Positions 1-124,000 of a DNA stretch of 124,000 bases are shown here, piece after piece. Where the stretch lies: the NCBI GenBank assembly GCA_951406725.2, contig OX597826.1:60160001-60284000 (forward strand), written 5' to 3'. Source of the DNA: Octopus vulgaris (taxonomy: Eukaryota). The first letter of the stretch is position 1; every line of letters starts with the position of its first letter. The translations under genes and the position numbers were made by a program. The notes beneath the pieces are model-generated. The model was not told where the DNA came from, made no database searches, and worked only from the letters and a program-made list of their open reading frames with translations.

Positions 1-230
1 CATCCCATAGAAACTCAACAAATTGTTAAAAGATGGAGAAGGGATGTTAAAATTTGAAAATAATTTTAATGCAGGCACACGATCGTTCCGAACAGCAATA
101 GTAACATGTAAATAACATGGTAGAACAATTAAAATTAGTCAAATTAAATTGCATTACAAATCACTGTTCTTCTCAGTGCAAGACGAATTATATGATGATG
201 ATGATGATAATAATAATAATAATAATAAGG

Positions 231-282
<52 letters not shown>

Positions 283-547
283 TAATAATAATAATAATAA
301 TAATAATGATAAAAAATAATAATAATAATAATAATAATAATATTTTATGATGTATTCGTCTTGCGCTGAGAAGAATAGTAATTTGTAATTAATTTGATTC
401 ACTTTAATTAAGTTTAATTATTTTACCATGTTAATTACATGTTTAATATCACTGTTCGAAACGATCGTGAGCTTTTTAAAAATTATTTCCAAATTTTAAC
501 ATCTTCTCTTCTGCATCTTTAAATAATTTGTTGAGTTTCTATGGGAT
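1..547. repeat. Diverged inverted repeat (1-188 / 354-547) around an (ATA)n loop
   Basis: CATCCCATAGAAACTCAACAAATT pairs with AATTTGTTGAGTTTCTATGGGAT; the left arm may extend beyond the window. Confidence 0.8.
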
Positions 548-848
548 ACCTTTCCATGAAATCTCATAACACACAACATATGCGCGCACGCGTGTGTGTG
601 TGTTTATCTGCCTGTATGTCTGTGTCTGTCTGTCTATCTGTCTGTCTGTGTATTTGCTTTTGTGTCTTTATTTGATCCTCCCAAATCGTTTGATAGCCGA
701 TTCTGGTAGGTTTACGTCCCCGCTAACTTAACGGTTCGGCAAAAGAAACGTTAGAAAAAGTACTAGGGTTCAATTTGCTCGCCTAAAGGCGATGCTCCAG
801 TATGGCCGCGGTCAAACGACTGAAAAAAATAAAAGAATAAAAAATAAA

Positions 849-898
<50 letters not shown>

Positions 899-1034
899 CA
901 CGTATATATGTGTGTGTATATATATAATTAAAAAGTGAATAAAGCTTTCTATCAATGTATTTGGTTAAACCCAGTTGGCATGTGGATTGTTTTTTAACAA
1001 TCCCTTATGGGGATATTGCTTCATCAAATTCTGA

Positions 1035-1153
<119 letters not shown>

Positions 1154-1209
1154 ATATACAAACACACACACATATATATATAAATATGTGTATATATATT
1201 TATATATAG

Positions 1210-1250
<41 letters not shown>

Positions 1251-1679
1251 TTTATACATATATATATAATATACTATATGTATATATTTATACATACATA
1301 TATATATATATGTATATATACATATAATATATTCTTTTGCTTCTTTCAGCGATGCGGCTGCGGTCGTGCTATATATACATGTATCTATATCTATATATGC
1401 ATGTATGTATATGTGTGTGTGCGTGTGTTTGTATATGTGTGTGTGGTGTGTTTGTGTGTCTGTGCGTCTGTGTAGTTTAAATCTATAACGATGCAGATTG
1501 TGAGGTAGTGTGGTATTCAGCTTCCATAAATATCACTCCATTTTGCATTACATTCACAGGAAAAAGAAATTGTAATCCTTCTTTAATGAACTGGATCCAA
1601 TTGCAAGAAATGCTTCCATTCTTCAAACTGTAATACAGTCCCTAATACCCACCATAGATAATTCTTCTATAACACTTAC

Positions 1680-1861
1680 AAACATACTGAAAATTTAACA
1701 AATCCCGATACCATAGTGAGAATTTATTAAATAAAGGAAGCTTATATATAAGAGGAAAACCCTGACGGTGATGAATCACTAATAGAGTCTCTATGTATTC
1801 ACTCAGCTGGATAGATGTAACCACAAAAGCAGGGACGTTATTGAATTGCGTCCTATTTGCT
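1680..1861 (-). CDS. Candidate internal exon (ANRTQFNNVPAF...YRDLLNFQYV)
   Basis: CTTTCTTTTGACAG acceptor, GTAAGT donor, 182 nt, a single open frame (phase 2 to 1). Confidence 0.28.
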
Positions 1862-2559
1862 CTGTCAAAAGAAAGGACATTTTGTTTGAAGTGGCTTAGT
1901 GTTACTTGACTACGTACAGAAATGTAGAAAAGAAAAGGTGGTAGTTGTAGTTGGTCTACTGAGGAAGAATATGGAACCAAACAGCAATAGCAACATGAAG
2001 GTGATTCTTCTAAATCCACTTCGTTTTTCTGTACGACTTTTAAATCGTATCACTAATGGTAATGGTAGTAGGCACGAAAGAAACGTTGTTATCTTTGATG
2101 CTATTGTTAGTGGTGACGGATGCGGCGGTGACGGTCGTCTTCGTCCTCGTCGTAGTTGTAGTGGTGATGGAGGTAGTCGCAGTGGTGGTGGTGATTATGA
2201 TGATGAGGATCACACACACACACGTAATGTAGGGATTTCAACACAAGTTTCGGCTATCAAATTCATTCACAAAGAATTATTCGACTCCGGAATCTAGTTA
2301 TAAGACACTTGCTCAAGGTACTACGCAGTGGAACCGAACCCAAAACCGTATGGTTGCATCCATGCTTAAGCAATAGATCAATATATGTCTGTCAAGTATG
2401 CCGTTACCCTTATTGTTGTTGATGCTGTTCTTGTTATGGAGATGTTATTGTTGTTATTATTCATGACACCATGTTCAGTTTGTTGTTGATAATGATTGGT
2501 TATATCGTTGTCCGTTTCCCTTCTGATGGCGTTGACGTAATATTTATGATGTTAAGTAG

Positions 2560-3780
2560 GTTGCTAATATTGGTGATGTCGATGAAAACAATGTTGCTGT
2601 TGTTCTTTATAACGATGTTGCTAATGTTGGTGATGTTGATGAAAACGATGTTGTTAGTATTCTTTATAACGATGTTGCTAATATTGGTGATGTCGATGAA
2701 AACTCTGTTGCTGTTGTTCTTTATAATGATGTTGCTAATTTTGGTGATGCTGATGAAAACGATATTGCTGGTATTCTTTAAAACGATGTTGCTAATATTG
2801 GTGATGTCGATGAAAACGCTGTTGCTGTTGTTCTTTATAACGATGCTGCTAATGTTGGTGATGTCGATGAAAACGATGTTACTGACGTTTTTAAAACGAT
2901 GTTGCTAATGTTGGTGATGTTGATGAAAACGATGTTGCTGGTATTCTTTATAACGATGTTGCTAATGTTGATAATGTTGATGAAAACGATGTTACTGACG
3001 TTTTTAAAACGATGTTGCTAATGTTGGTAATGTTGATGAAAACAATGTTGCTGGTATTCTTTATAACGATGTTGCTAATGTTGATAATGTTGATGAAAAC
3101 GATGTTACTGACGTTTTTAAAACGATGTTGCTAATGTTGGTGATGTTGATGAAAACGATGTTGCTGGTATTCTTTATAACGATGTTGCTAATGTTGATAA
3201 TGTTGATGAAAACGATGTTACTGACGTTTTAAAACGATGTTGCTAATGTTGGTGATGCTGATGAAAACAATGTTGCTGGTATTCTTTATAACGATGTTGC
3301 TAATGTTGATAATGTTGATGAAAACGATGTTACTGACGTTTTTAAAACAATGTTGCTAATGTTTGTGATGTTGATGAAATCGATGTCGCTGGTATTCTTT
3401 AAAACGATGTTGGTAATGCTGATAATGTTGATGAAAACGATGTTACTGACGTTTTTAAAACGATGTTGCTAATGTTGGTGATGTTGATGAAAACGATGTT
3501 GCTCTTGTTCTTTATAACGATGTTGCTAATATTGGTGATATCGATGAAAACGCTGTTGCTGTTGTTCTTTATAATGATGTTGCTAATTTTGGTGATGCTG
3601 AGGAAAACGCTGTTCTGGTATTTTTTAAAACGATGTTGCTGTTGTTCTTTATAATGATGTTGCTAATATTGGTGATGCTGATGAAAACAATGTTGCTGGT
3701 ATTCTTTAAAACGATGTTGTTAATTTTGTTGATGTTGAAGAGAACGATGTTGCTCTTGTTCTTTATAATGATGTTCGACA
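2560..3780. repeat. 56/57-bp minisatellite, about 21 units
   Basis: Unit GATGTTGCTAATGTTGGTGATGTTGATGAAAACGATGTTGCTGGTATTCTTTATAAC and variants. Confidence 0.9.
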
Positions 3781-4744
3781 ATGAAATTTTAGCTCTCCAT
3801 GTCATTGTTTGAGATTATTTTTTCTTACGCTCTTGTTGATGTCATCGTGTTCTTGTACATTTTAATGATAACAGTATTGATGTCGTTGTTGTTCTTCTAT
3901 ATTGGTTTATTCATTGTCAGTTCATTCTTATTTATGCTATCTTTGTTGAACATGTTGTTATTTGGATGATATTATTGTTAATAATATTGAGTACGTTGTT
4001 TAACTGTTTACCCATCTGCTAGTCAACAGAAAAAGTGCCGACTTAGAAAGAATAATGAAAGGCTTTCCAGTCCTCACCATTTCCAACCGGTTTTCTTATG
4101 AACCAGCAAACATGCAATACAATGTATTCTGTATATATTACAGCAGGGTGTAAAGTGAGAGACATTTGGCTACTATTTCTATCAGATTGAACGTCTCATA
4201 GCGACTTCTTACTATCTCTAAGTTATTACTTTTGTTGTTGTTGTTGTTGTTTTGGTGGTGGTTGTTGTCTTGGTGATGGTGGTGGTGGTAGATGTGATGA
4301 TGTTAGTTGTGATTGATGTGTTGTTAGTTGCTGCTATTTTGCTTCTAGGCAGATGAAGTCGACTTTCTATATTTCAAGCAGTCGTATCAGGTGGAGCAAG
4401 ATGGGGAAGAGAGAGAGAGAAACAGAGAGAAACAGAGAGAGAGAGAGAGAGAGAGAGAGGCAGACTGACAGACAGAAACATAGAGAATGGGAGGGAAAAG
4501 GAAGAGAGAGAGAGAGAGAGATCACAGGGATTCGAGTAGAGGTCGATGGGGATTGTCGAGGTGGATGAAGAGGAGCTGTAGGATGAGGAAGGATATTATG
4601 GAGGTGGATGATGAAGGAGGTAGACGAGGAGGCAGTGAGCAGGTGGAGTAATGTCCACTTGATACGTCTCAAATAGATTGTCTCCACTGTGCTAACAGCA
4701 ATTCGACCCCCTTCCCATATTTTGTCCTTTGAGATGAATGTAAT

Positions 4745-4827
<83 letters not shown>

Positions 4828-5308
4828 GTATGTGCGTCTGTTCCGTTTGAGTGTGTGTGTGTCACTGAGAGGAAGAGAGAGAAGTCTGTGCGTGTGAGTA
4901 TGTGCACCTCTGTACTGTTATGTTCGTGTTACTACTTTGGTTTATTAATGTGTTTAATGGTATCTGTTATGTATGAGTGAAAGCGTGTTTGCCTGCGTGT
5001 GCGTATGTCCGTGTGTGCTTGCTTGTTTGTGTGTATTTGTGTGTCTGCGTATGAGTGAGTGTATCTGTGTGTGTGCGTGTGTTCCAATTTAAAAGATAAA
5101 AGTTATATAAAGTAAGTTTGAAGATGGCTGATTTTACGCAAATGTATAAAAGTAAGCACACTACGTATTCACACTTACGCCACACGGACCTACATCATGT
5201 GCACACACAAACATACTCGTTCAGACATATATAAAGATATTTACTCATATAGACCCAGAAAGAAACAAGGCATTTATAAAAAAGAAATATATAAGTATGT
5301 ACATACAT

Positions 5309-5384
<76 letters not shown>

Positions 5385-5388
<4 letters not shown>

Positions 5389-5583
5389 GTTAGCTACTGC
5401 ACGCATTTTTTTTCTCTCCTTCTTTCTGTGTTTTTCTCTCTCTGTGTATCTTTCTGTTGAAGAGCGTAGGCTCGAAACGTTAAAGACTTGTTTTATTTAT
5501 ATTTCCTGAGCGCCATACTAATACAATTGTTCGTTTGTTTTCCACCTGCCTTCGTCTTTTGTTTATTTTCATAAAGCTTCCCG

Positions 5584-5585
<2 letters not shown>
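5385..5585 (+). mobile_element. Short PLE-derived element with hammerhead-like motif (5450-5485)
   Basis: CTTT-CTGTTGA-A-GAGC(GTAG)GCTC-GAAA-CGTT-AAAG; flanked by (TA)n; near-identical to 39375-39545 and 111440-111650. Confidence 0.7.
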
Positions 5586-5680
<95 letters not shown>

Positions 5681-6208
5681 CACACACACGAATACTTACA
5701 TATATAAACATATACATATACGTAGACATGTATGTGTATTGTGTGTGTTTGCAAACACATGATATACGTGTGTGTATGTTTCACTATATAGCTATATATG
5801 TAAATACAAATATGTATGTACATATGTATGCATATATCTATATATACATGTGTCAACGTATGTGAATATGTGTGCGTATATTCTTGTGTATATTGGACCC
5901 ACACTCGATCGCCATACTAGGATATTACAAATGTTTCTTCCCTCGGGTAAAACCCAAAGTTACAAACCTGTCTCAATCCAAAATTCCTGAAGGAATTCTT
6001 CTAAATGACAGCTTGGATTTTAGAAACAAATGACTATTTTCTTTCATAAAGGAATTGTAATGCTGTGATCAAAATCTTGAACCCAACTGCCATCATTGAT
6101 TACGGGTCAATGTACCTTTTCTGGTCTTTTGTCTTTCGATTTCCACAACAGTAAGATTTTGACAAACAGCTAAGTGTATTTGTTAGATGTAAGTTAGATG
6201 TATATCAG

Positions 6209-6579
6209 ACTAGCAGTATCGCCCGGCGTTGCTCGGGTTTGTAAGGGAAATAACTATAAAGCATTTTTAGAGAGTTATAGCCAAAAAAATGGGAAAAAAA
6301 TTATGGTAAATTTTTTTTAGTTAAAAAGGTCGAGTTGCGTCCCCTAGACAGTCTGTGGTTTGTGTTTCTAATTCTCGACCCCATGTCGAATTTATCGATT
6401 TTTTTCAGAACTGGGGGAACTTTTCAAAATTTTCGCTGCGTTAGTTTTGAATTATGACATTGGGCTATGTGTGTGTCAAGTTTCATCAGAATCGGTTGAA
6501 AGCCGTGGTCAGGGTGAGGGTACAACCTAACAGACACACAGAAACACACAGACAAACTGCCGTTTATATATAGAGAGAT
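6209..6579 (+). mobile_element. Non-autonomous Helentron/HINE-like element
   Basis: Begins ACTAGCAGTATCGCCCGGCGTTGCTCGGG and ends TTTATATATAGAGAGAT; related 5' motifs at 38339 and 85195. Confidence 0.5.
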
Positions 6580-6944
6580 AAGGGCACCAGCAAACAATCA
6601 GCCATACACACCCACACAATACACCATCCATACACTCACACACTCATACTCACATAACGCACTGGTGTGTTTACACATTTTTGTCTACAGCAGGAATCTT
6701 TCTCGTAACAACTGGTATCATGTTTATATTTAAATACATTACTGCTTAGCGCTTCTAATACGTACAGGAAAAAAACACAACAGCCATTTTCAACTATAAA
6801 AGGTACATATATATTATTTGTTTACGAAATCAGAAGAGGTAAATTGACAGGATTACTCCATGTAGTCAATTGCGTTGCAAATAATGGCAGTCCATTGACT
6901 CAAAGACGTATACGGCCCAGGCCTGGGTGTGCGGAAAGAAGCCT

Positions 6945-7074
6945 GATTCCCAAACACATGGCTCAGGGTTCAGTCCCACTGCGTGGCATCTTTGGCAAGT
7001 GTCTTCTACTATAGCCTCGGGCCGACCAGGGCCTTGTGAATAGATTTGGTAGACGGAAACAGAAAGAATCACGT

Positions 7075-7105
<31 letters not shown>

Positions 7106-7350
7106 GCATGTATATATCCATATACATATATATATATATACATATATATGTGTGTGCTTGTGTTTGTGTTTGACCACCACCATTGCTTAACAAACGATGT
7201 TGGTGTGTTTACGTCCCCGTAATTTAGAGGTTCGGTAAAAGTGACCGGTAATATATGTAACAGACTTACAAAAAATAAGCCCAGTGATCGATTTGTTCGA
7301 CTAAGAGGAAGTGCTCCAGCATGGCCACAGTCAAAATGAGTGAAACAGGT
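6945..7350 (+). mobile_element. SINE family B
   Basis: Matches the family B consensus, diverged. Confidence 0.8.
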
Positions 7351-7447
7351 GAAAAAACAATATGTATGTATGTATGTATGTATGAATGTGTATCTATGTA
7401 TGCATGTATATGTGTGCGCATGTGTGTAGTTGTGTCTGTGTGTGTGT

Positions 7448-7482
<35 letters not shown>

Positions 7483-8191
7483 TGTGTAGACGGAGATTCT
7501 TATTAGAGAACTTTTGACTCCGATGTCTTTAGCCATAACTACATTACCAGTAAACGTAGGTGATTGCAAAAATTACGAACGCAAAGACAATTGACTGCAA
7601 TTTTCAAAACAGTTTCTTTCTTTTTTCTTTTCGAGACCTCAAGTTGTTTCGGCTTCATCGAAAATCGGCGTGTTGAGCGCTATCCTGCCCTATGTCATCT
7701 AGAGCGAGAAACCTGAAACGAGCGAATGAAGACAGGGATAGCGTGAATTAGATATGTGTATTGTCTGGTTTCCCTGTATTCTAAAATAATATTGTATATG
7801 ATGGTATATAATAGATAGTGTGCAAGCAGAGATGATATCATCAAAAGTATGTAAGTCAGATGAAAATGGCTATTGTGTTTGAAATGGAAATAGTAAAAGA
7901 TTGTTTCGTGATTTTGAAGACAACAACTTAATAAAACGGCCGCAAAAACGAACAAAACGAATATAAGTATTACTAATGAAGATAATAATAAATTCTACAA
8001 AAGGAGTACGACCTGAGATTTTTACTCCGCCCTCAGTGCTCAGTTGGTACGTATTTTGTCGAACTGAGAATGATGAAAGACATAGTCGCCCTCGGCGGTA
8101 TTTCATCACGGAAGGTAAAGCGGACGAAATGCCCTTGTGCGTTTTGTTTGGCGTGCTAACGACTATACCAGCTGGCCGTTTTAATAATAGC

Positions 8192-8890
<699 letters not shown>

Positions 8891-9970
8891 TAACAGTAAT
8901 AATAATAATTTTATAAAAAAAGGATAGATATTTATGAATAGTTTTGTGTATATACCAATCTTTTACCGCAATAGTGGGAGGAAAAGAAATTAATCCAATA
9001 AAATTAATTAATCTAATAAAATTAATCTAACAAAATTCATCTAATTTTTGTATCTATAAATTCATACTTAGCTTATATAAAGCTATACTGGTATATTCAC
9101 TACTTATAAAAGAGGTTGCAATTTTATTAATATATAATTAGCATGTATTTTTACCTCAATACTACTTTATTAATACCAATATATACCAATTAATCAATAT
9201 TCACAGGCACCAACTGATGAGTTAGTATTTACGTGTACGCTATGTATAAATATTAAACTATTTCTGGATAATTTATTTTTCTCCCTCTATTGTAGTAAAA
9301 GTTTGGTATACACTCAACAGTATTCATAAATATCTGTAGTTTTTGTTATAATATTATTTTTAATAATCGTCTGAATAACCCTAAACGTTAACTGTATATT
9401 GTTTAAAATATTTAACTATAGTTAAAATATTTAACTATAGTACTAAATGATAAAGCTTCCCCTGTTTCATTATCAATAGTCTGCTAGTGGGCGACCCCAT
9501 TAATTGTCATCTAACATCTTGTTTTAAGTTTTCCTTTACCAAACTTCATGATATTGCCTCTAAGAAATCTTGATTTTTATGATTATATCAACTAAGATTT
9601 ATGTCTGCTCCCTCAGCCCTAACCCTAACAGATAATGTCCTTTGTTCTCTCAGCCTTAGATATACAAGGATTTGATAAACTAGTCTATGAATTAAAACTG
9701 ACCCCATTAAAAACAAAACAATCAGTGACAGACAGAGTGAGTAAAAATGTATATCAGTCTGTTCTTTGTCTATATCCTTAACTTCTTGGAGATTTTAGGT
9801 ATAATTATACTAATGTGTCCATCTGTTCTAAATTAATTAAATTCTATATCTGTACAGCTGAGGATTGCTCTGCATTTTAAATTGTTGTAATGATTGCATT
9901 GTTCATTTAAATGGAGTTGCATGAAACGATCGTGCTGCATTACCTCTGCATATCCTTGTTGCTTATTTTG

Positions 9971-10112
<142 letters not shown>

Positions 10113-11021
10113 ATATGATATATATATATATACATATATTTATGAATGAGTAGGGCAAGAATGGGTTGATATTTCTAATGGTGTGAGGAAATGTATAGTT
10201 CCCTATTTAGTCTCCTATTCTTCTTTCTCTCTTTCTTCCTTACCTTCCTCTTCCCCTTCTTCTTCGTCTTCTTCTTCTCTTCTTCTTCTTCTTCTTCTTC
10301 TTCTTCTTTTTCTCCTTCTCTTTCTTCGTCTACTACTAGTACTACTACAGTTTGTATCAAGAGGAATATTGAAAGTATTGTCGATTTTTTTCTTAATTGG
10401 CAGTATCAATAACCATGCGTTATTGTTGTTGTTGTTGATGATGATGATGATGATGATGTTTTCAGATTATTTAGATGACTTTTTTTGCAAAGGAGAGTTG
10501 ACAACCTTCTCCAAATGAACCAACCAACCAGCTAACAAATCAACCCGCAAATCACCCACTAAAAAAAAAACAACATAATAACACGCACACATACCGTGTT
10601 AGAAATAAGAAGAACATTTAACAGCTATCTCCACATAACTTTTCTTAACGTAGAAAGCTGCTATTAATCATTTAATAAACATCTTTCTCAGGAAACGAAA
10701 GATTTTAGATGTTTCAATGGATATGTTTAAAAGGTAAAAAAAAATAAAACATAATATATAAACAAACAATTCGTGGAAATTAATAAATATATTGAAAATA
10801 CCAACAACAAAATCGGGCCAAATATGCATAAAAAAAAAAACGAGTAAATGTCATAAACAATTGATAGAAATTGTGCTGAATAAGAAACTAGAATTTAATT
10901 TTGATTTATGGGAGGGGAAAAAAGCGATCTATTGGTAATTGCCAAATAGTGATTGACGAAATGATAATTGAGAAAACAGCTAGGCATGGTTTGATATATA
11001 TATATATATATATACACACAC

Positions 11022-11072
<51 letters not shown>

Positions 11073-11206
11073 TATATGCGTGTATATATATTTATATATA
11101 TACATACATACATACATACATACATACATACATACACACATACACACACATAAATATACATATTTGCATATATAAACACATATACATATATATATAGATG
11201 TATGTC

Positions 11207-11283
<77 letters not shown>

Positions 11284-11800
11284 GTGTGTGCATAAACATA
11301 TATATATTTATGTATGTATATATATATATATATATACATATGTTTGTGTATGTGTAGGCAAAGAGACATAGAGAGAGCGGCACAAGAGAGGGAATTAGTA
11401 ATAGGGAGAGAAAGAAATAGAGGAAAAGAGAAATGACGAAAGAAAAGATGTACATGTATGTTTGTATGTGTGTATGGGAGGTATAGGAAGAAAGAGATAT
11501 AGTATAAAACCACTGACAATGCATGAAAACGTTGATAAAAAGGGAGAAAGACAGAGAGAGAGAGAGAGAGAGAAAAGTGGAACTGAGTGATTGAGAAAAG
11601 CAAACTGAAAGAGAACAGTTTTTTTATGTATCTTTGATCCGTGTCTTTATATTTCTGTGGATTCACTTCAACATATTAAATTCTCATCTCCGTAACACCC
11701 AAGTCTAATATGCGTGACTCCTGGAGAGCGCGCGCGCGCTTGAATGTATGTATTGTAGTATCGCTGTAGGGTAATGTATATGCATATGGGCAATACTTAC

Positions 11801-11889
11801 TTCGCTGTCTCCTCAGATGTACGGAATCTTACTCCGTTCGTATGAATATTTGAACCTACTACATCGAACATTCGTGGAAGCGAATCGAC
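11801..11889 (-). CDS. Candidate internal exon (VDSLPRMFDVVGSNIHTNGVRFRTSEETA)
   Basis: TATTTTATAACAG acceptor, GTAAGT donor, 89 nt, a single open frame (phase 0 to 2). Confidence 0.3.
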
Positions 11890-13129
11890 CTGTTATAAAA
11901 TACGCACAACCGCAACAATTGTGGAGTACTTATCTCTGTATTTCTACTCCTCTTTCGTTTTATATATACATATATATATATGCATACGTTATACATGCAC
12001 GTATGTGTGTGTTATACATGTATATATATGGTATAGATATGTATGTATTTGACTTGGCCTTTACCCTCAAAACGGCAGGCATTGTGCAAAATCTGAAGTA
12101 ATTCTTATCATCATAGAAACAGGCCCTAACACGGCGGACATCCACCAAAGATAATCGTTTCCACTCACAATATAAGTTCCCACACAAATTCCATGCATAC
12201 ATAAATCCCCAAAAGAATTTAACCAAAACATAAACGAAAATCACATTAAGGAAAACAAATGCGTATGAAACCATTTTTCCCTCAGCTCACACGAAACGCT
12301 TCACATATTGTACCACTACTCAAATTCAATTCTTACAAGAACACCAACCTGAAAACGTACACACATTTCCTATAATCTTTCCAGAAAACCTTTGTTGCCT
12401 TGCAGCATCACCCAATATGGTGTTTTGGTATGAAGAGACATAATTCCTAGCCCAACCATTGCGTGAATTGGTTAATCATCTTTTTTACAGCATCGAAACA
12501 CCGGATGTGTTTGTTGACATCCCAAAATAGAGCGCGGTCTCCATATTTCATTTCATATCTGCCATCTCTGAAGAGCGCAGTGTTACATGATCGGACTGTA
12601 ACCTAACACCTCGTTGAACCCCTAGTGCGAAATCCAACCTTAAGATCAGCCGTAATGGGTGTACACTAGTGTACACTTCGATTAATATGTATGTATATAT
12701 AAATATATATAATACATGCATACATATGTACATACCTTGATGTTGATGAAATTCCAATGTATATAGGCAATAACCTAGGCAAGAAATATTGAAATATGTC
12801 TGAATAATAACATTCATACTTACATACATACATATATTGTTATGGTATATTCTGTAAAGAACATAGGGGAGTACAGTATTGAGCTCATCCTCCTTCAGAT
12901 TTAGCCTGTGCCATCCAGCAGTAGTATTATACATACTTCCAGGTTTGCGTTTCGGCATATGTCTTGTTTGAATAGGTAATTAAAGAAAGTGGGAAACATT
13001 TACATAATGAAGCACTTGCACACCTGGAGAACTACGTTGCATGGAAACAAATGTAGTGCTTAAAAATGAAATGTCCAAACGTTGACTCTAATTTCTTAAA
13101 TTGCACATATATATATATATATATATATA

Positions 13130-13350
13130 CATATATAAAGTTAATCCAAACAAGAAAGCACAAAAAAAACACTACAACGCAAGGACGTGGAACACATATA
13201 GCATTATTGGACGCTCAGGAATGAAGGAAAGAAGGAGGGTTTAACGTTTCGAGCGGAGCTCTTCGTCGGAAACATAGGAGAAGGAAAGATCCAGAGAAGG
13301 GAAGACAGAGGATAAAAAATCACCAACGGTACACACGAGGTCACATTTTG
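13130..13350 (-). mobile_element. Short PLE-derived element with hammerhead-like motif (13239-13273)
   Basis: GTTT-CCGACGA-A-GAGC(TCC)GCTC-GAAA-CGTT-AAAC; (TA)n flanks. Confidence 0.6.
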
Positions 13351-13461
13351 AAAAAATATATATATATATGGAGGCGCTTGTCTTAGTGGTTAGGATGTCA
13401 GCATCATGATCGTAAGATTGTGGTTTCGTTGTGTTCTTGAGCAAAACACTTCATTTCACGT

Positions 13462-13499
<38 letters not shown>

Positions 13500-14155
13500 G
13501 GATGTGTATGTGTGTGTGTTCTCCAACGTTCACTAGTGAACGATTGAGGAAATTGGGTCGCTCCCTCACATCCCTATCCATATTATAATTCCCTAGTATA
13601 TGGGGGAAACGAAAAATGAACGTCCTAATCATAGACATCACAAACGTGGTGAAATCGTGCCTCGATGTTGTTTTCGATATGTGTTGTGCACTGATAGTCT
13701 CTTCCAAACTGAAATCAGATGGAATTTCTTATGGAAGTGCAATTCCTATAAATCACTAGAAATGAAACAAGTCTTGTACACCGAAGCTGGTGCGGGGCGA
13801 AAGGCCTTGGGTATGGTAAGGAAGTACTGAATCGCAGCTACCCTGATGTATGTATAACAGTGAGGGTACAAATTTATGTGCAAGCTGCGCAGAAAATAAC
13901 CCAGTTAAGATGTATTTATATGAATATTAGAATCATTAAGTAACAGAACTTTGACAAGTATCTCATTTCCCATTGGCATTACAGATAAAGGTATGTAAAT
14001 AATTGTAAAAAGAGGATACAATTATATACACGGCATACACAGACGTCTCTCTCTTTCTATCTCTCTCTCTCTGTATATATATATATATATATATATATAG
14101 ATGAGAAAGTTGGTTTGTGAAAGCACGTGGTTGAATATATAGAATATATAGAATA

Positions 14156-14332
14156 TATAGAAAATAGTAAAAAGTGAAAAAACTACAGAAGGTCATTTCT
14201 TCTAAACTATGTCATTATAAGAAAGGAAAAAAAAAATTATAACATTCTTCAGACATATTGACTCAAATATATATTTTTTAACCTTTTAAAACAAGCCTTC
14301 TGTAGTTTTTTCACTTTTTACTATTTTCTATA
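14156..14332. mobile_element. MITE-like element with 37-bp perfect terminal inverted repeats
   Basis: 14156-14192 pairs with 14296-14332; TA-rich flanks. Confidence 0.65.
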
Positions 14333-14699
14333 AATATATATATATACACATATTTGCGTATGTATTGGGAGACGGGGATCCCTGTGTATGCATATATTTT
14401 CCAACTACCTGTCTTGTTTTTCACAATGTGTTGTTCTTATTCCCTCACAGTTCATCGCTTGTGTATGTTTCCGTTACCGTCCTTTACGGGCTTTGCTAAT
14501 GTTCGTACACTTGTCCCAGAAGGATTGGCTGTAGGTATTACTAGAACGAATAATACTATCGATAAACACGAGAAATCATGAAGAATTTTGGGTGATAATT
14601 GATGGTGCCTCATGTGAAAGGTTTCAGAGTATTCCTTTATTTGATCTTCTGTACATTGTTTCTTTTTTTACTATTACTGTATATATAAATATTTAAATA

Positions 14700-14920
14700 T
14701 ATTTCAAATTCTAACAACATGTGAATTGTTGACTAAGTTTTTCCCTACTTCTTCATTTTCTATTCGACTTTCCTCTCTCTCTCCTCTTTCTGAAGAAGAG
14801 CATTGCTCGAAAGGAAAAACCACCTTTCTTTCCTTCCCTGATCGTCTGCTAATATTTTACATGTACCACGTACTCATGTCGTTGTTTTTTTTGTGTTTGT
14901 TCTTGTTTTTTTTTTCTTGA
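14700..14920 (+). mobile_element. Short PLE-derived element, degenerate hammerhead (14786-14820)
   Basis: CTGAAGA-A-GAGC(ATT)GCTC-GAAA with a decayed stem III; similar to 31320-31520. Confidence 0.5.
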
Positions 14921-15272
14921 GGGTGGGATTTACTATATGTGTGTGTGTCTGTGTGTGGATCATATTGCTTTACAATTTTTACAAATCTTTATATTTATTT
15001 CAGATACACTTTCATATAAGTACGGTAAGCCGAGTTCACAGCACTTTTTATTCTTTGTATGAATGAAGGGTCCCTGTTGGCAATGAAAATGAATGAATTG
15101 TCATCATCGTCAACATTGTTTCATTTTTGTTTTCGTGGTTCTTGTCGTTCTTTTTCGTCTTCTTCGTTTTCTTCTTTTCGTCTTCCTCCACGTCCTCCAC
15201 GCCCCCCTTCATTTTCTCATTATCATTATTCTTATTACTTCTACTACTACTCACATTTCAATTGTTGACAGA

Positions 15273-15341
<69 letters not shown>

Positions 15342-15360
15342 ATATATATATATATATGTA

Positions 15361-15406
<46 letters not shown>

Positions 15407-15899
15407 GTATGTGTGTGTACATATATAAATGTATATATGAATGCGTTAGAAGCAGAGTCTAACATAGTTATTGTTACTCATTTCTTCATTATAAACAAAT
15501 ATTTTGAAAGTTTATATGAAGTGGGAATGGTGTGGGAATGCGATATGAGTGGCTGATAGAGTATTTTCCGAAACCTTAGAACTAATCGAAAATTCTTCAG
15601 CAATTAAATTGGCTGGAACATATCGTTAGACCTTGTAGCGTTTAGTTCTATGTTCATGGAATTATTTGTGGTGATGTTCATGATGATAGTGGTGACGGTG
15701 GTGGAAGGTGTCGGTGGATCTTGGTGCGAGTTTCTATGCGCCATTCATAGCATTTATAAACAAATATGTGGTGCGTTAATATATGTATATATATATTTGC
15801 TATGTATATATATATATCTCTATATATATAGATATATATACTATGTATATAACTATATATATACATATATATGTATATATATTTATATATGTATATATG

Positions 15900-15939
<40 letters not shown>

Positions 15940-16024
15940 CTCACTCCAGATATATAACGGGATTCTATATATTTAATATACGCATAGCTAACTGCGCGCG
16001 CTAGGGGTTTGAGTATGTACAATC

Positions 16025-16065
<41 letters not shown>

Positions 16066-16186
16066 CATGTATGTATGCATGTATGCGCGTGTGTCTGTGT
16101 GTGTGTTTACATTTATCTATATCTATATCAATATATATATATTAATATATATATACATATATATATATATATTTATGAATATATAC

Positions 16187-16236
<50 letters not shown>

Positions 16237-16319
16237 GCATATCTACACCTATCCGTCTCTCTGTATATCTATTTAGCTATCTAGATATTAATCAATCTAT
16301 CTATATACGTATATGTTTG

Positions 16320-16364
<45 letters not shown>

Positions 16365-17534
16365 GCGTGTATAAACGTATGTATGTACGTATGTATGTAC
16401 ATATCTATTTATTTATATATCTATGTATTTACACAATTAGAGTGAAGTAGTCTCACAATGAATTCAATATGTCCAAACGAAAATGTCACAAGATTTATTT
16501 AATAATATCTTCTTGCTTCTAGTCAATCCAAAATGTTGCGTTGTTTCCCTTTTTGCGTTGTTGACATTTAAAAACCGATGTTGGCGTAGTTGTTGCTGTT
16601 TTTCTGGCTGATCTTTTTGTTATTTATCTTCTATATTTTTCTCATTTTTTTTTCTTACTTATGATTCTTCTGATTCTTCTTCTTCTCCAGCTTTACTTTT
16701 CGACATCGTCAGAACCATCATCATCATAGTAGTGATCTTCGTCATCGTCATCGTCTATGTCTTCGTATATCTCCTCCACCTCCTCCTCCTCCTTCTCATC
16801 CTCCTCCTTCTCATCCTCCTCCTTCTCATCCTCCTCCTTCTCATCCTCCTCCTTCTCTCCTCCTCATCATCATCATCATCATGACCATGTCGTAGTCGCC
16901 GTGGTCATTATTATCATTATCATCATCATCGTCGTCGTCGTCATCATAATCGTCTTCGTCGGCGCCATGTTCCACACTTTTTTCTTCTACTCGTTATAAT
17001 TATAATAACAATCATCATCATCATCGTCATCAACATCATCATCAATTATTATTGTTGTTGTTATGATTATAATCATCATCATCATCGTCGTCGTCTTCGT
17101 CGTTCTTCTCGTCGTCGTCATTGTTGATGTTATTGTTTGTAGTGGTTGAAGCAGCAGTATTTGTAGTAGCAACAGCAACAGAAGCTGCGGTGTTATTTGC
17201 AATCATCTTCCTTTACACCCACCATCTTTTCCCTTGTTGTTCCTTTTGAGGCTATTTTCCGGTTGCATTGTCTGCTTAAAAAAATTATATTTCCCTTTGT
17301 CATTTTATAAAAATGATTACATAATTTGTTTACGTTACAATGAGTAGGGTTTTTTTTTTAAATATAAAAAGAAAAACGGAATTTTATTGTCAAAGAAAGA
17401 AATAACAAAAACAAAAACAAGCCTACATCATTCAGCTTATCACTGAGATGCTGAGTTACCAAGTGATGAAGTAGCTAGATCTCCTAAAGGGAACAGCCAA
17501 TTATGTACTTGCGTTTACGTTTCTAGATACGTGC

Positions 17535-17568
<34 letters not shown>

Positions 17569-17575
17569 TTGTGTT

Positions 17576-17776
17576 TTAGAGAAAAACCTCTATTAAACAA
17601 TTCAATAACAAAAGAGGTTATTCATACCATATAGAAAACGTATACTATAAAAGCGTTATTAGAAAAATAAATGAAGTACAAGAAAAAAAATAGTAAATAG
17701 TAGTAAAAAGACTACGTGCGTTTCGTGGCTATATATTTCCAATAGATAATACTAATAAAATGAATTCGATGTGCGT

Positions 17777-17821
<45 letters not shown>

Positions 17822-18281
17822 AGAGGAAAACCTCTATTAAACGATTCAATAACGAAAGAGGTTATTCATACCATATAGAAAACGTATACTATAAAAGCCT
17901 TATTAGAAAAATCAATGAAGTACAAGAAAAAAAATAGTAAATAGTAGTAAAAAGACTACGAGCGTTTCGTGGCTATATTTTCAAATAGATAATAATAATA
18001 ATAAAATGAATTCGATTTAAAATTAAATCGATCTAGAATTAATTCTTTTTAAAAATATAGTTACTCATCAGTTCTAAAATAATAATAATAAAAGAATAAT
18101 AATAGCATAAATGTACTTATCTTATAGCCACGAAACACGCATAGTCTTTTTACTACTATTTACTAATAATTGTTTTTGTACTTTATTGATTTTTATAATA
18201 AGGTTTTGTATAGTATATGTTTTCTATATGGTGAGAATAACATATATCGTTACTGAATTGTTTAATAGAGATTTTTCTCTT
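17576..18281. repeat. Tandem ~200-bp duplication plus an inverted copy
   Basis: 17576-17770 and 17817-18015 are direct copies; 18124-18281 is an inverted, more diverged copy. Confidence 0.75.
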
Positions 18282-19847
18282 AATCATAGGGCACATTATC
18301 GATGGTATATACATAGTGAATATTAGTGAATATTGTATTTATAAGCCAAACCTGGAGCAGTATACGTATAGGGAAATCTCCAAACAAGACGCCATGTGAT
18401 CAACAGCACCAAATGTCACAGACAGAGCGAGATAACTCGCTTCGTGTATTGAAATTGGTAGATATTTGATATTTCGCCGTTATAGTCGATTATAAATACG
18501 ATGTACTCGGATGCACTAGAAACTAAGTGAATCGCCAGCCTATAGCTTATATGCAAATAGAGTGATATATATTCATATGTGTGTGAATATATATATATAT
18601 GCTGAGACCCCTCTTCGGTCCTGACTGACTATGGGATTGCACCTAGAAAGTTACTCTTCCAAGCAAAAGCCCAGGCAATGATGTTTATGGAAGACCAGCA
18701 TACCAGCCTCCCGTCTCCACACCACCAGTTTTAACCAACTTGGCACATGTGACGTCGCAGCTAATTTCTACAGCTGAGTGAACTGGAGCAACGTGAAATA
18801 AAGTGTCTTGCTCAAGAACGCCACACGCAGCCCGGTCTGGGATTCGAACTCACAACCTCACGATCGTAAGTTCCACGCTCTAACCACTGAGCCATGCGCC
18901 TTCCCTATATATATATATTAACAATGCAAATGATATATTAACAATGCAAATGAATTTAATTTCCTAATTTTTTGTTTTGAGACTTGGAAATAGCAGCGAA
19001 ATGTTCCCGCGCATCACACTCTATACTCCAAAAGAAATTTAGACAGATAATAAAACACTACAATACAATTTATCTATCATCTCCTGCTACAGATGCATAA
19101 GTCTTCGCACAAATACGTAATACCTTTTCAAAAACTGACAACTGACACTTTTGAAATAAGATAATAACGCCTGTAATATTGTTTTTGAATTTTGGCACAT
19201 GGCCAGCACTTTCGGAGGAGGGGTTTAATTTAATTTCATCGACCCCTCCAGTACACAGCTGGTACTTATTTTATCGACTCCGAAAGGATTAATGTCAATG
19301 TCAATTCTCTCAGCTCACTGCCTCATGTCACAGATGTCAAGAATGAAAGGCAATGTCGACATCAGAGGTATTTTAACTCAGAACGTAAAGACGGATGAAA
19401 TGCAGCTAATTCTTTTTTTTTTTCCGGCGAGCTAACGACTCTGTCAGTTCACCGCCTGAAATGAAAGCGACCTGCAAGCCGCTATCGAGTATCGAACCCC
19501 GTAACGGTTGTAATTGTATCGGCCATACATGTCAGCTTCAGAAACACTTTTCTTATCTAACTTATCATTCTCTTACCGTGGTAAACCATTAATACACACA
19601 CTTTCTTTCTCCATTTGTCTCTCTTTCTCTATTTCTCTCTCTCTCTCTCTGTCATCCCTCCCTAATTCACCCACGCACCTTCTCCTTGTTTCTCTTTCTG
19701 TCTCTTATTCTAATATTGCAAGATATCTGTTTGCCTTTTTCTTTCTCTTTCACCTTCTACTACTATCTAATTTCTGTCTTCTTTAATCTAGGCAATTGCA
19801 TACCATCAGGCACCAACATAGATGATAGTTAAGTATCTTGCTCTGTA

Positions 19848-20077
19848 AGGCGGCGAGCTGGCAGAAACGTTAGCACGCCGGGCGAAATGCTTAGCGGTAT
19901 TTCGTATGCCGCTAGGTTCTGAGTTCAAATTCCGCCGAGTTCAACTTTGCCTTTCATCCTTTCGGGGTCGATAAATTAAGTAACAGTTACGCACTGGGGT
20001 CGATATAATCGACTTAATCCGTGTGTTTGTTCTTGTTTGTCCTCTCTGTGTTTAGCCCCTTGTGGGTAGTAAAGAAA
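19848..20077 (+). mobile_element. tRNA-derived SINE family A
   Basis: AGGCGGCGAGCTGGCAGAA head with A/B-box-like motifs and a GCCTTTCATCCTTTCGGGGTCGATAAATTAAGTAC body. Confidence 0.85.
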
Positions 20078-21152
20078 TGGGTTAAGTATCTTGCTCTATA
20101 ACCATGCGATTTTGGGTTCAATCGCGCTCGTACGAAACCTTGAGCAACAATATTCTACAACACCAAGACGACCTAGGCCCCCGGAGCAAATTTAATAGAT
20201 GAAAACCCTATAGAATACCGTCATCTACACGCACACACGCACACTCACTACCATAAAAATGTGTGTTTATGTGTGTTTGTGTGTGTGTTTGCGTTCGTGT
20301 GCGTTCGTGTGTGAGTGTGTGTGTTTGTATGTGTGTGTACGTGTGTGCCTGTAAGTGAGACCGTGTTTGCTCGCCCACAGCTTAACAACCGGTTTTGATT
20401 TGTTTGCGTTCTCGCAGTTTAGACGTTCGGCAAGAGAAAGCGAAAAACTTCAGCATTACTAAAGTACTAGGTTTGATTTGTCCACCCCACAAACATTGAA
20501 GGGTATATCCCAGAATAACCGCATCCATTGACGGAAAATAGTGAAAGATAAAATATAAATTGTTATGTTACTATTAAACAAACTTTGCAGCAATTCGTTA
20601 AATAATGACGTACTGACCATAAAATTAAACGATGTCCGTTGATATCACAGTTCCTGATAAGCTCAAATTGTCCCTAAATGTTACTACATATCATTATTGT
20701 TAAATCTAAGCTTGCTTGCTTAGGTTTGACAATTTTTACATTATTGTTTACATAAAATTTTGGGAAGATCTGCAATTTTAAAAATATATAAAGAGTATGA
20801 TTAAATACCGATTTTTCATACCTCGTATGAGTAATTATTAACAGATAACTAAATGTCAACATTTTAAAATTTAAGAAGCATTTATTAGCATACTTAGAAA
20901 TGCGTAAGTGATGCGAAGAATATAATGCTAACTAATATTAAATAGTTTTATTTTATTTCTGATGACAGAATTCAAAATATGTGTGGTGATGAAATATGGC
21001 CGTAATACTGTTTTAGTAAACGTAGTCGAAAATATTCCATGGTACATTCGAATATATCGATTTCACTATTTATTCTATTTTCCTTCCGAACGATGAATGT
21101 CAAAATGAACCCGGTTGAGATTTCAAATGAGAAGGCTGTTTAACCAATATTT

Positions 21153-21382
21153 ATTTCTTTATTGCCCACAGGGGGCTAAACATAGACGGGACAAAGAAGG
21201 ACAGACAAACGGATTAAGTCGATTTTATCGACCCCAGTGCGTAACTGGTACTTAATTTATCGACCCCGAAAGGATGAAAGGCAAAGTCGACCTCGGCGGA
21301 ATTTGAACTCAGAACGTAACGACAAACGAAATACGGCTACGCATTTCGCCCGGGGTGCTAACGTTTCTGCCAGCTCGCCGCC
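21153..21382 (-). mobile_element. SINE family A
   Basis: Reverse complement of the family A consensus. Confidence 0.85.
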
Positions 21383-23392
21383 GACCGGCGATGGATCTAA
21401 TCTGTCAGCCATTCGCTATTTCTAATGTTTTGCCCTGCGTTGAGCAATTACTGAAGTATTTCTGTACTCCGACATTATTGGTCAGATATAATTTCAAAAT
21501 AGCTCTTTTTAAATATGTACTGTTTTTACTTTTACTTGTTTCATTCTTTGCACTACGACCATGCGACCATGACATGTGAGTGGATTTAGTCTAACGAATA
21601 GATGTAAATAGTTATTTGTTTAAAAGTCTCGTATTTATTCAACTGGCCACCTTTGACGAACCGCTAATTTATGGGAACATAAACTAACACCGGTTGTCAA
21701 GCTGTGGTAGGAGATAACCAGAAACACAAATTTATATGTACACACACACGCACGCACGCACACATGTATATAAATACATGTATGTACGTATGCATATATG
21801 TGTGTGCGTATGCATGTATGTATGACTGTATGTACGAATTAGCAATGCCGAAGGCACTAAGACACAGCTAGAGAACTGGCTGAGGGCAGGTGATAAAAGC
21901 CAGCTGACTGGAATGTTGTAGGTTCGATGCTTCGAGTATGAAATCTTACTCAGATTATAATATTAGCCATGTTTACTTTGCAGCCTTGCCATGACTCGGG
22001 CAGTGGAGAGGCTTTGCAGTAATTTCATGCGAATGTACCCGAGTCCTCCCCCCGAATATCAGCTCCGTCAATCTGTACTGCAAAGCTTTCAAGCGTCACT
22101 TAACAATTTCATCAATTGGGAAGGAATTCAAAGCCACAAAAGCAAGAACACTAAACGCATTGCTTCTCTTTGAAGAGGAGAAAGTCACACACACCCAAAG
22201 GACCGTAAAATGTTGCAGACCATAGAAACCAAAGAAGTGGTGGAGGAAGCGGATATATATTGAGAAAACCAGGATGTTGCTGACGTAGTCTGTCAAGAAC
22301 TGGCTTTCAAATTCCAACGCGAAACTGTTGGAAAAACACAAAGACCAGAACCAAGAGAGAAATCAAAGTGCAGGGGACCTGTGATTCAACAGAAGATGAT
22401 CACCCTGTGAAGGCAGCAGGGCTTGCCTACCAGGGATAATGGATACAGTGGAACTTGAGTGACATCCGCACCGGAGGGAACCCTTGCTGACTGACCAAGG
22501 CAGATTGTCCTTCCTCCCTGCTATCGCTGGCCCCTTGCCAACTCCAAATAACTGTAAACAAGGCCCCTCTTCCAAACAGTGTGGAGCAGTTCATTGCAGT
22601 TTCAATCAAATTTTGACATGGTAATTTCTTTATATTTATTTACGTAGAATAGAAATAAAATGCGCGCAAATAAATTATTTGAAAGTTGCCATCCACATGT
22701 AAAATAAAAGTTAAGTTACTGCATGAAGCAATAAAAAAAGAACCTTATTAGATATAAACATATACTAATGAGAAATATAACAAAGGTTAACCACTTGCTT
22801 TCAGAAATAATGTATTTAGGATTTCATTATTTCGGTAGGATGTAATTGGTGTTAATTTGATTTCTCTCTCTATCTTGAGGTGTCATTGCATGAAGACTCG
22901 TTTCTTTTTCTTATTAGACTGAATTATATTGATTTAGGATAAAAGTCACCATTCTATATTTAACTGAATTTACAGCCTCAATATCGCTGCTACATCTATC
23001 GAAATGTAAAGGATGAAACATTGTTAAATATATGTTATGAAAGCTTCCTTACGCTAAATATTCGCGTCTATGTTAAGAGCAATGGGACACATTTTGTCTT
23101 TTATCTACAAGGCATAATCGATTCTATTGGCCTCAGTATATTATATCAACTCCATAGACAATAGAATGACTAGAATTCTGAATATAAAAAGATATAACTG
23201 AATGTTACGTTCACTTGTGTCCGACATTCTAAAGACTCAGCCAATTCATATTAGACAAAAATGTAATAAATTATAAAATAGGAATAAAATTAGCTCAAAT
23301 AACGATTGCTAATTTGATACAAGAGTTCAAATTATTGTGCTGGAATGGGGAAGTATAATCAACTGCATTGAAATGAGAATGTGCCTCATATG

Positions 23393-23441
<49 letters not shown>

Positions 23442-23506
23442 CAGATAATTTGCCTTGCTTATTTTTACATTTTGGGTTTTTATGATATATATCTTGAGAA
23501 TACATT

Positions 23507-23547
<41 letters not shown>

Positions 23548-23560
23548 TAGTCCTTAAATT

Positions 23561-23699
<139 letters not shown>

Positions 23700-23860
23700 C
23701 ACACACACATATAAAATATATATTGCATCAATCATAAAGTTATTTTGAATCAGGGTATAATTTAATCGAAGAATATGGGGCAGGCCCCATATGGGCGAAT
23801 AATACGAATTATGTGTTACTGCCATAGCAAAGAATGCACACTCATGATACAAATACTTAC

Positions 23861-23959
23861 ATCGGTTTGGACCCTGCCAAATATAACAAAGAAGGGTGTG
23901 ATGAGGCTAAAACTGACAACGGATATAATATACCAGGCTGGAAGCAAAGTCGAAGTAGA
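23861..23959 (-). CDS. Candidate internal exon with a hydrophobic segment ([33 protein letters not shown])
   Basis: TTTGTTCAAATACAG acceptor, GTAAGT donor, 99 nt, open frame phase 0-0. No family recognised. Confidence 0.3.
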
Positions 23960-24515
23960 CTGTATTTGAACAAATATCATAGAAGACTTTTAATTGAAAA
24001 TTGAATGTGATTTAGTCCAATGCTTTCTGGATATTTCGCCAAATAAGCATTTTATAATATTGATGATATCGTTTCAAATATTTGTCTTCCTTGACAGTTC
24101 TTTGAGTGCCAGTTCTGTGAAATAAATATTCCACATTCCAGTTGCCAAATTCTTGAGCACCAGAAGCAGCTGCAGAATCAACGAATCAGCTGCGTAGGCA
24201 ATAACGTTCTGTGCGATGAAATCATAGAACACTAAATACAGAATATAACCTTTGGCAAAAGATATCATAAACTTAATTTCATATTTCCCTCTTGTGTCTA
24301 AATTTTTCTAGGTAAACAGGCATGCGATATGAAAAATTGATATTAAATTAGTATGTAGTATTTTAAACATATACAAATTTTCTTATACAGAATGAAAGGA
24401 TGATGTGAACGTTGGAGTAAAAGAATAAAATATGTACGGGCTTATTTGATATTTTTTCTTAAATCATTTATCATAATGCATACACATCTATCTATCTATC
24501 TATCTATCCATCCGT

Positions 24516-24604
<89 letters not shown>

Positions 24605-24768
24605 CACAGACACATATGTATCAATACGTATTTTGTATATACATATACTCATATATAAACATATATGTATCAAAACATATACAGATATCGACACGATGCA
24701 GTGACACATTTAAATACATACATACAGGTTTACAACTAAATATACACCCAGAACCATATCTGTATCTA

Positions 24769-24848
<80 letters not shown>

Positions 24849-24909
24849 TACAAGTACACACATACATGCACGCACTCACACAGTCACACACTCATACACG
24901 CACACACAA

Positions 24910-24948
<39 letters not shown>

Positions 24949-25599
24949 AATAAATTTAGGATATCTGTACACTACGAAGTAGATTTCTCGAAGAAGTCTC
25001 CAAAACGTTTTGTGGCATAAACCTGGTGAAAAAAAAATGTTTTCAGTTATAATATATATATACATTCTTTTATTCTTTTATGCGTTCTAGCACTAACGCT
25101 GTGACCATGCTGGGGTACTGCTAGTGTTATCACCTTTTCAATGGCCGTTCGACGCAAAATGGCTTTTGATGAAAGAGCGAGTTCGACATGGTTGCTCTCT
25201 CTTGATTTTCTTGCCGTGATATAGCTTCATGTTGGATCTTGGACAGCAAGGTGTCAACTTGTTTCATGTGGTCATTTCTTATATAAAATAACAGAAAGGA
25301 GAAGAAAAATCTCTGAAACAGGCTGAAATGACTATCATAAAAGAAATTGTACAAAATTAGAAATCTCACATCTCAATTCTTTATTAGAAATTTTTTTCGT
25401 TTATGTCGGTAGATACGAAATTCTTGTTAGTTACAGGGACTAAAGTGATCTCAATAATACACATACGCATCCACATTCTCGGTATGCGTTGTGCACTTTC
25501 TTTTCGCTGTATATATATCTCAACAGTTTCCTTGTACAAATAAATATGCACGCAAAGATATGTTGAGTTAATCATCACTATAATGTTAATTGTTATGTA

Positions 25600-26300
25600 T
25601 TATTTCTGTTATTCACGGGTTTTGTTGGAGCTCCTGGAGTTTGCATATTTAGCGGGCTTAATACCTGCAATCTACGGTACCATACTAACCATTATGCTAA
25701 GAAGGTAAACATTTTATATATATACTTATATACGTCTTGATGCCTTCTGATGCTGTTCCCAAAGACCCAACAATGACTGGTATTATCTTCACCTTCTTCA
25801 ATCTCCATAGCCGGGCTATTTCGTACTTAAAAGGGTTGTATTTATCTTTTCGCCTTCTTTCTTGACTATTCGTGGGTCAATAAGGGGTGCAACATCAACT
25901 ATATAGCATATGTGACGTATCTTGTCGACCATCACTAGATCCGGTTGCTTATGCTCTAGCACCTGATCTGTTTGGACTGCGAATTCCCAGAGGATGTTGC
26001 TAGTCTCTGACTTCGTCACACACTGCGCTTTCTACTCATGCTACGCCTTGCCTCTCTCTAGTCCCCAGTTTCCCCACAGTTTCCAATGTAGCACCTTCCC
26101 TACCTGATCATGTCTCCACAACTTGTAGAGGTTTGGAGCAAGTCTAGAACATTCGTTCGTAATATGGTCAATGTTTTCATCCACTATATTTCACGTGTGG
26201 CACAACGGAGAAACTTGCTCTTTCTTAAGTTTGACCCTGCAATTCATGACCAAAGTTTGGCCTTGCGCTGCCAGTATAGTACTCCCGGTATCTTTATTTT
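25600..26300 (-). pseudogene. R4/Dong-like non-LTR retrotransposon, restriction-like endonuclease remnant
   Basis: ILWEFAVQTD...HKQPDLVMVDK...YIVDVA...KEGEKI, frameshifted. Confidence 0.75.
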
Positions 26301-26362
26301 AGTGTTCCTATTATTACTATTATTATTATTATTGTTATTATTATTATTATTGTTGTTATTAA

Positions 26363-26416
<54 letters not shown>

Positions 26417-26465
26417 GATTACGACTATTATTATTATTATTATTAGTAGTAGTCAGTATTAGAAC

Positions 26466-26530
<65 letters not shown>

Positions 26531-26538
<8 letters not shown>

Positions 26539-26899
26539 GCTTTCAGTAGTTTTATTTTTATACTTCACTACCGAGCGCAGCTCTGTGTGCCTTGGGTATG
26601 TGCTGTGATTTGTTGTGATGCTCTGATGGTTATTGTATGGAAAGTGTTCTGTGTGCAGTGCCTAGTAGTGCAATTTTCTGTATGTTATATGTGTTTGTAA
26701 GTCCTGGTGTTTTTGTTATGTATTTGTCTGAATATTTTTTTATCATGCCTAATGCACCTACTATGATAGGAATTGTTTCTGTTTTCAGATTCCACATTCT
26801 AGTTACCTCTATTTCCAGGTCTTTGTATTTTGAGAGTTTCTCCATTTCTTTTAGAGACACGTTGTCATCTGCCGGTATTGATACATCAATTAGAAAGCA

Positions 26900-26907
<8 letters not shown>
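26531..26907 (-). pseudogene. R4/Dong-like non-LTR 3' end
   Basis: KCFLIDVSIPADDNVSLKEMEKLSKYKDLEIEVTRMW...PIIVGALG...IQKIALLGTAH; embedded in (ATT)n. Confidence 0.85.
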
Positions 26908-26978
<71 letters not shown>

Positions 26979-27061
26979 TGTAGTAGTAGTAGTAGTAGTA
27001 GTAGTAGTATTACGACTATTATTATTATTATTAGTAGTAGTAATAGTCGTAGTATTAGAAC

Positions 27062-27104
<43 letters not shown>

Positions 27105-27216
27105 AATAATAATAACATCATTATTGTTATTATTATTATTACTACTATTATTATTATTATTATTATTATTAATAATAATAATAATAATAATAATATCATT
27201 ATTATTGTTATTGTTA

Positions 27217-27250
<34 letters not shown>

Positions 27251-27316
27251 CATTATTATTATTTTTATTATTATTATTATTACAATTATAATTATCATTA
27301 TAATTATTATTATTAA

Positions 27317-27398
<82 letters not shown>

Positions 27399-27857
27399 TC
27401 GCACGAGGACCAGACTAATACATGTGCGTGTGTCCTTATGGGTGTGTTTCTTTGTCATCGTCTGTGTATGTCTTTGTGTGCGTGCGTCAGAATTTGCGAT
27501 AAATTAGTGAGCAGGTGATCGTGTCATTTTTCAAATTTCTTAACATTAGTACTTTAATGTTTATTTATTTGCACGATTAAAATGTTTTCGTTATTCATGA
27601 ACGTTCACTCTCCCACGCATTTCTGCACTTTATAAATGATAGATTACGTACGACTACATGCAGCAGATCATTATTGGATATGGCATGAATATGTATGTGT
27701 ATATGAATGTATGTATTTATGCATGTGTATGTTAATATAAATATATTTATATATATATGTGTGTGTGTATCGTTATATCTAAATATACAGATATATATAT
27801 ACATATATATGTGTCTATCGTTATGTATATACATATATATACACACACACACAAACG

Positions 27858-27909
<52 letters not shown>

Positions 27910-28049
27910 TATATGTATATATATATATGCTAATTTATATACACACATTCATACCTTCATATATGTATATTTCTAACTATGTATGTATACATACGAACAC
28001 AAACTTTCAACTCCCGTTTAGAGTGTTCATTTTCCTTTCTATGGTCACA

Positions 28050-28830
28050 GTGTGCAGAATATTTTCTATTAATCTATACTCTATGTGTAGAGCAATCTTG
28101 AATACTCGTGGTTTCTCCCTGACATTTAATCTGGATATCTAATCGTTTCTAACTACTTCCTTTCTAAAACTGTCACTTTGTTATCTTCTCCGTTTTCTAT
28201 GGCTAGATCCGCAGAAAAACTCTTGCTTATGTAATTACGAGGGCAATAATACGATGATTTATCTATTCTGTGGAAAATGAGACTTTCGGTATGAGTACGC
28301 TCATTGACCTAATCACGTCCAAGTGCTTTTCATAGGTGTCATTGATCCTATTGCAGAGATTGAATAACATCCTGGGCATCGTGGGAATGTGTCCTTTTAG
28401 TATTTCTGTAGGGATTTCCTCAATTGCAGTAGATTTTTCTTTTGGAAATTTTGAATTGCGTCTTTTAATTCTGACTCAAATGCTGCTAGGAAGGTGGATC
28501 GTACTTCATGAGAGAAACCTCTTGGTTGTGATATTTCATTATCTTGAAATGAGTTTTTACCATATTCTTTTAATTTCCTGGCGATGCTTTGCAGAAGAGC
28601 AAACACTTTGCCAAATAAGACTTTGGTAGATGTCGCCCTCTTTTACTTGGAATATATTTGTTAAGATATTACTAATGTTGTACGTCTTTCATGTGTTATT
28701 TTGGTGTAAATGGTCTTGGACGTCAGTGTACATGCGCTCCAACTATTTGGCTTTGTTCCTTCAGCCCTCTCTTTGAACAGCTCATTTGATCTTTTTTTTA
28801 AATCTCTATCCCTGAGGTAGATCTTTCCGT
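28050..28830 (-). pseudogene. RTE-clade LINE RT N-terminal remnant
   Basis: KFPKEKSTAIEEIPTEILK...FNLCNRI...HRIIAL, decayed. Confidence 0.6.
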
Positions 28831-28998
28831 TTTGATCTTTTTTCTTTGATTTATCAATTGAAGGGTGTCTTTAGATATCCAAAGTTAGTTCTGTCAAGAA
28901 ATACCTCTTCCATGAACGAAAGTTCATCACAAGAAAAGTTTGTTAAAAATAAGGATTGTTTTATTGTAGTTTTTATTTTCCATAGACATTTCTTTGTC

Positions 28999-29100
<102 letters not shown>

Positions 29101-29962
29101 GACATATACATATACATATATATACGACATATACATATATATATAAACATACACACACACACAGAGGCAGGCAGAAAACACCGTCAAACATATGTTGTAT
29201 GTAACCAATGCATATACGCGAGAGAATGTTTACTTAAATACGTAGATATTTGCTGTGTAGGCTTGCGAAATTGAGTACAATGCTATAAAATAGGTCCCAT
29301 CATAGCAACCGACATAAATGAGGAGGGAGAAAGAGAAGGGTGAAGAGGAAGAAAAAAGGAGAAAGAAAAGAAGGAAGAAGAAGATGACTTGGAAAAAAAA
29401 ATAGATAATGAATGCGCTTCCATATTAAGAAAACAACAAAATTTCAGTAAAAGGCAATAAAGAGAAAGATCAAAGTACCAAACCAGAACTAAAATCTACT
29501 AAAAACTGAAATAATATAGCAAACAGTACCATTTTGTTAGTGCATGTTCTCGCCCACACGTTCGCTTTGTCTCTCTCTTTCTCATATGGAAATATAAATA
29601 CACATACACAAACGCCCACCCACACACTCATACATTTATATTTATATACTTATGCTTAGTTGTACGTACTTATATGTATATGAATATTTGTACATCTATA
29701 TGCTTCTGCGTGCTCATATATTATATACACAGACTTATGCACATATACCATATACATATCTGTCAATATATCTGCCTATCTATGTATATATATATATGTG
29801 TGTGTGTGTGTGGCGGCGCCCATACGAATGTGTGTTCTTGTATAAATACATAGAATATATGTGCAGTAGTTCTTACATATTTATTTATTTGTATAATAAT
29901 CTATATGAGCATATATATATATGTGTGTGTGTGTGTCTGTGTGTGTGTGTGTGTATGTGTGT

Positions 29963-30032
<70 letters not shown>

Positions 30033-30301
30033 TTCTTTGTGCAATCTTTGAGAACGTTTACTTAATGTTGTAAAAATATTTTTTTTCCTCTGAATCACTT
30101 TATATACATATCTGTCTATCTTATCCGCATTATTTCTGTTTACATACAAATAAACACTCCAGAAAAACGTACATAACATACGCGTATATACAAGCAGAAT
30201 TATACACTCAATGAAATTTTCATACACATGCAGATATACACTCTGGAAGTAGACTAATCGGCAAATATTCGTAAGTATTCACTGTTACATTCTAATTAGA
30301 C

Positions 30302-30406
<105 letters not shown>

Positions 30407-30553
30407 TGTATGTATGTATGTATGTATGTATGTGTGTTCACATATATACGAACGCTTTAAAATTTCAATATGTGCATTCCTAGAGTTACAAATTCATACA
30501 AATTATATATAAGAATTAAAATACATAGAAATGTAATATTTAAGACTTGTGTG

Positions 30554-30592
<39 letters not shown>

Positions 30593-30611
30593 CTTTCTTT
30601 TTCCTTTTCTT

Positions 30612-31010
30612 TTTTACTTGTTTCAGTCATTTGACTGCGGCCATGCTAGAGCACCGCCTTTAGTCGAGCAAATTTCCCCCCGGGACTTATTCTTTGTAAG
30701 CCCAGTGCTTATTCTATCGGTCTCTTTTTGCCGAACCGCTAAGTGACGGGGACGTAAACACACCAGCATCGGTTGTCAAGCAATGCTAGGGGGACAAACA
30801 CAGACACACAAACATAACCACACATACATATATATATACATATATACGACAGGCTTCTTTCAGTTTCCGTCTACCAAATCCACTCACAAGGCATTGGTCG
30901 GCCCGGGGCTATAGCAGAAGACACTTGCCCAAGATGCCACGCAGTGGGACTGAACCCGGAACCATGTGGTTGGTTAGCAAGCTACTTACCACACAGCCAC
31001 TCCTGCGCCT
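30612..31010 (-). mobile_element. tRNA-derived SINE family B (internal microsatellite)
   Basis: Head AGGCGCAGGAGTGGCTGTGTGGTAAG, CTTGGGCAAGT core, internal (TA)/(TG) tract, tail GAAACAAGTAAAAGA. Confidence 0.85.
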
Positions 31011-31256
31011 GTGTGTGTACAAAGAGTAATCTTCTTCTATAAATACACTTATACATTTGCTGCGAATGTGCATGTACGATTTATACGTGAAATTCATCAT
31101 ATCTCCTGTAAAAATATCGTACAATCAGTGAATTCGCATAGACTTTTTTTTATATATTCAAGACGCTACTCTTTCATGCAATACACATACATGCAATTTG
31201 AAGCATGCATGCTCATTCATAGATAAATATACATATATAGAAACATGCATACACAA

Positions 31257-31304
<48 letters not shown>

Positions 31305-31319
31305 ACATATATATATATA

Positions 31320-31516
31320 TATAAATGTAACCACATGTGAATCGCTGGTGATTTTCTTCCTTCGTCTTCGGTTCTTTTGGACTTTCCACTATTTCTGAAG
31401 AAGAGCTTTGCTCGAAACGTTAAAACCATCTTTCTTTCCTTCCCTGAGCGTCTTCTAACACATTACGTGTACCACGATCACGGGTTGCTGTTCCTTTTCA
31501 TGTCAATTCTTCTTTT

Positions 31517-31520
<4 letters not shown>
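31320..31520 (+). mobile_element. Short PLE-derived element with canonical-core hammerhead (31391-31425)
   Basis: TTT-CTGAAGA-A-GAGC(TTT)GCTC-GAAA-CGTT-AAA; (TA)n flanks. Confidence 0.6.
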
Positions 31521-31600
<80 letters not shown>

Positions 31601-31659
31601 GCGTATTTAAGTGTATATAAACTGAGAAAGGTTTATTTATATATATATATATATATACA

Positions 31660-31830
31660 TATAGTGAGAATTTATAGAAAGAAACAAAAGATGAAGACGG
31701 GTGTGTAAACAACGAACAAATGTCTTTGTTTAACGCTCGGTGAGAAAATCTTTTACGTTCCTAGCCTGCGCTCTTCGACAGAAAGAAACAGAATTAAACA
31801 GGGAGAGAAAATAAACATAAATGTTTAGTG
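31660..31830 (-). mobile_element. Short PLE-derived element, degenerate hammerhead (31750-31785)
   Basis: CTTT-CTGTCGA-AGAGC(GCAG)GCTA-GGAA-CGTA-AAAG. Confidence 0.5.
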
Positions 31831-32200
31831 GCTAGGGATTTATCATGCCAAATGCCAGACATAGGGATCACACAGGAGAGCAACGAAGAAGGGGAACTTA
31901 TAAAGTAGTGGTGATCCCAAAACTACAAGATGCAGGAGGAAAGCATGAGAAAAAGTTATGGCGAGAGAGTCAGCAGAAGTTTGTCATTACCTTCTGCCAG
32001 TGCCGCGTGGCGCTTAAGTGTTTCGCCCATAAAACCGAGATCCTTCGACCGCGAGTCTGCTGCTCTAACCATTAGGCCATGTGCCTCCACTATTAAAAAT
32101 GTATACATAATTGAATATCAATTGTCGTGATTAATAATAATTTCACGTATATTTCATCTAATGTCTCTTATTTTATCTAATGTCTTTTATTCACCACTCA

Positions 32201-32238
<38 letters not shown>

Positions 32239-32396
32239 TATATATTTCAAAGGAGCACCAGGCCTATCAACTACTTTAATTCGTAGAATAGCTTTACGTC
32301 ATGTTTTTCTAAAAAGATGTTCTATTTGGCCGCCAAGGGAACCATCAAGGAACAGGCGACTTTGGTAATTTTTGTTGTCATACCAAGTGTTGAACT

Positions 32397-32447
<51 letters not shown>

Positions 32448-32719
32448 GTTTTTGGAGTTGGCTTCCAAGATTCTTTATTTGAATTCGTGTGTTGAAGCAT
32501 CTTCTATTGTATATGGGGAGAGTCATTTTCTTTTTGTGCCTTATAATGTAACACACTCACCGGTAAAATTTCCACTTATTTCATATTTTTATTCTCCTGA
32601 AATTTTCGTTGCCTCTTGCGACCTTTTCAATATATATCTATATATGCGTGTGTGTGTGTGTATGTATGTATTTATAGATGTATGTGTGTATGCGTGTATA
32701 TGCATATATCTGTATGTAA

Positions 32720-32766
<47 letters not shown>

Positions 32767-33284
32767 GATTTGTGTATACATTCATACACATACATATTAT
32801 ATGTAATACGACGTGTGATATACATATATGTAATACGTGTTTGTGTGTGTATATTCTGTTAAGAGACCTTAGCAATCCTTAAATGATTATAACATACGCA
32901 ACTCTCACAACTGTTTAACAAGGTACTCCACAACGTCGCAGATCTTTAATCAAAGACAATGCGAAGGGTAGATGTCGGCCAAAGCCTAGCCCCAATATAT
33001 ATAATAGCATGCTCTGATATCGTTTTTGTCATATATTTTACTATTCTATATCTGTTGATATTCATTGCTTTCTTCCAAAAGAAAATCTTTTATTGCAACC
33101 ATATGTTTATCTTTGTTCCCTTGTCTTTTTTTTTTAAACTATACACTTTGTTTATTTCTTTTTTCTTCGAGATTGTTTTCTTCAAGTACATTTGGCAAAA
33201 CTCTTGAGCTCCACCATTTTTTGTTTATGTTATATTGTTCCTGTATATGTGTGTATGTGCCCTGGTGGCAAAATGAAAGAAAAT

Positions 33285-34300
<1,016 letters not shown>

Positions 34301-34588
34301 AAAAATACATGTTTCCCATGAAAGTCAGTACGATTGTTAGCTCACACGGACAGGGCAAATAAAAAATAACAAATACAGATTATTTTGGGACAATTGTTTC
34401 GCTATTAATGAATTAAATGTAATTTTACTTACAATAAAATCCACTTGTAGCTCTTCAGCCAAAACTATCTGGATGAAACAACCAGATACACGCACATGCA
34501 ATTTAATGCGTATGTATCTCTGGCACTATGTATCTATCTATACGAACGCACATAGATCATTATAAAGATAGAATGACAGATAGATAGT

Positions 34589-34631
<43 letters not shown>

Positions 34632-34670
34632 GTGGCTATATATATATATGTGTGTGTATATATATACAAC

Positions 34671-34730
<60 letters not shown>

Positions 34731-34895
34731 CATGTATATATGTATATACATGTGCAGGATCATGGTTCAGTGGTTAGAGCGTCGAGCTTACGATCGTGAG
34801 GTTGTGAGTTCGATTCCCGGACCGGGCTTGTGCCTCGGAGGGTAAATTTCTAGGTGCAATCCCATGGTTATTCATGACCGAAGGGGGTCTCCCAT

Positions 34896-34934
<39 letters not shown>

Positions 34935-35050
34935 TATATATACATATATACATATATATTTATATGTGTATAATACATATAGATACATGCACCAGAGAAA
35001 TGCAGATAAAGGAAGATAAAGAGACAGACAGACAGATAGATTGAGTGATT

Positions 35051-35095
<45 letters not shown>

Positions 35096-36201
35096 AAAAG
35101 ATAGATAGACAGATTTCTGTTTAGGAATTTATTACAAGCATCGCACCACTAATGGACATAAATACCAAGGATGTTTTAACATGCGTAAAGTTGATGCTAT
35201 TTATTCATAACCTAGACAACATATATTTTGCATTCCAGTAATGCAATGCATCTACTAACTTCTTATGCGTTGCACTCAGCTTCAGTTGCAAAATATATCT
35301 ACTCGTTCCGAAACATGATCCAACCTATTCAATACTGTTGCTTCAAGGTCATAATATGTTGTAACGTACCATAATATGATATAACTTTGTTCATCTGGTG
35401 ATGATATACGGGACTTACAGCCGATGGAATGAAGTAAATATTTATTTATCAAATATAGTCCTTCAGGCCCAATGTTAGTACAAGCTACCCATACAGTTTT
35501 AACTGGAGACTAAACAGAGAATTCACATGCCACATTTTCAACAAGACGTTTAATAATTCAATACCGGTTTAATAATTCAATGCCGGTTTTGTTACTACCA
35601 GTGACAGACAATAATGCAACATCTAGCTGTGGTTCTTATAAAGAAAACTGGACTTACAAACATTTCCTCTAACAAAAATCCTTTTAAGTTACTAAATGAG
35701 AACAGCATTCTATAATATTTACTAGAATATTTGAATTTTATAACAAACTCATATTTGCCCAAAATACAATTCCAGAATTTATCCCATACATTAGCCAACA
35801 AATAGTCGGTGTGACATATTAATTACACTCATTGAATTACTAAATCTAGTAGGTACTTTTCTTTTCGAAGCATTATACAACTTACTATGCATTATTATGT
35901 CTTCCACTGCCTCACATGTACTTCCCTCTTGCGTCCGAAACTAATAAGATCCCCTCACCACATTCATACGTACATACATACATACATACTGGAGTACTAG
36001 GTTTTTTTAGAAAATGCTTAAAGTCAGTTGGTACTACTAGTGGCTAGGGGCGAGTAGTACGCTCCCTAGCTCAAAGTGTATTTCAGACACAGATCGTGTG
36101 TCCATAACCAGCTGGAAATGCTCTTTTACTGGTGTTAAAAGGTAGTAACATGTTTCTACGTAGGACTGCCAACTTACGTTTGCAAATTCATATTGTATAT
36201 G

Positions 36202-36236
<35 letters not shown>

Positions 36237-36255
36237 TTGTGTGCATACACACAAA

Positions 36256-36301
<46 letters not shown>

Positions 36302-37191
36302 GATAGATAGATAGATAGATAAGTGTATATATATATATATATATACATACACTCATGCATACACTCATGCATACACTTACGTAAACCCGAATATTCCAGG
36401 TGTTATTTAGTTAGGCTTGTCCCGAACCGATATGGGCCGAAATATATCTAAGTATCTTAGGAAGTGTTCTATGTACCCTCATATATAAGCGTGTATGTAC
36501 AGAGATAGAAATATAAAGAGGCAGATATGTAGGTTTTCACATAAATTGACAGATATATGCATATCTGTTACATCTTTCACTTCAGGAATCAATATGCCAC
36601 AACTTTGTTTTGAAACCTTTAGGCATAATTCAAGATATATTTATTGAATATTAAAGTTACAGCTAATTAGTGAGTTTCTGTGTACTTCCATTAATGCTCT
36701 GCAAACAATAAAGTACTTCATTAAAAATCTTGGATCGGGAGAAACATACTTGGTAATGTGTAGCAATTATTTAAAGTACATACGTATTTCATTAGTAGCG
36801 AAGGAAACAGTGTGAATATCTGAAGGTAGTCTTTATATCCAACGTGGCATGGATGCTTGTTATAACATTGAGTTATTAAACTTGAAAGATTATCCAGTAT
36901 AGGCGATTGGTGCAGAAAATTGTAAACGTAGATTATAGTAGATGAGAAACATGACATAGGCATCGTAACTCCGCCACCTCATTTCGCATGATTTCACAGA
37001 CATATGTGTGTGTATATGAGTATCTTGGTGTAGGGTCGCGCTCACAACACGCACACACATACGCACACATGCACACATATGTGCTAGCAGCTGACCGTTT
37101 GTATGCACCTGTATATGAGCAATTAGATAATGATTAAAAGTACTAAAGACAGAATTATATTCTGTAAAACAGAGACGGATAGTAAACTATG

Positions 37192-37246
<55 letters not shown>

Positions 37247-37267
37247 ATGTACGTATGTATATACACC

Positions 37268-37321
<54 letters not shown>

Positions 37322-37367
37322 TACATATATACATACATATATATATAAATATATATAGACATATATT

Positions 37368-37405
<38 letters not shown>

Positions 37406-39148
37406 TATACATACATATATATGTGTGTGTGTGTGTGCATGTAATTATGTGTGTATATATGTATATGTATGTATGATATGACTATAACTTGCAACTGACT
37501 ATAAACCAAAGATGGATAAAAGAACTCTCATTCAGTTCATATTTGACCATTTAAGAGTGCAATAAACTTTGGTTTATGGCTTGGAAATTAGTGCTATAAC
37601 TAGGTGGATTTTGAAGGCAGTAAATCATTCTTGTATAAATATTTGTATTACGAACAGATGTGAGTTACAAAAGAGAAGGTATGTTTAATTATCACTTGTA
37701 TATAGATAGAAGAATTGTATGTCTCTCTCTTTGTCTCTCTCTCTCTCTCTCTCTTCTTTCAGTCTCTGCATACACACACGCGCGCGCGCCTATGTATATA
37801 TATATATATATAACAATGGATGGGTGGTGTATGTCTGTCTACCGGATTTACTACTGAAAGCTACTTCGTGTGTAAAATTTCCCGACGAATACAATAGAAG
37901 TGTTCCCGAGTCTCTAGCCGTTCTCTGAAGGGAGCTATTTGATCTTTTGCAAAATGTACAAAAAAGCATTTAAAAAATAAATGAAGATTGATAATTTTTT
38001 TGCCACTTCCAAATTAACAATAAATATATTTAGGGCCTTATTTGTCCCCCCCCTATTGCGTGTTAGGTTCATCTGGGACTTTCGACATGAAAGATCCATT
38101 TTCGTTATGAAAACACCTACATCCACTTTGTGTAGGCCCCTCAGGCTCTTTGGAGAATATTATAAAGCTGTGGGCCCTTGCAACTCAGGCTGTTGCAGTA
38201 ACTGTACAATATTCGAAATTCGAAGCTGCATATTTGTTACAATGTATTTGTAACGTATTATTGAAGATACTGATAGGTTTTTGTCAGAGATGGAAGGCAC
38301 ATCGAGGAGATTTCGATATTTCAACAATTATTATAATACTAGCAGAGATTCCCGGAGTTGCTCGGAATTATGTACAGATAACTGGAGGTTAAGTTGAAAA
38401 CAACATCCTAAAATATGTGGAATATACTTCCGTTGAAAGATGTTTTATGTGTGCCTGAACTATTGGCATCTCAACGTCAGCATATAACTTGAAACGAAAA
38501 TGAATAGTAAATATAGAAACTTTTGAAGCATCTTACGACACCTGATGAAACGTTGCATTTAGTGTCATTACATTGTTCTCCATCAACTACGATACAGTGC
38601 AGAATGATGGCGAAACGATTACTGTGTTAATAAATGCATCTAATTACACTCCGTCTTCCATATTAATCATATAAAATATACTCTACGTGCACCTCAGAAT
38701 TCCGGACGTAGATCCGACGAAGAACGCACAGTATCGCCCATGACACCTGGTAACCATAAGTGGTGAATGTGCTCTGCAGGCACACTACCTAAGACTTACT
38801 CTGAAACAATGTTGGATACTGAATTTAGTACCTAATTTCTAAACTTAACATACAGATACGCACATATGCATATATGTAAGTATGTAATTATGCGTGAACA
38901 ATCTCAAGATTAATCCGCCGAAATTGCGAGGATGATACGGTTCTTGACTGAAGATAAAAGGCTTCGAATGACCCGTCCGTGCTTTTTTTTTGTATTGTCT
39001 ATCTGGATGTTTTTTTGTCCCATTTTGTATCTCCTAGTTGTCCGGAGATTTTGTGTTCTTGCCCCATTTTGTATTTTATTTTATGTATATATATATATAT
39101 ATATATATAGCAGCGTACGTACACTTTGTTCTCTTATATGTATGTATG

Positions 39149-39182
<34 letters not shown>

Positions 39183-39374
39183 TGCATGCGTGTATATGCG
39201 TGAAATCACTTGCATACATGTATACATGGACATGATATCACATAATGATGGTCGATTAATATTTTCAATATCCTAAGTTATTTGCAATAAATGTGGTTGC
39301 TCCAATCTTAGTTAACCGCGCTTAAAATGTGTACCATAAGTATGAAAACCCTTAAACCCCTGCGTATATATATA

Positions 39375-39543
39375 TATATTTTCTCTCCTTCTTTCTGTGT
39401 TTTTCTCTCTCTGTGTATCTTTCTGTTGAAGAGCGTAGGCTCGAAACGTTAAAGACTTGTTTTATTTATATTTCCTGAGCGCCATACTAATACAATTGTT
39501 CGTTTGTTTTCCACCTGTCTTCGTCTTTTGTTTATTTTCATAA

Positions 39544-39545
<2 letters not shown>
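39375..39545 (+). mobile_element. Short PLE-derived element with hammerhead-like motif (39419-39454)
   Basis: Near-identical to 5385-5585; (TA)n flanks. Confidence 0.7.
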
Positions 39546-39584
<39 letters not shown>

Positions 39585-40099
39585 TACATATATACATATA
39601 TACATATATACATATATACATATATATACACACACACACACATATATATATATACATATATATGAGTGTGTGTGGGTGCGTGTGTATTGTGTATATCTAT
39701 ATGTGTAGGTGTACAAGTGAGTATATACCTTCATTAAGACAGAGAGAGGGGGAAAGAGAGAGCGAAAACTCAAGAACTACGGATCTACTTCCAAACTATC
39801 AAAATTCCATTGTGAAGAGAATGTCTCATGAGATACGTTAGAAAGGCCTCGTCAGGAGAATGGTTATACAGTTACAGAGAAAATAGTCGTTTTGGGTTGT
39901 TTTTTTTTTTAAATTGAAAATACCAAAGTCATATTAGCCTCGTGTTGACAAGAAAACGATTGGATTTTTGATAGAAACTCTAAGAATCTAAAGATTGACA
40001 TGCCATTGGGAATAACCGATATATAAGACTAACAGGCTTATATGTGTGTATTTAGCGCATAGACACATACATGCAGACATACAACCACACGCACATATG

Positions 40100-40181
<82 letters not shown>

Positions 40182-40315
40182 TATATACATATACATATAT
40201 ATATATATATGTACATGTAATCAAATACACATATATTTATAGATATATATGTGTATGTACATATATAATATATATCTATCTCTCTTTCTATTTATCAATC
40301 AGTCAATCACTAAAT

Positions 40316-40368
<53 letters not shown>

Positions 40369-40390
40369 TATATATATGTATATACATAAT

Positions 40391-41138
40391 CAAAACATTC
40401 AAACACTGAGATTTGAAATCAGATGTCAGTACTGTTCATATAACCTGTGGATTAATTTTAAAATTGATATCACCAGCCGTGACATAGGTGGATCGCAGGC
40501 GCAATAGCATTACATAGCTATGAATTATAACATTTGTACGAAGCGTAATGATGCTTAACAAGCATCCACCTGCTAGAAATGAGAGCTAAAGTCGTTAAAT
40601 TTATCCACTGTACCGCACCAAGATAATAGAGAAAAATCAGTATACGAGGAAAACAGAAAGAATTAAGACATTTAACAGCACAAAATAAAAATATTTTGGA
40701 ATTAGGGATATCCAGAAACCAGGATTCGGCTTTTGGTTATTTAAAGACTGAGCCTCATCAGGGTGGCCTACCGGGTAATAATCCATAACTCTTTAGTTAA
40801 ACTCTGACTGTGCAACTGGTTTTGATTTGTACCAAAACCAGAGCACATGGTGCATAAAAATTTATAAGCAAAACATTCAAACACTGAGATTTGAAATCAG
40901 ATGTCAGTACTGTTCATATAACCTGTGGATTAATTTTAAAATTGATATCACCAGCCGTGACATAGGTGGATCGCAGGCGCAATAGCATTACATAGCTATG
41001 AATTATAACATTTGTACGAAGCGTAATGATGCTTAACAAGCATCCACCTGCTAGAAATGAGAGCTAAAGTCGTTAAATTTATCCACTGTACCGCACCAAG
41101 ATAATAGAGAAAAATCAGTATACGAGGAAAACAGAAAG

Positions 41139-41140
<2 letters not shown>
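40391..41140. repeat. Identical 272-bp direct repeats (40391-40662, 40869-41140) around a 206-bp spacer
   Basis: Read directly; (TA)n on both sides. Confidence 0.9.
40719..40775 (-). ncRNA. Degenerate type III hammerhead-like motif
   Basis: CCCGGTA-GG(CCA)CC-CTGATGA-GGCT...AGCC-GAAT-CCTGG; A15.1 is replaced by U, with one further stem III mismatch. Confidence 0.35.
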
Positions 41141-41221
<81 letters not shown>

Positions 41222-41695
41222 AGAGAGACTGTATACGTACATTCGTACGTATACGCATATGTACATTTTTATGTATTTGTGTGAGTGTATATGAATGTCT
41301 GTGCGCTTGTGTGAATGTTCAGTAAAAAATATATTATTCTTTAACTAGAATATTATTACATTATTAAGAATAACTTCGATGTTTCTCCTTGCGTAGGTCA
41401 ACATCAGACTGTGATAAATTTGAATACGTCTTGCCTTCACATTCTCACGTTTAAAATAAAATGTTCTAGTGCGGAGGAGATCTGGTGAGTGATAATTAAG
41501 TAGTAGGCTAAATTGTTACTGAGAAGTGTAATTGAATCCATTCGATGATATAATTTGGACCAAGGATGTTGATCTTCGTAATCATGCGTATCTGTGCGTG
41601 TCAGCTGACGCATTTAAACATTGAAACAGAACAGTGACGGTTTAACTGCCTGAAACATTGAAGTCACTGCATACACTGTTCTTCGGGAATTTTAC

Positions 41696-41746
<51 letters not shown>

Positions 41747-42277
41747 AGCATTAGGTTCCTTGGAAGAAAGCAACGTATGTTTGTTCTAGATTGAAGAAGG
41801 TAGGTGTGACACCATTGCTTTGAAAACACCCTACGAATCACCGCTTGTCACAATTCTATTCTGATAAACTTTTATTTGACAGAGATGGACATGAAAACCG
41901 TCTGAGGTAGAACTTCTGAATGAGTGGTTTGGAGACACTGAAACGATGGTGGGTGTGACATGGGTCCTCGACATCTTATCTTTGGTGGGTTTCCATGGGG
42001 ACTTCGCGAATTGGCTGGAGACCACTGAAATAAGAGTATCGTATCTAAAAGAAGACTATAATTTGTAGTTCTCAAAAATTAACATTTCTCATGAGAGTCT
42101 CAAAAGTTCGAGAAAACACTGCATATACCCAAACATGCATACACATAAGTGTATTTATGTATGCAGAGTTTATATGCACTGTTCACAATGAACCGTATCC
42201 GCTGTAAATGTCTGTTTCTTAAATGTCAAAATGTCAATCACATCCTGGAGAGTATGTATGTATATATACATTCCTGC

Positions 42278-42342
<65 letters not shown>

Positions 42343-42347
<5 letters not shown>

Positions 42348-42545
42348 ACAATCAGGAACGGCCATAATAGGCCATTCACCCACTATATCAACCGCAAATA
42401 TTTGCGGTTGAATATAGTGGGTATATTATGGCCGTTATGATTGTTGATGTTGAACTTAAAAATGGTCTATGACTATTTAATTTTTTCCTACTAGGCCGCT
42501 GGTGGCAAAGAATTCTACAAAATTTTTTTTTGCCACCCTATATTG

Positions 42546-42550
<5 letters not shown>
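42343..42550 (-). mobile_element. Same family as 107650-108399, with an internal foldback
   Basis: Shared hairpin end and GGAACGGCCATAATAG segment; palindrome centred on CAACCGCAAATATTTGCGGTTG. Confidence 0.7.
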
Positions 42551-42634
<84 letters not shown>

Positions 42635-42641
<7 letters not shown>

Positions 42642-42821
42642 AGATCGTTAGCTACTACACACATTCTTTTCTCTCCTTGTTTTTTTCTGTGTACCTTTCT
42701 GTAGAAGAGCGTAGGCTCGAAACGTAAAATACTTTTTCTATTCCTGAGCGCTATACTAATACATCTGTTAGTTTGTACACCACCTGCCTTCGTCTTGTGT
42801 TTATTTTCTTAAACTTACCTT

Positions 42822-42825
<4 letters not shown>
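42635..42825 (+). mobile_element. Short PLE-derived element with hammerhead-like motif (42695-42730)
   Basis: TTT-CTGTAGA-AGAGC(GTAG)GCTC-GAAA-CGTA-AAA; (TA)n flanks. Confidence 0.65.
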
Positions 42826-42862
<37 letters not shown>

Positions 42863-42946
42863 ATGTATATATATACATATATACATATATTCATATATAC
42901 ATATATATACATATATACATATATATGCATATATATATGTATATAG

Positions 42947-42985
<39 letters not shown>

Positions 42986-44185
42986 CATAGGTATATATAT
43001 GTAAATATGTCTGTATGTGTAAGAGGCTAAGTAACCATCTATGGGTTATTAAATATCCAATATACTACTTAGTTGCCTTAAATATGTATATACACGTATA
43101 TGATTATTATGAGGTGTGGACGTGTATGTTATTCATACGTAAACATCCAACACAACTGATTCTAATATACTCACGGCTTCGTCAGTTATATCATTTAATT
43201 GCATGAAATATATAAAAAGAGATATACGTAGCAGGGCCGTACCAAGTGACTATTTGTCTACCTACAATGGGTCAGTGATTACACTTACTTCCTACCAACC
43301 CAGAATACTGAACCAATTGAAACAGCGAGTAATTACGTGATTTACTGTTAGTGGCAGTTTGAATACAAATGCTGATCTTTGACCATTATAGAAGGAATGA
43401 CTAATTGCAAGACTACATCATTGATATTCACTGTATCCAGTCGCGTTTCAGCAGATTCATTTGTCTCAATGAATGAAAGCCACGCAAATGAGTGAGCGGA
43501 GTCTGAATGACAAAATTATTAATCCGTATTATGACATGCATTTCGTTGATATAATTTTCTGCGACCGTGTACAATATTTTCACATAAACTTAGATAAACT
43601 TAGATATGTTTCGACCAAAGATTGGTCCAGGCCATGTCTAACTTAATAGCACCACCTGATAGGATTATTCGAATCCTGTTTAAGTCAAGTTTTGTTTAAG
43701 TCAAGTTTTGTTCAAGTAGTGAGTTCTTGTTGGGTGAGTTGTATCCAATTATGGGTGGCTTATCTGGTATTCTTTGAAGGAATCTATCCAGACTCTGTTT
43801 AAAGTTGATGGGATCCTTTTCCTCTTTGATCTCCCTCGGGACATTGTAATAACACAGTATTTTTTTTTCTATATTTTAATTATATAGAAATTTTAAATAC
43901 ATGTAAAGAATATTCTGACTTTAAACAATGAGTATTATCAGTTGAAATATACACCAAAACAAATGTGTTGATTAAGCATTTATTTTTAAAGACAGATCGA
44001 GAAGAGGGATGATTGCGTCCGTGACAATTTTATGGGCGTTCGAGGCTAATGGTAGAAAATGAGAGACTTTAGTTAGGCTTCACGGGCAAAATGGCAGAGT
44101 AAAACACTGAGACAGATTATCGATCTACCTACCTGCCTACATGCCTCCCTACTTGCCTATATACATACATAAGTAAATAATACAT

Positions 44186-44217
<32 letters not shown>

Positions 44218-45529
44218 GTATACACTCTCCATGCAGCTAATGTAATAGTAGACAAATTTCCAGGCCTCTACGAAATTATTAGTAAATAGATAAATTCGAT
44301 AAAGAAAGAAAAACAAATTACGGTAAGCAAATTTCCCTTAAAAAAAACTGACTTAAAATAAGCAAAAATATACATATATCTAAACGCAACTCTAGACAAT
44401 AAATTTAAAGTAAATAGACATTAGGTACCATAGCAGACAAAAAAGAAATAAAAAAAACAAGTGACAGAAAAAATAACAACAACCAATAGCTGTAAAAGAA
44501 GAACTAATCAATACCCCCTCAACAACCGGTCTCTGTCCTCCTACATCAACGAATATAAACGAATAATCACTTAGAGTTGTAACACATTTTACCTGAAGTT
44601 CGCAGCAGCGTGAAACGTAAATCGCGAGACAAATAAACTGTCTAAACAGATTACACGCTCACATATACATATACACGTATATCTACAAACGTTTAAACTT
44701 CGGTGCGCATATGTATGTCTGCACACACACACACGCATATATACATATATATATATGTATGTATATATATATGTGTACATAGGTGCACACACACAAAAAC
44801 GCACGCACGCATATATGCATATATGTATGTATATACGTACATATGTACACATACACACACATACGCACATAGGTTTGTTTCAACTGTTGAACAATGTCCG
44901 AAGCTTTCGTTCATTGCAGCTCAGTGCTCAAAATTCCTGGTTTTTATCTCGTTTATGTAACTTTTCAGCGAAATGAAAAACATATATATGTACACATGTA
45001 TGCACGTTATTGGGTGTATCACGTGTGTGTTTGGGGTATGTATGCGTGTGTGCGAGCTGTGTGTTCATTCTGTGTTTGTTTGTGTTATTGTATTGTGAAG
45101 TATTTTGTCTTTCATGAAAAAACGCACACGCACACACACGCACGCACACGCATACACACACACGCAATATATATACAGTTACGTATGCATACGCAAGTAC
45201 ACACACGTAGATACGAACTTTCCAGTACACACACACGAACGTACGAACACTTAAATTCAGGATCACACGCACAAGGGACCAGTAAATGCCCACGCCTACG
45301 GATGTCAGATCAGCGCTCTGATAATGTAGGACTTACTTCTCCTATGCATTCATGTTTACCGATACAAACCGAGGATATGGAGGCATCGTCAAGTAAACCA
45401 GAAATCAATTCAAGGTGGACTCAAGGGTATCATTGTAGTATTTGCAGAATAAAAATCAAAAACTTTTCGAAAATTGTAAACTGAGGTAAACAAAATTAAT
45501 GAACGTTTAAGTTGGCTTGCTTGCATATA

Positions 45530-45736
45530 GTCTTTTACTCTTTTGCTTGTTTCAGTCCTTTGACTGTGACCATGCTGGAGCACCGCCTCTGGTCGAACAA
45601 ATCGACCCCGGGACGTATTCTTTGTAAGCCTAGTACTTATTCGATCGGTCTCTTTTGCCGAACCGCTGATTACGGGGATGTAAACACACCACCATCAATT
45701 GTCAAGCGATGCTGGGGAACAGACACTGACACATAA

Positions 45737-45802
<66 letters not shown>

Positions 45803-45962
45803 GACGGGCTTCTTTCAGTTTCCGTCTAACAAATCCACTCACAAGGCTTTGGTCGGCCCGAGGCTATAGTAGAAGACACTTGCACGAGATGCCACACAGT
45901 GGTTCTAAATGCGGAACCACGTGGTGGGTAAGCAAGCTACTTATCTCACAGCCACTCCTACG
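45530..45962 (-). mobile_element. SINE family B
   Basis: Matches the family B consensus. Confidence 0.85.
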
Positions 45963-46862
45963 TCTTTATATTGAGATATGAATATAAAATCATGTGTGTG
46001 GAGAACAACCTCACTTGAAACTGGAAGTGTTTTATGACAATCTGGCCAGTAAATCCATTATATACGCACACGTGTCTCATAAGCGTCTATCATTAATTGC
46101 CGGTAAGCTATTTTGATGCTAGTTTCTTGTCTGCTTTCTCTGAAGAGCAAACCAACATTCTGTTTTCTTGGAAACAGAAATAGAGAGAAGGCAGCAAGGC
46201 TTCTTTGTTGTAGCGCGCAGAGCGTCAAGTGTGTCCACGGATAATGAATTACCGTCACATTGTTCTGCTTCCGCAGCCACTAGTAACGGTTTCCAAGCCG
46301 ATGGAAGTAAGGAAGGTGAAATATCGTCAGGAGCAGTCATAATTTTACATGAATTCATTCAGCTACATGATTTGTTCATGCACCGTTGAAGTGCCGCGAG
46401 TACACAAGTGCTGACGTTTTGGATTTGCCATACATTTTGAATGCCATCCTGATCACAGTAAACAATATTTGGAGCAGGACATCTGTAATTTTAGCGCTAA
46501 CGGTGGTCATACTTGGTAATGAATCTACAACCACTCTATATTGGATATAAGCATAAAGTGAAGTTATGATATAGGAATGGGAAAAACTCATATTGTCAAA
46601 GACAGAAACATAGTGAGTTTCTTGACAGCCGACCGAGACAACAACAAAGTACACAACAATGAGAATATCATATAGAAGCTAATATATATAAACATGGTGA
46701 ATAAACAGGGTAAATAAAGGAAACGATGTTTAACAGCCAATTATGTCATCAGAGATGTATTGAGATGACGACGACGGTGAGGTGTACGTTATGTTGTATT
46801 GCTTCGTAATTGTCTCCTCATCCATCATATTAGGAAATTGATTAGTTGTGTAAAGAACTACA

Positions 46863-46901
<39 letters not shown>

Positions 46902-46917
46902 ATACATACACAGAAAC

Positions 46918-46967
<50 letters not shown>

Positions 46968-47566
46968 ATGTGTGTGAGTTGGAAATATAGCAATTTTGAC
47001 AGATTAGATCTAATAACCTAACTTTTGCTCATTTACAAAGAACAGAAAGCTGGCATGCGAGAAATTACTTCACAAAGTGACAAACACATTTACAAGGAAA
47101 AGAAAAAAAGTCCAAGAACAAACTTAAAAAGCTTGGAAGATAAACTACACAAAAAACAACTACCAAATACTATGCGTGGTTCTCGTAATGTTTCTTCGAC
47201 TTCAAATTTCTCACTTGAAGTTTGACAACACTAAAAATTGAAAACAATGACAATTAGGTATTCAACGGTTTTTCATTTACAAACGTATGCTTGGTTTTCA
47301 AACAATGTTATGTTTAATTTATTATAATTTCATTAACATCACCAAGTAGGGTCGATGTAAATGATGAAATAACACCAAGTGACATTACATACATCACAAA
47401 CAGCGTCGGATTCCATAAATGATTTTCTTTCTCTGTAATTCTTTAACGTTTCCATACGCTCATAAGTTCTTACTTTGGTAGACGAAGATCTGTAAATAAC
47501 TTCATAAAAATTACAGGTGGCTGGGCGGGCTAAGAAGCTTGGTTTGCAAACCCATGGTTTTGCGTT

Positions 47567-47619
<53 letters not shown>

Positions 47620-48635
47620 ATCTATTTCAAGCGTAAATTGACAGTTCTGATAAGGACGATGTTACTACGTTTTGTGTCACTTTAAAAGTATATACCACGA
47701 ACAAGGCTAACCTCTGCGGCTGAAAAGAAATAACCCAGAAACCATGGTCCGCAGGTTCTGTTTAAGACTGGGTGGTGTCAATATCTCCCTTGTTTGAGGC
47801 ATAAGGACGCAGATGTGCGTCGGTAGCAAGCTGGAAATGATGTTTTCCTGGGACTATAAAAGTTAGTAAAACTGTCCGAAGCAGAAGTTTGAAAGCAGTT
47901 CATGACCATTGTGTCCGGCTAACGAAGTTATAACACGCATATACTGATTGAAACCCTATTACACGTGTTTATCTATTCAATCTCCGCGGCGCTTTCAAAT
48001 TATTTGGCTTGATGAAGCGACAACTGCTGTATTAACAGAATACTATTTCTTTGTATATCTATTCTATTACACATAACTAAATGAAACGGAACTGACCAAC
48101 TAAGATGAACATGTCCAAAGAATGATCAGTATCAAACATGTGTCTTGAGTAAACGCGACAAAAAACCTCCATTTGAACCTAAATTTATTTTGTTAAGGTA
48201 TTATCTGGCCAAAGAAGATTCCATTGGCTAAGAAACTGTCTTTGCAACTTCGTGGCTTCGGGTTTAGCTCCATTGCGTGGCATCATTGCAAATATCCTTT
48301 GCAATAACCCCGGGCCGATTATTGCATTCTCGGTGAATTGGTTAATCAACATTACTCTGTGAGGATAATTGGGCAGATTTCTCTGCCGTATAAATATCAT
48401 TCCATGGACAGTACGCTAGACCGTCGCAGGATTATTCACTTTTACCAGCTGAATTGACTGAAGCAACGAGATATGAAGTATTTTGCTCATGAACACAATG
48501 CATTTCCCAGTGCATCGAAACCACAACCTTACGATCATGAGTACAACACCGGAAACACTAAGCTATGAACCTCCACATTCTGAGTGAAATAGTAAAGGAA
48601 AACTGCTTGGAGGTCCGTCGTATACATATATATAT

Positions 48636-48704
<69 letters not shown>

Positions 48705-49483
48705 AACATATTCCTGTAAATATATGTGTGTGTGAGTTTGTGTACATATAATTGTGTGTATATATGTATAATGTGTGTCTGTGTGTGTTAATGTCTGCCA
48801 CCCTCCAACACTTTCCAACTGGCGCTGATTTGTTTTTGAACCCATAACTCATCGGTTTGGCAAGCGACCAATAGAAAACCAGATTTTAAAATAAAGTATT
48901 GCGGTCGAAATGATTGACTAACCCTCTTCAAGGAGAGTTTCCATCTCGGCATAAGTTCATTAACTGAAAGAAAAAAGTTTGCAGACATCCTTGCGGCATG
49001 ATCAGAAAATATATATATTAGGGTCCACAAACCACAGAAGTTTTAATATCTATAAAACATGAATAAACCACCACATTATTAAATAGAAAGAAATTGAAAG
49101 CTTGATATGTTTTAAATGTTTATCTTAAGCGTTTCTGAAGATTAATAATATCCGCACCCACCAACCATACGGAGTTGATGTCTTTAAAGAAATTTGTTGT
49201 TGATTCACGTTAAAATAATCTTTTTTACATTGTCGTCTATGTTCCATTCCAGCGATGAGCTACGAAATCGATTCCATCAAGGCACTCATGCAAAGGAGAC
49301 ACAATACTTGGAATTTTATTAATTAAGATAAAATTACTGTTTACTAATGAATGTCACATTAAGACGTTGCTGACCGATTTCATAAGAGAAAATGATTTTT
49401 CACAGCACATATAAATCAGGAATAATGTATATTTTTCAATTACACGTGGATCTATCTGAATATATAATATAAAAATAGCAGCA

Positions 49484-49715
49484 AGGCGGCGAGCTGGCAG
49501 AATCGTTAGCACGCCGGGCGAAATGCTTAGCAGTATTTCGTCTGCCGTTACGTTCTGAGTTCAAATTCCGCCGAGGTCGACTTTGCCTTTCATCCTTTCC
49601 GGGTCGATAAATTAAGTACCAGTTACGCACTGGGGTCGATGTAATCTACTTAATCCGTTTGTCTGTCCTTGTTTGTCCTCTCTGTGTTTAGCCCCTTGTG
49701 GGTAGTAAAGAAATA
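49484..49715 (+). mobile_element. SINE family A
   Basis: Near-identical to 19848-20077. More decayed copies at ~19255, 51313, 51630, 66335, 103850. Confidence 0.85.
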
Positions 49716-50592
49716 TATATAATATAAAAATAGATGCATGAATTTATCAAGTACACACTGTGTGTTTGGTTTAACGAAATAATATAATGTTATTTAATTC
49801 ATATTATATATTGATAAAATCAGGAAAAATGATAGTCGTCGTATTTCAAAACTTAGACATGCTGTGGAATAACTAAAGACAATTTTGTAATCAGCGTCCA
49901 AAATAGATTTAAGAAAAGGCTAAATTGAAGAAAAAGAAAATTATCATGTTAACCAGCGTAGTTTATTGAATTTCTCAAATAAATTAAATACTTGTTAAAA
50001 ATCTTCTTAAAACTTAGTAATATTTCAAAATATTTGTACAATCTACGATGTGGTTAAGCAGCAAATTGGCTAAAAAGCAAAGAAAATATTTTCTGAAGAT
50101 ATTGCAAAATTTTTCTAATGTTCATTTATCAGTAACAGGTGCACCGGTTGCTGGTTAGATGTCGACAATTAACTTCAGCAATTTCTCCTCTTTCTTTCTA
50201 TTTGGTATGTTAACTAAAAATATTTTGAGTTTTTATTCTTTTAAGCTTTTTGTTTCTTTTTACCGTTCTTTGTTCTTCTTAGCATGATTTGTTTTGTTTT
50301 CTAAATAACAGAAAAGCAACTTGGTAAATTATTCTAATTCCTAAAATCAACAAATATTCGCACAGGAAATGATATACAACCGTTTCTACATACGTGTGTA
50401 GCAAAAGGCATACACCTATGTACATGTGTGTGCGAGTGTCTGTCAGCCTGTGTACTTTATGTTAGCAATTTTTGAATGCGTAATTTTTTTTTATAATCGT
50501 GAGTGCTCGAGTGAGTGTGGGCATACCTGCAGCGTAACACTTCATGTGCGCGTGCGTATGAATACATACAAACATACATATATATATATATA

Positions 50593-50662
<70 letters not shown>

Positions 50663-52158
50663 TATAGTTCTCTGTAGTCCTATTTAACCAGGTGTGCCAG
50701 TGTATATACACAGGTTTATAAACCATTAAACAACATAAACAATGCACAACATTTTTCGTTAACTCGACAAGAATTATGTACACATTGAATGACATGTTAT
50801 TCTTTCTTGATGTCATTTTGTTTACTTTCCTTGTCTTTATTTGCAGTTTCTTGATCTAAAACGTTTCTTCATTTTTCTGTTGAGTGGCAAATTTTTCATA
50901 CCCTTTCAACTTTATTTGTGTTTTATCAATGAGTTGGCTTTTAAAATTACCAGGAAATAACTTAATTACATTCTTTTGAAAATTGGAACATTAATATGCT
51001 TTAGAAATTAAATATTTTAAGCAAAGGTGACATAATTACATCGATACAATGTGCAACCAAGTTTACATCGATACTATGTGCAACCAAGAAAACCCAGATT
51101 TCCTTTCAGCAACATATGATAGTCGAAATCATTAGACCGTATAGATGGAAAACTCAAAAAGTCCGCTTTTCTTAAAGGCCAGTCCCTTAGCGAGCGCTTA
51201 GCTTTTAAGCCTATTCTGCCGCTTGCATTTGAGGTTTTCATTGATTTACATTACCGATATTCGAACGCTATGGAAGACTACGTAGATAACTGTCAATATT
51301 TATCTTTTATTGAGACGGCGAGCTGGCAGAATCACTAGCATCCCGGACAAAATGCTTAGTGGCATTTCGTCCGTATTTTCGTTCAGAGTTCAACATTCGA
51401 TGAGATGGTCTTTGCCGCTCTTCATTTCGGGTTCGATAAAATAAGTACCAGTTGAGGATTGGGGTAGATGTAAGTAACTTAATCCCTTCTTCGAAATTGC
51501 TGGTATTTCACCAAATTTTAAATCAGAATTCAACATCTGCTGGAAGATGAGAGTAACAATTTACAGGACAACGCGAGAAATTTGAGAATGAGACTTTGGT
51601 TTTTGATTGTATATTAAAAAAAAAATTATTACATCGACCTCAGTGCGTAACTGGTACTTATTTAATCGACCCCAAAATATGAAAAGCAAAGTCGACCTCG
51701 GCGGAAATTGAACTCAGAATGTAACGGCAGACGAAATACCACTCATTTTCACCAACTGAGTGGACTGGAGCAACGTGAAATGAAGTGTTTTGGTCAAGAA
51801 CACAACGTGTCACCCAGTCCGGGAATTTGATTGTATATTTAAAGCAAACAATACTCTTAGCTTTAGAATTACACAGAGAGAAAGGACGACTGAGCCAAAG
51901 GGACGTGCACGTTTTTCTCCTGCCTCTATTACATCATTACTCTGTATGTTCAAACAAAAGAAAATGAACAAAATATGAACATGATTTATTATGAATACAT
52001 CTACAATGTTTCAATATTTTCCCCTAAATTTCAATTTACTGTTATTAATCAAAATACGCGCTTTTGGATATTCATTTATGATGGCATCACCAATGTTTCC
52101 TTTTATAGTTTGTGCCGTGATTTATTCAATTCATATGACCGTATGCATTTATTCGTAC

Positions 52159-52207
<49 letters not shown>

Positions 52208-53092
52208 TGTGTGTGTGTGTATGTGTGTTTGTGTGTGTTTAGGTGTACCTATACACAGACGCACAAACACACAGAAACACACACACATATATACATTTGC
52301 ACATGGTACATATTGCTAAGTATAAATACAATAGTTCGAATTGTGTCCCAAAATTCTGTGGCATATTTTCGATAACTTGCCAATGAATTTGCCGGAAAAT
52401 TATAATTAGAGACTTTGTTATGGGTCCATATTATCCATAAAAGAAAACGATTTCCCTATTGAGATAGACAGGATGTTGAAACATAGACAAAGCACTATTA
52501 ACGCTTGGTTGCAAATTTTACCTGCATAGCCCCTTTTTAAATCTCTTAAAACCTCTTCAAACGTATGAAATACGGTTTAACAACAATGAAGAAATGAGAA
52601 ATGATTTACACAGTTGACAACGAGAAAGCATGTTATTTGGTGTATTACTTTTCCCCAAATAGCATGCTTTCTCGTTACCATCTGTCCAATACTTCAGGGT
52701 TGCTTATTTTTTCAATCCTGTAAAAATGGAAGTAAAAATTTAATTCCTGGTGATTTGAACACACAAGATACACATCTATCCCTTCAACACAGGACAACTT
52801 AGCAACTTCTAAATATCCTGGAAGTTCGTTAATTTAATAATTTCTTATGATAGTTTCTATTTTAGCCACAAGAGAACAAATTTAGTTGAATACCATAATC
52901 TGTTTCTTTATTTTTCGACACTCAGAGAATGAAATCCAAAACTGTGATCAGTAGGGTTTGAACGCAGAAAGTAAACATTTAAAACATATTTTTTCTAATG
53001 CTCTAAAGATTAGACCAATTCGAAGGTTTGAATAGAGATTAAATAAAACGTAGAAAATCGAAACAATCTGCCAGCTGGAAGAATATTTAGCA

Positions 53093-53500
53093 GGTATGGC
53101 TGTGTTGTGAGAAGCTTATTTCTTAACCACATGGTTCTGGGTTCAGTCCCTCTGCGGGATACTTTGGGAAAGTATCTTCTACTATAACCTCAGACCTACC
53201 TAATCTTGGAGTATATTTGATAGACAGTAACAGAAAGAAGCCCGCCGTATACATATATATGTATATATCTATGTGTAAGTGTCCTTGAGTCTGTGTTTGT
53301 AACCCATCATCACTTGACAACCGGTGTGTTGGTGTAGTTACGCCCCATACTTTGGTGGTTCGGCAAAAGTACCGATGGTATAAGTACCAGGCTTTAAAAA
53401 GAAAAGCAAGTCCTGGAGTCGATTTATTCGACTAAAACCCTTCAAGGCGGTGACCCAGCATGGCCGCTATCAAATGACTGAAGCAAGTAAGGGTAAAAGA
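53093..53500 (+). mobile_element. SINE family B (diverged)
   Basis: Matches the family B consensus. Confidence 0.75.
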
Positions 53501-53850
53501 CGTCGGTCAAAATGCTTAGCGGCAATAATTTGGTTTTGTGCACTGTGAATTCAAATACTGCCCAGATCGAATTTTCCTTTCGTTTTTTTTTTTCGGTGTT
53601 GATAGAATAACATACCAGTCAAGATCGGGGTCCATGTATTTGACTTGTCCCTGCTCGTAAAACATCACTGACCTTATATCCTGCAAGGGACTACCATTTC
53701 CTTCAAGCCGGGATGTTGTGAATTTAGTCACTTAGGCTCCAAGGAAACAGCGTGTTACTAGTCCTAGAGTTCAAGAAAACTAGGAAAAAATATCTAAAAT
53801 TCAATGACAGTACCATATATATATATATATATAAAATTTACATCTATCTA

Positions 53851-53881
<31 letters not shown>

Positions 53882-53936
53882 GTATATATATGTATAAACC
53901 AATATATATGTATGCATGTATGGACTTATATGTGCA

Positions 53937-54013
<77 letters not shown>

Positions 54014-54800
54014 TAAAAAATGATTTGTAAATGTGTACAAGACATTTACAGATAATTTCAAGTTCATGTTTCGAGTGTTAAGTGAGAGGGGCGTGGGCGT
54101 ATTTTTGATGATTCTCATTATACACTAGAATATATTTGAACAAAATTCAGAAATGAATGTAAAGAATGTAATGAAAGTGGAGAAATAAGGTAGTCAAATG
54201 GCTTACAGAATAGAGAAGAAAAATAATTTATGAAAAAGTAAAGGGTTCAAAAAAAAAAAAAAATTAAGAGAAGGAAAAAAGAAAGAAGAATGTAAAAGAA
54301 GTGAATGGGTTGAAGAAGATAAACGAGTGTTTATAGAAGAAGAAATAAAACAGTTGATCAGCGTTAATAAAGGAAAAAAATAAATAATATTTCAATAAAG
54401 TGAAACACAGTAAAAAATAAAATGTTAACGTGATTCATTTTCGAGATTGAAGTTCTTTTATCAATATTGAGATAAAGACAAGAGGATACAAAGCGGTTTA
54501 CTAATAATTTTCAGTCTCAAACGAAATGAATTTGAACGACTCTTAGCCACTACTCGAAAGGCTTTTGCATCCACGTGCGTGCGCATACATGCACACGACA
54601 CAGGTACACATGTACAAACATGTACATAAATTTATAAATCCAAAATTCTGCTTACGTATACATAGACATACACACGCGTAAATATATGTATACGTATATG
54701 CGTGTACGTGTGTGTGTATATACAAATATGCATACATACAACCACACATACACACACAAATATGTTATATAATGCATATGCACATATATGATATATATAT

Positions 54801-54833
<33 letters not shown>

Positions 54834-54921
54834 CACACACATATATAAATATATACACATACAAATATTATATATATGCGTACACATATACGTTCATATA
54901 TGCATACATATATATTGGTAT

Positions 54922-54986
<65 letters not shown>

Positions 54987-55319
54987 TATATATGTATGTA
55001 CGCATGTATATATATGTGTGTATATATGTGTATATATATTGTTTGTTCCTTCTAGAGCCATGCCTGGCTCATAAGGGCTGATTTCCCGGTTTCCTTGGCG
55101 TATACGTTCCCCACCTGGACGGGACGCCGGTCTGTCACAGTTGAGCTCCAAGATGCAGGAGAAAAGAGTGAGAGAAAGTTGTGGCGAGAGAGTCAGCAGA
55201 AGTTCGCCATTACCTTCTGCCGGAGCCGCGTGGAGCTTAGGTGTTTCGCTCATAAACAGACACATCGCCTGGTCTGAGATTTGAACCTATGATCCCTCTA
55301 AGCACTAGGCCATGTGGTA

Positions 55320-55376
<57 letters not shown>

Positions 55377-55784
55377 TTGTGAATCCGTTTTCGTTTAGTG
55401 CGCTTTACACTATCATCTGAGGTGCTCCGTCATCATAATTCTGTGAAACTTGATTTCTACCTTTCTAGACTCTTATCCGAAACTCCAAATGAGAAGATTA
55501 ATTAGTTGCGCCTCGAACAACTAAGAATATATTTCAAAATATGAAAAATAGAAACCAAAATTCGCTTGAAAGTTCATACATAAATGTCAAAATAAGGAAG
55601 AAACTAAATACTAAGTTCTAAACTAAGAATGAGGGGTCGTTGTATCATTCAATTGAGTTTGGTATGAAAGTGTTATTTAATTTTTGAACCTTAAATTTCA
55701 TAGTTAGCATCAATCTATCCTCGAAATTGACGTCTTATGGATATATTCAATGCACGACTATTCTCTTTTTTTTTTCTCTTTTTA

Positions 55785-56100
55785 CTTCTTTCAGTCATTT
55801 TGACTGCGGCCATGTTGGTGCACCGCATTTAATCGAGCAACTCGAACCCGGGACTTATTCTATCGGTTGTCAAGCAATGCTAGGGGGACAAACACAGACA
55901 CACAAACATACACGCACATGCATATATATATACATATATACGACGAGATTCTTTCAGTTTCCGTCTACCAAATCCACTCACAAGGATTTGTTCGGCCCGA
56001 GGCTATAGTAGAAGACACTTGCCCAAGGTGCCACGCAGTGGGACTGAACCCGGAACCATGTGGTTGGTAAACAACCTACTTACCACACAGCCACTCCTAT
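55785..56100 (-). mobile_element. SINE family B, internally deleted
   Basis: Matches the family B consensus with a gap. Confidence 0.8.
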
Positions 56101-56112
56101 GTTTCACCCTTT

Positions 56113-56211
<99 letters not shown>

Positions 56212-56500
56212 ATTATATATATATAAGTTAAAACTACAACTTTTAAAATTTAACAAAATGTAACCAAAATTCCTGTAGTCATACCGATATACGATCAAAT
56301 TAAACATTTATAGCTAGCCATTAACTGCAACACAATCAACCTCGAACCCACCAACACAAACGCATTTAAATAGGACAAACATATAATAAGTAAATACATT
56401 CATGTATACAACGTTCTAACAACATGCAGTATTACAAAGGTATGCCTGTGAATAAAGTAAAATACCCATCTAAAAATGTCAGAATGATATGTGGACGCCT

Positions 56501-56535
56501 CTGATGAGAACCCATTTATGTTCGAAAATCGATTA
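56501..56535 (+). ncRNA. Minimal hammerhead-like motif
   Basis: CTGATGA-GAAC(CCATTTAT)GTTC-GAA-AATCGATT-A: intact core, stem II and palindromic stem III; stem I pairs poorly. Confidence 0.4.
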
Positions 56536-56623
56536 ATGTTGTTCATCAATTTTTTTCAGTCTACAGACAAATGAGAAAATTTCCCCTGTTTATAATTGTA
56601 CCATATGTTATACATATACATAT

Positions 56624-56680
<57 letters not shown>

Positions 56681-57118
56681 AGGTGAGAGGAGGGATATAA
56701 TATCCAGGCAGATACCGAATTTCTCTGAGTCAGAATCATTTCTGTCAATGTGTTTTTTGGTACTTTTCCTTTAATTCCTATCTGATGTTCCGGTTTATTT
56801 CTTGGCTTCTTAGGGTGTAAAGAACAATGTGTGTGTGTGTGTGTATCTGTGTGTGTGGACTAGTGGTTAGGGTGTGGCACTCACCATCGTAATATTGTGG
56901 TTTCGATTCCTGGAACGGATGACGCGTTGTATTCTTGAACAAAACACTTCATTTCACCTTGCTCCAGTCCACTCAGGTGGCAAAATGTGTAATCCTGAGA
57001 TGGATCGGCGTCCCGTCCAGGTGGGGAATATTTACGCCATTGAAACCGGGAAGCCGGCCTTCATGAACCTTGCATACCTCGAGAAGGAAACATTTCTATA
57101 TCATTATTATTATTATTA

Positions 57119-57155
<37 letters not shown>

Positions 57156-57178
57156 GATTGTTGTTGTTATTGTTATTA

Positions 57179-57217
<39 letters not shown>

Positions 57218-57797
57218 GAGTGAGAGAGCAGTTCATGCCATCAAAGTGACACTGGGGTAAAATATAAGAAGCCCAATATACCCATCATGACTACCCGTCT
57301 GATAAGGGTACACCAGGCACATGCATCACAACCATATGTGTGCGATATGGTGATCTCATATCAAGATAAACAGCGCATGACCTTGCAGGTGGGGCCAGTT
57401 AGAATTTTCTTGAGGTTGAGTAGCCCATCCCGCTCAAAAGGTCCCTGAATAAGGGTTATTTAAGGATATTGAAAGAACCACCCATGTTTCCAGAGGTGAA
57501 TTATTCAAACCCCAAAGAATCCCTCTCAACACATAGCTATGATGCTCCCCCACTACTTCTGCGCGTGATCAGAGATGCACATATCGTCAGCCACTAAGGA
57601 ACATGCTCAACTGGTTAAGGTCAAACAACTGACAAGCAAATCTGTGGTATTGAGCAGAATATTTGCTGTAGCCCACCTTTTATACCAAGACAAAACAATG
57701 TACATGATAACACTTCCAATCAGTTAAGATCAGAAGCCATGAGAGCCACTGCCTGGTACTGCATCAGGGCATCCACTGCCTGGTACTGCATCAGGGC
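57218..57797 (-). mobile_element. ~530-bp interspersed element in (ATT)n
   Basis: Homologous to 8290-8822; small end duplication of CCACTGCCTGGTACTGCATCAGGGCA. Confidence 0.75.
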
Positions 57798-57798
57798 A

Positions 57799-57889
<91 letters not shown>

Positions 57890-58078
57890 GTATTTATGTA
57901 TGTGTGTGTATATATAGTATGCGGAGGGATATAACAACCAGGCAGATACAGATAACGAATATCTGAGGCAAAGTATCAAGGTTGGGTCCCTCTGATTGTG
58001 TGTCTTTTGGTAAGTTTCCTTTAGTTCGCATCCGATGTTCCAGTTTATCTCTTGTTTACTTAGAGTATAACGTATAAT

Positions 58079-58137
<59 letters not shown>

Positions 58138-59744
58138 CATATATGTATATATATATATATATATATATTATATATCTATATATATATGGAGAGAGAGAGA
58201 TAGAGAGAGAGGGGGAGAGAGATAGCTATACGTATATATTATATATATACATGAAATACATGTATGTATATACCTATAAATTTATGTACATGATATATAT
58301 ATATATATTTATGTGTGTGTATGGGTGTGTATGTATATTGTATACCGATATTATATATACACCGAAATACAGAAATCTAATCCAACGTTGATGAAGTTGT
58401 TATGTACGAATTGAAGAAAAGAAACCCACCAACCGTTTCAGAAATATTGACATTCAGTGAGATTGTTGCCGCGCAGAAATTTATGAATTTGACAGTGCAT
58501 CTAATTAAATCAATCAGAATCTGTTTTGTCCCAAGGCACGGTCACTAATGAAGTATTCCATTGCTAGTTATTTGAGAATGTCCGATTTAAAAATTAATAC
58601 TAGTTTTAACTAATGTCTCATATTGTATGAAGGGATAGAATTTCTGATAACAGTTCAATACTGAATCTATCGGATTTGCGGAGAAGTGTTATGATGGCCT
58701 GTGTAGCTATATTCATCCATGTGAAAGGTCATATTAGTGTTCAATAAGTTCCGTTGCCGTGATGAGTTGTGGAGTCAAATGTTCCTAACCTTACCCTTCA
58801 TCTTGGAGTGAAGAAGCGAGAGAGAGAGAGTGTAATGTTATCATATCCTGTGCTGCTTGACAAGTAAATGACGAATGACCGAAGTTGAAGGAGTGTTCGT
58901 GTTGGTGGTGGGACGTGATGTGAGACGAGATTAGGCAATAGTGAATAAAGTTGTACAGGAAGGTTTGGAAGTAAGATAAAACTAATGATGAGGAAACTAA
59001 GAATTGGAGGAATAAATAAGAGTAATATTGTATCGTATGCAGGGCATCATGGACAGGTAGATTTTATTATTACCTTACATGGAGCAATACGTTGCGTTTG
59101 AAAGAGTTTTCGGAAGAGCTAAGTAGAATCTAGTTTTACATCTTACGCTATGTTTGGGACCCCATTCCACACCAACATAAAACTATTGGCTGATATTGCG
59201 TAGTGAAAGCTGTAACAAGAAATCAGAGACTAAATTTTCAATCTGAAAACAATTTCCACGGTTTTCTAACCTCAATTTTCGGTACTGACTAGGAAGGGCA
59301 TGGATAGAATCATTTTACTTCAGCTCGGTTCGCATAAAATATGCAAGAGGTCCACTTCAAAATAAAGAGACTGATGGTACAAATAAAGATTGTTTGAGTC
59401 ATGGAAATACTTACAACACATGCAATTAGAAGAGTTATTTATGTATAACAATCACTATACAAGGATATCTGAAGTAAGAAACACAATCTTTGTAGGTTAA
59501 GATGTATTACTTAATGAAGTCGTTACATGCTCAATCTGGATTTACGTGCTTGATATCATCATTACTTTTGTAACTGTTTAACCCCAGATCGCATCTATGA
59601 ATGATAATCTCCATGATAAAATCTCTTCTAATCCCGATCTCCTCTTCCTTTTTATTATTTTTTTGTTGTTGTTCGCGCAGCATTTATCAGATGCTTTATA
59701 TTCCAGTGTAAGTTAAGGCACTAACTGTAGTCATTACGGTATAC

Positions 59745-59966
59745 TCTTACTCTCTTTACTCTTTTACTTGTTTCAGTCATTTGACTGCGGCCATGCTGGA
59801 GCACCGCCTTTAGTCGAGCAAATCGACCCCCGGGACTTATTCTTTGTAAGCCCAGTACTTATTCTATCGGTCTCTTTTGCCGAACCGCTAAGTGATGGGG
59901 ACGTAAACACACCAGCATCGGTTGTCAAGTAATTCTAGGGGGGCAAAAACACAGACACAAACACAC
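59745..59966 (-). mobile_element. SINE family B, 3' half
   Basis: Near-identical to the tails at 71660 and 72506. Confidence 0.8.
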
Positions 59967-61031
59967 TGTTATGGTACGCAGAAAATTTTAATTCTAGGAA
60001 GCCGAGCGAAGGCTTAACATACGCCTAGGTGTTCCATTTTCTACCTTATTTTAATGAAGAAATTCGTTTGAAGATATCAATGGTTTTGTTGAAAACTATA
60101 TTATGTTGAATGTATTTATTCATTGTGGCAGCCATATAGCGTTGGCCATGCTAATTTGGAGTTTTTATATTGTTATACATCCACTCCTATGTACACTACA
60201 CATATTTACATATAGATGTGTGCATGTGTGTGTGTGTGTAAGCGTGTGTGTGTGTGTGTATCTGGCTGGCTGTCTGTTTCTCTCTCTCTCGTTCTCTCTC
60301 GTTCTCTCAATATATATGTATATATGCATGGATGTATTGTAACAAGGAAGGACAGTAGCTCCGGTGGGAGCGCTGCAAAATATTTTTTTGTTTTTTTTGT
60401 TTACTTCAGACGACTCTTCTTTTGACTCTCACCTGTGGGTCTTTATGCACAAGACAATTCGTCAACTCCAGAGCTGTCTCAAACAGTCTAGCTAGCTGAC
60501 CAATCTTAAATTTTTGATGTAGGTCTTAAAACATTTCTGTGTCGTACGAAGAGCAATAAAATATCAGGTATAGTTTTGATCATAGGATGGTACTCTGCTA
60601 GAGCGAGGGTATCGTAGACTCATTCCGTATGTATGCGTAGCTGCTCGTTGCTATTTCACATTTCTTGTTGGCCAATGTTTTCCGCATTGGATACATACAC
60701 GGTTCTTAATTTGTGATCAGGTTACCAGTGAAGATCATTTTCTGTGACTCGTAAACAACTTTCGTATGATTTCAAAGATTTATTTCATTTTTCCGTCTAC
60801 AACAATCACTTTTGCGAAAAATGGCACTCTAAACAGTCGCAATGGTCATGCTTTTTTTGTGACATCGTAGAGGTTTTCAGGTGATAAACGAATCTCTCTC
60901 CAAGGACAGGAGGCATCTTTATGAAGTGTGATATGATACTGACTCTATACCAATCAATCGACACCCCTCACTAAATTTGCCGTTCGTGAAGAAGGTATGA
61001 CGCTTTCCGAATTGCGTCAGCTGTCCCTTTT

Positions 61032-61430
61032 TATTGGGTTGTCCGGAAAGTTCGTGCCGATTTTTAAAAAAAGGAAAACGTCAATAAATACTTGCTATTA
61101 CATTTTTAATCAACTAAATATAAACCATTTTTTTGCAAAATGCGTTTCCATATTTCCTTTAACTAGAAAATACCCCCTTACCAGAATTGAGGTAGTTTCA
61201 TGGTAAAAAAAATTCATCAAGATATTATTTTACGTTATCCAAGGAATTGAAATTTTTACCATTAAGACTATTCTGCAGAGACCTGAATAAGTGGAAATCC
61301 GAAAGAGCAATATCTGGTGAATATGGAGGGTGGGGTAACACATCCCAGCCGAGCTGCAGCAATTTTCGTCTGGCTCCCAAAGCATCAAGTGCGGAAAATG
61401 AACTCTTTTATCTTCAATTAACACAGGTTA
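61032..61430 (-). mobile_element. Mariner transposon 3' remnant with TIR
   Basis: TATTGGGTTGTCCGGAAAGTTCG terminus; LGWDVLPHPPYSPDIALSDFHLFRSLQN. Confidence 0.85.
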
Positions 61431-61469
61431 TAGGAATATAAATCTTCTTCCAAGAAAAGATAGCTTAAA

Positions 61470-62300
61470 CTGTGCTATAAATGGAAGTGTAGTCAAATCC
61501 TATTTTATGAATTCAACCATAGCAAAAAATTCTATGCCCCCACACGGAGCATAGAAGTGCGGGTAAATGAGCATTGGAGGGAACTTAAGGAAGATAAGAG
61601 ATCATCGGTTCTGTACCAGCACGGGGGGCTCGCTCAACAACATAGAAGTTAAAATCTTCAACATACAACAGACGCAACGCTTAGACAAATTACAGAAGCT
61701 ACACACATAATAGAAGATAAACCTAGCCTGAATAGGAAGCTGGAATGGAATACTAGCACACACCCACAACACACCACAACATACGACAGAATGAGAGCCC
61801 CATAAACTAATAATAAAATGAGTATAATATAAACTATATACAGATAAACAAATGGAATTAAATAACTATATACGTTAACAAAATAAATTAAATTAATTAC
61901 AAAAAAGAAAGAATAGAAAAAATAAGTAGGTATAAACACATGAACAAAATAAATAAAGACAAATTAAATGAACGTGTATAAACAGGGGATAGTGCTAATA
62001 CAGCACATCTCCCTCCCCCCATACACACACACTTACTAAACATAGACAAACGTAAATAAAGACATATACAATAGGAATACAAAATGTCTGATCATTAGTA
62101 AGGTAAGACACAAAAAAGAAAGAAGAAAGCAAAGGACCACTGATGAGGTAACAGAAGTGTGACGAAAGAACTCTGGCCGAAATACGATTAATTCAAAAAT
62201 AAAACTGAAGCAAATAAACACCAAATATATAGTGCGTGTGTTCTTATTGGCTAAACTGGCAACGTGACTATACCCAAATACAACAATATATATATATATT
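61470..62300 (+). mobile_element. Penelope-like retroelement 3' fragment (GIY-YIG endonuclease remnant + UTR)
   Basis: Frameshifted translation ILFYEF...KFYAPTRSIEVRVNEHW...LYQH...LRQITEATHIIEDKPSLNR matches the PLE GIY-YIG pattern. Confidence 0.75.
62134..62178 (+). ncRNA. Minimal type I hammerhead in a PLE 3' region
   Basis: GGACCA-CTGATGA-G-GTAAC(AGAAGT)GTGAC-GAAA-GAAC-TC-TGGCC. It lies downstream of a GIY-YIG remnant; stems I and II each carry one mismatch. Confidence 0.55.
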
Positions 62301-63656
62301 ATACACACACACACATATATATGTATGTATATACACATATATATGGAGGTGTGTATGGATATGTACACACACACACGCACATATAAATAACGCATATATT
62401 ATATATGTATGTGTGCGTGTGCACATATATAAATTATATCTTTTGTATGTATGAATGTATGTATGTATGTATGTTTGCACGTATGTATACATGTATGTTT
62501 GGTTACATGACTGCATATAGGTATATGTGTATGATTGTAACCTGACATACTTATGGACCACTGCACTGAAATATTAAAGTGTTTAAACCTATAGACGCAA
62601 TCATAAAGCTAACAAATATGAACTATCTTACATATAATCATACACCCACACACCCAGGTATACATATCACACATATACGTACAGCTGTGTGTCTGAGTCT
62701 GTGTATTATGTGAGCATATGTATTATGTATGTCTGTATCTCCGTGTGTTTCTTGGCGAGGAATATCTTGGAAATTGAAAACAGTTTCTTTCACTTTCATT
62801 TTTATTGTAGCCAAAAAAAAAAAAGAAATAATAAATAACAAAAGAAAATAAATACAGGAAATGAAGTGTTTTATTATCGAACAGATATAACATAGAATAG
62901 AAAAATAAGAAAATTTACACAGACGAATGAATAAAATTATAAAAGAATGAAAAGTATAACGGAATGAATGAATATATGAAGTAAAACTGTAAATATAAAA
63001 TCTTTAAGTCTTTTACGAAATTAAAATAAGGATGTATGAAGTGTCCAGTTTGATGATGCTTGGAACACTTTAGAAGCAGTTTAATACACTGGTAGAATCC
63101 ATCTTGAAGTACTAATTAAGACTATCGTGGCGATGGGAAGAAATAGAGAATAAATAAATGAAAAAAAATTGCGATTTTAATTCAGGTTTTTAATTAAATG
63201 CGAACAAATATGATGATTATAGGAGTGGAGAGGAATAATAGTGAAGATGATAAAAATAATAATAATAATAATGATAATAATGATAATAATAATAATTATA
63301 AGAAGAAGAAGAAGTGGAGAAGAAGAAGAAGAAGAAGAAGAATTAGAAGAAGAAGAATTAGAAGAAGAATGACAACAACAACAAAAACAACAAGGAGAAG
63401 AAGAAGATGAAGAAAGTGAAGGAAAAGAAGAAGAAGAAGTAGAAGATGTAGAAGACGAAGAAGAAGTAAAAGATGAAGAAGAAGAAGTAAAAGATGAAGA
63501 AGAAGAAGAAGAAGAAGAAGAAGAAGAAGAAGAAGAACAAGAAGAAGATGAGCAAGAAGGAGAAATAGGAGGCAAGAACAGAAAACAAGATGAGGAATAT
63601 AACAAATAAAATTGTTTTTGTTGATGTTGATGTTATTATTATTATTATTATAATTA

Positions 63657-63730
<74 letters not shown>

Positions 63731-64628
63731 AATAATAATAATAATATTACTGAAGCAACAGCAATGGTACTATTAATTTTATAGAAAATTCAACGTCAGA
63801 AATTGAAGTAGGAAGGTGTATTATTACTAGTAGCTGCGTCAAATTGTATATATCTGTTGAGCATGTGGCTACTATATACATGTGAGTCATTGCGCATGAA
63901 TATAAGAATAACATATGTGGTTAATATTTTCACCACGCAACCTGGGGACCTTGGGTTCTATTTCAATATTCGCACTTCGATCAAGCATTCCTACCGTAGT
64001 CCTTATTTACCTTTCATTCCATATTTTGGTGTTCCTTAATGAACCGACGTGGCTCAGTTCGAACTATCTAAAAACGCGCGTAGGATCTTTAATATAAACT
64101 TGATTTCATCCATGTTTCTCCCACATTTGCTCAGTAGCTGGTAATTGGTAATACTACACAATATAATGTGTAATATAATGGTTTATTAACAACTATGCAG
64201 AAAGCAGCTGGGAGTAAGAAATATATATATATATATATTTCTAGCATATGGGTGTCCAGATAGTGGTTTCCCTATTATATAAAAAATACAAAATGGGACA
64301 AGAACGCAAAACATCCAAACAGTTAGGTGACACAAAAAAGCGCGAAACAAAACATTCAGATAGAAGATACAAAGAAAATAAGGATGGGTCATTCGGAGTT
64401 TTCTTTCCTCAGTCGAGTTCCAGATTTATCTTTGCAATTTCGGCTGGTTTTGCCCTATGTGGCAAGGCCAACACTTTGTATTACAGGTATCATACATTTT
64501 TACCAGCTTATTGAACAGGAGCAAAATGAAACAACTTGCCTTGCTCAACGGAATTGAACTCCCGACCTTACTTTCGGAAACTGAATATCGTAACCACTTA
64601 CCCAAGTATGCATGTTAATACATACATA

Positions 64629-64693
<65 letters not shown>

Positions 64694-65991
64694 ATGCCAC
64701 TCTCTCTCTATTTCTGTTGACACACACACACGCATATATATACATATATATATAGAGAGAGAGAGAGACAGAAAGAGAGATAGATAGATAGATAGAGATA
64801 TATAGATATAAATATGAAGTTATATATTAGGACCAGAAAATATATGATATTTTAGGACTTTCTATAGAGAACAAAATCTTTTCAGAATCATAATAAGGGG
64901 AAGGAGGATGGGTATATTCGTGGTAGACATTGTGAGAATAACACGTGACGGAAAACTGAAACCAGCAAAAATCACAAGAGGAATCTCGTTTTTCGATACA
65001 TAAAGGGGATACTAATTAAATTGAAGAACAGAATAGCTTTTTAGACATTTCAGGACGTCATACTAAGTTCTAATGGGCTGGATGCGCGTAAAATGTACGT
65101 GTCTAAGCATGGATGTATAAATACATACATACATACATACATACACACACATATATATGCACACACACGCACACACACACACCCATATATATACACGCAT
65201 ATATAAATTTATATATGTACGGATATATCCATATACAAGTTTGTGTATATGGATATGAGTATATCTACATGATGTATGTAAATACATATATAATACATGT
65301 ATAACTTTATATACATACTCAAGCGTGCACATATATATACGTATGTATGTATGTATTTATATATATACGTATGTATGTATGTATTTATATATGTATGTAC
65401 GTACGTATGTATGTATGTATGTATGTATGTATGTATGTATGTATGTATGTATAAGCCATACACGTTCACACAAGTCCAATTTCATGCAAGCATTATGAGT
65501 TTCGTGTAAATGTAACTGTTCCACTGTCACCGATAAGTATTCAATTGTTCCAACAGCTGAACTGATTTTTCATTCAATTATTGTGCAGGTGGCCGAATGT
65601 TTCATAGACACGTTCGAATTTGTTATAACTGCGAAAAACAAAAAAATATCAACTCAACAAAGTGTGTAACAATATAAGATCTGTAAATGACAGTAACAGT
65701 ATTCAAAGGCCTAAAACTTGGTGGATCAAATCATGGTAGACGACGTTTGTCCAATGTTCCGGGCAGTCGATCTGAAATCGGAACCTCTTGATTATAGGCC
65801 TGCGTTCACATAAATGTTGTTACATACACGGTATTCAAAAAATGACTGGTTATATGGAACCCCCGACTATTATGCATCCGAAATCCTTTTTTAACTTATT
65901 ATACTAGTTCGTATTATTTGTAATCAAATCTATTTTGCTTTCCTCCTGTTATAAATAGGTATATGTGTGTATGTATGTATATTATCTATCC

Positions 65992-66119
<128 letters not shown>

Positions 66120-67249
66120 CTATATATACATATATATATATCGAAATAGTTTGATTCAAATTAGTTGGTACTCTTGAGTTTCAACGGATACCAACACATT
66201 TGAATCAAACTGTTTCGATCCATACACGTAATTCCGAATAAGTTAGTTGAGTGCTCTTTTTTTTGTTTTCCCGCACACTCGTATATATATGTATATTTAT
66301 ACTTTGGTACTCTAGGCACAAGACCCGAAGTTTTGGGAGAGTTGGCGAGCCAATTACATCAACTGGTACTTTATTAATTCACCCCGAAAAGATGAAAGAC
66401 AAAGTCGACCTCGGCGAAATTTCAACTCAGACAGACGAAATTTCGCCCGGCCTGTTAACGTTTGAGTGTGTGTGTGTGTGTGTGTGTGTGTATACATAAT
66501 AAAATGAATCGTTTATACATGGTAATTTACTTGTAATGTGCGATCGTTTTTTAGGTGTTCGCTACGTTTATGGTAAATGATAGACTGAAGAAACGAGAAT
66601 TCTTATTAATCCCGACAATAGTTTCGACACATCTAGATTCGATCCCACACGGGTGAGATGTTTAACAATTGGTTCAGGAGCATCAAGCAGTGTAGATATG
66701 TCTCTTCGGATGATAAACTTGTTAAAATAAGAGTTCTGCAGTGTATCCTCTCATTTCGTGTAAAGAAATGCAGCAAATTAAAAAAATATATCTTCATTGG
66801 TATGCAAAGATGCAAAGAAGAAACGAACACACGGGTCAGCGAGAAAAGTACCAAAGATAACCGATGACGGATATAGATGTATAAATTCCCTCGTGCAAGC
66901 TGCATGGCGCATGTACATTCGCCCATAAAAACATCCAAGAAGAAGTAAGCATATGCACACGTGTGACTTGGTTCACACACGTTCACACACCGAGTTAAAT
67001 AGCTACTTGGTGTTTATAAGGATGGGTATGAAGATACATTCCAGACCTGTTATTTTTACGAGACAAATCTATTTTATTTCATAATATTTGCCATAAGGCA
67101 ATACATAGATGGGACGGACAAGGACAGACAAACATAAAATGGGTGAAGTAGCTGTCAACGATTAAAATTTAACAATGATTATCATGCAGATAAGATTAAA
67201 ATTGAATACATTGCTAAAAGCAATGTTTAACACGAAGGAAAGACATCCT

Positions 67250-67700
67250 ACACCAGAGTAGAACCTTTGCATTATTTCCGTGGCTCCGCTCACTTGGTGC
67301 CAATTCCTCCTAGCTTTCTCTCCACAAGCTTCCATCTTTCTCTGAATTTTTCACCTGACGGGTACCTCTTCTCCAGTCTGATCTTACTGCTGAGGTGGTA
67401 ACTAAAAAAGTTGACCAAAAGTTGATACAAAGGTACCCGTCACAATCCCTTTCAACCGCGTCTTCCATACTGTTTTTTCATCATGGCCACCACGCAGAAA
67501 AAAACAGGCTTTCCTCTCCCCGCTAAGGGAAGGAGGTGGCACAATCACGATGATGGACTCAGCTGAGAGTTGTACTCTTCCCATCGATGACAACAGTTGT
67601 TCTTTAAAAACTATGAGTCTCAATAATTCTGGACATTCCACGAATGCGTGCAAGACGGTTTCTCTATCACGAGTTATATCTATTTATCGACCGAAGAGAC
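67250..67700 (-). pseudogene. Tx1/L1-like ORF2 C-terminal remnant
   Basis: RETVLHAFVECP zinc-knuckle-like motif followed by a decayed C-terminus. Confidence 0.6.
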
Positions 67701-69049
67701 ACATCTGCACCGTCGGATTCTCCTGAACCATTTGTTAAGTATCCCACCAGTGAGGGATCGATACTGGATGTGTCGAAACGACTGTCGTGATTAATAACAA
67801 TTCTCGCTTCTTCTATCTTTCGTCTTTCATTCACCATATACTATATATATGAGTGTGAGTGTGTGTCTGTGTGTGTGTATGTGTGTGTGCACAATATGGA
67901 GCACACATACACAAGGTATATGTTTCGTCAGATCATGGGCAGGGAGAGGCAACGAACGTAAGAAAATATATTCTCATCAATTCACTTGGTGTTATATACA
68001 TATAATCAAAGGTGTTGGAAATGCACTGGGATATGTTAAGATTTTTAATTCTAAGTTTTTAAAGATGTAAGTGGTTTCTCTGATTTTCAAAATTTTAGAC
68101 AGAAAGACGTGGAGCTGTACTGCAGACACACGCACGTTTAAACACACGCACACACATGAACACACACACACCCGCACACACACACAAACACATACTTCAT
68201 AGATTTAAAACATATCCGTTCGCGATTTTATGTTCTTTCTCTCTCGTTTTAATTTTTCTTTTTACACTTTTTGTGAAGATTAAAAGACAGAGCTACGTGA
68301 AAAGCACCACATATTTGTCTACTCCCTACTGAGGAACTTTTGTGGAATTTTTCAGAGTTTCCCTTAGAAATATCTATTTCTCTTTGCAACCAATTATATA
68401 TTGCCATGGCTCTTTTATTGCTAGCCATGCAGAGTCAATTATGATGTAAAGAAATTCCGTGTTAGATTCGAGTCTATTTATTTGATGTTTACATAAACTA
68501 TTCTACATAGTAAGATAAATAAAGAGGATATAGACTACACACATTGATTCGTTTTGTTTTGTTTCTTACTAACTATAAATTCCTACCATTTGCACTGAAG
68601 AAAGAATTGTGAACTGTGTAACCCTTACTTATTTCAAATGTGTTACTCTAACCTAAGATTGTTTCAAATTTAAGATGCATCGTTCTTTCGTCGCACCAAG
68701 AACTTAACTCTCGTTCTGAAATTCTTTCGAAAAGTTGTTTTTATACATTAAAATATATTTTCATCTTGATCGTGAACTCTACAGCATTTCTTGTATGTTC
68801 TGGTAATTTAATCTCGTTTCAAGATTCCTATACGGACTCGATGAGGACTAATCCCCTTGTTTACCTCATATCTCGGATCCCATTTCCCGCTTTGGCATTT
68901 TCGTTAACTGCTTTGTAACATAGACTTGCATCGAATGAAACCTTTGGATTTATATACTGAAGTTTAAAAACGTAAACAGTTTTGACTTACACATATGTAT
69001 AGGGATACACGTACATATAGGCGTACATACATACCTATATATATATATA

Positions 69050-69774
69050 TATTCTTCTTTTTCCTATTGTCGTTTCTTCCTACTCTGGTTGTTATAGATC
69101 GCTAGCCACTATACATTCTTTATTTTCTCTCCTTGCTTCTTTCTGTGGAAGAGCGTAGGCTCGAAACATTAAAGACTTTTTCATTTCCCGAGCGCTAAAC
69201 TAATACATCTGTTTGCTGTCTACACCAGCTCTCTTCGTATTTTGATATTTTAAATGAATTCTCCCCGTATATTACACGCTCACGTGTTCGCGCCAGTTGA
69301 TCCTGTCTCCTCTCATTACTCAACGAAATATTACATCTTCTACACTGGGCTATTCTACCTGGATTCCCTACCTGGACTTTCTACTCTCATACACTTCAGC
69401 TATACCTCTCCTGCCCATGGATTACACTAGACTCTCTGTTGATGAAAAATCGCTCCAATACACCACAACGTTCGAAGCTTTTGAATCTTTTGAACTTTAC
69501 TTAACTTTTTTGTACTTTCTAAACTTTTTTTGCACCTTCTGCTTTTTCCTATAGTCGTTTCGTCCTACTGTGTTTATTATAGATCGCTAGCCACTACGCG
69601 TTCTTTATTTTCTCTTCTTGTTTCTTTCTATGTTCCTTTGTGTGGAAGAGCGTAGGCTCGAACATTAAGGACTTCTCTTTTCCCGAGCGTTAAACTAATA
69701 CATATGAGTGATATCTATACCACGTGTCTTCGTCCTTTGTTGTTTTTTTTTGTGAATTTTCCCTATATATATAC

Positions 69775-69780
<6 letters not shown>
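69050..69780 (+). mobile_element. PLE 3' fragment with tandem pseudo-LTR-like units
   Basis: Two related hammerhead-bearing units (69050-69280, 69545-69770) flank ~260 bp containing an FSYTSPAHGL stub resembling a PLE endonuclease C-terminus; homologous to 79140-79630. Confidence 0.55.
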
Positions 69781-69825
<45 letters not shown>

Positions 69826-69862
69826 TAGACAGATAGATAGATAGACAGATATATAGATAGAT

Positions 69863-69920
<58 letters not shown>

Positions 69921-69929
69921 TATGTCACC

Positions 69930-70120
69930 ATGATAGATCGTTAGCCACTACACACATTTTTTTCTCTCCTTGTTTCTTCTGTGTCCCTTTCTGTAGAAGA
70001 GCATAGGCTCGAAACGTAAAATACTTTTTCTATTCCTGAGCGTTATACTAATACATCTGTTTGCTTTATACACCGCCTGTCTTCGTTTTTTGTTGTTTTT
70101 TTTCGTAAACTCTCCCTATA
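69930..70120 (+). mobile_element. Short PLE-derived element with hammerhead-like motif (69987-70022)
   Basis: Close to the 42635-42825 copy. Confidence 0.65.
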
Positions 70121-70699
70121 TATATATATATATATATAGATTGCAGAGCATGCATCTATCAATGCAAAAAACTTCATAGCATGATAAATATGTCGAAGCA
70201 ACAAACACGTAGTAGTATAGACGTTGCTGGATAAGACGGAACACGTTTCTTTGATACTTTTATGTCTCACAAACTATCTTTTACTAACGCACTCTATCAT
70301 TATTGCACACATTTCGTAATATTTTTCTACTTTGGTACAAGATAAAACTTTCATTTTCACAGTTATTTTGTAGCTTGCTTGTAGAAAAATTATGTAGTAA
70401 ATATTAGTGCTTAACTTTGAGCAATGTTATTAACTGAGATGCATGAACAGAACAAAGTGAAATGAAACAAAACTGCAAAGGTAAATAAAATCTACGCCGT
70501 ATTTATTCAGTTTATTAGTATTTCTTTTTTTTCTCAACGTTCCATATGATTTGTGCAAAGTAGCCAGAAGGGAAGTGAGGGATGTTTCAGTAATCAGTCT
70601 CAAGGATGAAACGTTGGAAATGGACTCTTAACATTTTTTATTATAATCTTAAGATAATGATATACTGATTAGTGTAACGTAGGAAGAAACATCGTAGCA

Positions 70700-70777
70700 G
70701 AAGCAACAGACTTAACAACGACAGCAGCAGCGACAGCAACAGCAGCAGCAGTAGCAGCAGTAGCAGCAGCAGTAGTG

Positions 70778-70824
<47 letters not shown>

Positions 70825-71155
70825 GGTGGTGGTGGTGGTGGTGGTGGTGGTGGTGGTGGCGGTGGTGCTAGTGGTGGTGCTAGTGGTGCTAGTGGTGGTG
70901 GTGGTGGTGGTGGTGCTAGTGGTGGTGATGGTGCTAGTGGTGGTGATGATGGTGGTGGTGGATTTGGTGGTGGTGGTGCTAGTGGTGGTGTGATGGTGGT
71001 GGTGGTGGATTTGGTGGTGGTGGTGGCTATGGTGGTGGTGGTGGTGGTGATGGTGGTGATGATGGCGGTGATAGTGGTGGTGGTGGTAGTAGTAGTAGTA
71101 GTGGAAGCAGCAGCAGCAGCAGCAGCAGTGGTAGTAGTAGTAGTAGTAGTAGTGT
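70700..71155. repeat. Compound (GCA)/(GTA)/(GTG) trinucleotide repeat
   Basis: Read directly; explains the poly-Pro and poly-Val ORFs. Confidence 0.9.
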
Positions 71156-71659
71156 TTTTGTCAATATCATCTTTCATCAAGTTCATCTATGATGGAATGT
71201 ATACCAGTGAAGAAACTGATGTGTTATTGATACGTAACGTATCTAGGATTACTCTTCAATGTACACACCCTACTTTTAAGATCTCAAAAATGTGATTTAG
71301 GAGAAAAGTTGATGCTTAGGCTTACAGGTTTATGCGGCTGATAAAAATTAGTATGGCGAGGGAAATGTTAATAATTAACCCCGATTATGCAATCGAATTT
71401 ATTTTTACATTAGCAACTCGTTATTTATTCACTTCAGGCTTATACATTTAATTACCAGAATGAATTAAACTTACTTCAGATTCTTAGATTAAAACTGAGC
71501 GCATCAGCCAATTTTAGAGTAAGACGCTTTGGTCAGTTTCGATGTCTATGACAAGATATGAGTCGGTGTCACTTCCGACTCTTCTTTGACTCGTATTTTC
71601 CTCCTTATTCTTTTCCATTTTTCCATATCTTTCATTCTATTTAAATGTTTGTTTTAGTT

Positions 71660-71881
71660 ATACTCTTACTCACTTTTACTTGTTTCAGTCATTTGACTGC
71701 GGCCATGCTGGAGCACCGCCTTTAGTCGAGCAAATCGACTCCGGGACTTATTCTTTGTAAGCCCCGGGACTTATTCTATCGGTCTCTTTTGCCGAACCGC
71801 TAAGTGACGGGGACGTAAACACACCAGCATCGGTTGTCAAACACAGACACACATACAGCGGGGACAAACACAGACACACAA

Positions 71882-71912
<31 letters not shown>

Positions 71913-73219
71913 CACACATATATACGACAGGCTTCTTTCAATTTCCGTCTACGAAATCCACTCAGAAGGCATTGGTCGGCCCGGGGCTATAGCAGAAGAC
72001 ACTTGCCCAAGATGCCACGCAGTGGGACTGAACCCAGACCATGTGGTTGGTTAGCAAGCTACTTACCACACAGCCACTCCTGCGCCTATTATCTTAATTT
72101 CTGTTTGTTTGTTTGTTTTTTATTTTCATCATTTTTTATTCATTTAAAGTCTACGGGATACTCAACCAAATTTATTTAGAAAACAACTCTATTTCAGTAT
72201 GCAAATCTTTATGGTTTCCTAATATTACACTTCATACATTTTTCTGATTTTTTATTCTCTTGATCTTTTAATCATATTGGATCAAATATTGTTCTTCCTC
72301 TGAATTTTATTGACCAGCTGTCATCGCTTGTTAAAAAGAAGTCATATATGGTAACCTGCAGTATTGTGTTAACATTAAATGTTTACAATATATGAGACTG
72401 ACTGCTATCTTTAGTGAGGCCATAGGCCTCACTAAAGATAGTCAGTTTTAACTTATCATGAAGCGTTTGGAAGACAATATGTTGAATTAAAGCACACTTA
72501 CATACTCTTTTTACTCTTTACTCTTTTACTTGTTTCAGTCATTCGACTGCGGCCATGCTGGAGCACCGCCTTTAGTCGAGCAAATCGACCCCGGGACTTA
72601 TTTTTTGTAAGCCAAGTACTTATTCTATCGGTCTCTTTTGCCGAACCGCTAAGTGACGGGGACGTAAACACACCAGCATCGGTTGTCAAGCAATGCTAGG
72701 GGGACAAACACAGACACACAGAGACATGTGGTTGGTTAGCAAGCTATTTACCACACAGCCACTTATATATATATATATACATATATACGACAGGCTTCTT
72801 TCAGTTTCCGTCTACCAAACCCACTCACAAGGCATTGGTCGGCTCGGGGCTATAGCAGAAGACACTTGCCCAAGATGCCACGCAGTGGGACTGAACCCGG
72901 AACCATGTGGTTGGTTAGCAAGCTACTTACCACACAGCCACTCCTGCGCCATATATATTTTTTATTACTCTGTTATTGTTTTAAATGTTTCAGTCATTTG
73001 ACTGCAGCTATGGTGGATCACCGCCTTTTAGTCGAAGAAATCCACCCCAAGACTTATTTTTTGTAAGCTCGGTACTTGTTCTATCGGTCTCTTTTCCCGA
73101 ACCGCTAAGTTACGAGGATGCAAACACACTAACATCGGTTGTCAAGCGATGGGTGAGGGAGAAGAAACGTAGACAGAAAGACATACGTAAATACACACAC
73201 ATATACGCACGCACACACA

Positions 73220-73302
<83 letters not shown>

Positions 73303-73441
73303 GACGAGCTTCTCAGTTTCCGTCTACCAAATTCATTGACAAGGCTTTGGTCGCCCCGACGCTATGGTAGAAGACACTTGTCCCCTGAACCACAGAACCA
73401 TGTGGTTGGGAAGCAAGCTTCTTACCACACAGCTAACCCTA
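71660..73441 (-). mobile_element. Three co-oriented SINE family B copies (71660-72088, 72506-72950, 72983-73441)
   Basis: Each matches the consensus. Confidence 0.85.
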
Positions 73442-73506
<65 letters not shown>

Positions 73507-73769
73507 ATGACAGACAGACATACAGAGACAGAGAAAGAGAGCGGGAGGGAAAGAGAAGGAGAGAACAGCGTAAAAGGTAGGAATTGAAATCATTTCAATT
73601 TCATAACAACCGGTTATGAGGTAAGTACGAATGTAGCATAGGAAAAATGCGTAGGTGTACGATAAAAGGAGGTGAGAGGCATCCTAAGTTTCAGTCAACG
73701 GCTTGTTGACTTCCCTTGTTTTAACCCTGTGGTGGTTCTTTTTCTCATTCAATACCATAGATCATCATT

Positions 73770-74155
73770 GTGGAGGCGCAATGGCACAGTGGTTAGGGCA
73801 GCGGACTCGCGGTCGTAGGATCGCGGTTTCGATTTCCAGACCGGGCGTTGTGAGTGTTTATTGAGCGAAAACACCTAAAAGCTCCACGAGGCTCCGGCAG
73901 GGGATGGTGGTGATCCCTGCTGCACTCTTTCACCACAACTTTCTCTCACTCTTTCTCCCTGTTTCTGTTGTACCTGTATTTCAAAGGGCCGGCCATGTCA
74001 CTCTCTGTGTCACGCTGAATATCCCCGAGAACTACGTTAAGGGTACACGTGTCTGTGGAGTGCTCAGTCACTTACACGTTAATTTCACGAGCAGGCTGTT
74101 CCGTTGGTCGGATCAACCGGAACCCTCATCGTCGTAACCGACGGAGTGCTTCCAC
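73770..74155 (+). mobile_element. SINE family C variant
   Basis: GTGGAGGCGCAATGGCACAGTGGTTAGGGCAGCGGACTCG head. Confidence 0.8.
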
Positions 74156-75623
74156 CATAGATCATAGATCTGCTGCTTATAAAACTGTCATCAATGAGGA
74201 GAGCGCCGTAAAGGAAATCCTAAGTTTTTATTAATGATCTTAACTGCTTCTTGTTAATTAAATAACACTTATAAACATATAACACAACATAAATTAGAAG
74301 TATGAAAATTACTTTAAATATCAAACATTTAGGAATTTGCACAAAACGGTATGAACATTGTGATTCGCTCAATTGATATTTAGTGTTCTTTTCGTTAGAT
74401 TCCTTCCTCCACGCTACGATAAACATGAACAGCTGGCCAAACACAATTAGTCACACGTTATTTGCATTTGTCATGTGAAATCATGTGTTAGTGTGTTAAT
74501 TATATCTGGCGTATTATTGTATACACAATAATTATAGTTTCCGAAGTCAACTACCATAGCAAAATCCCATAAATAGTACATTACCGCAACACCCTGCAAC
74601 CAGCTTCTTTTTTTTTAAAGATATGAAACTGGCCATGCCATTCAGCGACGTATTTTCGTTGAAGGCTTCGTATAAATAACTTCTGAAAAGATTGCAGGTG
74701 TTATTGGAATGACAATGATTGTGTAACAGAGAATAACTGCCATACAATATATATCGTAGAATATTAATCATTACATTTTAGAGAGAGAGAGAGAATCGAC
74801 TTTAAATATCTTCACTGATAGTTCTGGAAGCTTAGACGCAGAAGAAGTAACGAGGCACCAATAAAAGGAAGTATTATTTTAAAAACATATAAACATATAA
74901 TAAGCCATCCATAAATTGCACCAAGCGGTTCAGCTTCTACATCGCTGTGTAAAGTAATGTATAATGGCAGCAGATATTAATTTATATAGAAGGAATGAAA
75001 CATTTGGAACATGCTGAAACGTTTTATCACAAATAAGTAAATGTCTTTTATATTCAATTGCAGCGCAAACAAAATGTGTTATCTCTCTTAAATCTATTAA
75101 ATAAATCTACGGAGGAACAGAATAAGACAAAGGAGATATTTCTCACTAAGAACGTGTAACTATAAAATTATAGTTTTCTCTTTTTCCACTCTTTGCTCAA
75201 TCGTAGATCTAATTTTCGATGTTTCCTTACAATCCATATCAACTGGTTCTACACGGATTACGCTGAAAACAACTTGACTATAATTACCAGTTCCGCCTAG
75301 GATCATGTAGTAATGTGTCAAAAATGAATTACAAATTGTACATTAAAATTACGGATAAACTTACTTCCGTAACGTACACAAGTGGAGTTATATGTGGAAT
75401 CATGAGTATGAGACGGCATTCTGAAAGACAAGAAACATTCCATGTGTAAGGCCTTTGTAAAATATCTAAATGAATAACAAACATACGGCCATAAATAGAA
75501 AATAACTATATTGAATATCAGATAATGAAATCTCTTTAGGACACTAAAATAGGTATTTCTAAACCTAACATTCGATTTTAATGTGTTATATATATTTTAG
75601 TATCTATCTTTCTATCTATATAT

Positions 75624-75722
<99 letters not shown>

Positions 75723-75813
75723 ACTATCTACATATCTATCAATCAATCAATCAATCTATCTATCTATCTATGAATCTATCTATATATATGTATGTATATA
75801 TATATTTATATAG

Positions 75814-75846
<33 letters not shown>

Positions 75847-75848
75847 TA

Positions 75849-75903
<55 letters not shown>

Positions 75904-76263
75904 GAGTGTGCGCGCGAGAGTGTGCCTGCGTTTGTCCCCCTACCATCGCTCCCCAACTGATGTTGATGTATCTACGTCCCCTTAACTTAGCGGTTCGGCA
76001 AAATTAACCGATTGGATAAGTACTAGGCTTACAAAGAATGAGTTCTGGGGTCGATGTATACTCTTTTACTCTTTCATTTGTTTTAGTCATTTGACTGCGG
76101 CTCTACTGGAGCACAGCCATTAGTCAAAGAACTCATTCTTTGTAAGCCTTGTCCTTATATAAGTGTGCTTGTGCGTGTATGTAAATGCATTTATATATGT
76201 ATATATTAAGACACTCACACATACACACAACTATATATAAACGTATCTATATGTATTCATGTG

Positions 76264-76302
<39 letters not shown>

Positions 76303-76683
76303 CCACACACACATAATAACACGCACGCACACACACACACACACACACATGGTTTTACATTTGTGTTGCACGCGCGTTTATGTGTGTAAGTGTAAGACAT
76401 AATGTGTGACGGTCCTTTTGGATGCAAGTATGGAAGCCTTTTCATTATACGCTAAGATACCTTTGTTTTAACATGGCCAATATCTCATACCACGGTCCAC
76501 GTAATTGGACAAAGCCGCCATCTTCAATCACCTTCCACGCCAGTTAATTAATCTATAGACACCATCAAGACATGTCTGTACACTTGTATACTATCCTCAA
76601 CGCATTCGGAAGTACATGCATCACTTACCGCAGCGATCATTTTCGGAGACAACAGCTTCACACTATGATCTGAGTACATGTAC

Positions 76684-76722
<39 letters not shown>

Positions 76723-76808
76723 TGTGTGTGTGCATAATATTTATATATATATGTATATATATACTATATATATATATACATACGTATATATATATAGGTA
76801 TATATATG

Positions 76809-76870
<62 letters not shown>

Positions 76871-76957
76871 AGAGAGAGAGAGCGAAAGGATAGATAGATA
76901 GATAGATATATATATAGATAGATAGATACATATATATATATATATATATACGTATAT

Positions 76958-77018
<61 letters not shown>

Positions 77019-77809
77019 CAGACAGATAAATAGGTTGACAGACAGACTGATTAATTCATAGATAGATATATAGAGATACATATACATACATATACATATA
77101 TATGCATGTGCGTGTGTGTGTGTGCATGTATCTATCTATCTATCACACTCTCTCTCTCTATATATATATATATTGATATATATATGCATATATATGCCTA
77201 TATAGTTATATATTATACTTGATTTTACTTGTTGCTTTAGTATATTCTTGAATGATTCATATTTTCATATTTGCATGCAGGAGCTACTGACCCAACCCAC
77301 ACACCAATTAAGCTCACACAGTCACCTTCACTTCACCATCTACATAAACACATTGCCAAACATATTCACACACACGCACACATACACACACACCTATATC
77401 CAGCTATGCATCTGCGTATCGACTCATTTGAATCTACTAACGATCTGCTCTTCTCTTATCATTTTCATCATTTTTATGCATCTCTATGCCATTCTGCTGA
77501 CACTTACAAGCAAAGCAATGTGCTTAATGATGAAGTCAACAGCTATAGATGTGAGTTTCAATTATTTTGTGCAACACTATATTGCCTGTTGGGATTATTA
77601 CAGCGACCTGTTCATATTTCAGTTAAAATAATTGGATAATGGATTTCAGAGGAAATTCGTGAAGTGTTCATTAATGGAATCATGAATCACCAGCGTATTA
77701 AATATGCGTTGAAATATGGTGCTTGTTCACATATGCATATGAGTGTTTATATATGTGAATGCTATACATATGTCTATTTGTTTTCAAAAAAATAAAAAAT
77801 GATCTAACG

Positions 77810-78160
77810 AGGCGTGGCTGTGTGGTAAGAAATTTGCTTCCAAACCACATGATTCCGGGTTCAGTCACACTGTATGGCACTTTGGTCAAATGTCTTCTAT
77901 TATATCCTCGGGCCGACCAAAGCCTTGTGAGTGGATGTCTGTGTGTATGTATGACTACATTTCTGAGTTTGTCCTCCCGCCGTCACTTGACAACTGATTC
78001 AGGTTTGTTTTCGTCCCCGTAACTTAACCTTTCGGCAACAGAGACCGGTAGAATAAGAACTAGTCTTTCAAAAGAATAAGTCTGGGGGTCGATTTCCTCG
78101 ACTGAAGACGGTGCTCCTGCATGGCCGCTCTCAGATGACTGAAGCAAATGAATGAAAGAA
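77810..78160 (+). mobile_element. SINE family B
   Basis: Matches the consensus with a short internal tract. Confidence 0.75.
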
Positions 78161-78244
78161 TGAAACAATATGTAAAAATCCTTCCACATACAGACAAACT
78201 TACAAGTCATGTATAATTGCTCATGTATGTACGTATACATATAT

Positions 78245-78640
78245 CACCTTGACCGACCAGTCCGTCAGGCGTCCATTTGACACCGCTGGTCATAGCACGC
78301 TGTCCACTCCTCTCTGGATCGCGCCTTTCGACAACTGCGCGGTTCCACCGATTATCGGTGAGCCGGGCGACGTGTCCAGCCCATCTAAACTTGCTGTGTG
78401 TATACTCTGCGATGACATCCCTCACGACGGACTTCTTTCTGATTATCTCGCTACTGACGTGCTCTCTCAACGAGATACCAATCATTGACCTTTCCATGGC
78501 TCTTTGAGCCGTTACCAGTCTCTGCTCTTCTCTCTTTGTGGTAGCCCATGTTTCAAACATTGCAGGTAGAACCGTACTGTTGATGAGGTTGAAAAAACGA
78601 GTTCTCAATTCCATACTATGTATTAGCAATATAATTTATT
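78245..78640 (-). pseudogene. RTE-clade LINE 3' end
   Basis: QRAMERSMIGISLREHVSSEIIR...KFRWAGHVARLTDNRW. Confidence 0.9.
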
Positions 78641-79081
78641 TGGGCCGACGCATTTTAATGATACTCCGCCACTCCGAGTTTCGCCTGTGAGTGCACAGTC
78701 TTCAGGCAAATTATGGCTGATGACTTGCAACAGGTTCCTGTGCGCACACAAATGAAATCAGAGACCTACAGACTGACTCCACCTGAAAAAAATATTACAG
78801 AACTGTGTGTATGTATGTATGTGAGTGTGTGAGTGTGTACGCTAATTCTAAGGCGTACCTTAACATTTTGCTGTAATTAGTTACACATTTGGAACTGTCA
78901 ATTTTAGTATTAGGTTTCCAGAAATTCTACTTTCATTTTTAATCTATGTATCTATCTATCGATCGATCGATCGATAGATCGATGGACCTATGTATCCTTT
79001 TCTCTTGAATATTACTATATTTTCTATTTGTAGAATGATATATTAAGCTGTTATTGTGACTCACTCACTCACACACACACT

Positions 79082-79139
<58 letters not shown>

Positions 79140-79629
79140 GACAGACAGAGAATTCACAAAAAAGACAAAAGACGAAGACAGGTGGTGTAGACAACAAACA
79201 GATGTGATAGTTTAACGCTCGGGAAGTAAAAAAATGTCTTTAACGTTTCGAGCCTACGCTCTCCCACAAAAAGGAACACAAAGAGAAACAGAGAGAGAAA
79301 ATAAAGAATGTGTAGTGGCTTGGGTCTATCATGGCGAATGCCGGACAGAGGGGTTATACATGAGAGTTAGGAAGAAAGGGAGATAGAAAGAACCAAAAAG
79401 TTTAGAAAGTACAAAAAAGTTCTAAAACGTTGAAAAGCTTCAAAAGCTTCGTCGTGGTGTATTGGAGCGATTTCTCATCAACGGAAGAGTCCATTGTAAT
79501 CCATGGACAGGAGAGGTACAGCTGACGTGTTGGAGAGTAGAAAATCCAGGTAGAATAGTCCGAAGTGTAGAAGGTGTAGAAAATCCAAGAAAAGTTCATT
79601 GGGAGACAGGATCAACTGGTGCGACCACG

Positions 79630-79630
<1 letters not shown>
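79140..79630 (-). mobile_element. PLE 3' fragment with degenerate hammerhead (79238-79273)
   Basis: Reverse-complement homology to 69290-69780. Confidence 0.55.
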
Positions 79631-79668
<38 letters not shown>

Positions 79669-81356
79669 AATTTGAGATAAAACCACTATTAGGCAACTCA
79701 AACAGTGATAGACATAAACCAAAACATAAAAAACATAAATAAATATAATTAATATAATATGCAATATATATATAAAATATAAAATTTAAAATTTAATTTT
79801 TCTGGGGCCTAATATTGGTTTTATCACTAATTTTATCACTAATACTGTGAAATTTGATTCATCCTAAATTTAATTTTCGCTTTAAGTTTGGATATACTCC
79901 CTAATATTGTTATTATTATTATATATATCTATATATATATATATATATATATATATTAACATGAACATGAAGATAGAATCGAGTATACGAAAAGCTATGC
80001 ACCAGGAAGGGTTGAGTAATCTCTGTGGTTCCGTGCTATGGTTTGGGATGGTCGAAATATCGAACTGGATACTTTGGTCGTGTAGACAGAGAAAACCAAT
80101 ACTATACATATTTAGCGCCTAAGGAGCTGGTCCAAATTACGTGTTACTTTGAGTAGAACGTTGTTGGTATACTCTAGGCTGTCCGTCAAGTGGCAAATTC
80201 CCTTGGGAAATTATAATCACACGAATAACATACCAACATCAATCCATCGTACGATATTATTCCTTTAATTATACACACACACACACACACAAACGCATAT
80301 ATATATATATGAAATGTAAATACGAACGGAATAAATCAAATTTCGGGTAAATCGGATAAGTGGTTGTGGAGATATTAAGTGTTTTCGGGATACAAATATC
80401 CAAAACAGTGCATAATGGAAAAAGTCGCCGAAAATAATCTTTATCTTGAAAGGGAAGAAACTCTTAACTTTCGATTAGATACAGTGACTTAACGAAAATA
80501 CACGATTTGTTTTTTACAATAAAGTAGCCTGACCCGTGCCGTCAAAAATGACGGCTAATTGTACTATTTTATATATAAATAGGGTACATAATAATCACGC
80601 ATATAAAAGTTTTATACGGCACGCATTTCTGTCGAATGAGCAACCGTTTACATTTTAAGAAAGTTGAAATAATTCCATTAAACGAACACGTAAATGGTCG
80701 TCGTCATACAAGGTAGATACAACATATATGGGCGTGTATGTGTGTGTTTGTGTAAGTATGGTGTGCATGGGTGTACGTGTATGTGTGTGGACATGTGTGA
80801 CTGAGCGATTCTATAGATCACACAGACACAGACGTTCACATGTGACTACTAATGAATACATTTTACGCTATGAGAACCTGTACTCCTAAACACATTCAGT
80901 GGGGCTTTTTGTCATATGTGCATTACACACACATGCGCACGCACACACACACGTATATGCATATATAGATATATATACATGAAAAGCTGTATCGCTAAAA
81001 GTGGAACTTAAAAATACTTCTATGCCACAGAATAGTCAAAAAATTAATTCAAACATGATAGGAGAAAAATTACAGTGAACAATAACATCAATTTACCTCT
81101 GCTAGGTCAGCAAAAGTAATACTGGCACTAGCGATGATATCTTTAGTAGGACTACCAATCTCATATATATATGTAAATATATACATATACACACATATAT
81201 GAATGTATGCCTGTATGTATGTATAACATTAGAAGTTAGCTTGAAACTTGCTTGCAATGTTACCCAGCAGAACTGGCGCATAATGGGTCATGTGTTGTCT
81301 AGTTTTGTATCAATAATGATAGCTATATGACTGGATAGATAGATTGATAGACAGAC

Positions 81357-81447
<91 letters not shown>

Positions 81448-81552
81448 GCGATAGATAGAGAGATAGGTAGATATGTTTCTTTATTAGCCACACAGGGCTG
81501 CACACAGATAGAACAAATTACAAGATAGATAGATAGATAGATAGATAGATAT

Positions 81553-81662
<110 letters not shown>

Positions 81663-82133
81663 TGAGAGAGAGAGAGATACTGAATGAGTGATTGACTAAT
81701 TGTTTGATTGATTGACAGACAGATAGACAGAGTTTTCTCGTCAAGTGTTAGGATTAGAGTTTCCATCAAGGAATGGAGACGAAATATGGGAGTATATTGG
81801 TGTGTGTGTGTGTGTATGCGTTTGTATGTGTGTGTGTGGATGTGTGTATGTTGTGTGTTTACACGTTTCTGTGTCTCTGTTTTTCTACAATTCTAGGGTT
81901 ACTGTCGAATATTAACGATTCATTGAAACCCGTCATATATGAGTCATACTATGGGCAGCGTTACACACTAGGAATAAATAGGAAGTATAGGTTAAAGGTC
82001 GTCAAGCCAACTTAATCAGCGACAATGTAAGAATATATATCTATCTTTCTATATATTGACAAAGATATATAGATGAATAGATAAATAGATAGATATGTAT
82101 GTGTGTGTGTGCGTGTGTGTGTATGGGTAAACG

Positions 82134-82170
<37 letters not shown>

Positions 82171-82189
82171 ATACGTTATATGCATTCTA

Positions 82190-82409
82190 TTATTCTTTCA
82201 TTTGTTTCAGTCAATTGACTGCGGCCATGCTGGAGTACCACCTTTAGTGGAACCAATCGACCCCAGGACTTATTCTTTGTAAGCCTATTACTTATTCTAT
82301 CAATCCCTTTTGCCGAATCGTTAATTTAAGAGGATATAAGCACGCCAACATCAGTTATCAAGCGACGGTGGGGTTAAACACAGACACACAAATAAACATA
82401 AACACACAG

Positions 82410-82463
<54 letters not shown>

Positions 82464-83045
82464 ATCACGTGACCGGCCACGCTATCAGGTGTTGCTACAC
82501 ATCGCTGGTCACAATGCGCCTCGCATTGTTTTAGCAATCAAGTGACGCTACCCGGCCGGCTATGCCAGCAAGCCAACAGAAGACAGAGTGAGAGAAAGAT
82601 GTGGTGAAAGAGTACAGCAGGGATTGCGAACACCCGCTGCCGGAGCATCGTGGAGCTTTAGGTGATTTCGCTCAATAAATACTCACAACACCCGGTCTGG
82701 TAATCGAAACCACGATCCTCTGCCCTAACCACTGGGCCATTGCGCCTCCACACAAACACGCACACACACAAACACACACACAGGAGTGGCCAAGTACTTT
82801 CTTACGAACCACATGGCTCCGGGTTCATTTCCACTGCATGGCACCTTGGGCAACTGTCTTCTACTATAACCTCGGGTCGACCAAAGCCTTGTCTGTGGAT
82901 TTGGTAGACGAAGACTGAAAGAAGAGACCGATGCAATAAGTACTAGTCTTACTAAGAAATAGTCCTGGGATCGATTTGCTCGATTAAAGGCGGTACGGCA
83001 GCATGGCCGCAGTCAAATGACTGAAACAAGTAAAAGAATAAAAGT
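82190..83045. mobile_element. SINE cluster: family B pieces in both orientations around a family C copy (82455-82751)
   Basis: Recognisable consensus segments. Confidence 0.75.
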
Positions 83046-83082
83046 ATACTATTTATATTTATATGCATATATATACATATAC

Positions 83083-83140
<58 letters not shown>

Positions 83141-83143
<3 letters not shown>

Positions 83144-83420
83144 TTTTGTGTTTGGGGAGAGTCATTCTCTTTTAGTGCCTAATTATTTAACACACTCACC
83201 GGTAAAATTAACACTTATTTCTTATTTTTTATTTTCAAAAAGTTTCATTGCGTCTTACAACCTTTTCAATAGTATTTGAGAGTCAAGACTATTGAAAAGG
83301 TTGCAAGATGCAATGAAAATTTCAGAAAATAAAAAATAAGAAATAAGTGGTAACTTTACCGGTGAGTGTGTTAAATAATAAGGCACTAAAAGAGAATGAC
83401 TCTCCCCAGACACAACAGAA
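83141..83420. mobile_element. Palindromic MITE-like foldback
   Basis: Arms of ~130 bp; single-arm relatives at 32440-32630 and 89390-89485. Confidence 0.7.
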
Positions 83421-83474
83421 TATGCTGCAACACACGAACTCATATAAAGAATCTTGCAAACCAAATCCCAAAAC

Positions 83475-83524
<50 letters not shown>

Positions 83525-83985
83525 TACACACAAGCACGCACACACACACACACACATATGACATACGTAAATGTATATACGAAGATATACACAGCTATAA
83601 CCATGTTTTTATATATGTACGTATTTGTGTTCGTGTATGTGTATATGTACGTATTGGTGCACGGATTATTTATACGATGCATTTTGCCCCAAACTCAACG
83701 GAAGTATATGAAAGTTTGTACGGAAGTTGTTATCAACATATCTGTGGACTTTATCACTGACATTTTCGAGTCTTGTTCTGTATATTTGTCTGGGAGGTGT
83801 AAAGTACATAATATTTACTTGCATCAACCAGATAGATGATGTTTGTGAAACTGGACAACCGGATGTGAGACCAACATTTTCGTAATTGAAGCTTGCCCGA
83901 AGTACGTGACATTCGAAACATAAAAACCTAGATGATTGCCCACTTCAGACATATATAGAGAACCGGACGCTCACCCACAGACACA

Positions 83986-84048
<63 letters not shown>

Positions 84049-84116
84049 TCGTGTGTGTGTGTGTGTGTATAAATACATACATATATATATTTGTGTGTGT
84101 GTGCGTGTAGATAGAC

Positions 84117-84151
<35 letters not shown>

Positions 84152-84394
84152 TGGACAGACAGTTATATATATATATGCTGACAGGCACATGGCCATATAT
84201 ACGAATTATTGGTAAAAGTTCCTAGGTTTAGGTAAAAGAAAGTACTGGAGAAGCAGTTAATTATGATTATTTTTCCCTACATATTCCCCTCTCAGGTTCA
84301 CACACTTATTGCAACGGTACTTCAGTTTTTCTGAGCTTTGTAAAAGTAGAGGTAGATTGGAGACTCCAGCCAGGGCTTTTGCGATATATGCTTC

Positions 84395-84431
<37 letters not shown>

Positions 84432-84435
<4 letters not shown>

Positions 84436-84607
84436 GCAGGAGTGTCTGTGTGGTAGGTAGCTTGCTTACCAGCCACATGGTGCTTGGTTCAGCCCCACTG
84501 CGTGGCACCTTGGGTAGGTGTCTTCTACCTTGATCCGACCAAAGGCTTGTGAGTGGATTTTGTAGACGGAAACTGAAAGAAGCCCGTCGTATATATGTAT
84601 ATGTATG

Positions 84608-84663
<56 letters not shown>

Positions 84664-84875
84664 GGTGTATATGATTGTGTGTCTGTGTTTGTCCCTCCAG
84701 CATCGCTTGACAACCGATTGTGGTGTGTATACGTCCCCGTAATTTAGCGGTTCGGGATAAGAGACCGATATAATAAGTACAAGGCTCCCAAAGAATAAGT
84801 CCTAGGGTCGATTTTCTGAACTAAAGGCGGTGCTCCAGCATGACTGAAACAAGTAATAGAGTAAAAGAGAGTAAG
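84432..84875 (+). mobile_element. SINE family B
   Basis: Matches the consensus. Confidence 0.8.
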
Positions 84876-84912
<37 letters not shown>

Positions 84913-85192
84913 AGTGAATATAGATATGCATACATGAAATCTTTTGCTGGTAACGTATGTATAACTCTCTGTTTCGAAAAATTCAGAAATAAACGCAGAA
85001 AAAGGATAAATCAGCAGAAATTCCATTGGTAAACAAGTAAAATCTAATTAGAAACATCGTAAGACTTCCAGATTTACATCATGTTTTTGCATGCAACACA
85101 GGTTGACGACAAAATACAATAGATTGTGGGAGTTGTAGTCATAATTTATGTTCAGCCTGTGCAAATATACAAATACATAAACACATAGATAT

Positions 85193-86145
85193 GACTAAGT
85201 GGCATTGCATCCCGGCGTTGCCCGGGTGTTATGACCTGCGGCCATTTGTATTAACTTTTCTTTTCTTCTAGTCAGAATCGGCACACCTGATATATAATGA
85301 ACTGGATTACTAGCGTAATGGAAGTTATTGCTTGTTTAAAAGTGAAGGACGGGAGGGTGCTATTTGCATGTGTTTGCATAAAAGTGCTTTCTGTTATTTA
85401 GAAGGACCATAAACTACGAATTGTTTCATTGTATAGAAAGGGGTTAATACAATTTTTTCCAGAAATCACGTTCTCAAAATTTTAATTCTCCACCCCGTCC
85501 CCACCGCGATTTCTTAATTTGTAGCTATTTTTCGATTTTTAAAAAAAATTCTGGAAAAATACAGAGATTACGAATCTGGGAAATACATTTTTGAAAGTTT
85601 AATTTTTGTTAATGCCCCTTCCCCTATCTTGTTCACCCATTACCTACCGCTTTCATAAAACTAAAACCTCCCAACGTTTCACTTTCGTCTGATGTTTTAC
85701 GCATGCGTACAATTGTACTGAAGGGTGCACGATACGCTTGAAGCAACACGGGTTAAGAGAGACTTAAACATTTTAATATTTCTATCTTTGAAAACCAGTG
85801 GATGTATTCCACTGAAATTAGGTAAATAATTCTTCGATCAGACGGTCAGCAGCGACGCCTGCTGGGCTTGGCTAATCTGCATTGATAAAGGGCAAATACT
85901 CTGAAACATGTCTGCAGATACCTGACCAGCAAGGGGGAGCGGCTGACCTCCCCTTTTCGAAGGTTATAATGGACACAGGTTCGTGTGTCATATAACTAGC
86001 TAGAGGCGAAGTTGAAGGCGATGGCGTCTTGGAGCTAATCAACGGCGGTTTAGTCTTATATTTATGGACTGCCATATTAGCTTGGCGATAACTGTTAATT
86101 TCCAGTACCGCTGCCGTAGTCTCCTTTAGAGAGACTCAGAAATTT
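85193..86145 (+). mobile_element. Longer Helentron/HINE-like element
   Basis: 5' CCCGGCGTTGCCCGGG motif shared with 6209; 3' end AATATTTATATATA. Confidence 0.4.
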
Positions 86146-86179
86146 TAATATTTATATATATATAAATATATATATATAA

Positions 86180-86250
<71 letters not shown>

Positions 86251-86280
86251 AAAAAAGGAGATGTCGAACACGAGTGGTGA

Positions 86281-86736
<456 letters not shown>

Positions 86737-87082
86737 GTGTGTGTTTGAAAGTAAGTACTGGAGCCGATTCATTCGATTAAATATTCTTGAAGGCATTGTA
86801 ATGACTGAAAGAAATAAAACGTATCAGATAACCCCACTCCACAACATTTATGGATTTTTTGTTATTTTTCTACGGATCATTATTTTGAGATGGTATTATA
86901 TAAATAAGTCTTGTTATCTCACTCTCAGAAAAAATATTTATAGTGAGTAACACTCCAATCAATGATGGAGGGTAAAGGGATTTGCAGACGTCTTGCCAGT
87001 TCCTATCTCAGCTTCTCTTGATTCAAATTGAAAACCCTCCGAGAAATAAAAAGAAACGTTTTGTCCTCTATGTTGTTTTTCT

Positions 87083-87382
87083 TTGTTCCTTCTTGAGCCA
87101 CGCCTGGTTCATAAGGGCCAGTTTCCCGGTTTCATTGAGGTATAGGTTCTTTACCTGTACGGGACACCGGTCAGTCGCAGGTGAGTTGCTTGATGCAGGA
87201 GGAAAGAATGAGAGAAAGTTTTGGCGAAAGAGTCAGCAGAAGTTCACCATTACCTGCTGCTGGACCCGCGTGGAGCTTAGGTGTTTCGTTCCTAAAGACA
87301 CACATCGCCCTAGCTGAGATTCGAACCCTCGATCCCTCGACCACGAGTCCGCTGCCCTAACCAGTAGGCCATGTGCCTCCAC
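87083..87382 (-). mobile_element. tRNA-derived SINE family C
   Basis: Head GTGGAGGCACATGGCCTACTGGTTAGGGCAGCGGACTCG...GGTTCGAATCTC. Relatives at 31925-32090, 55040-55315, 18700-18903, 56862-57080, 93325-93630. Confidence 0.8.
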
Positions 87383-88379
87383 TTTGTCCTGTAAAGTTCT
87401 TAAATTTTGAATAACCTAGTTTTGACCACAACAGTTATGTGAAGCAATTTAAAAACAGCTCAGTATTGGGAGTCACCAGCGAGGTCTATGCTACATAAGG
87501 ACACTGTTGACACTTAAACAAAAAAATACTAATATACGTGCATACCAGTGAACGAATGCATGTGCCTGAGGCATGAGATTTTTTTCCATTTCATAGAATT
87601 CAAAATCTGATATTTATATGTACTTAGTATTATCAAATAAATTCCTCTGTAAATAAGTGTTAACGTTGCCTCCTTGGTTCTACATTTATCTATAACATAT
87701 ATTTTACACCTGTTATTAATTTGATCGGCTCCGTTGACAAAATACTATTGTATCTAGAGATATGTGTTTTTTTAATGTTTCCTATAAATGGCCAGTATTC
87801 TAGACACTTTTTGAAATATGTTGTGGCTTCAAGCAATTCCTACAAACATCGAAACTTCTCAATTTTTTCTTTTCTCCTTCTTTCTCTTTCTTGTTCTTTC
87901 TCCCTCTACCACTCAGTTTTATACACACTTCGCTTTTTCACACACACATATGCACAGTGAGTGAAACAGACAGAGAAAACAAAAATAACAGACATATAGA
88001 CTACTGAGCCAATATCTTTTACATTCAGTTATCATTTATTTCTAAATATAAATATTTAAAATAACGTTACTCTTTCACTGACGCGATTTGTTCAATGTTC
88101 CGTTTTATCTTTGGAAAAATAATGTCGAGTTTGAATAAGCTTCAAGGATTTCCGTTTCCTTAGTCTGTATATTATTATTTGTGTGTGTGTGTATTTCATT
88201 ATACTTGCTGAAATTTTAACCTATGATGTTAGGATTTGGACTTTTGATGTATGAAACTTCCCTTATTTTAGGATTCGGTTTCCAGTTTTTAACAAGAGGC
88301 ATTCTTGAAGTTTCGTGTCTTTCTCAGGCGAGACATTTATTAAGTTCAAAGCTGTAAAACACTCTAATCTCTTTGAAAT

Positions 88380-88980
88380 TAGGATCCTTTGATTTCAATT
88401 CTCTTGTTCTGGTGCTCCAACCATTTCGTGAAGGCCCCATGGGACTCCTCCCAAAATTAAGGTATCCAGGAGCTTTCACACGTCTTCCTTCATGTCTTTC
88501 AGTTCGAGAAATTTCACAGGGAGCAAGTCCTGAATTATATGGATGTGTGGGATAGTTTTGATGTCCACTTCTGTTAAGTAGTTGGTTACCAGGAAGTGGG
88601 TGTAGACTGGAGTATTGTCATGGGACACATTCTTTGGCCTTTTGCGACGAAATCTCTACTGAACTCCTTAAAAACCTTCACAAAGTACACTTTGTTGGCC
88701 GTTGGGCGACAGGGAACCAAACATATATAGATGATGACTTTGATGTCGTAAATGGGGAACTTCATGTGTTTTCCGGTGGAATTGATTTGCTTGGTCTTTA
88801 CGGCCAGCGAAAGAAAATGCTAAACACATACAAGTTTATTCACAGGCGATTTGGATCATTTCATAAGATTTCATGCTACATTTCCCTGTCTAAACTAAAA
88901 CTTTATTGCATGGCGAGTTTCTAAATTTTCTTTTCATTCGCAAACTAGGCAGCTGTGAAAGTTCCTCTTATGGCCATCTT
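88380..88980 (-). mobile_element. Mariner transposase remnant
   Basis: Decayed HPxYS-LAPC-like and GQTVN/VYFVEVL-like segments. Confidence 0.6.
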
Positions 88981-89716
88981 CTTCAATCTGGAATTAAAAA
89001 AGTTAGCTGGTCAACTTATCTGATGTATTATAATGATATATTAGACTGACAATATGCTAGGTCAGTTATAAGTGTCTTTCCTAAAAAGTCTAACAATTTC
89101 TAGAATGCATTTCGCATATGTGTTGAAATCGTACCCTTATTTCTTTGATTTTAATAGCCTTCGCGTATTTTATGGTGAAACACTTTCTGTAGTCATAGGT
89201 GATGTTTCGAATATTACGCTTTCTCATTTATCAGCTATGTAGAAATTGTCATTAAGTACCCACGCAGTCAATAAGTTAATAACCAATTGTACAGATGAAT
89301 ATTTGAGCGTGGCTGCGTATAGGTCCAGACTTGGCTGCGTGGTAAGCTTCCTTCCCAACCACTTATCTATGTATATATATATATATATAAGTTCACCGGT
89401 AAATTTATGTATAAATATAACTTTACAGGTGAGTGTTTAAAATAATAAGGCACTAAAAAAGAATGACTCTCCCCAGACACAACAATATATATATAGACAC
89501 ATATAGACAAATATATACATGCATACATATGTATAATTTTTTTATGTTATTCAAAATTTTGCATACTTCATAGCTTATATTTACTTTTGATATAAAAGCG
89601 AGGTACGCGTCAATTAGTTACCAAATTACGGGAACGCGCGGTAATTGAATTTAAATGTACAAGTAAATTTTCTCTGATTATTATTACTTTATACACAGAC
89701 CAACTTAGTATCACGC

Positions 89717-89785
<69 letters not shown>

Positions 89786-89798
89786 GATATATGCATGA

Positions 89799-89829
<31 letters not shown>

Positions 89830-91719
89830 CATGCATGTTTGTATGTATGCATGCATGTATGTATGTATGTATGTATAGTATGTATATCAGAATAGGTAAA
89901 TGATACAGACCGCTTTCTGTAAATATACCATATTCATTTCGCTATATCGAAATGCTTGAGCCATTGCACTAGAATGTCGATCGGTCGTGCGAATGCTACG
90001 ACATTGAAACTTTCGTGTTCATATTAATATTGTTTTCGTCGCTGCTCTGTATAGCTTATGCTCTAATTTTTACTGTATTTTTTACTGTTTAACATTTATC
90101 CTTCAACCTGTGCTATTAACAATCTGCCGCCAGTTGCCATTGGACCACGTGATAGATTGACTGGAGACAACTTCCGACATATTTACGTGATTTGGTAAAA
90201 ACAAAATGGTCGAAAGATGGAGAAGAAGTAATGACAAAGATGTTGGTAAGTGGGGAAAGGAAAATGTTGTTGTTAGCTGTGGTAGTGGCGTGAGGTTTCA
90301 ACGTATTTTTTTTATGTCTCCATGTGGTTATCGTGGTGATGGTGACATTTGTGACAGTGGCCGTTGTGCACGATACTCGTATTGATATTAGTGATGGTGA
90401 TGATTACGCTCATAGTATTAATGGTCGTGATTTTGGAGGTGCGAGTGGTGATGGAGACGGAGATGTTGCTTTTGATGGCGTGCTTGATGATTGCTGTTTT
90501 GATGATATTAGCTGCAACTATATTCATAGTTGAAAATGTTGATATCGCTGTTGATTGCGTTAGCAATGTCGGTAGAGACTGTTGTAGAGACGATAGTAGC
90601 GTTGGCGGTGATATATAGAGATGATAGCTAGTTTGGTGCTTCCATTGACTGATTGACACATTTATTAATGATCGCATGCACTGTCAGGCCTGCTGGGTGA
90701 ATTCTGTTTGGATGGATGGATGGATGGATGGATGGATGGATGGATGGAGAGAGGGCGGAAGAAGGCATAGACGAATACAGAAATAAGGGGAGGTTATATA
90801 GATGAATGAACGATTGACGGATGCTCTGAGATTTTGTTGAAATGAACATTTTAGATATAAAGACAGTTTACAGATTGGTCAAGGATGCGAGGAAATGAAG
90901 AGAATACATCAGGCGACAACAAGTCTGGAATCCCTGCACGCAGACTCCGTGGAGCTCATGGCATTTGTTGTGATGGACTGGCGTTATTAGCGATGATGTT
91001 TACTGGGCCGCGGTTTGCATCGGATTGATAGTAGCGAAGTTGATGGCCGTCATTTTAGTGTCGGTGGTAATTATGGTAGTAACTGATGAACGTGATTGAC
91101 CTAAATGGATTTTGCATGTATTGTCTATATTCATAGTGAATAGATTATCAGTAGGTATAGTTAGGGAGCGACTAAGACTTTGAGCTAGAAAAGGTGTTCG
91201 TTAATCGAATTAATGAGTTAAAATCCGCTGCGTATATATATATATATATATTGATCTCTCTCTTCTAAATATACAATATGTGTACATCATTTGAAAGACT
91301 CTCTGTGTGTGTATATATATATATATATATATGTGTCTGCCGATAAAGGCTTTTTTCCCAAAATACGCCAGCTAAACTTGTACTGTTATTAGTCGTAAGA
91401 CACCTGCTTTTTGTATTTCATTTTTGTTTTTTGTATTTCATTATTGTTTTTTGTATTTTATATTCGTGTGGCATCGTCCGTTTTTCTGTCCCTATTTCGT
91501 ATACATTCGATCCTTCTTCCTAGAAATCTAATGCTCGTAGCTTAGTTTTTCCTGGGGGCTGGCCGGATCGGAGCGATCTCAAGATTAATCAGCCGAAATT
91601 GCTACGATGATCCGGTTCTTGACTGAAGATTGAAGGCTTCGAATGTCCCGTCCGTGTTTTTTGTATCGTCTTCTAAGTGTTTTGCGTTCTTGTCCAAGTT
91701 TGTATTTTTCTACATATAA

Positions 91720-91776
<57 letters not shown>

Positions 91777-91800
91777 CACACATACATATATATATATACG

Positions 91801-91832
<32 letters not shown>

Positions 91833-94129
91833 CCTGCTCGCTTAGCCAGCGGGGTGGCGTCATTCGAAGGCTAAAACAATGCGAACGCATTGTGACCAGC
91901 GATGTGTAACAACATCTGATGGTCTGGTCAGTCACGTGATCACGTGATATATATATATACATATATATATATACACATACATATACATATGTATATATAT
92001 ATATATATAATATAATTATATAAATATATGCATACATGTATATACATACCTACCTATTTATGTATATATACACGCATATAAGGGTACAGGACAAAAAAAA
92101 ACGTGCAACACAATAAGAAACGAAAACATAAAAACAAAATCATAGAGACGAAATTGTTTTTCAAATACCGAAAAAAACAGCGTACAAAACATACAACACA
92201 AGGAATATTCCCCTTCTTCAGTTGTCCCTGTTTCATCTACTCCGTGTTGCGAACGTAAGAACAAGACGCGACTTTTTGAAACAATCCTTCCTTCAAAGTA
92301 AATTAAATAAAAGTGGTAACAAGAACAATACAGTAAAAACAATAAAAATGCAGAAACAGTAAAAGAAAGAACAATGAGAACAAAACAGCAAAAACGAACG
92401 ATGAAGTTTGTTAAGCCAAGACGATGGAAAAATTATTGTGAAAACTTACGGAGACAGCTTATGAAAGAGACAGGATAAGCTGGTCAGGTCTTGGTGAAGA
92501 TAGCAGTTGGAAAGATGGCTTCCCTCTGATTACATCTCAGTGATGAGAGAGTCGAGGAGGAGGAGGAGGAGGAGGGGGAGGAGTACGAGAGAGGGAACGG
92601 TAAAGAGGAGAGGAGAAGAATAAGGAAGGGTGGGAGAGAAAATCAGACACGATGAAGAACAAGAGAAGGAGACAGATAGACAGAGAACAAATAGTAAAAC
92701 AGAAGATACATACATATATGTGTGTGTATGTAGTTGTGTGTAAACCCTGAAATAGATATAATTAAGCAGATAAAAATAGAAAAATATAGCAATCAACCAT
92801 TTATATCACTTCAAATCAATATACGAGAAAAATACCATTGTCAGGAAAGACAATGTGTAACAAAAAATTTTTAAATGTTACATGAGATAGATATTATTTT
92901 TGCTCATAATTTTCAAATGACTAAATATTTTACTCTGTCTGAACATTTCTTGTACAAATTTTTTTTTTTCATTTCTCATAATCACAACTGTATCATCTTG
93001 TGTTATTATTATATGGTGTTACATTTTTCATTATGATTATTCGTAAGTGCAGAAAATTAGTCTACGTAGCTGTATCAAATTGTTTGACAGCTTTTCGCTT
93101 TTAAATTAATAAACTGTTATAATATAGACAAGTAATTTAATAATTCATTCACATAATGTTTCTTTTGTCAGAATGTATAACAACAAATTCGTGATATCAA
93201 GTGAGTAGGTCATTCACTATATACACATAGTTTTTGTCTTACAACGTATAATACGTTGTTTGTTACCAAAGCCATGTGCTTATGCATATAAGCATATATC
93301 TATGTACGCGTAAATACATCTGAAGGCGCGTGAGTTGGTATGTAGGGGCATGCAGCTCACGATAGTGAGGTCTCGCGTTCGATTCCCGACTGCTTGATGT
93401 GTCATTGAGCAAGAGACTTTATTTCACGTTGCGCCAGTCTACTCAGCTGGCAAAAATATATGGTACTTCTAATTCAAACGACCAGCTATTTCACTTCCCG
93501 TGTCACGCTGAATCTCCCTGAGAACTATTTTAGTGGTACGCGCATCCGTGGAGTACTCAACTATTGCACGTTAATTTCATGAGCAGGTTGTTCTGTTGAT
93601 CGGATCAACTGCAACGCAATCCGTTTCATCACGACAAAATGAAGCTTCTTACACCTCTTCTAATTTTCAAGAAGTTTTAGCATTTAGTCGTTAGATGTTT
93701 GAATGTATTTGGCCAGTCCTAATGCGGTAGATTTGTAAAAAATATATTAAGATTGAGTCAAGCCTCGATCTCCTTGGGCTCCGGGAAGAACAAAAACGAT
93801 TCACGTCTGGCTTTGAGCCGTGCATCATATAACGAGATAGCAGCTTACGCATTTTCTTCCTTTATTCCATTCATGTTCTAGTTCAACACATTGAAGCTAT
93901 AAGCAATTTATACCTAACACCTTTATGAATGAATTTATGGTTAACACTTTGTTATGTGCATTTAGCTCAGATTTCAGGACTGCTCCAACTCGACTATAAC
94001 ATTCCTTTTTAATCTACTTATGCTTGCATGCTGAATGCTAGAGCCTTCATTTATTCCTAGGTATGTGTAAGTTTGTTCCTGCCCAAATTCATTTATGAGT
94101 GAACATTCGATACTACTGAATTTGGGGTC

Positions 94130-94900
94130 TTCACTTTACCTTTTTGGAAAGTAACCTGGCACATTTATCAGAACAATATCCACGCAAATGTCATCACTGG
94201 ATGCTTTCACAGTACTTAATAGGCCTTGAAGCTCATCATTGCCTTTGCCATAGAATCTTAAGTCATCCATATAGAAAAGATGGCTTATTTTCTTGAGATA
94301 TTTTTTATCCATACCCTGGTCTGTTATGTTCACATGGAAGGGGTATTAGTGCTGCGCAAAAAATCAGAGGTGAAGGTGAAACGTTATAGAAAATGCCACA
94401 GTAGATGGAGTGATATAATTGTTCCAATTAAATCACTGCATTTTGGTGATATTATTGGACATTCGCATTCCACAATGACAAATTATGCTTCAGGAATTTT
94501 GAAATTGCAGAAGTTTGAAGATGCCCAGCAATTGCAAGATCCATAAATATAATATGCTTTCAAAGGCCTTTATTGCAATCAATCCATGCAGGACTGAGGT
94601 TCTTGAGTATCATGCGATTAATTAGGAATTGATCTTTGCATCCATATAACCCTTTTTGTTCAGTGAGGAAACATCCTTCTGTTCTTTAAATGCATATGCA
94701 TTCTCCACGGCCTAGTCATTAAAATTTTATAAGTGGTGAATAAACAGGATATGAACTGGTTTCATTATTCTTTGGGAGTAGATAACAAAGACCACATGTG
94801 AAGAAGTCACGTATTTTCTTAGGGAACATTACATTAATTTTATCAGCGTCAGTATATCTCGAAATAAATTAGGTACTATTCTTTTCCATTACGTTTTATG
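94130..94900 (-). pseudogene. Non-LTR reverse transcriptase remnant (R4-like)
   Basis: ISHLFYMDDLRFYGK catalytic motif; decayed. Confidence 0.7.
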
Positions 94901-95019
94901 ATGTCTTATAATATAGAATTGGCTGCCATGTCTTGTAGAACGAGTCGTTACCTCGAAACAAATACACTTTTATTCATATTGTTTGACCTTCGTGTGATTT
95001 TCTAAGATATCATTGTACA

Positions 95020-95290
95020 ACCAGATCTTCTTGAGACCGAATACAATGCTGGCTTTTGAGACAACAAAGCAGCTTATCGCAATGAATTTAACTGTATCCT
95101 AGAGGAGAGATGCAACAGAAGAAGTGAACTAAGTATAGTGACTTGGAGAAAGATTGTAACATGTTGGGGGGAACCCGAGATGCTTACTAGTGGAAGTTGG
95201 CAGTAGGACTTACACTGAGTAAATTGGGCATTGAAAGAAGATGTAGAAACATGAAGAACAACGCAGAGTCGGCTGAGAAGCATCTAGGTG
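95020..95290 (+). pseudogene. HERO/R2-superfamily REL endonuclease remnant
   Basis: LRPNTML..., KYSDLEKDC...LLVEVGSR resemble the C-terminal REL domain. Confidence 0.5.
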
Positions 95291-96250
95291 AATCATTATG
95301 GTTAGTAAAAAGATGTAATATGTGGTGTAAGTAGAATGTTGCTTGGAGCACAGGCCTAGTCATGATAAAGATATTTCGGTTCTCCTGGTTAAAAGTTTAT
95401 ACTGTAAGAAACGAAATCAGCGATGCCAGGATGCAGAACTGACAGCCTGTCCAAAATTTGCATCTGTAGGTACATGTGGAACTAGTATGTGTCATGAGAA
95501 TAAATTTACCTAGGCTTAGGTCTGCATCGTCATCTATGAATTCTTACGGATGTTGTTTATGCTTTTGTCATTTTTACTCCAAAATTTGATGTGAAAACTC
95601 GAGGAGATAGAATTTTAATAAAACAAGTGTGTTTATTAACATCTACTCAAGACACGACACGAAATGATAAAGTAAAATAAACCACAAAAATTGTAGACAT
95701 TCAGTTAATATCAAATTTAGATAGGCGAGTATGCTTCCTACCAAATACTGCATTGATGTTTTGTTGCTTTGGTTATTGGTGATGCTACTCTTGTTGTTTT
95801 TCAGCGCCTACAAGTTCTATAGAAAAGAAAAGAAGGTTTTAATATGCAATAATTATCAATATCTTTTGTAGACACAAAGAAGGAATAACTGGATATTTGA
95901 ATAAATAAACGTATTGAGATGTACTTACATTATTCCATAAGTAGATAGAATATTCTGTGATATTACAGAATAATTTGAAATGTTCGTCATATCATGTATT
96001 CATATTAATATTTCGATATTTTATTTTTGCGAATATTTTATTTAGTTTCTCGTTTTTAATGAAATGTCTTTGTTAGTTTCTTACACAAAATTTTCGTTTC
96101 ATACACTTAAATATTAATATTGTTGAAGACTTCTTCACAATTTTTCTTATGTATTTTTAAAATTCTGCAACAGATATTCTAGACTCTACTAGAAAGTATC
96201 TTGCTGTCTCTGTTTACATGGCGTAATATCTGAATTTTTACATATATGCA

Positions 96251-96319
<69 letters not shown>

Positions 96320-96339
96320 ATGTGTGTGTGTATGTGTGT

Positions 96340-96381
<42 letters not shown>

Positions 96382-96456
96382 ATACAAGCATATATACATA
96401 TATGCATATGTTTAGGTATATTTGTATGTGTATGTAGGTCTGTATATTCGTATATG

Positions 96457-96596
<140 letters not shown>

Positions 96597-96931
96597 TAAA
96601 TATATAGACATATATATGCGCATGTATCTATGTATATATGCAAGCGCCTGTGAAGGAGCACCAACGCGGATATGCACGTCTATATACATAAGCAAACACG
96701 CACACACACACACTCATATATATGTGTGCTTATACATATGAATATGCATATACATTCCGTGTGAGGATGAGCAGTGTTGTTATAAAAAGAAATACATATG
96801 TAACGTATTACCGTGAGAGCGTTTATGTGTCTGTGAGCGTGTGTGTGTATTGTGTGTGTTTGTGTTTCAGCGTATTTCTGTGAATGTGCTTGGTTTCGTG
96901 TACTGTATGTGAAGGTGATTGTTTCATATTT

Positions 96932-97005
<74 letters not shown>

Positions 97006-97329
97006 GTTATTATTACTATTGATAACATCATCATCATCATCATCATCATCATCAGCGGCAGTAGCAGTAACAGCAGCAGCAGCAGTATCATATGTCTGCA
97101 AATTCTTAGTGAGACACACACGCATAGACACACGTAGATTTAGCAGGGTGTGAATATACGCGTACACATTATTTTAACATACATATTACATATATCAGTT
97201 TTTGCTAGTATCTTATATTTTGGGTAAGAAAAACTTTTCCAAATTCTTATGTAAACATCCACATGGAATTGGTGAAAAAATTCTCTATCTCTCTTTTTAC
97301 ACATACATACACACACACATACAAGTATA

Positions 97330-97361
<32 letters not shown>

Positions 97362-98311
97362 CATATATGAATGTGTATATATATATATGAATGTATATAT
97401 GCATAGAGAGAGACAGAGACAGAGACAGATAGACAGAGAGAGAGATAAGCACATATATACATATAGATATTTATCTTTCAATCTACTCCTCATACCAAAA
97501 TCTTCTTTCCCTCATACTTCTTCTTATCCTTCTCTTCTCAATACTATTTTTTAAATTAGTTTTGGTTATTAATGTTGGTATTAATAAATGTGAAAGTTGG
97601 ATTGAATCATAGAGTGATTTACTACGATAATTTACATCATGTGTTCAAAATCCACTGTGGAGGCGACACTTTCGTGACAAAAGACGTGCTAGCTTGTATC
97701 TTGGACGACGATTCAACTGAGAGATATCTCGCTGCCATGGCTGTGTTGTTAATAATTTCGCTTTGCAACATGGTCTCTGCTTCAGTCACAGCCGGCGATA
97801 CATTTTGATATTGTCCTCTCCTGAATTCTCGGACCGACGAATGTCTCCACATTGAATATGGTACATGGAAAATATGCAAATGCTTGTCGTGAGTGTGTGT
97901 GTGTGTGTATGTGTAAGTGTGTCCTTGCGTGCATGTTGTTGGCATGTTTACTTACCCGTATATTAAAGGTTCAGTGAAGGTAGATAGAGAACAATTACTC
98001 TAGAAATATGCACAGGGGTCAATTTCTTTAACTACGCCCTTCGAAGTAGTATCGTGGATGGTCGTAGATTCAATAACTAACCAAAGATAAAACATTCTAA
98101 GTGTGTAATTTCCTAATTATATTTGAAACCATTATGCATATTAATATGAAGTTGGTATAATAATGTGGTATTATGTAATATTGATGCTTGTAAGATAGTG
98201 TGATAATACAGTGGCGCTGGTATATATTAGTATGTCTTAATGTGAGTTGAGTATTATGAGAATTTCAGTACTATTTTCGTTTCGCTTTGTCAGAAACTTT
98301 TAATGCAAATA

Positions 98312-98423
<112 letters not shown>

Positions 98424-99907
98424 TAAAGAGAAAAAGAGAGCGAGAGAAAGGGGAGACTGAATGAATGTAATCATATCCAGCGAAAGATCAGAGGTCTTTC
98501 CCGAGTCACAGACTCATGTCATCGATTCTGGACCGTGTATCATAATATCGCTCTGGGCAGAACACCTATCCGTCGCAGTATTTTACATTTTTGCCCGCTG
98601 AGTGAACTGGGACAAAGTGTTTTGCTCAAGAACACGATGTATCGCCTGATCCAGGAATCCAAATCCTGATCATATGTATATGAATATTATATATGCATAT
98701 ATACAGTTATTGCGGCTTTTCTACCAGTGGAACCTGAAAATGTTAGAAAAAAATATCCTTCAGACAGAAAACGTCGATGGCTTACGCGTGGGACTCGAAC
98801 ACACACATTCTGTAAACATGATAATGTTCTACAATAGCGTCAAAGCAATCTGTCGTATTTCTTTATCCATTTAAGAAACTATGTTCTTATCTCCGAGAAT
98901 TGAAAGTTGTTAACGTCATAGAAATTTACAAGCTTCGAATGTACATGCAATTCGTAATTTCACTTAAACATATAACTAGAATTAGATAATGCTGTGCATT
99001 ATATTAGGAAAAAGGTTTCTAAAATAGAGAATTTCGAAGGATTGCTATCGTCCTATTTCAGAACGCCTGTCATGTCTATAGAAGAAATGGGTTCGTAAAC
99101 CACAGCTTACCTTCAATTTTTCTATCCAAATAATGAAAGGTAAGGTACATTCCGAAAATTAAATAGACTTTTATATTCACGGTTTGGATTTCAATTGCGA
99201 CAATATTGAACATTAGTAAATTTTGTACATTGTTTTCGTTGCTATATGCGTGTTAGATCGAGATTACTTATCGAAGACACACAGAAAGACACTAGCGCGC
99301 TTTCACCAGCAAGTAGGGACAGAAACTCGATAGATTAATCGTGTTTCTGTATAGATTATATAATAGTAATCTACCCTCAGCTCCCATGAACGGTAACAAA
99401 GCAACAATCGGACTGATCTGGTGAGAGATGTCTTCGAAGCTTCTTTGTATGTTTGGATTTATAGTGTATCACTGTGCCTGGGTAATACTTCTCTCGCAAC
99501 CCGTGGGCTTGCTGTAAGATCGTTTCTCTTTTATATCTTGAGAAACAGCAAATATTTATTTGTGATACCATAATCACCATATCTGTGTCCAACACTTTCC
99601 AGCCGAGGTTGGTCAGTATGGGGACTAGTTCTTCATTCAATAGAAAAGACAGGGGGTACTTCCTCGAGCATGGAATGGAAATTTCACATCAATCGTGCCG
99701 AAATTTCTCTCTCGAGCAACGTATGTTTGGTCTCCCTGATATGTTTTACATGGTGTCTGGTTAATTCGTCGACGGCAATTTGACGTCGTATAGTTTGTCT
99801 CCAGTCAATTCATCGTTGGTCAGTTCGTTCCCAGGACAATTCGTCGAGATCATAGATAAAATGGAAGAACGTATATCTGAATTAAAACACGATTTAAATA
99901 TTACATA

Positions 99908-100322
99908 TTCTTTTACTTGTTTGAGTCATTGGACTGCAGCCATGCTGGAGCACCGACTTTAGTCGAGCAAATCGACCCCGGGACTTATTCTTTGTAAGCC
100001 CAGTACTTATTCTATCAGTCTCTTTTGCCGAACCGCCAAGTGACGGGGACGTTAACACACCAGTATCGGTTGTCAAGCAATGCTAGGGGGACAAACACAG
100101 ACACACAAACATATACACACACATAAATATATATATATATATATATACATACATATATACGACAGGCTTATTTCAGTTTCCGTCTACCAAATCCACTCAC
100201 AAGGTAGTGGTCGGCCCAAGGCTATAGCAGAAGACACTTGCCCAAGATGCCACGCAATGGGACTGAACCTGGAACCATGTGCTTGGTAAGCAAGCTACTT
100301 ACCAGACAGCCACTCCTGCGCA
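99908..100322 (-). mobile_element. SINE family B
   Basis: Matches the consensus. Confidence 0.85.
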
Positions 100323-100899
100323 TATTTAGTTTTACTTAAAATTTAAGATTTTGTGCAATTGCTTTTAGAAAAATGTTTTGGGTTGGATATACTACTGTAC
100401 ATTTAAGGACACTGTACTTCATTGTACATAGGAAATATTTTCGCCATTTTGAAAATCATGTAGTGATCGAAAGTCATCTCTTGTGTTAGACGCGCTAAAT
100501 TGAAGCCGAAAGCAGCCGGTTTGTTAGGCTTTGTTATTGACGTTACTAATGACATTAGTTCTAATACTGGTGATGGTGGTGGTGTCGGTGGTGGTGCTGG
100601 TGGTGTTGGTAGTGTCGGTGGTGCCTGGTGCTGGTGCTGGTGATGTCGATGGTGAAGTTTACTTCAATGCCCTCTTCTCTGTCCTATATGCCATGGTCCT
100701 TACTGTTGTTAATAGGAAAAGTGCTGCTGGGGGAAAGGGGTGTTGTTATCTTCTGTCTTACTTCACTGAGGTTGTTTTATTGTTTTTGTCGCTATTGTAG
100801 TAGGTAATATTTTCATTGCTGTCGATGATGTCGTTCCCGGTGCTGCTGCTGCTGCTACACGTTTCCATTAGAACTGGGATAGGAAAGAGTAATTGTGTC

Positions 100900-101420
100900 A
100901 CCGATACGAAGTGGGGCCGGTCGAAGATGCTCGTTCTCAAGCGAAACACCGCCGCTGCCACGCCATGAGGCCTATTGCGTTGCGTAGGCATCCGCCCCTT
101001 CTCTCCATATCTGTGATTTTCCTTCGCTGCGCTGCTGGCTTGCCTCCACTTGCAAATTTACTTACTGCGCTCGTTCCCTGTTACCGCGTAGCAGGGTGCT
101101 CCCTTTCATTTTCTCGCTCGTTCGTTTCTATATTTGCTTGTTTGCTTGCCTTCTTCGCGCGTCTGTTCGCTCGCTTCTGTCTCCGTCTCCGAGCTCACCA
101201 CGCACCCGGCGGGCCCCTGACGTCTCCTCCTCCTCCCGCCGCCAACGCCTTCGCAACATTTTGTTCGCTTCGTTTCTGTGCGGGGCCGCCTCGAAAGGGC
101301 GGATCATATCGTTCGCGAGAAGACACTCAATAGATCGCAGTGTGGTAGCTGCTCTACTAAGCACGTCACTGCGAACAGCAAGTCGAGTCGTATGGAAGGG
101401 AATTTTTTCGCTGGTACATT
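100900..101420. promoter_or_regulatory. CpG/GC-rich island, candidate promoter or 5' exon
   Basis: Abrupt GC- and CpG-rich non-repetitive sequence in an AT-rich background. On the minus strand, AAAATG at 101109 is followed by a GTAAGT donor after 101066. Confidence 0.45.
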
Positions 101421-102436
101421 TCCGACTACCATTCATATTCCCTTTGCAAAGCTATATTATTTTAGCATGAATGTTTCTTTCTTTTTCCGTTCCACTTTGT
101501 CCCCCTTTAATAATTGAAAAAACAAAAAACATTCCGAAGGGAAGGAATATCAGAAAGACCAGTTGTGCTCCAGAAAATTGGTGGGTTTAATAATAAATTA
101601 CCTTAAGGCAACAAATGTCCTTTTTCAAATAAACACATTTAGCAACAACAACAACAACAAAAATATTACTAATAATTTCCTTTATTTTCAACAAGGACTC
101701 GAAGAGATACAATAGCACGTAAGAAGCAAACAATTAATGGTGAGCTCACACAAATGCGTAGATCACATAGATATTGTACATAAAGACGAGGAGAGGACAG
101801 ACATTTTCTACAATATATAAAAGTGAAAATTTATAAAAGATACTCAAATAAACAGACGGCATAATAAATAAAAATGCAATAAAAGAAACAATACTCGAAC
101901 CAGATGAGGTCGGGTATGCATATGTATTTGTGAGTATGAGTGTAGCAAATTTAAGAGTCCAGTTATAAAGGCAGATTACTAATTCATGAATAAATAACAT
102001 TTCTGATTCCTTGTGCTGATATTGCTAGAAATGTTCGTACGTCAAAGTATGCAACGAAGGGCCGCATACAAAGGATTGCTAACATATACTAGCTCTCAAA
102101 GATTTGCTCATATTTTTTCCTTCTTTATATACTGTTCAAAACGTTGTCTCTTTTCTACGCAGATTTGCTCTTTGTCAGCAAATTGCTATTATTGCATTGC
102201 GTAAAAGATTCTTCAGATGTTCGTTAAAATTGTGAAGGTCTGTAAATTTTATCTCTTGATGAAAGTCGTCGTCATCATCATCATCGTCATCGATATTGTC
102301 ATTATTGTTGGATTTTGCTGTGGCTTTTCGTCCTTTCGAAGGTGATCAAAGAATTACCAGTTAAGCACTGGAGTCGAGGTAATCGGCTAGCACGCTCTCC
102401 CAAAATTTTCAGACCTTGTGCCTGTAGTACAAATGA

Positions 102437-102518
<82 letters not shown>

Positions 102519-102534
102519 CATCATCATCATCATC

Positions 102535-103745
102535 ATTCAGTAGTTTTATTTTTATAACGTGCTTTTACTTCACTACCGAGCGCAGCTCTGTGTGCCTTGG
102601 GTACGTGCCGTGGTTTGCTGTGATGCTCTTATGGTTACTGTATTGAACGTGTTTTGCGTAGGATGTGTACAGTGTTCAGTAGTGGAATTTTCTGTACGTT
102701 ATATATATTTGTAAGGCATGGTGTTTTGTTATGTAGTTGTCTGAATATTTTTTATCATATCTAATGCGCCCACTATGATAGGAATTGTTTCCGTTTTTAT
102801 ATTCCACATTCGAGCTACCTCTATTTCCGGGTCTTTGTATTTTGAAAGTTTCTCCATTACTTTTAGAGAAACGTTGTCATCTGCTGGTATTGATACATCA
102901 ATTAGAAAGCATTTTTTTCTTCATGATCTCTGACAACTATATCTGGCCTATTGGCCTTAATTTTTCTATCTGTGTGTATTGGTATAACCCAGAGTATGGT
103001 TGCTTTCTCGTTTTCTGTGACCTGTTCTGGCGTGTGCTTATACCATCTTTTTCTGATGTTATTCCATAGTGTTGGCATAGCTTCCAGTGTATGTAGGTCC
103101 CAAATCTATCGTGTTTGTGAATATATTCCTTCTTACCCAGGATTGAGCAGCCAGAGATAATATAATTTATTGTTTCTTGTCCATCCCCACATATTCAGCA
103201 TTTAATTGTTATGTTTCTTTTCATTATATGGTTTTTGTAATTTCTGGTGGGCAGGCTTTGGTCTCGTGCAGGAATAAAAAATCTTTCGGTCTCTGCTTTG
103301 AGTCCTCAGTTTCTCAACCATTGCTGGGCTTTTTCTCCGTCTATTTCTTTTGCATTTCGTTTGGCCCAGTATTTGCCATGAAGGGGCTTTTCTTGCCATT
103401 ATTTTATCATAGTCCCTTGCTGTTCTAGTTTAGTTATAGCTTTTATTGTTTCTTCTTTTTCTTCATATTTGTTAGGTAATATGATGTCTTGTTTGTATTT
103501 GTTAGGTAATATGATTTCTTGTTTGTATTTGTCAGCTTCCTTAAATACTGAAAACAGTTTTTTGTTTTGCTCCTGTTTTGTGGCTATTTGTATTAGTTTT
103601 CCTTGCTTCTGAAGTAGGTATTTTTGCAGTCCTATGCTGGTTATTTTATAATAGTTTTCAAGCTGTATAAGGCCTCTACCACCTTCTATACGTTGTATGT
103701 ATACCCTTTCCATGTCAGATTTTGGATGGTGCTTCCTAGATCCTG
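102535..103745 (-). pseudogene. R4/Dong-like non-LTR retrotransposon 3' fragment
   Basis: ERVYIQRIEGGRGL post-RT motif; same 3' terminus as 26531-26907. Confidence 0.85.
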
Positions 103746-103802
103746 TTATTAATATTATTATTATTATTACTATTGGTGGTGGTGGTGGTGGTGGTGGTGG
103801 TG

Positions 103803-103838
<36 letters not shown>

Positions 103839-104184
103839 AGGTTGTAAACTGGCAGGATTGCTTAGCGGCATTTCTTCCGTCTCTTGCATTTCATTCTCTC
103901 GGCGTCGATGAAATAAGTACCCGTTAGTCACTGGGGTAAATGTAAATCGACTACACCCTTCCCACAAAATTTCACGCCTTGTCGCTTTAGTAGATAGAAA
104001 GAAATTATATTTTATCATCAGTTATCATAAATGTTTTTTTGATGCTGCTATTTCTCTGGTTTTTTTTTTTTTAAATATTTTTGGCTTGTTTTTTTCTGTA
104101 GTTTTTCCTTTCCATTTACATCAAAATAGTTAAAATATTGTTTTCTGGATTTCTTCATTCCTGCACTCGGCATAAACGCATTAT

Positions 104185-104244
<60 letters not shown>

Positions 104245-104291
104245 GCAGCAGTAGCAGCCGCAGTAACAGTAGTAACAGTAGTAACAGTAGT

Positions 104292-104322
<31 letters not shown>

Positions 104323-104324
104323 AC

Positions 104325-104389
<65 letters not shown>

Positions 104390-104431
104390 CAGCAGCAGCA
104401 GCGTGAATGTTGAACTCATAAACATCTTTCT

Positions 104432-105628
104432 TCATAGTCGGTTATTCTTTGATAAGATATTCTTAAAGTATTTCAGATGGAATTCTCTAGAAATGAAACT
104501 GATTTCCTGTTTTTGCGAAGTGCTAGGTTTAACTTTAACTTTTTTCGTGTATTTACAATGTGAGAAACACCGAAATATTGCGACTAATTCTTTACGAAAC
104601 TGTTTACTTGTAACTATATACCAGAGAAAATTCATGCTGTGGTGAGTTAGTGAAAGGAGTCGAAGGTATGAAAATGTTTTCGACGTTTTGTAACCGTCGT
104701 GGGAGACATCGTATAAAATATTTACCGAGACAGGTGTACATGTTAGGAAAAAAAATATGTTATTATAGACAACCATTCTAGTATTAGCGGATATCCGACG
104801 CCTTCGGGAATCTAAAGTACTTGTTTGACATAACAAAGGTCTAGAGAGTATCGTGCGTATAATCAGTACATTACATATCATCATAATAAGTGATGGAATG
104901 ATGCTGTGTAGGAATATACGTAGCCAGTTATCAAAATGTTCAACGAAGTAGAGATAATTTATGGAATTCAGAGTGCACTTGCCTAGTTCAAATAAATGTG
105001 ATTCGCTGGGAAAATCCAATGTGATGTTGCTTTTCGATTCGGTTACGTTGGCGTGTTTGCTAGAATAATTCTGGCTTATGTTGACTAGTAACAGTTGCTG
105101 CGACTTTGTCGTGTCCCCCATGCCAATGAGAAAATGGGAATCATACACTGCGAGTATTAAAAATGTTACTGTGATTTTGACTAAGCTAGCACGAGGATGG
105201 ATTTGAACGTGACTACTCAGTGGCTTAGTTACAAACAACATCTTCTCGAGGGATATGAGGACTAAATTCCAAGATGAGCAATCTATGAAATACGAAGAGA
105301 AGAATTGACCTGTTTTACATAAGAATTCATTCAGTTTTGTCACATGGATACCAAACGTGAATGCTAGCCATTTACGGAACAAGGTGCATATAACAGCCCC
105401 CATATCAACGGTAAGTTGAGATAAGAGGTAAATGTTAAGTCTTTGCACTTTCATCGATGATCGAGTGAGAATATACATAGAAATCATGTTACCTGAGAGT
105501 CCGAAAATCAGAAGAAATCCACCAAACCATATCCATAACCCGACAGCAACGACATTATCATGAATATATTGATCTAGTGTATCACTAGAAATTGTTTCTT
105601 TGTTGTTCAAGACAGCAGAGGAATCCAT
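104432..105628 (-). CDS. Intronless rhodopsin-like (class A) GPCR, 398 aa; orphan peptide-receptor-like (FMRFamide-receptor/GPR139-like invertebrate group)
   Basis: Only long non-repetitive ORF. The track starts at GTG 105652; the first ATG is 105628 (MDSSAVL). Seven hydrophobic segments with class A landmarks: GN in TM1 (GLSGNMIS), D2.50 (LTVD), Cys before TM3 (FLCK), SSWNLVLISLEKM (DRY position), ECL2 Cys (GKCT), P5.50 (IIPS), P6.50 (TCTP), NFLWY (NPxxY position), helix 8 SKQFRKEL. Confidence 0.93.
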   Translation of the reverse strand: MDSSAVLNNKETISSDTLDQYIHDNVVAVGLWIWFGGFLLIFGLSGNMISMYILTRSSMKVQRLNIYLLSQLTVDMGAVICTLFRKWLAFTFGIHVTKLNEFLCKTGQFFSSYFIDCSSWNLVLISLEKMLFVTKPLSSHVQIHPRASLVKITVTFLILAVYDSHFLIGMGDTTKSQQLLLVNISQNYSSKHANVTESKSNITLDFPSESHLFELGKCTLNSINYLYFVEHFDNWLRIFLHSIIPSLIMMICNVLIIRTILSRPLLCQTSTLDSRRRRISANTRMVVYNNIFFFLTCTPVSVNILYDVSHDGYKTSKTFSYLRLLSLTHHSMNFLWYIVTSKQFRKELVAIFRCFSHCKYTKKVKVKPSTSQKQEISFISREFHLKYFKNILSKNNRL

Positions 105629-106563
105629 ACTAGCTTTATTTTTTATGATCACTTATAGTTTTACAAAAATATATCGAACTAAATAATGGATTGTTACATA
105701 TAATACATGATTATACATAATTCTCAAACAACGGCTACTAATATCGAATCCAGTGTTGTTCGATTCGAGAATATTGATGATGCTGAAAAAGTTTCTGTCT
105801 TTTAAAAACGATTGTCGTTGTTGATGTAGGTACAGCTGCTGCTGCTGCTGCTGTGGTTGGTGTTGTTATTGACGTTTAGTTGCTGATCAATACTGAATGA
105901 AGAATACAAATGAGCAAGAGCATTAAAGCCGTGAATATGCTAGTCTTTTCATTTGTGTTTATTTGATTTCCCTATTGTGTTCTGTGTGAATTTTCTTTCA
106001 ATCTCTTACTTTAGAGCGTTAATGCATGGATTAAGACGGATATACATGCTATATCAGCGATAGGGTGATATCAACAGGAGGGTCTCTTCCTTTAGAATTG
106101 CTACCCTTTTTGTCAGGTTCCCCAGTTCAGTGAGTAACAAAGAGAAATCACATGCCGCAACGGAATTGGTATCAAGAATGCCATATTACATCATGAAGTG
106201 CCGAGAATATACTTCTGTCATTAAGACGTGTTTTTGTTTCATTGAACAAGATGTTTCAACAAATTCGAGTTTCTTCTTCGATTGGATACACACGTCTTTT
106301 ACTACAGATTTGGGACGCACATGAATTATCTTCTCCTTGAGAAAAGAACCTTAAGTGGGATTCATATGACCAGTCTCAAAGTTATGCTTTTCTTGCTGAT
106401 ACGAAGTCACCTCCTAAAACCAAAAAGAAAGAAAAGAAATTGCATCAATATACATATACGCATATATAGCACTATATACATGCATGAGTGCGTTTGTGTG
106501 AGTGTTTATGTTTAAGTAGTGATATAATGAATATTCCATGTGTGTATACTAAACATACATACA

Positions 106564-106624
<61 letters not shown>

Positions 106625-106655
106625 ATGTATCTATATATGTAAGGATATATCTATG

Positions 106656-106690
<35 letters not shown>

Positions 106691-106815
106691 ATGTATATAA
106701 ATTAAAGAAGAACCACTACGTAGCAATTCAACAATAGTATACTTAAATCATAATTTAGTATTACTAAATTGATTTTTTCCCTGTAAATTGGAAACATATT
106801 CCCTAATATCATTAA

Positions 106816-106867
<52 letters not shown>

Positions 106868-107139
106868 AATATAATAATAAGAGTAAATAATTTCTTTAAT
106901 GGTTTTTAATAAAACCAACAATTATTTACAGGTAGATTTAGGGATGTAAATATAACTATTAACGGGAGGAACTTCTGTAAAGTTCAGTATATATATGTTG
107001 TATATAAATAAAAGGGGCAGGCAACAGGTTGCTTGGCCGCATACCGAAAAATTAAAAATGGCAGCAAAAATAGAAATAAACAGTCTATGGATGTCATTTC
107101 TAATTTTTCGGTATGCGGCCAAGCAACCTATTGCCTGCC

Positions 107140-107174
<35 letters not shown>

Positions 107175-107204
107175 ATAGATAGATAGACAGACAAACAGAC
107201 AGAG

Positions 107205-107348
<144 letters not shown>

Positions 107349-107529
107349 GTAGATATAGATTTATTCAAAGATATTGGATGCAGCTGTGCATCGTCCACCA
107401 GATGGAGGAGATGTCCTCCTCTTGAGTTTAAAAAATCGCAGTAAAATCCGTTCTAACAGAACAGGCATGTGGAAGTGGGTACCTCTTACTGCGATCACCC
107501 CTTAGAGAGATTTTAGAACTAGCTTTTAG

Positions 107530-107631
<102 letters not shown>

Positions 107632-107649
107632 CTATATATATATATATAT

Positions 107650-108399
107650 ATATAATTAATCAATATAGGGTGGCAAAAAAATTCGCAGAATTTTTTTGCC
107701 ACCAGCGGCCTAGTGGGAAAAAAATTAAATAGTCATAGACCATTTATAAATTCAACAGCAAAATCAAGGAACGGCCATAATAGACCATTCACCCACTAGA
107801 AATAACAGCCAAGGCTTCAACCGCAAAACAACATTAATTCCATAAACCAGGAGAAAATTAAAAAAACATTTACCCTGTAATTCTTTATACGATGCACCGT
107901 TTCTTCTATTGTTTAATGGTAAACTAACCTGATTAAATTAAATCAAGCTAGTCTTCCATAGGCCGATAGAATCGTCAGTAAAGAACAGCCAGATCGGAGC
108001 AGATATTTACACGAGGCACTTCTACTACTGTCTCGGCAATATCTGACCTAAAATGTTCAAATCATCGCACTCGCGCCAAATTTACCGGCAGCAAATATAA
108101 GCCGCCGATTCCATTACGGAATTAACCAGAAAATTCATAATTAATCAATATAGGGTGGCAAAAAATTTCACAGAATTTTCTTGCCACCAGCGGCCTAGTG
108201 GGAAAAAATTGATTTAATTTAATCAGGTTAGTTTACCATTAAACAATAGAAGAAACGGTGCATCGTATAAAGAATTACAGGGTAAATGTTTTTTTAATTT
108301 TCTCCTGGTTTATGGAATTAATGTTGTTTTGCGGTTGAAGCCTTGGCTGTTATTTCTAGTGGGTGAATGGTCTATTATGGCCGTTCCTTGATTTTGCTG
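107650..108399. mobile_element. Rearranged hairpin-ended element (Helentron/MITE-like) with a 191-bp perfect inversion
   Basis: GGTGGCAAAAAAATTCGCAGAATTTTTTTGCCACC hairpin present twice; 107756-107946 is the reverse complement of 108209-108399. Confidence 0.75.
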
Positions 108400-108936
<537 letters not shown>

Positions 108937-109506
108937 ATATATATATATATAAGTGTGCATATATATAAATATATATTTAGATACATACACACACACACAC
109001 CTACTGTATGTGTCTATGTATATACAGAGAGTGATGATGAATATTTCTTTACATTTATGGCTATTTAGGTTATTGTCGTCCTTGTTATTGTTTATCAGTT
109101 CGTTTATGTTTCTGTTTCTTACTTTTGCTTACGTGTTAAATGAGTTCACCGATTTGAATGTATCTAACGTGTTCGATACTGTTCGATGTGTTTGAAGATT
109201 AATTAGCGACACACAGACTTTTGGCGAGAGACATTTAAATACGTTATGTAGCATGAAGCAAAAGAAACAAAAAAAATTAATAAAATAAAACGTTCAATAA
109301 ATAGCTATTACAGGCGAACAAAATCGATTATGTGAATTCGCGAGTCTTTCAATATGACGCGTGGAATGTATGTGTTTATATGTAATATATGTATGTATGT
109401 ACATGTATATATGTGTGTGTATGTGTGTGTATGAAGGCAGAGAGATACATGTGTGTGCACGTATGTATGGATATATACATATATATATATATATATATAT
109501 TTATAC

Positions 109507-109537
<31 letters not shown>

Positions 109538-109542
109538 CACAC

Positions 109543-109614
<72 letters not shown>

Positions 109615-110153
109615 TGATAGATAGATAGATAGACAGACACGTATATATGTATACACATATTCATAACATATGTATATAGATTGCGGGGAAGAAAGAGGGA
109701 AAGGGAGGGAATAGTTAGGGTGAAAGCTCTGAGTGATATTACACGAGATAAAAAATCGTTTGATAAGGCCAAAACAACGAAAAATGAAGTTCAAAGCGAA
109801 AAACAAAGTGAAAACGGAAGCGTTCTTAGAGATTTACCTTACATTTCGATATTTTGGTTTATGACCCGTCCCTCAGAAGATGGACAAGAATGAAGGATGG
109901 AATGAGTCGTTGCTTACATACGTGGGAGAGAACAGTGATATGCGCATTGGTGTTGTTATAATAGTTAGTCGGGTTCTCTTTTCTCTTGTTTAGTGCTGGC
110001 ATATATCAATAGATGGATTCGTTGATTCTAAGTCTGCGATGAGTGGCCCCCGATAGATGCAGTGAAAACCTAGTTCAGGTACTTTGAACCAAATTAGTTT
110101 TAGCTAATGTACTCATACTTATATATATGTATATATTTACATAAGTACATATA

Positions 110154-110486
<333 letters not shown>

Positions 110487-110970
110487 AAAACACACACACA
110501 CACTCGTATATGTGTGTATTCATGTAAGAATGTGTGTATGTAATGTGAAATGTACTATGTATATTTAGAAAAAAGATATAGCGAGAGACAAAGAAAGAGA
110601 GAGCGAGCGAGCGAAAAAGAATGAGTGAGAGAGACAATGTCAGCGAGGGGCCTCACATTGCAATGATTAAAATAAATCTAAATTTAAAACCTAACTTGAA
110701 GACATTAATTTATTTAACGACTCATTTGGTGGAAAATTAATCTGTCGCATTATAGTGTCGCAAGCGCGTATCCAAACACCTAGGCATTAAAGATGCGACA
110801 GTTGAAACAGTAAAATATAGTATTTACATACCAAGGCTGTCTAATTCTCAGAAACTTTAGTGTCTTTAATCCTTTCATTCTAATATTTTCCTTGTCACAG
110901 ACTCCTCTGCTTACATATATATTTTTTATTATTTCAGAGCTCATTTCTCTATATATGTATACATATATAC

Positions 110971-111067
<97 letters not shown>

Positions 111068-111175
111068 AATAGCTTTCTATGTATGTTTTTATGTATGTAT
111101 GTATGTATGTATGTATGTATGTATGTATGTATGTATGTATGTATCTATCTTTCTATCTATCTATCTCTCTATCTA

Positions 111176-111285
<110 letters not shown>

Positions 111286-111339
111286 AATAGCTTTCTATGT
111301 ATGTTTTTATGTATGCGTGTATGTATGTATGTATGTATG

Positions 111340-111384
<45 letters not shown>

Positions 111385-111402
111385 CTCTCTCTCTCTCTCT
111401 CT

Positions 111403-111439
<37 letters not shown>

Positions 111440-111443
<4 letters not shown>

Positions 111444-112485
111444 CGGGAAGCTTTATGAAAATAAACAAAAGACGAAGGCAGGTGGAAAACAAACGAACAA
111501 TTGTATTAGTATGGCGCTCAGGAAATATAAATAAAACAAGTCTTTAACGTTTCGAGCCTACGCTCTTCAACAGAAAGATACACAGAGAGAGAAAAACACA
111601 GAAAGCAGGAGAGAAAAAAAATGCGTGCAGTAGCTAACGAATCAACATGGCGATCTGATTTCGGCCAGAGGTCAAAGATCAAACATGAGACGCGAGAGCG
111701 AAATAAGGGGAGATAATAGGGTTGATAAAAGGGTTGAGGGACCAGCTAATAGTGCGTAGGAGGGGTCTGGATGTGTGTATGTATAGGGTTGGTGTATGTA
111801 TTAGTATGTATAAGGGTGTCTGTGTGTGTGTGTGTGTGTGTGTGTATGAGAGAGTATTAGTGCGTAGGATTGGTCTGGACGTGCGTATGTATGGGGTTGG
111901 TGTATGTATTAGTATGTATTAGTATGTATTAGTACGTATTGGTATGTATAAGTGTGTGTGTGTGTGTATGAGAGAGTATAAGTGCGTATGCGGGGTCTGG
112001 ACGTGTGTATGTATAGGGTTGGTGTATGTATTAGTATGTACTAGTATGTATTAGTACGTATTAGTATGTATTAGTTGGCGTGTGTATTAGTATGGCACAT
112101 CATATGTGATGTGATGTGTAAAGTCATGTGGTGTAGTGAGGAGAAGAGGGGGAGGGGAGAAGAGGGGGGAGAGAAGGGGAGGGGAAGAATAGGGGGAGGA
112201 GAGGATGGGGGAGGAGGGGGATGAAGGAGGAAAGAGGAAGAGGGAGAGAGAAGGGGAGAGAGAGAAGGGGAGAGAGAGAAGGGGAGAGAGGGAGTGAGGG
112301 AGCAGAGGGAAGGGGAAGAGGGAGGGAGAAAGAGGGAAGAAGGGAAGGGGAGTAGGGGTGAAAGGATGAAGGACTGAAGAAGTAGGGGTCGGGGGTAAAG
112401 GATAGGTGAGGAGGGCGGAGAGGGGGGTTAGATGAGGAGGGGGGGAGAGTTGAGACCAAATGGCGTATAAGAGCGAATATATATA
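111440..112485 (-). mobile_element. PLE 3' end: endonuclease C-terminal stub, CT-rich UTR, hammerhead (111542-111577)
   Basis: The minus strand at ~112485 reads YIRSYTPFGLN (TLxPxGLN-like). It is followed by a polypyrimidine tract, three tandem ~110-130 bp units and the same hammerhead unit as 5385-5585. Confidence 0.55.
112135..112452 (+). repeat. Purine-rich G/A tract
   Basis: About 320 bp of almost only G and A with many G3-G6 runs. Confidence 0.85.
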
Positions 112486-112499
112486 TATTCTTTTATTCC

Positions 112500-112930
112500 T
112501 TTATTATTTTATTTGTTTCAGTCATTTGACTGCGGCCTATCCTGGAGTACCGCCTTTAGTCGAGGAAATCGACCCCAGAACTTATTCTTTGTAAGCCTAG
112601 TACTTATTCTATCGGCCTCTTTTGCCGAACCGCTAAGTTACAAGGACCTAAAGACACCAGCATCTGTTTTCAAGCGATGTTGCGGGGGGCAAACACAGAC
112701 ACACAAACATATACGCACGCACACACACACACATACATTCACACACACATACATGTATATATAAATATATATATATATATTCGACAGGCTTCTTTCAGTT
112801 TCCCTCTACCAAATCCACTCACAAGGCTTCGGTCGGCCCGAAGCTATAGTAGAAGACACTTGCCCATGGTGCCACGCAGTGGGACTGAACCCGGAAGCAT
112901 GTGGTTGGTAAGCAACCAACTTACCACATG
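112500..112930 (-). mobile_element. SINE family B
   Basis: Matches the consensus. Confidence 0.8.
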
Positions 112931-113540
112931 CATACATGCATATGCATTTACATAAGTACATATACTTATATGTATAATAAATTCCATTCCCACTTCCATT
113001 CACTTCTCTACCTGTTTCCATCTTTCTTGCTTTGATTTGTTACTGAGATCTGTCTCTCTTGTTTTCTACTACCTTACTTCTATTCCAACGTTTGTTTTTT
113101 ACTTATATTTTGTCTGTATATTCTACATGTCAATTATCATTAAATGAATGCATTCTGTTTTTATACCCAGGAATTCATGATATACTTCTTTTGCTTTCAT
113201 ACAATATATATCCCACCGCTTGCATACGTATTTCTTTTAGATATCTCTTCTTACTTTTCTGACCTACTCATATTTTTCGTTCCATAACTTCCATACATTA
113301 GGTTTCTTACACAAAAACGGTAGCGATTTATATCATGACATTTTTTTCACATAACTATATATCATGATGCTCCCTCTATCTCCCTCTCTCCTACTTTACC
113401 CCTCTATAACTTTGTATGTATGTATGAATGGATGTATGTAAGTTTGTATATATGTATTTATGTATGTATATATGAGTATGTATATTTTCGGCTTCGGGTC
113501 AAAGTTTACAACCATTATTGCTGTTATTATTATTATTATA

Positions 113541-113595
<55 letters not shown>

Positions 113596-114478
113596 GAATA
113601 TTCTTCAGGTTGAGTAGCCCAACCTGCTCAAAAGTTTATCATTATGGAATTAATGAGTAGGGAAATTGCGATTTATAGAAATTACCCCTGCAATTACTAG
113701 ACACGTTCTCCCACTCAAGGTGGTTATAATCAACATCGCCACCAGTGAACAAACCAGATAACCACAATATGCTCAGCCAAGTGAGCATCCCTTAAAAATA
113801 AAACGGGATTGAGATATTTGTACGTTGTTTTCACCAGTTACTTTTACAGAAAGGGACCGCATCCATCTGTATTATGGTTATTGTCAAAATCATCAATTTG
113901 CCTGAACATATTGAACATATTACATTTGCTCTTAGTCTTTAGAATTTTAAACAACCTTAGAGAGTATACGCTTGAATGAACTCAGATAATTCAGTTTTAA
114001 ATGCAGAAATAAACTCAATCAACGAGATACAACAAAGTATATTAAATGTGTTGCAACCTATAGCGTTTCCTTTGAATATGTAGAACACTACCAGAAGGTA
114101 TTACCTCTGCCACTTATTATGATTGTTTATAATTGTGTATCTACTAGTGTATTTGTGCATGTTTGTCACTCAATAGTTTTAAGATGGCGTATGTTTTGTG
114201 TATGCCCAGTAGTTGTATTTTTACGTTCATGCATGATTTACGAAACAGAAAACCGTACGCTCGAAAGACTTAACTATGTTTTTGTTACTAAAAAAAGGTT
114301 TTATTTTCATGTTATTTTCAGTATCATTCCTTAAATATACGAAACCGCAAGGTATGTACTTATAAACACATATTCCCTACATCTCTCTGTTACTCATATA
114401 CACACAAAAACACACACATGTATTATTTGTGTGCATAAATATACCTGTTTCTCTTCCATTCTCTTTCTGTCTATATGT

Positions 114479-114509
<31 letters not shown>

Positions 114510-116045
114510 CATTCTTTCTCTCTTCAGACACGCACATTCTCCCGTATATATATATATATATATATATATATGTAGAAGGTTGAAAAGAAACACAGTTGAT
114601 ATATATGGAAAAAGTCATGATAGAAAATGCTAAAATAATTATCTAAAAATTATTTCAGTACCGGTTCCAATCATTGGGACCTTTTGAACTATATTTATGG
114701 AAAACAATTAAATTTTGGAAAAAATTGAAATTTTCCAAGATTTAATTGTTTTCCATACTTACAGTTGAAAAAGGAACAAACTGAGGAAAAGAATGTAATT
114801 GTTTATATAATTTTTGTTGCAGTTACACGTAGGATAAGACTTACATATATAAATTAAATATAGACATATTCTATTGACAATCAAATAATATATTTATATT
114901 ACGATTACATTAAATTCTACGAATATAATATATAACGTAACATATTATATAATATAAACAATTATAAAAGCCAAAAAAGGCCAACAAATTGTTTCAACGT
115001 ATTTATATCTTTCCTAATATACATAATCATAGTTCCATTATATATATAGTAACTTCCGTTTCTTTGGTTTAGAAAAAGACGAAATTCCATGTGAAAGGAC
115101 GGCTGGATTTTAGAAATTAATTCAAATGTCTGTGTTATGAGTGTGGGCGTTAACTATTCTACCACACATCAATTACAATTAAATAAATAACAAAAACACT
115201 TCAATGGGCGAAAGAATCAAGTAAGTGCAATCCACAACCTTCGAAATTAATTTCAATCGTCGCAATTAATTTCATTATATCTCAAACACATACCAATTGA
115301 AACCCTTTCATGTCCAAGATAGCCGCTTGTCATCACAACATACAACAATAAAATGTGTGTGTATAAATGTATACAATTAAGTATCTAAGTCTTCTCCAAC
115401 GTGTAACTGCAACAAAAAATATATGAACAAATATATTATTTTCCTCGGTGTGCTGCTTTTATATACATACATACATACATACATACATACATACATACGC
115501 GCACACACAGACACATAGGTATGCATGCACGTATGTAAATATATCTTTAGAGATAGCGGACGATTTTCTTTTTCGGTGGGGCAGAGACGGAAATTCAAAT
115601 AAAATATTTAAGAAACTGGTCTTAATGTGAAGCATTGTAGTCGAACTTCATCGTTCTGAGTTCCAACACCAAAAGATTCAAGGTCATCACAAATTTAGAT
115701 AAACATCATCGGGACAGGAACTAGAACTATTGACTATTAAGTTACTTCCCCTATTGTGACGCAAGATATAGTTATGGAAGTAGTACTTTTTTGCTCCATA
115801 GACTATAAGTATAGTTGGAAATTCCATAGTTGATTTGAATAGTGTAAGGCGATTGGATGTAGTGTATACAAAACTACTGACTATGTAATCTTTCTCAAAA
115901 TACAATTTTGTCTAAAACATTTAACTGTCCGTATATATACTATTTTCCTTGTTACATACTTATACCCGCTTGTAACTTAAGAGATTTTATCTGTCATTAA
116001 TCACTTTGCATCAAAATGTAAGCAAACCTTACAAAATGTAAAGCA

Positions 116046-116456
116046 TTGGAGTGGCTGCGTGGTAGTAGCTTGCTTACCAACTACATGGTTTTGGGTTCAG
116101 TCCCACTGCGTGGCACGTTGGGCAAGTCCCTTCTACTATAGCCTCAGGCCGACCAAAGCCTTGTGAGTGGATTTGGTAGATGGAAACTGATAGAAGCCCG
116201 TCGTATATATATATATATATGTATGTGTGTGTATACGTTTGTGTCTGTGTTTGTCCCCTAAAAACCGCTTGACAACCGATGCTGATGTGTTACGTCCCCG
116301 TAACTTAGAGGTTCGTCAGAAGAGACCGATAGCGTAAGTACTAGGCTTACAAAGAGTAAGTCCTGGGGTCGATTTGCTCGACTAAAGGCGGTGCTCCAGC
116401 ATGGCCACAGTCAAATGACTAAAGCAAGTAAAAGAATAAAAGAATAAAAGAATAAA
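116046..116456 (+). mobile_element. SINE family B
   Basis: Matches the consensus; (AAAGAAT)n tail. Confidence 0.85.
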
Positions 116457-117032
116457 CCTCTCGCCTTCCATTTTCGTGTCTTCTTTTCTATATGGTTTTC
116501 ATCATATTTATTTTGCGTGGTCAGTATAAATTCTGCCTCTAAATTCTTTCTTTGTATCATCTGTTATTCTGTATTTCATTCTCTATTCCTATCAAATCTT
116601 CTTTCTACCTTTTCATTAAGTCTGCAGTTTCCTCCTCTCTCTCTCTCTTCTCATCCATTTCTCTATCACATCTTTGCTCCTGCACCAATATCAATTCTCG
116701 CGCCATTGCCAGTGTCTCCGCTACCATCAATAACATGACTGCCCACTGTTTACTTCCTGTGTATGAGTTGCTTACATAAAAGTGACGTTGGAATGAACTA
116801 TTGTATTCGTAGAAAAGATGGAAAATACATTTTTCAATAATACTCAAATATATATTGATATACTGCTTTGAAAACGTGTTTCTATATGGTTATCTATCTG
116901 CCTGTTTGTCTGTCTGTCTGCCTGCCTTTCTCTCTGTCTCTCTATCTATCTATCTGATTGCCTGTCAGTCTGTGTGTCTGTATTCCTGTCTAAAGCTCTC
117001 CCTCACCTGTCTGTCTTTTCTCTCTCTTTCTT

Positions 117033-117091
<59 letters not shown>

Positions 117092-117136
117092 ATATATATA
117101 TGTGAGTTTATCTATATCTCTGTATATATCTATATC

Positions 117137-117202
<66 letters not shown>

Positions 117203-118488
117203 CATATATATATGCATGTATTTGCGTGCGTGTTGTTTTCATATTATTGTTTTTAATATTACTCGTTATATTTTGTTTTAAAGTCAGACTTCTCGCTGTT
117301 ATGTAATATTTTGTGTGCATTGTGTATGTATGCACATATGTATAAGATATATGTAAATATGTGGACGTATATATATGTTGTAGATATGTTGGTATGTATG
117401 TTGTATACGTCCGTATGCATATATTCAAGGTAGTGTTGTTTTCGTGTAAGACAATGGACGCTTCAAAATGTTTTTTAGTAGCTTCTTATGTGGTGTGGTA
117501 TCTAAATCTAAACTTATTTTCTTCGGCTTTTACAGTGTCACCTCATACACAAATGCATGTCTGCACGCGTTTAAATTCAGACATATAGATATAGAGGGAC
117601 ATAATTATTGTAATCCAGTTAGAACGTAGATATAAAAGGAAATGTGAGAGAACTATAAGGGGAAAATGGTAAGTAATTTGCCAAGAAAATCAATCGAGAC
117701 TGTGGGCGATGGTCTATATATTTAACAAGTGTTTCTCAAAGAGTCTAGATTTTTCCGACATATTGGACATATTTCAATTGAGTTCTGTCTCGGGTAATTT
117801 TTAAAGAATACTCACCTATTATTGTTTTTGTAAGATCTTCATACTTCCACAATTTTCTATTTCGTACCTTAGACCTAAACGCCGTCTGTTTATCATGGGA
117901 TGTATTCAAGTATTTTTGTGATTATCCTAGCTTTTAGGTAAGAATGGCTATAGTATCCTAGGCGAAATTTCTTTCTGTAAACTAGAGATGGTTTGATATA
118001 GGTTAACGCAGTTTTGTAATAGCTTCTGAATTACAGGACATATTAAGTGTTCGAAAAATTTGTTTCAACATAAGCAAAATATATTTTATAAGCATGAAGA
118101 TATACAGTTTCTATTAGTTGTACAACTTGAGGTCTTTGAACTCGGAATCTATGCTTAAGATAATCAGAGACGTGTTTATTTTTATGAAATTCTTTTAAGC
118201 CATGGAAACATTAAATATAAACTTCGCTGAGAACATTGCTTTAAACGGAGAGATAATTCAGCACCGTCTTATCGTTGGAAGGCGTGTAAGTGCAGTTACA
118301 ACCAATTTTGCTTTTAAATCCGTTGCTTAGTAACTCATTGTTGCATTTGTATATTTGTCTTTCTATTTGTTGACAAACTATATAATTATCATCAAACTCC
118401 AAAAGCGAGTTCTAATGAATTTTTGATGTAAAATACCAGTGCTACACCTGCATTCAAGTGATAGTCTTTTGTTTATGCAATGTATGTT

Positions 118489-118520
<32 letters not shown>

Positions 118521-119009
118521 CGCGTGTATTTGTATGTATATATTTATTACATATGTACATATATACATATATACGTATAAACACACACTCACATATACAT
118601 ATATATGTATATGTATATATACGTACATATATATATAAATATATATATAATCCTGTATGTCTATGCATTCATATGCATATACATGTGCGCATGTGTGTTT
118701 GTGTGTATGTGTATGCGCGGTGTATGTGTGTGTGTGAGTGAATCATTGTGTGTGTGTGTGTGTCTGTGTATGTGTGTGTGAGTGTGTGTGTGTGCGAGTA
118801 CATCTATATGTATGTGTAACTATGCCTTAAATATCTTTGGAGTGTGGGATCAGTTGCATTTGCAGCATATGATGCAGCTATTTACACTCCCCGAATTCAA
118901 GGCATAGGCCGTGACAAGAAGACGCTTGGTAGCTGTTGCAGCTGCTACAGAACTGTACAGAGATCATTGGCCATTCTCGTAGAAGAGTAAGTTGTGAAGA
119001 AAGGACACA

Positions 119010-119135
119010 TTGAAACATTGGTAACTGCTCATATTCCTAAAAAAAACAGCTTGTTCATGTCATTATATGCATGTGCTATCAGCTATGTATATGCTTGCAT
119101 ACATATGTATATACGTACATACACACACATGTATA

Positions 119136-119166
<31 letters not shown>

Positions 119167-119253
119167 GTAAATATCTATATATATATATACATACTTATAT
119201 ATATATATACATATATATATATATGTAAATATCTATATATATATACATACATA

Positions 119254-119293
<40 letters not shown>

Positions 119294-119296
119294 TCC

Positions 119297-119344
<48 letters not shown>

Positions 119345-119389
119345 GTATATATATATGGATATTTACATATATATATATTTATATATACA

Positions 119390-119423
<34 letters not shown>

Positions 119424-119612
119424 AGTATGTATGTATATATATATATAGATATTTATATATATATATATATATATATATAAATATATATATACATGTGTGT
119501 GTATGTACGTATATACGTATGTATGCAAGCATGTACATACATGATAGCACATGCATATAATGACATGAACAAGCTGTTTCTTTAGGAATATGAGGAGTTA
119601 CCAATGCTTCAA
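119010..119612. repeat. Inverted repeat (~130-bp arms) around an AT-rich loop
   Basis: TTGAAACATTGGTAACTGCTCATATTCCTAAA...CAGCTTGTTCATGTCATT is mirrored at ~119475-119612. Confidence 0.8.
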
Positions 119613-119618
119613 CGTTTC

Positions 119619-119688
<70 letters not shown>

Positions 119689-119969
119689 GTGTATATATGT
119701 ATATATACATGTGGACAGCCATATGCTAGAAATAGATCCCCTATGATAAGACTACTGAATTTCTCTAGAGAATATTCTTTCTCTGTAGTTTGATCGTAAG
119801 TGATATATTTGAAAACAAATGGCTGTCCACATGGTGGTTTTTAAACCTTAAAATATACACATGTATTAGAATTTTCTCTATTTTTCAGATTTTTGTATGC
119901 TAGGCTACTGGTTTTAAATTGATATTAATTAAATTAATATTCAATTTAATTCCCACATTATTTAAATCT

Positions 119970-120046
<77 letters not shown>

Positions 120047-120903
120047 CATATATATATATACATATGTACATATATATACACATATACATACATATATAAA
120101 TATATGTGTGTGTTTGTGTGTGTGCGTGCGCGTGTGGACATATTTATAATTGCATCCACAGATGCAATTATCTGACGCCTTGGTATATACGCTCTATTAC
120201 TACTGGATTACCGAAACACTTAAGAGTTCGATATCCCAACACTTTGTCCTCAGCATCACCCATATTAACACCTACAACTCCCCTCACGCAAAACCTACAC
120301 AAACACCTCAGCGGCACACATGCGCACAATACACCTTTGCTCAAAACAATACGAAAGTTCGATCTCTTAACGAATATCAATACCGGAGTTAAAAGCCTCC
120401 TAAAAGGGTCTTTAAAAGACTCCTAATGACAGTCTTTGTCCTGGTAAGGGATTTGTTATTGCAGAAGACCTTTCCGTTAATCTTTATTCTGGTCTTGTAA
120501 CATTTACAGTTATAGTCCCAAACACTATGTACGTATGTATCGATATATATATATGTATGTAAGTATGCATGCATACGCACACAGAAACACACCCACACAT
120601 ATACCTATGTTCACATGTACCAACATACATATATGCACATATATTTATGCAACGATATACGTGCATACTTATACTTCTTATTAAACCATATTAAATGTTT
120701 CTTGACGGAAAGTACTAAGGTACTGAGTTACTTGCATTATAGATAATAGCAGCGAGTTCGTTTTATGTACGCGTATATGCACGCGAAATTATGTAATTAA
120801 ACACACAAACTCACACATATATGTATGTATGCTCTCTCTATATACGTGTGTGTTTGTGTGTGTGTGTTTGTGTGTGTGTGTATGTGTGTATCTATATATA
120901 TAC

Positions 120904-120952
<49 letters not shown>

Positions 120953-120987
120953 GGTCCCAGAGTAAATTAATTTATTTTATAGAAGGA

Positions 120988-121036
120988 GCTTCTACAGGAC
121001 TAGAACTGTTTCATTCAAAAGAAATCATCAGGAAGC
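120988..121036 (-). ncRNA. Type I hammerhead ribozyme candidate (inverted copy)
   Basis: Exact reverse complement of 122238-122286. Confidence 0.7.
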
Positions 121037-121805
121037 AAGTAGACAAGAGTTGTTTTGGTATTTATACATTTAGGCAGGTTTAAATGGGTTGTGGTGGGGG
121101 ACTTTTTTGGGGGTAGGCATGGCGCAAAACTGTCATTATTAGGGGAGTGGTCAAAGGAATCGGTGGTAAAGTAGATAAAAGAATAAATAAAAGAATAAAA
121201 AATAAAAATAAAAATAAAAGTAAAAATAAATATAAATATAAATGTGTGCATGTGTATATATGTATGAGTGTATATGTGTATGTATATGTATATGAATGTA
121301 TATGTGTATATATATATGTATATATATGTGTATATGTGTATGTATATGTATGTATGTGTATGTATGTGTACATGTATATGTGTATATATATTAATTAGTG
121401 TATATGTATGGACTAGTCTTATGTGGGTGTGTTGAGGTATGTATGTGTATGCGTGTATGTGAATATACGTGAATGTATGTAGATGTAGGCGTGTATGAAT
121501 ATAACTTGTGCGTGAGTGTACGTGTGGATGTGTGGGCGTGAGTAAGTGCTTGCGTTCGTATCAGTAAGTAGATAGAATAACAGAACCTTTAGAGATCCCT
121601 TGGGACAAGTTTGACCGGTCAAGATAAAAATAAAGATATAAACAAAAGTAGTTAATAAAATTAAAATAAGAGAATAAAGATGTGTGTGTATGTGCGTGCA
121701 TGTATATGCATATGTATATATATGTGCGAGTGGGTATACATATGTGTATGTATGTGTATGTGTTTGTGTATCTGTGTGTACGTACATGAGTATGTGTAGA
121801 TATAT

Positions 121806-121837
<32 letters not shown>

Positions 121838-122237
121838 ATGTGTATGTGTACGTATGTATGTGTATATATATATGTATGTATATGTGGGTATGTATGTATA
121901 TGTATAGATATATGTGAATAGGCGGGTGTGTATATGTGTATGTGTATATATATATATGTAGATGTACAAGTGAGAGTCTCCCCACTTACCTAAAACTTTT
122001 CTATTTATATTTTTTTATATATTTTTTGTTTTAATATTTATATTTATTTTTATTTATTTATTTATTTTTTTATTTTTATTCTTTTATTTATTCTTTTACC
122101 TACTTTACCACCGATTCCTTTGACCACTCCCCTAATAATGACAGTTTTGCGCCATGCCTACCCCCAAAAAAGTCCCCCCCCACCACCCATTTAAACCTGC
122201 CTAAATGTATAAATACCAAAACAACTCTTGTCTACTT

Positions 122238-122286
122238 GCTTCCTGATGATTTCTTTTGAATGAAACAGTTCTAGTCCTGTAGAAGC
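122238..122286 (+). ncRNA. Type I hammerhead ribozyme candidate
   Basis: GCTTC-CTGATGA-T-TTC(TTTT)GAA-T-GAAA-CAG(TTCTAGTC)CTG-TA-GAAGC. All three stems pair and the cleavage triplet is GUA; 10.1-11.1 is U-U instead of R-Y. Confidence 0.7.
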
Positions 122287-122599
122287 TCCTTCTATAAAAT
122301 AAATATATATATATATATATATATATAGTAATACTAATATTACTAGAATTTACCGTATAACGGTCCTGGTTTCATACCGAATTCTATTTGGTGAAATTTA
122401 TTGATTACTTCGTAATTAATTAGTTTTACCCTTAATTGCTATATATATATGGTTTCACATGAAATGTCGCATTTCTAATTATTTGTTATTTCAATCATTT
122501 AAAAACTCAATGATGTATACTATTGTATTTAAAGTTGACTCTTTTTTTCTTTCCCAGTAATATTGGAATACAAAATTCGTCCCCACAGACCTTATGAAA

Positions 122600-122785
122600 A
122601 TGATAACAACCAAATAGCTGTTGAATGATTTTCTCGTATGAGTACATACTGGGTCACCCTGCTGCAGAGGCTCTACAGAATATCAAGCGGGTCTTTCTTA
122701 ATGGCTTTGTTGACATCAGAACTTTTCAGAGAAGGTTCCAAAATTTTCGTTCAGGTGGTGATAGCCTTGAAAATAAACCAAGGAT
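122600..122785 (+). mobile_element. Mariner transposase N-terminal remnant
   Basis: IFSYEYILGHPAAEA...DIRTFQRRFQNFRSGGDSLENKPR resembles the mariner HTH region. Confidence 0.75.
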
Positions 122786-122829
122786 AATTAAAGGTGTTAC
122801 ATTCCTACTTCCAAAACATGAAGAAACAT

Positions 122830-123760
122830 ATTAACCAAAGATTTATCGACCCATAACCTGCTTAACAGCAATGTATAAAGTACTAACATCTGTCTTGACT
122901 GAATATACTTATAGTTTTTTAATGGAAAGTGGCATGTTCGTTAATGAGCAAGAAGGATGTAAACGTGGGTCCTGTGGTTGTAAAGATCAGCTACTCATCA
123001 ATTAGATGATCTTAGGAGATAGTAACAAACGACACAAGTTGTCGATAGACTGGATAGACTATATAAAATACTCTTGATAGTCTACTATGTAGCTGGATTA
123101 AGAAATGTATAAAATCGTACCTACTGTAAATATGAGACCTACACTGACTTACAAATATGAGAACTACACTGACTTTCAACAGTGACAATGAATCTCTCAA
123201 TGTTGGAGATGTAAGAAATGCAAGTGGCATTTTCCAGGGAGACTTTCTATCATTATTCGTCTTTTGTCTAGCCTTAATACCCCTCTCGAAATTGCTCGAT
123301 GATGTACAATATGGCTATAAAATATTATATCTGATAACATCTCTTTTACACGGTTGAATTAAAGTACTTTGCAAAAATGATCAACAACTACTGGGTTTAC
123401 TAGCATTTATTAAGTAATACAGTGATTACACCAGGATGCAATTTGGCTTCGATAAACGTACAAAAGTTACCTTTATGAAAGTAAAAATGATAGCAACATC
123501 CAACGTTAATATTGACCAACAGAACGTCATAAAGGAACAAGAAACAGGGGAGAGCTACAAATACCTAGGGGTATTTGAAGGTGATGAAATCAAACATGCA
123601 ACGATGGAGGAAATGATCAGAAAAGCATGTTTTCCTAGGGTAAGAGCAATACTTAAGACAGCGTTAAATATAAGAAACAGGATCGAAGCGATAAATATTT
123701 TAACCATACCAGTCGTGCCTTACAGTTTCAATATCATTAAGTGGTGTATTACTGAAATAT
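122830..123760 (+). pseudogene. Non-LTR reverse transcriptase remnant (R4-like)
   Basis: GIFQGDFLSLFVFCLALIPL, MQFGFDK, YKYLGV motifs with stops and frameshifts. Confidence 0.85.
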
Positions 123761-123769
123761 GTAATCTTA

Positions 123770-124000
123770 TTTATTTGTTGCCCACAAGGGGCTAAACATT
123801 GAGGGGACAAACAAGGACAGACAAAGGGATTAAGTTGATTACATCGACTCCAGTGCGTAACTGGTACTTAATTTATCGACACCGAAAGGGTGAAAGGCAA
123901 AGTCGCCCTCAGCGGATTTTGAACTCAGAAAGTAACGGCAGACGAAATACCGCTAAGCATTTCGCCCGGCGTGCTAACGTTTCTGCCAACTCGCCGCCTT
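123770..124000 (-). mobile_element. SINE family A
   Basis: Reverse complement of the family A consensus. Confidence 0.85.

What the first reader, a model, noticed from the sequence alone, without database searches (positions are those of the whole stretch)
120971..122303. Back-to-back hammerhead ribozymes in a ~245-bp inverted repeat
Seen: a three-stem type I hammerhead (stem I GCTTC/GAAGC, CUGAUGA, stem II TTC/GAA, GAAA, stem III ACAG/CTGT, GUA cleavage site after 122281) on + at 122238-122286 and its exact inverse on - at 120988-121036. Both sit near the outer ends of near-identical inverted arms. Unusual: U-U at 10.1-11.1 and a full-length stem III, unlike the minimal PLE hammerheads elsewhere in the window. 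Known: PLEs and retrozymes carry hammerheads, and PLEs form inverted pseudo-LTRs. Inference: a transcript from either strand would self-cleave near its 3' end and could fold into a long hairpin (dsRNA/ADAR or small-RNA substrate). This may be a recent non-autonomous ribozyme-ended retroelement family.
Basis: partly seen in the sequence, partly recalled or inferred. Interest (0 to 1): 0.85.

Follow-up and report, generated by a model that had tools for sequence, protein, structure and literature searches.

The report
Hammerhead-like motifs in octopus inverted repeat
A young 1.35-kb inverted-repeat insertion in an octopus (TA)n microsatellite carries a complete but weakly paired hammerhead-ribozyme motif near each outer end; it looks like an ordinary head-to-head insertion of a Penelope-type retroelement fragment, and neither cleavage nor a wider family could be shown.

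Summary
Arms 120970-121242 and 122031-122304 are inverted copies, with 3 substitutions in about 205 non-repetitive bp. Each carries the same 49-nt motif 18 nt from its outer end, pointing outward. The motif has every hammerhead core base, a GUA cleavage triplet and helices of 5, 3 (plus U.U) and 4 bp.

A descriptor that lax is expected 0.004-0.04 times per 124 kb, so it is uncommon. The fold is marginal: -5.7 kcal/mol against an MFE of -6.0. No Rfam hammerhead model matches it, but none matches the window's clear minimal hammerheads either.

In a transcript spanning the whole element, all 49 nt pair with the other arm, so self-cleavage and the long hairpin exclude each other.

The window is from an Octopus species. 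It holds about 8 copies of (TA)n-flanked short elements with Penelope-type minimal hammerhead boxes. The target's layout matches published Penelope-like element (PLE) insertions: head-to-head copies, 3' ends outward, motif near the 3' end, (TA)n on both sides, a 20-nt extension at one end and no ORF.

No other copy was found anywhere, so covariation and PLE ancestry remain untested. Best reading (about 0.5): a PLE-type inverted insertion of a low-copy, hammerhead-bearing non-autonomous element. Main rival (about 0.33): a chance motif in another kind of inverted repeat. Interest is modest.

The parts
120917..120949 (.). Left flanking (AT)n microsatellite, part of a TG/TA-rich tract that starts near 120840
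   Evidence: Read directly. (TA)n tracts of >=6 units cover 5.1% of the window.
120950..120969 (.). 20-nt unique stretch GTAGGTCCCAGAGTAAATTA between the left (AT)n and the left arm, with no counterpart at the right end. It is either a one-sided 'tail' of the insertion or target DNA.
   Evidence: alignment of the two ends.
120970..121242 (-). Left arm. The motif-sense strand is -, so its 3' end is the outer end at 120970.
120988..121036 (-). Hammerhead-like motif, left copy. The predicted cleavage lies between 120993 and 120992.
120980..120994 (.). Terminal palindrome TAGAAG-GAG-CTTCTA, mirrored at 122280-122294. As RNA it forms a 6-bp hairpin that competes with helices I and III of the motif.
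   Evidence: MFE of the 97-nt context.
121175..121242 (+). A-rich (AAAAT)-like inner part of the left arm, mirrored as a T-rich tract at 122031-122098.
121243..122030 (.). 788-bp spacer that is not palindromic. It consists of TG/TA microsatellite-like blocks (121243-121400 and 121681-121960) and unique sequence (about 121400-121680). It holds no credible ORF, no third arm copy and no complement of the termini.
122031..122304 (+). Right arm. The motif-sense strand is +, and its 3' end is the outer end at 122304.
122238..122286 (+). Hammerhead-like motif, right copy. Helix I is 122238-42 / 122282-86. The CUGAUGA box is 122243-49. Helix II is 122250-61 (U.U plus 3 bp and a UUUU loop). GAA is 122262-64. 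Helix III is 122265-80 (4 bp, with the 8-nt loop UUCUAGUC). A17 is 122281.
122305..122327 (.). Right flanking (AT)n microsatellite

Best explanation
The window comes from an Octopus genome. The feature is one recent insertion into a (TA)n tract. It consists of two inverted copies of the ~270-bp 3' end of a non-coding retroelement, placed head-to-head with their 3' ends outward. This is the arrangement that Penelope-like elements (PLEs) and their non-autonomous derivatives produce.

Each copy inherits a type I hammerhead-type motif about 20 nt from its 3' end, as part of the element's sequence. The motif has a perfect core but weak helices, so it is probably a poor self-cleaver as a monomer, or none at all.

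It could act only in transcripts that contain a single arm. In a read-through transcript it is locked into a ~270-bp arm-arm duplex.

Shown here: the inverted repeat, the motif, the (TA)n flanks, the lack of an ORF, the young age, and the presence of other hammerhead-bearing short elements in the same window.

Inferred: PLE ancestry, the retrotransposition mechanism, and any cleavage.
For: - The full hammerhead core, the GUA triplet and three helices sit in canonical type I order. Helix II has the canonical size of 4 positions plus a tetraloop.
- Such a motif is expected only 0.004-0.04 times per 124 kb, yet it lies in the 0.4% of the window occupied by these arms, 18 nt from the outer end and pointing outward.
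- Both ends of the insertion abut (TA)n, which covers only 5% of the window.
- One end carries a 20-nt extension, and no target-site duplication is discernible.
- The element holds no ORF beyond low-complexity artefacts.
- The same window holds about 8 copies of (TA)n-flanked ~230-bp elements with PLE-type minimal hammerhead boxes.
- A second inverted-repeat element at 107656-108402 is a lineage-specific insertion into a TA-rich microsatellite tract that O. bimaculoides has uninterrupted.
- Literature, PMC8557442: PLE insertions are 5'-truncated, often have an inverted truncated copy that forms flanking inverted repeats, favour (TA)n, carry a tail at one end only, and have hammerheads near the 3' end.
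- Literature, PMC4209133: dual hammerheads occur on opposite strands 100-700 bp apart.
- Literature, PMC7229834: a U.U mismatch at the base of helix II occurs in the axolotl HHR_Amex2 motifs, a group of about 60,000.
- Literature, PMC13282606: PLEs were recently active in O. vulgaris.
Against: - No Rfam hammerhead family matches, even at E<=10 on 96 nt. This weighs little, because the window's clear minimal hammerheads are missed as well.
- G10.1-C11.1, highly conserved in PLE hammerheads (PMC4209133), is replaced by U.U.
- Helix II alone has a free energy of -0.1 kcal/mol. The hammerhead fold is only 4.9% of the ensemble for the 49-mer and 0.05% in a 97-nt context. The z-score of the region is -0.02.
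- No RT/GIY-YIG sequence is present and no similarity to any PLE could be tested.
- No other copy was found anywhere, so there is no covariation evidence.
- The 788-bp spacer is not the 'immediately adjacent' inverted copy that is described for PLEs.
- Each arm's inner A-rich tract could be read instead as the tail of an element running in the opposite orientation.
Confidence: 0.5

Rival explanations
1. The inverted repeat is something unrelated to ribozymes, and the hammerhead-like string is a coincidence copied once when the repeat formed. It could be an internally deleted long-TIR DNA transposon or foldback/MITE-like element inserted at TA, or a local inverted duplication.
For: - The arms are symmetrical to within 2 nt in length and share the same outer end.
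- Tc1/mariner elements are the most numerous recently active DNA transposons in O. vulgaris (PMC13282606) and target TA.
- A mariner fragment lies 300 bp away, and a small TA-flanked MITE-like inverted repeat is at about 14150-14340.
- The motif is thermodynamically marginal, lacks G10.1-C11.1 and matches no curated model.
- Over an octopus-sized genome, the 0.004-0.04 per-window expectation means roughly 100-900 chance motifs (scaled to the genome; inference).
Against: - For a chance motif to fall inside these arms, near the outer end and facing outward, costs about a further 1e-3.
- No target-site duplication is present.
- The left end has 20 nt with no inverted counterpart if both (TA)n tracts are the target.
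- No IR-DR-type internal repeats occur in the arms.
- There is no transposase remnant.
- Hammerhead-bearing elements are demonstrably common in this window.
Confidence: 0.33
2. Two copies of a short non-LTR retroposon (SINE or LINE 3' end) have their A-rich (AAAAT)n tails facing inward. In this reading the element's sense strand is the opposite one, and the hammerhead-like string lies on the antisense strand and is meaningless.
For: - Each arm ends on the inside in a 65-bp A-rich simple-repeat tract, like a retroposon tail.
- Two copies of a common octopus SINE form a similar chance inverted repeat at 19849-20078 / 21153-21382.
Against: - The arms are 98.5% identical, yet no third copy exists in 145 kb. 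Two independent insertions 0.8 kb apart are therefore very unlikely.
- No tRNA, 5S or 7SL head is detected.
- Both outer ends stop at the same base, which fits defined 3' ends better than 5' truncations.
Confidence: 0.07
3. The inversion is an assembly artefact, from a fold-back or chimeric long read or a mis-join inside microsatellites.
For: - The region is packed with microsatellites.
- The differences between the arms cluster in a G-run and in the A-rich repeat, which are typical long-read error sites.
- PLE-type structures are known to trouble assemblies (PMC8557442).
Against: - The 788-bp spacer is not palindromic, unlike fold-back read artefacts.
- The arm sequence occurs nowhere else in the window to be mis-joined from.
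Confidence: 0.05

Closest known systems
Hammerhead motifs in the pseudo-LTRs of Penelope-like elements, including inverted 5'-truncated copies (Cervera & de la Pena 2014, PMC4209133; Craig et al. 2021, PMC8557442)
   Same: Hammerhead boxes lie near the 3' end of the repeated unit. The copies are head-to-head and form flanking inverted repeats. Hammerheads occur on opposite strands a few hundred bp apart. Insertion is into (TA)n, with an extension at one end and no clear target-site duplication.
   Different: No RT/GIY-YIG ORF or PLE sequence similarity is shown. Helix III is full (4 bp, 8-nt loop) rather than minimal. U.U replaces the highly conserved G10.1-C11.1. There is no bulged base after A9. 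A 788-bp non-homologous spacer lies between the copies.
Metazoan non-LTR retrozymes with type I hammerheads (Cervera & de la Pena 2020, PMC7229834; Li et al. 2026 preprint, 10.64898/2026.07.22.740005)
   Same: The unit is non-coding, AT-rich and a few hundred bp long, with one type I hammerhead. Invertebrate motifs have a more stable helix III. Axolotl HHR_Amex2 has the same U.U at the base of helix II.
   Different: Retrozymes are head-to-tail tandem repeats that give circular RNAs. Here the two units are inverted and no tandem copy exists.
The minimal-hammerhead short elements of this same window (F1 at 31323-31545, 14701-14925 and 13114-13348; F2 at 5381-5640, 39350-39560, 111390-111650 and others)
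   Same: They are (TA)n-flanked, non-coding and about 230-270 bp long, and carry CUGANGA...GAAA boxes.
   Different: There is no sequence similarity. In F1/F2 the motif sits mid-element, lacks helix III (palindromic ACGU), and has a bulged A and a G10.1-C11.1 pair. F1/F2 have many copies in the window, against a single pair here.
Long-TIR Tc1-like (IR-DR) deletion derivatives, foldback elements and MITEs
   Same: They have ~200-300-bp terminal inverted repeats around a non-coding core and insert at TA-rich sites.
   Different: No TA duplication, no internal direct repeats in the arms, a 20-nt asymmetry at one end, and no transposase remnant.

Membership tests
Hammerhead ribozyme (type I) | Conserved core C3 U4 G5 A6 N7 G8 A9 / G12 A13 A14 / A15.1-U16.1 / H17 | tested here: met
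   All positions are present: CUGAUGA, GAA, A15.1-U16.1 and A17, giving a GUA triplet.
Hammerhead ribozyme (type I) | Three helices around the core, with helix I open | tested here: met
   Helix I is 5 bp, helix II is 3 bp plus U.U with a tetraloop, and helix III is 4 bp with an 8-nt loop. Helix I cannot be extended (reading).
Hammerhead ribozyme (type I) | G10.1-C11.1 pair at the base of helix II | tested here: not met
   The motif has U.U. A natural precedent exists in axolotl HHR_Amex2 (PMC7229834), but the pair is listed as highly conserved in PLE hammerheads (PMC4209133).
Hammerhead ribozyme (type I) | Match to curated covariance models (the Rfam hammerhead families) | tested here: not met
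   No hammerhead hit at gathering score on the window, nor at E<=10 on 2.3 kb or on 96 nt. The same test also misses the window's minimal hammerheads, so it discriminates poorly.
Hammerhead ribozyme (type I) | The fold is favoured, or at least accessible | tested here: inconclusive
   The hammerhead fold scores -5.7 against an MFE of -6.0 kcal/mol and makes up 4.9% of the ensemble, falling to 0.05% with flanks. The z-score is -0.02. The motif is fully sequestered in a whole-element transcript.
Hammerhead ribozyme (type I) | Compensatory changes in the helices among homologues | not testable with these tools
   The only two copies are identical over the 49 nt, and no other copy was found.
Hammerhead ribozyme (type I) | Site-specific self-cleavage | not testable with these tools
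   This needs in vitro transcription or RNA end mapping.
Penelope-like element insertion (autonomous or derived) | RT plus GIY-YIG endonuclease ORF | tested here: not met
   The only ORFs are low-complexity microsatellite artefacts. The element could therefore only be a 5'-truncated or non-autonomous copy.
Penelope-like element insertion (autonomous or derived) | Pseudo-LTRs: tandem and/or inverted 5'-truncated copies with 3' ends outward | tested here: met
   Inverted copies are present, with the motif-sense 3' ends outward. No tandem copy exists.
Penelope-like element insertion (autonomous or derived) | Microsatellite, especially (TA)n, target with an unclear target-site duplication and a tail at one end | tested here: met
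   (AT)n lies on both sides and the left end has a 20-nt extension. That the 20 nt is a tail, rather than target DNA, is inference.
Penelope-like element insertion (autonomous or derived) | Sequence homology of the repeat to the end of an RT-encoding PLE | not testable with these tools
   No octopus PLE library or genome was searchable, and the window holds no PLE ORF.
Non-LTR retrozyme | Head-to-tail tandem repeats, each with a hammerhead | tested here: not met
   The only copies are inverted. There is no direct repeat of the arm.
TIR DNA transposon / MITE | Terminal inverted repeats reaching both ends, flanked by a target-site duplication | tested here: inconclusive
   The inverted repeat is present, but no TA, TTA or TTAA duplication fits either boundary choice, and the left end is asymmetric by 20 nt if both (TA)n tracts are the target.
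DIRS-like retroelement | Internal complementary region matching the outer tips of the inverted repeats | tested here: not met
   The best internal matches to the tips score no better than shuffles.

The most novel reading that the evidence does not exclude
The arms represent a new, recently active octopus family of non-autonomous PLE-derived elements. Its hammerhead has a stable helix III and a U.U base in helix II and cleaves as a monomer. Its head-to-head insertions create ~270-bp perfect hairpin RNAs, in which ribozyme folding and dsRNA formation (ADAR or small-RNA substrates) compete.
Probability: 0.12. Interest if true: 0.45.

Novelty: new member of a known kind. Interest (0 to 1): 0.3.

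Why it matters
If the motif is genuine, it adds a cephalopod example of a hammerhead-bearing, (TA)n-targeting non-autonomous retroelement. Its ribozyme layout (full helix III, U.U at 10.1-11.1) differs from the minimal PLE hammerheads abundant in the same genome.

It would also be a natural case where a ribozyme and a long dsRNA hairpin compete on one transcript, in an animal with heavy A-to-I editing.

It changes no concept. Hammerheads in PLE repeats, opposite-strand pairs and inverted PLE insertions are all published. If the motif is a coincidence, the locus is an ordinary young inverted repeat.

Tried and rejected
- **Rfam.** Nothing at gathering score on the whole window. E-value mode on 2.3 kb and on 96 nt gave no hammerhead, only microsatellite-driven miRNA look-alikes. 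The same test on the 62140 and 31395 motifs also gave no hammerhead, so I treated Rfam as uninformative for PLE-type motifs.
- **More copies in local sequence.** BLAST and nhmmer of the arm, spacer and flanks against the window and 21 kb of O. bimaculoides found none.
- **More copies through protein collections.** Arm translations in three frames found none in the 5.8-billion and 1.84-billion protein collections.
- **More copies through DNA pattern scans.** The metagenome scan gave 3 unrelated chance hits. The viral and prokaryote-genome scans gave none.
- **Orthologous empty site.** Synteny with O. bimaculoides CM046613.1 runs to window 120837 and then enters a mariner-like internal sequence at the edge of the fetched locus. 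This is inconclusive, and no neighbouring gene allowed me to walk further.
- **Third internal or tandem copy.** None.
- **DIRS-type internal complementary region.** None.
- **IR-DR repeats in the arms.** Only one 13-nt pair, at chance level.
- **tRNA or SINE head.** None.
- **First whole-window Markov simulation.** It timed out and was replaced by a simulation conditional on the core box.

Full report
**What is there**

The sequence at 122238-122286 (+) reads GCUUC / CUGAUGA / U-UUC-UUUU-GAA-U / GAA / ACAG-UUCUAGUC-CUGU / A / GAAGC. Its exact reverse complement is at 120988-121036 (-).

This is a type I hammerhead layout. All core bases are present, the triplet is GUA, and A17 is at 122281 on + and 120993 on -. 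Helix I has 5 bp. Helix II has 3 bp above a U.U and is closed by a tetraloop. Helix III has 4 bp, and its 8-nt loop is centred on the palindrome CUAG.

The two copies lie 18 nt inside the outer ends of an inverted repeat with arms 120970-121242 and 122031-122304. The tools report 264 nt at 94% and 274 nt at 96.4%. In the ~205-bp non-repetitive part, the arms differ by 3 substitutions. The inner ~65 bp is an A-rich (AAAAT)-like tract with different unit numbers in the two arms.

The 788-bp spacer is not palindromic and consists of TG/TA microsatellite blocks plus unique sequence. The only ORFs are low-complexity artefacts.

(AT)n abuts the right arm directly. On the left, (AT)n is separated from the arm by 20 unique nt.

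**Is it more than chance?**

I used a descriptor as permissive as this motif needs. It finds only these two sites in 248 kb of strand, and they represent one event, because the arms are copies of each other.

A simulation conditional on the CUGANGA box, with the window's dinucleotide statistics, gives an expected 0.004 per window for helices of 5/3/4 bp. The figure is 0.014 for 5/3/3 and 0.039 for 4/3/3.

So the motif is uncommon in one window. Across a genome of about 2.7 Gb (my knowledge of octopus genome sizes), this still predicts roughly 100-900 chance motifs.

What adds weight is where the motif sits. It lies in the 0.4% of the window taken up by the arms, next to their outer ends and facing outward.

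**Ribozyme quality**

- No Rfam hammerhead family matches, either at gathering score or at E<=10 on 2.3 kb and on 96 nt.
- The 66-nt region folds no better than shuffles (z = -0.02), and its MFE is not the hammerhead.
- The hammerhead structure scores -5.7 kcal/mol against an MFE of -6.0, which is 4.9% of the ensemble.
- With natural flanks, the share drops to 0.05%. A tip hairpin (TAGAAG/CUUCUA) takes the 3' strand of helix I.
- Helix II alone contributes -0.1 kcal/mol.
- G10.1-C11.1 is described as highly conserved in PLE hammerheads (PMC4209133), and it is replaced here by U.U.
- Two precedents soften this. U.U at the base of helix II occurs in the axolotl HHR_Amex2 motifs, a group of about 60,000 (PMC7229834). 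GUA triplets occur in natural hammerheads (PMC1636495, abstract).

The Rfam negative carries little weight, because the window's unmistakable minimal hammerheads are missed too.

**The hairpin idea**

A transcript of the whole element folds with 262 of 272 left-arm bases paired to the right arm. Every one of the 49 motif bases is in that duplex, at -87 kcal/mol against -5.7 for the ribozyme fold.

Self-cleavage and the long hairpin are therefore alternatives, not a sequence of events. Cleavage is conceivable only in transcripts that carry one arm.

**Context**

The window is from an Octopus species. A single-exon GPCR at 104432-105652 (-) is 90% identical to O. bimaculoides LOC106869549. The window is collinear with CM046613.1 as far as 120837.

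Beyond that point, the O. bimaculoides locus runs into mariner-like internal sequence and then ends. The empty or filled state of the target site therefore could not be read.

- **Family F1** (31323-31545, 14701-14925, 13114-13348) carries UUUCUGAAGA-A-GAGC-UUU-GCUC-GAAACGUU. It has the bulged base after A9, the G10.1-C11.1 pair and the palindromic ACGU that Cervera and de la Pena (PMC4209133) list for PLE minimal hammerheads.
- **Family F2** (5381-5640, 39350-39560, 111390-111650, 79150-79340, 69900-70110) has CUGUUGA or CUGUAGA as its first box.
- In both families, the copies whose ends I read mostly abut TA-rich microsatellite.

A second inverted-repeat element at 107656-108402 sits between two long (TA)n tracts. 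O. bimaculoides has an uninterrupted TA-rich microsatellite at that site.

So this lineage has mobile elements that target (TA)n, and some of them carry hammerhead boxes or form inverted repeats.

**Comparison with the literature**

Craig et al. (PMC8557442) describe PLE insertions as:

- 5'-truncated;
- often with an inverted 5'-truncated copy that creates flanking inverted repeats;
- biased toward (TA)n, so that target-site duplications are unreadable;
- carrying a tail at one end only;
- with hammerheads near the 3' ends.

Cervera and de la Pena (PMC4209133) report dual hammerheads on opposite strands 100-700 bp apart. PLEs were recently active in O. vulgaris (PMC13282606).

The target matches this picture in orientation, flanks, asymmetry and lack of coding capacity. 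It does not match in three respects: the form of the hammerhead (full helix III, no bulge, U.U), the 788-bp spacer, and the absence of any demonstrable PLE sequence.

**Alternatives**

- **A long-TIR DNA element or a local inverted duplication with a chance motif.** This remains plausible. Tc1/mariner elements and MITE-like elements are present nearby. However, no target-site duplication, IR-DR repeats or transposase remnant was found.
- **Two retroposons with inward A-rich tails.** This is unlikely, given 98.5% identity and no third copy.
- **A DIRS-like element.** Not supported.
- **An assembly artefact.** It cannot be excluded without reads, but the non-palindromic spacer argues against it.

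**Family search**

No other copy was found in:

- the window or the 21 kb of O. bimaculoides;
- two very large protein collections, queried with three reading frames of the arm;
- metagenome, viral and prokaryote DNA scans.

None of these collections gives a searchable octopus genome, so this absence says little about copy number. Covariation, the key test, could not be run.

**Verdict**

- About 0.5: a PLE-type head-to-head insertion of a low-copy, hammerhead-bearing non-autonomous element, whose motif is at best a weak ribozyme.
- About 0.33: a chance motif in another kind of inverted repeat.
- The remaining 0.17: the two minor rivals above (0.12) and explanations not listed here.

This would be a new member of a known kind, of modest interest.

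Noticed in passing
window 31323-31545 (+), 14701-14925 (+), 13114-13348 (-): Family F1: short elements of about 230 bp with a PLE-type minimal hammerhead (UUUCUGAAGA-a-GAGC-UUU-GCUC-GAAACGUU|AAAACC). Two copies abut TA-rich microsatellite at both ends, and 14701-14925 does so only upstream. The core is intact only in the 31395 copy. The copies are about 72-73% identical. The 13114 and 14701 copies face each other head-to-head, 1.35 kb apart. Rfam does not detect them.
   Followed up: partly
window 5381-5640 (+), 39350-39560 (+), 111390-111650 (-), 79150-79340 (-), 69900-70110 (+): Related family F2. Three copies are nearly identical (young). The first hammerhead box reads CUGUUGA or CUGUAGA (A6 replaced), followed by a-GAGC-GUAG-GCUC-GAAACGUU. 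This would be a core change expected to impair catalysis in an apparently recently amplified subfamily.
   Followed up: partly
window 107656-108402: A second inverted-repeat element lies between two long (TA)n tracts. Its arms are 107742-107946 / 108209-108413 (205 nt, 98%). It also has a ~70-nt direct repeat (107656-107727 and 108140-108209) that contains a 16-bp hairpin GGTGGCAAAAAAATTC/GAATTTTTTTGCCACC. O. bimaculoides has an uninterrupted TA-rich microsatellite here, so this is a lineage-specific insertion. It has no hammerhead boxes.
   Followed up: partly
window 19849-20078 / 21153-21382, 123780-124000 and 108518-108930: Copies of common octopus SINE-like repeats. The first two form a 91% inverted repeat simply because they were inserted in opposite orientation. 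This shows that inverted repeats of 200-nt arms also arise here by chance from abundant repeats.
   Followed up: no
window 104432-105652 (-): Single-exon rhodopsin-family GPCR (7tm_1 / Srw-like), 90% identical to O. bimaculoides LOC106869549. It identifies the window as Octopus, though not as that species.
   Followed up: yes
window 122625-122790 (+) and 122790-123800 (+): A mariner-type transposase N-terminus (Pfam HTH_48, E = 2.7e-10) is cut off by what looks, on reading, like a reverse-transcriptase-type element (no Pfam match). In O. bimaculoides, the collinear sequence jumps from window ~120837 straight into mariner-like internal sequence.
   Followed up: partly
window 14150-14340: A small MITE-like element of about 190 bp with ~35-bp terminal inverted repeats (…AAAAGTGAAAAAACTACAGAAGG / CCTTCTGTAGTTTTTTCACTTTTT…) in a TA-rich context.
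   Followed up: no
window 56501-56527 (+), 62140-62177 (+), 46140-46174 (+): Further CUGANGA...GAAA strings with a 3-4-bp helix II but no convincing helix I. They have no Rfam support and are likely degenerate copies or chance.
   Followed up: partly
window 119040-119583: A TA-rich microsatellite scores as a 272-nt inverted repeat with no spacer (89%). This is the self-complementarity of (TA)n, not an element.
   Followed up: no
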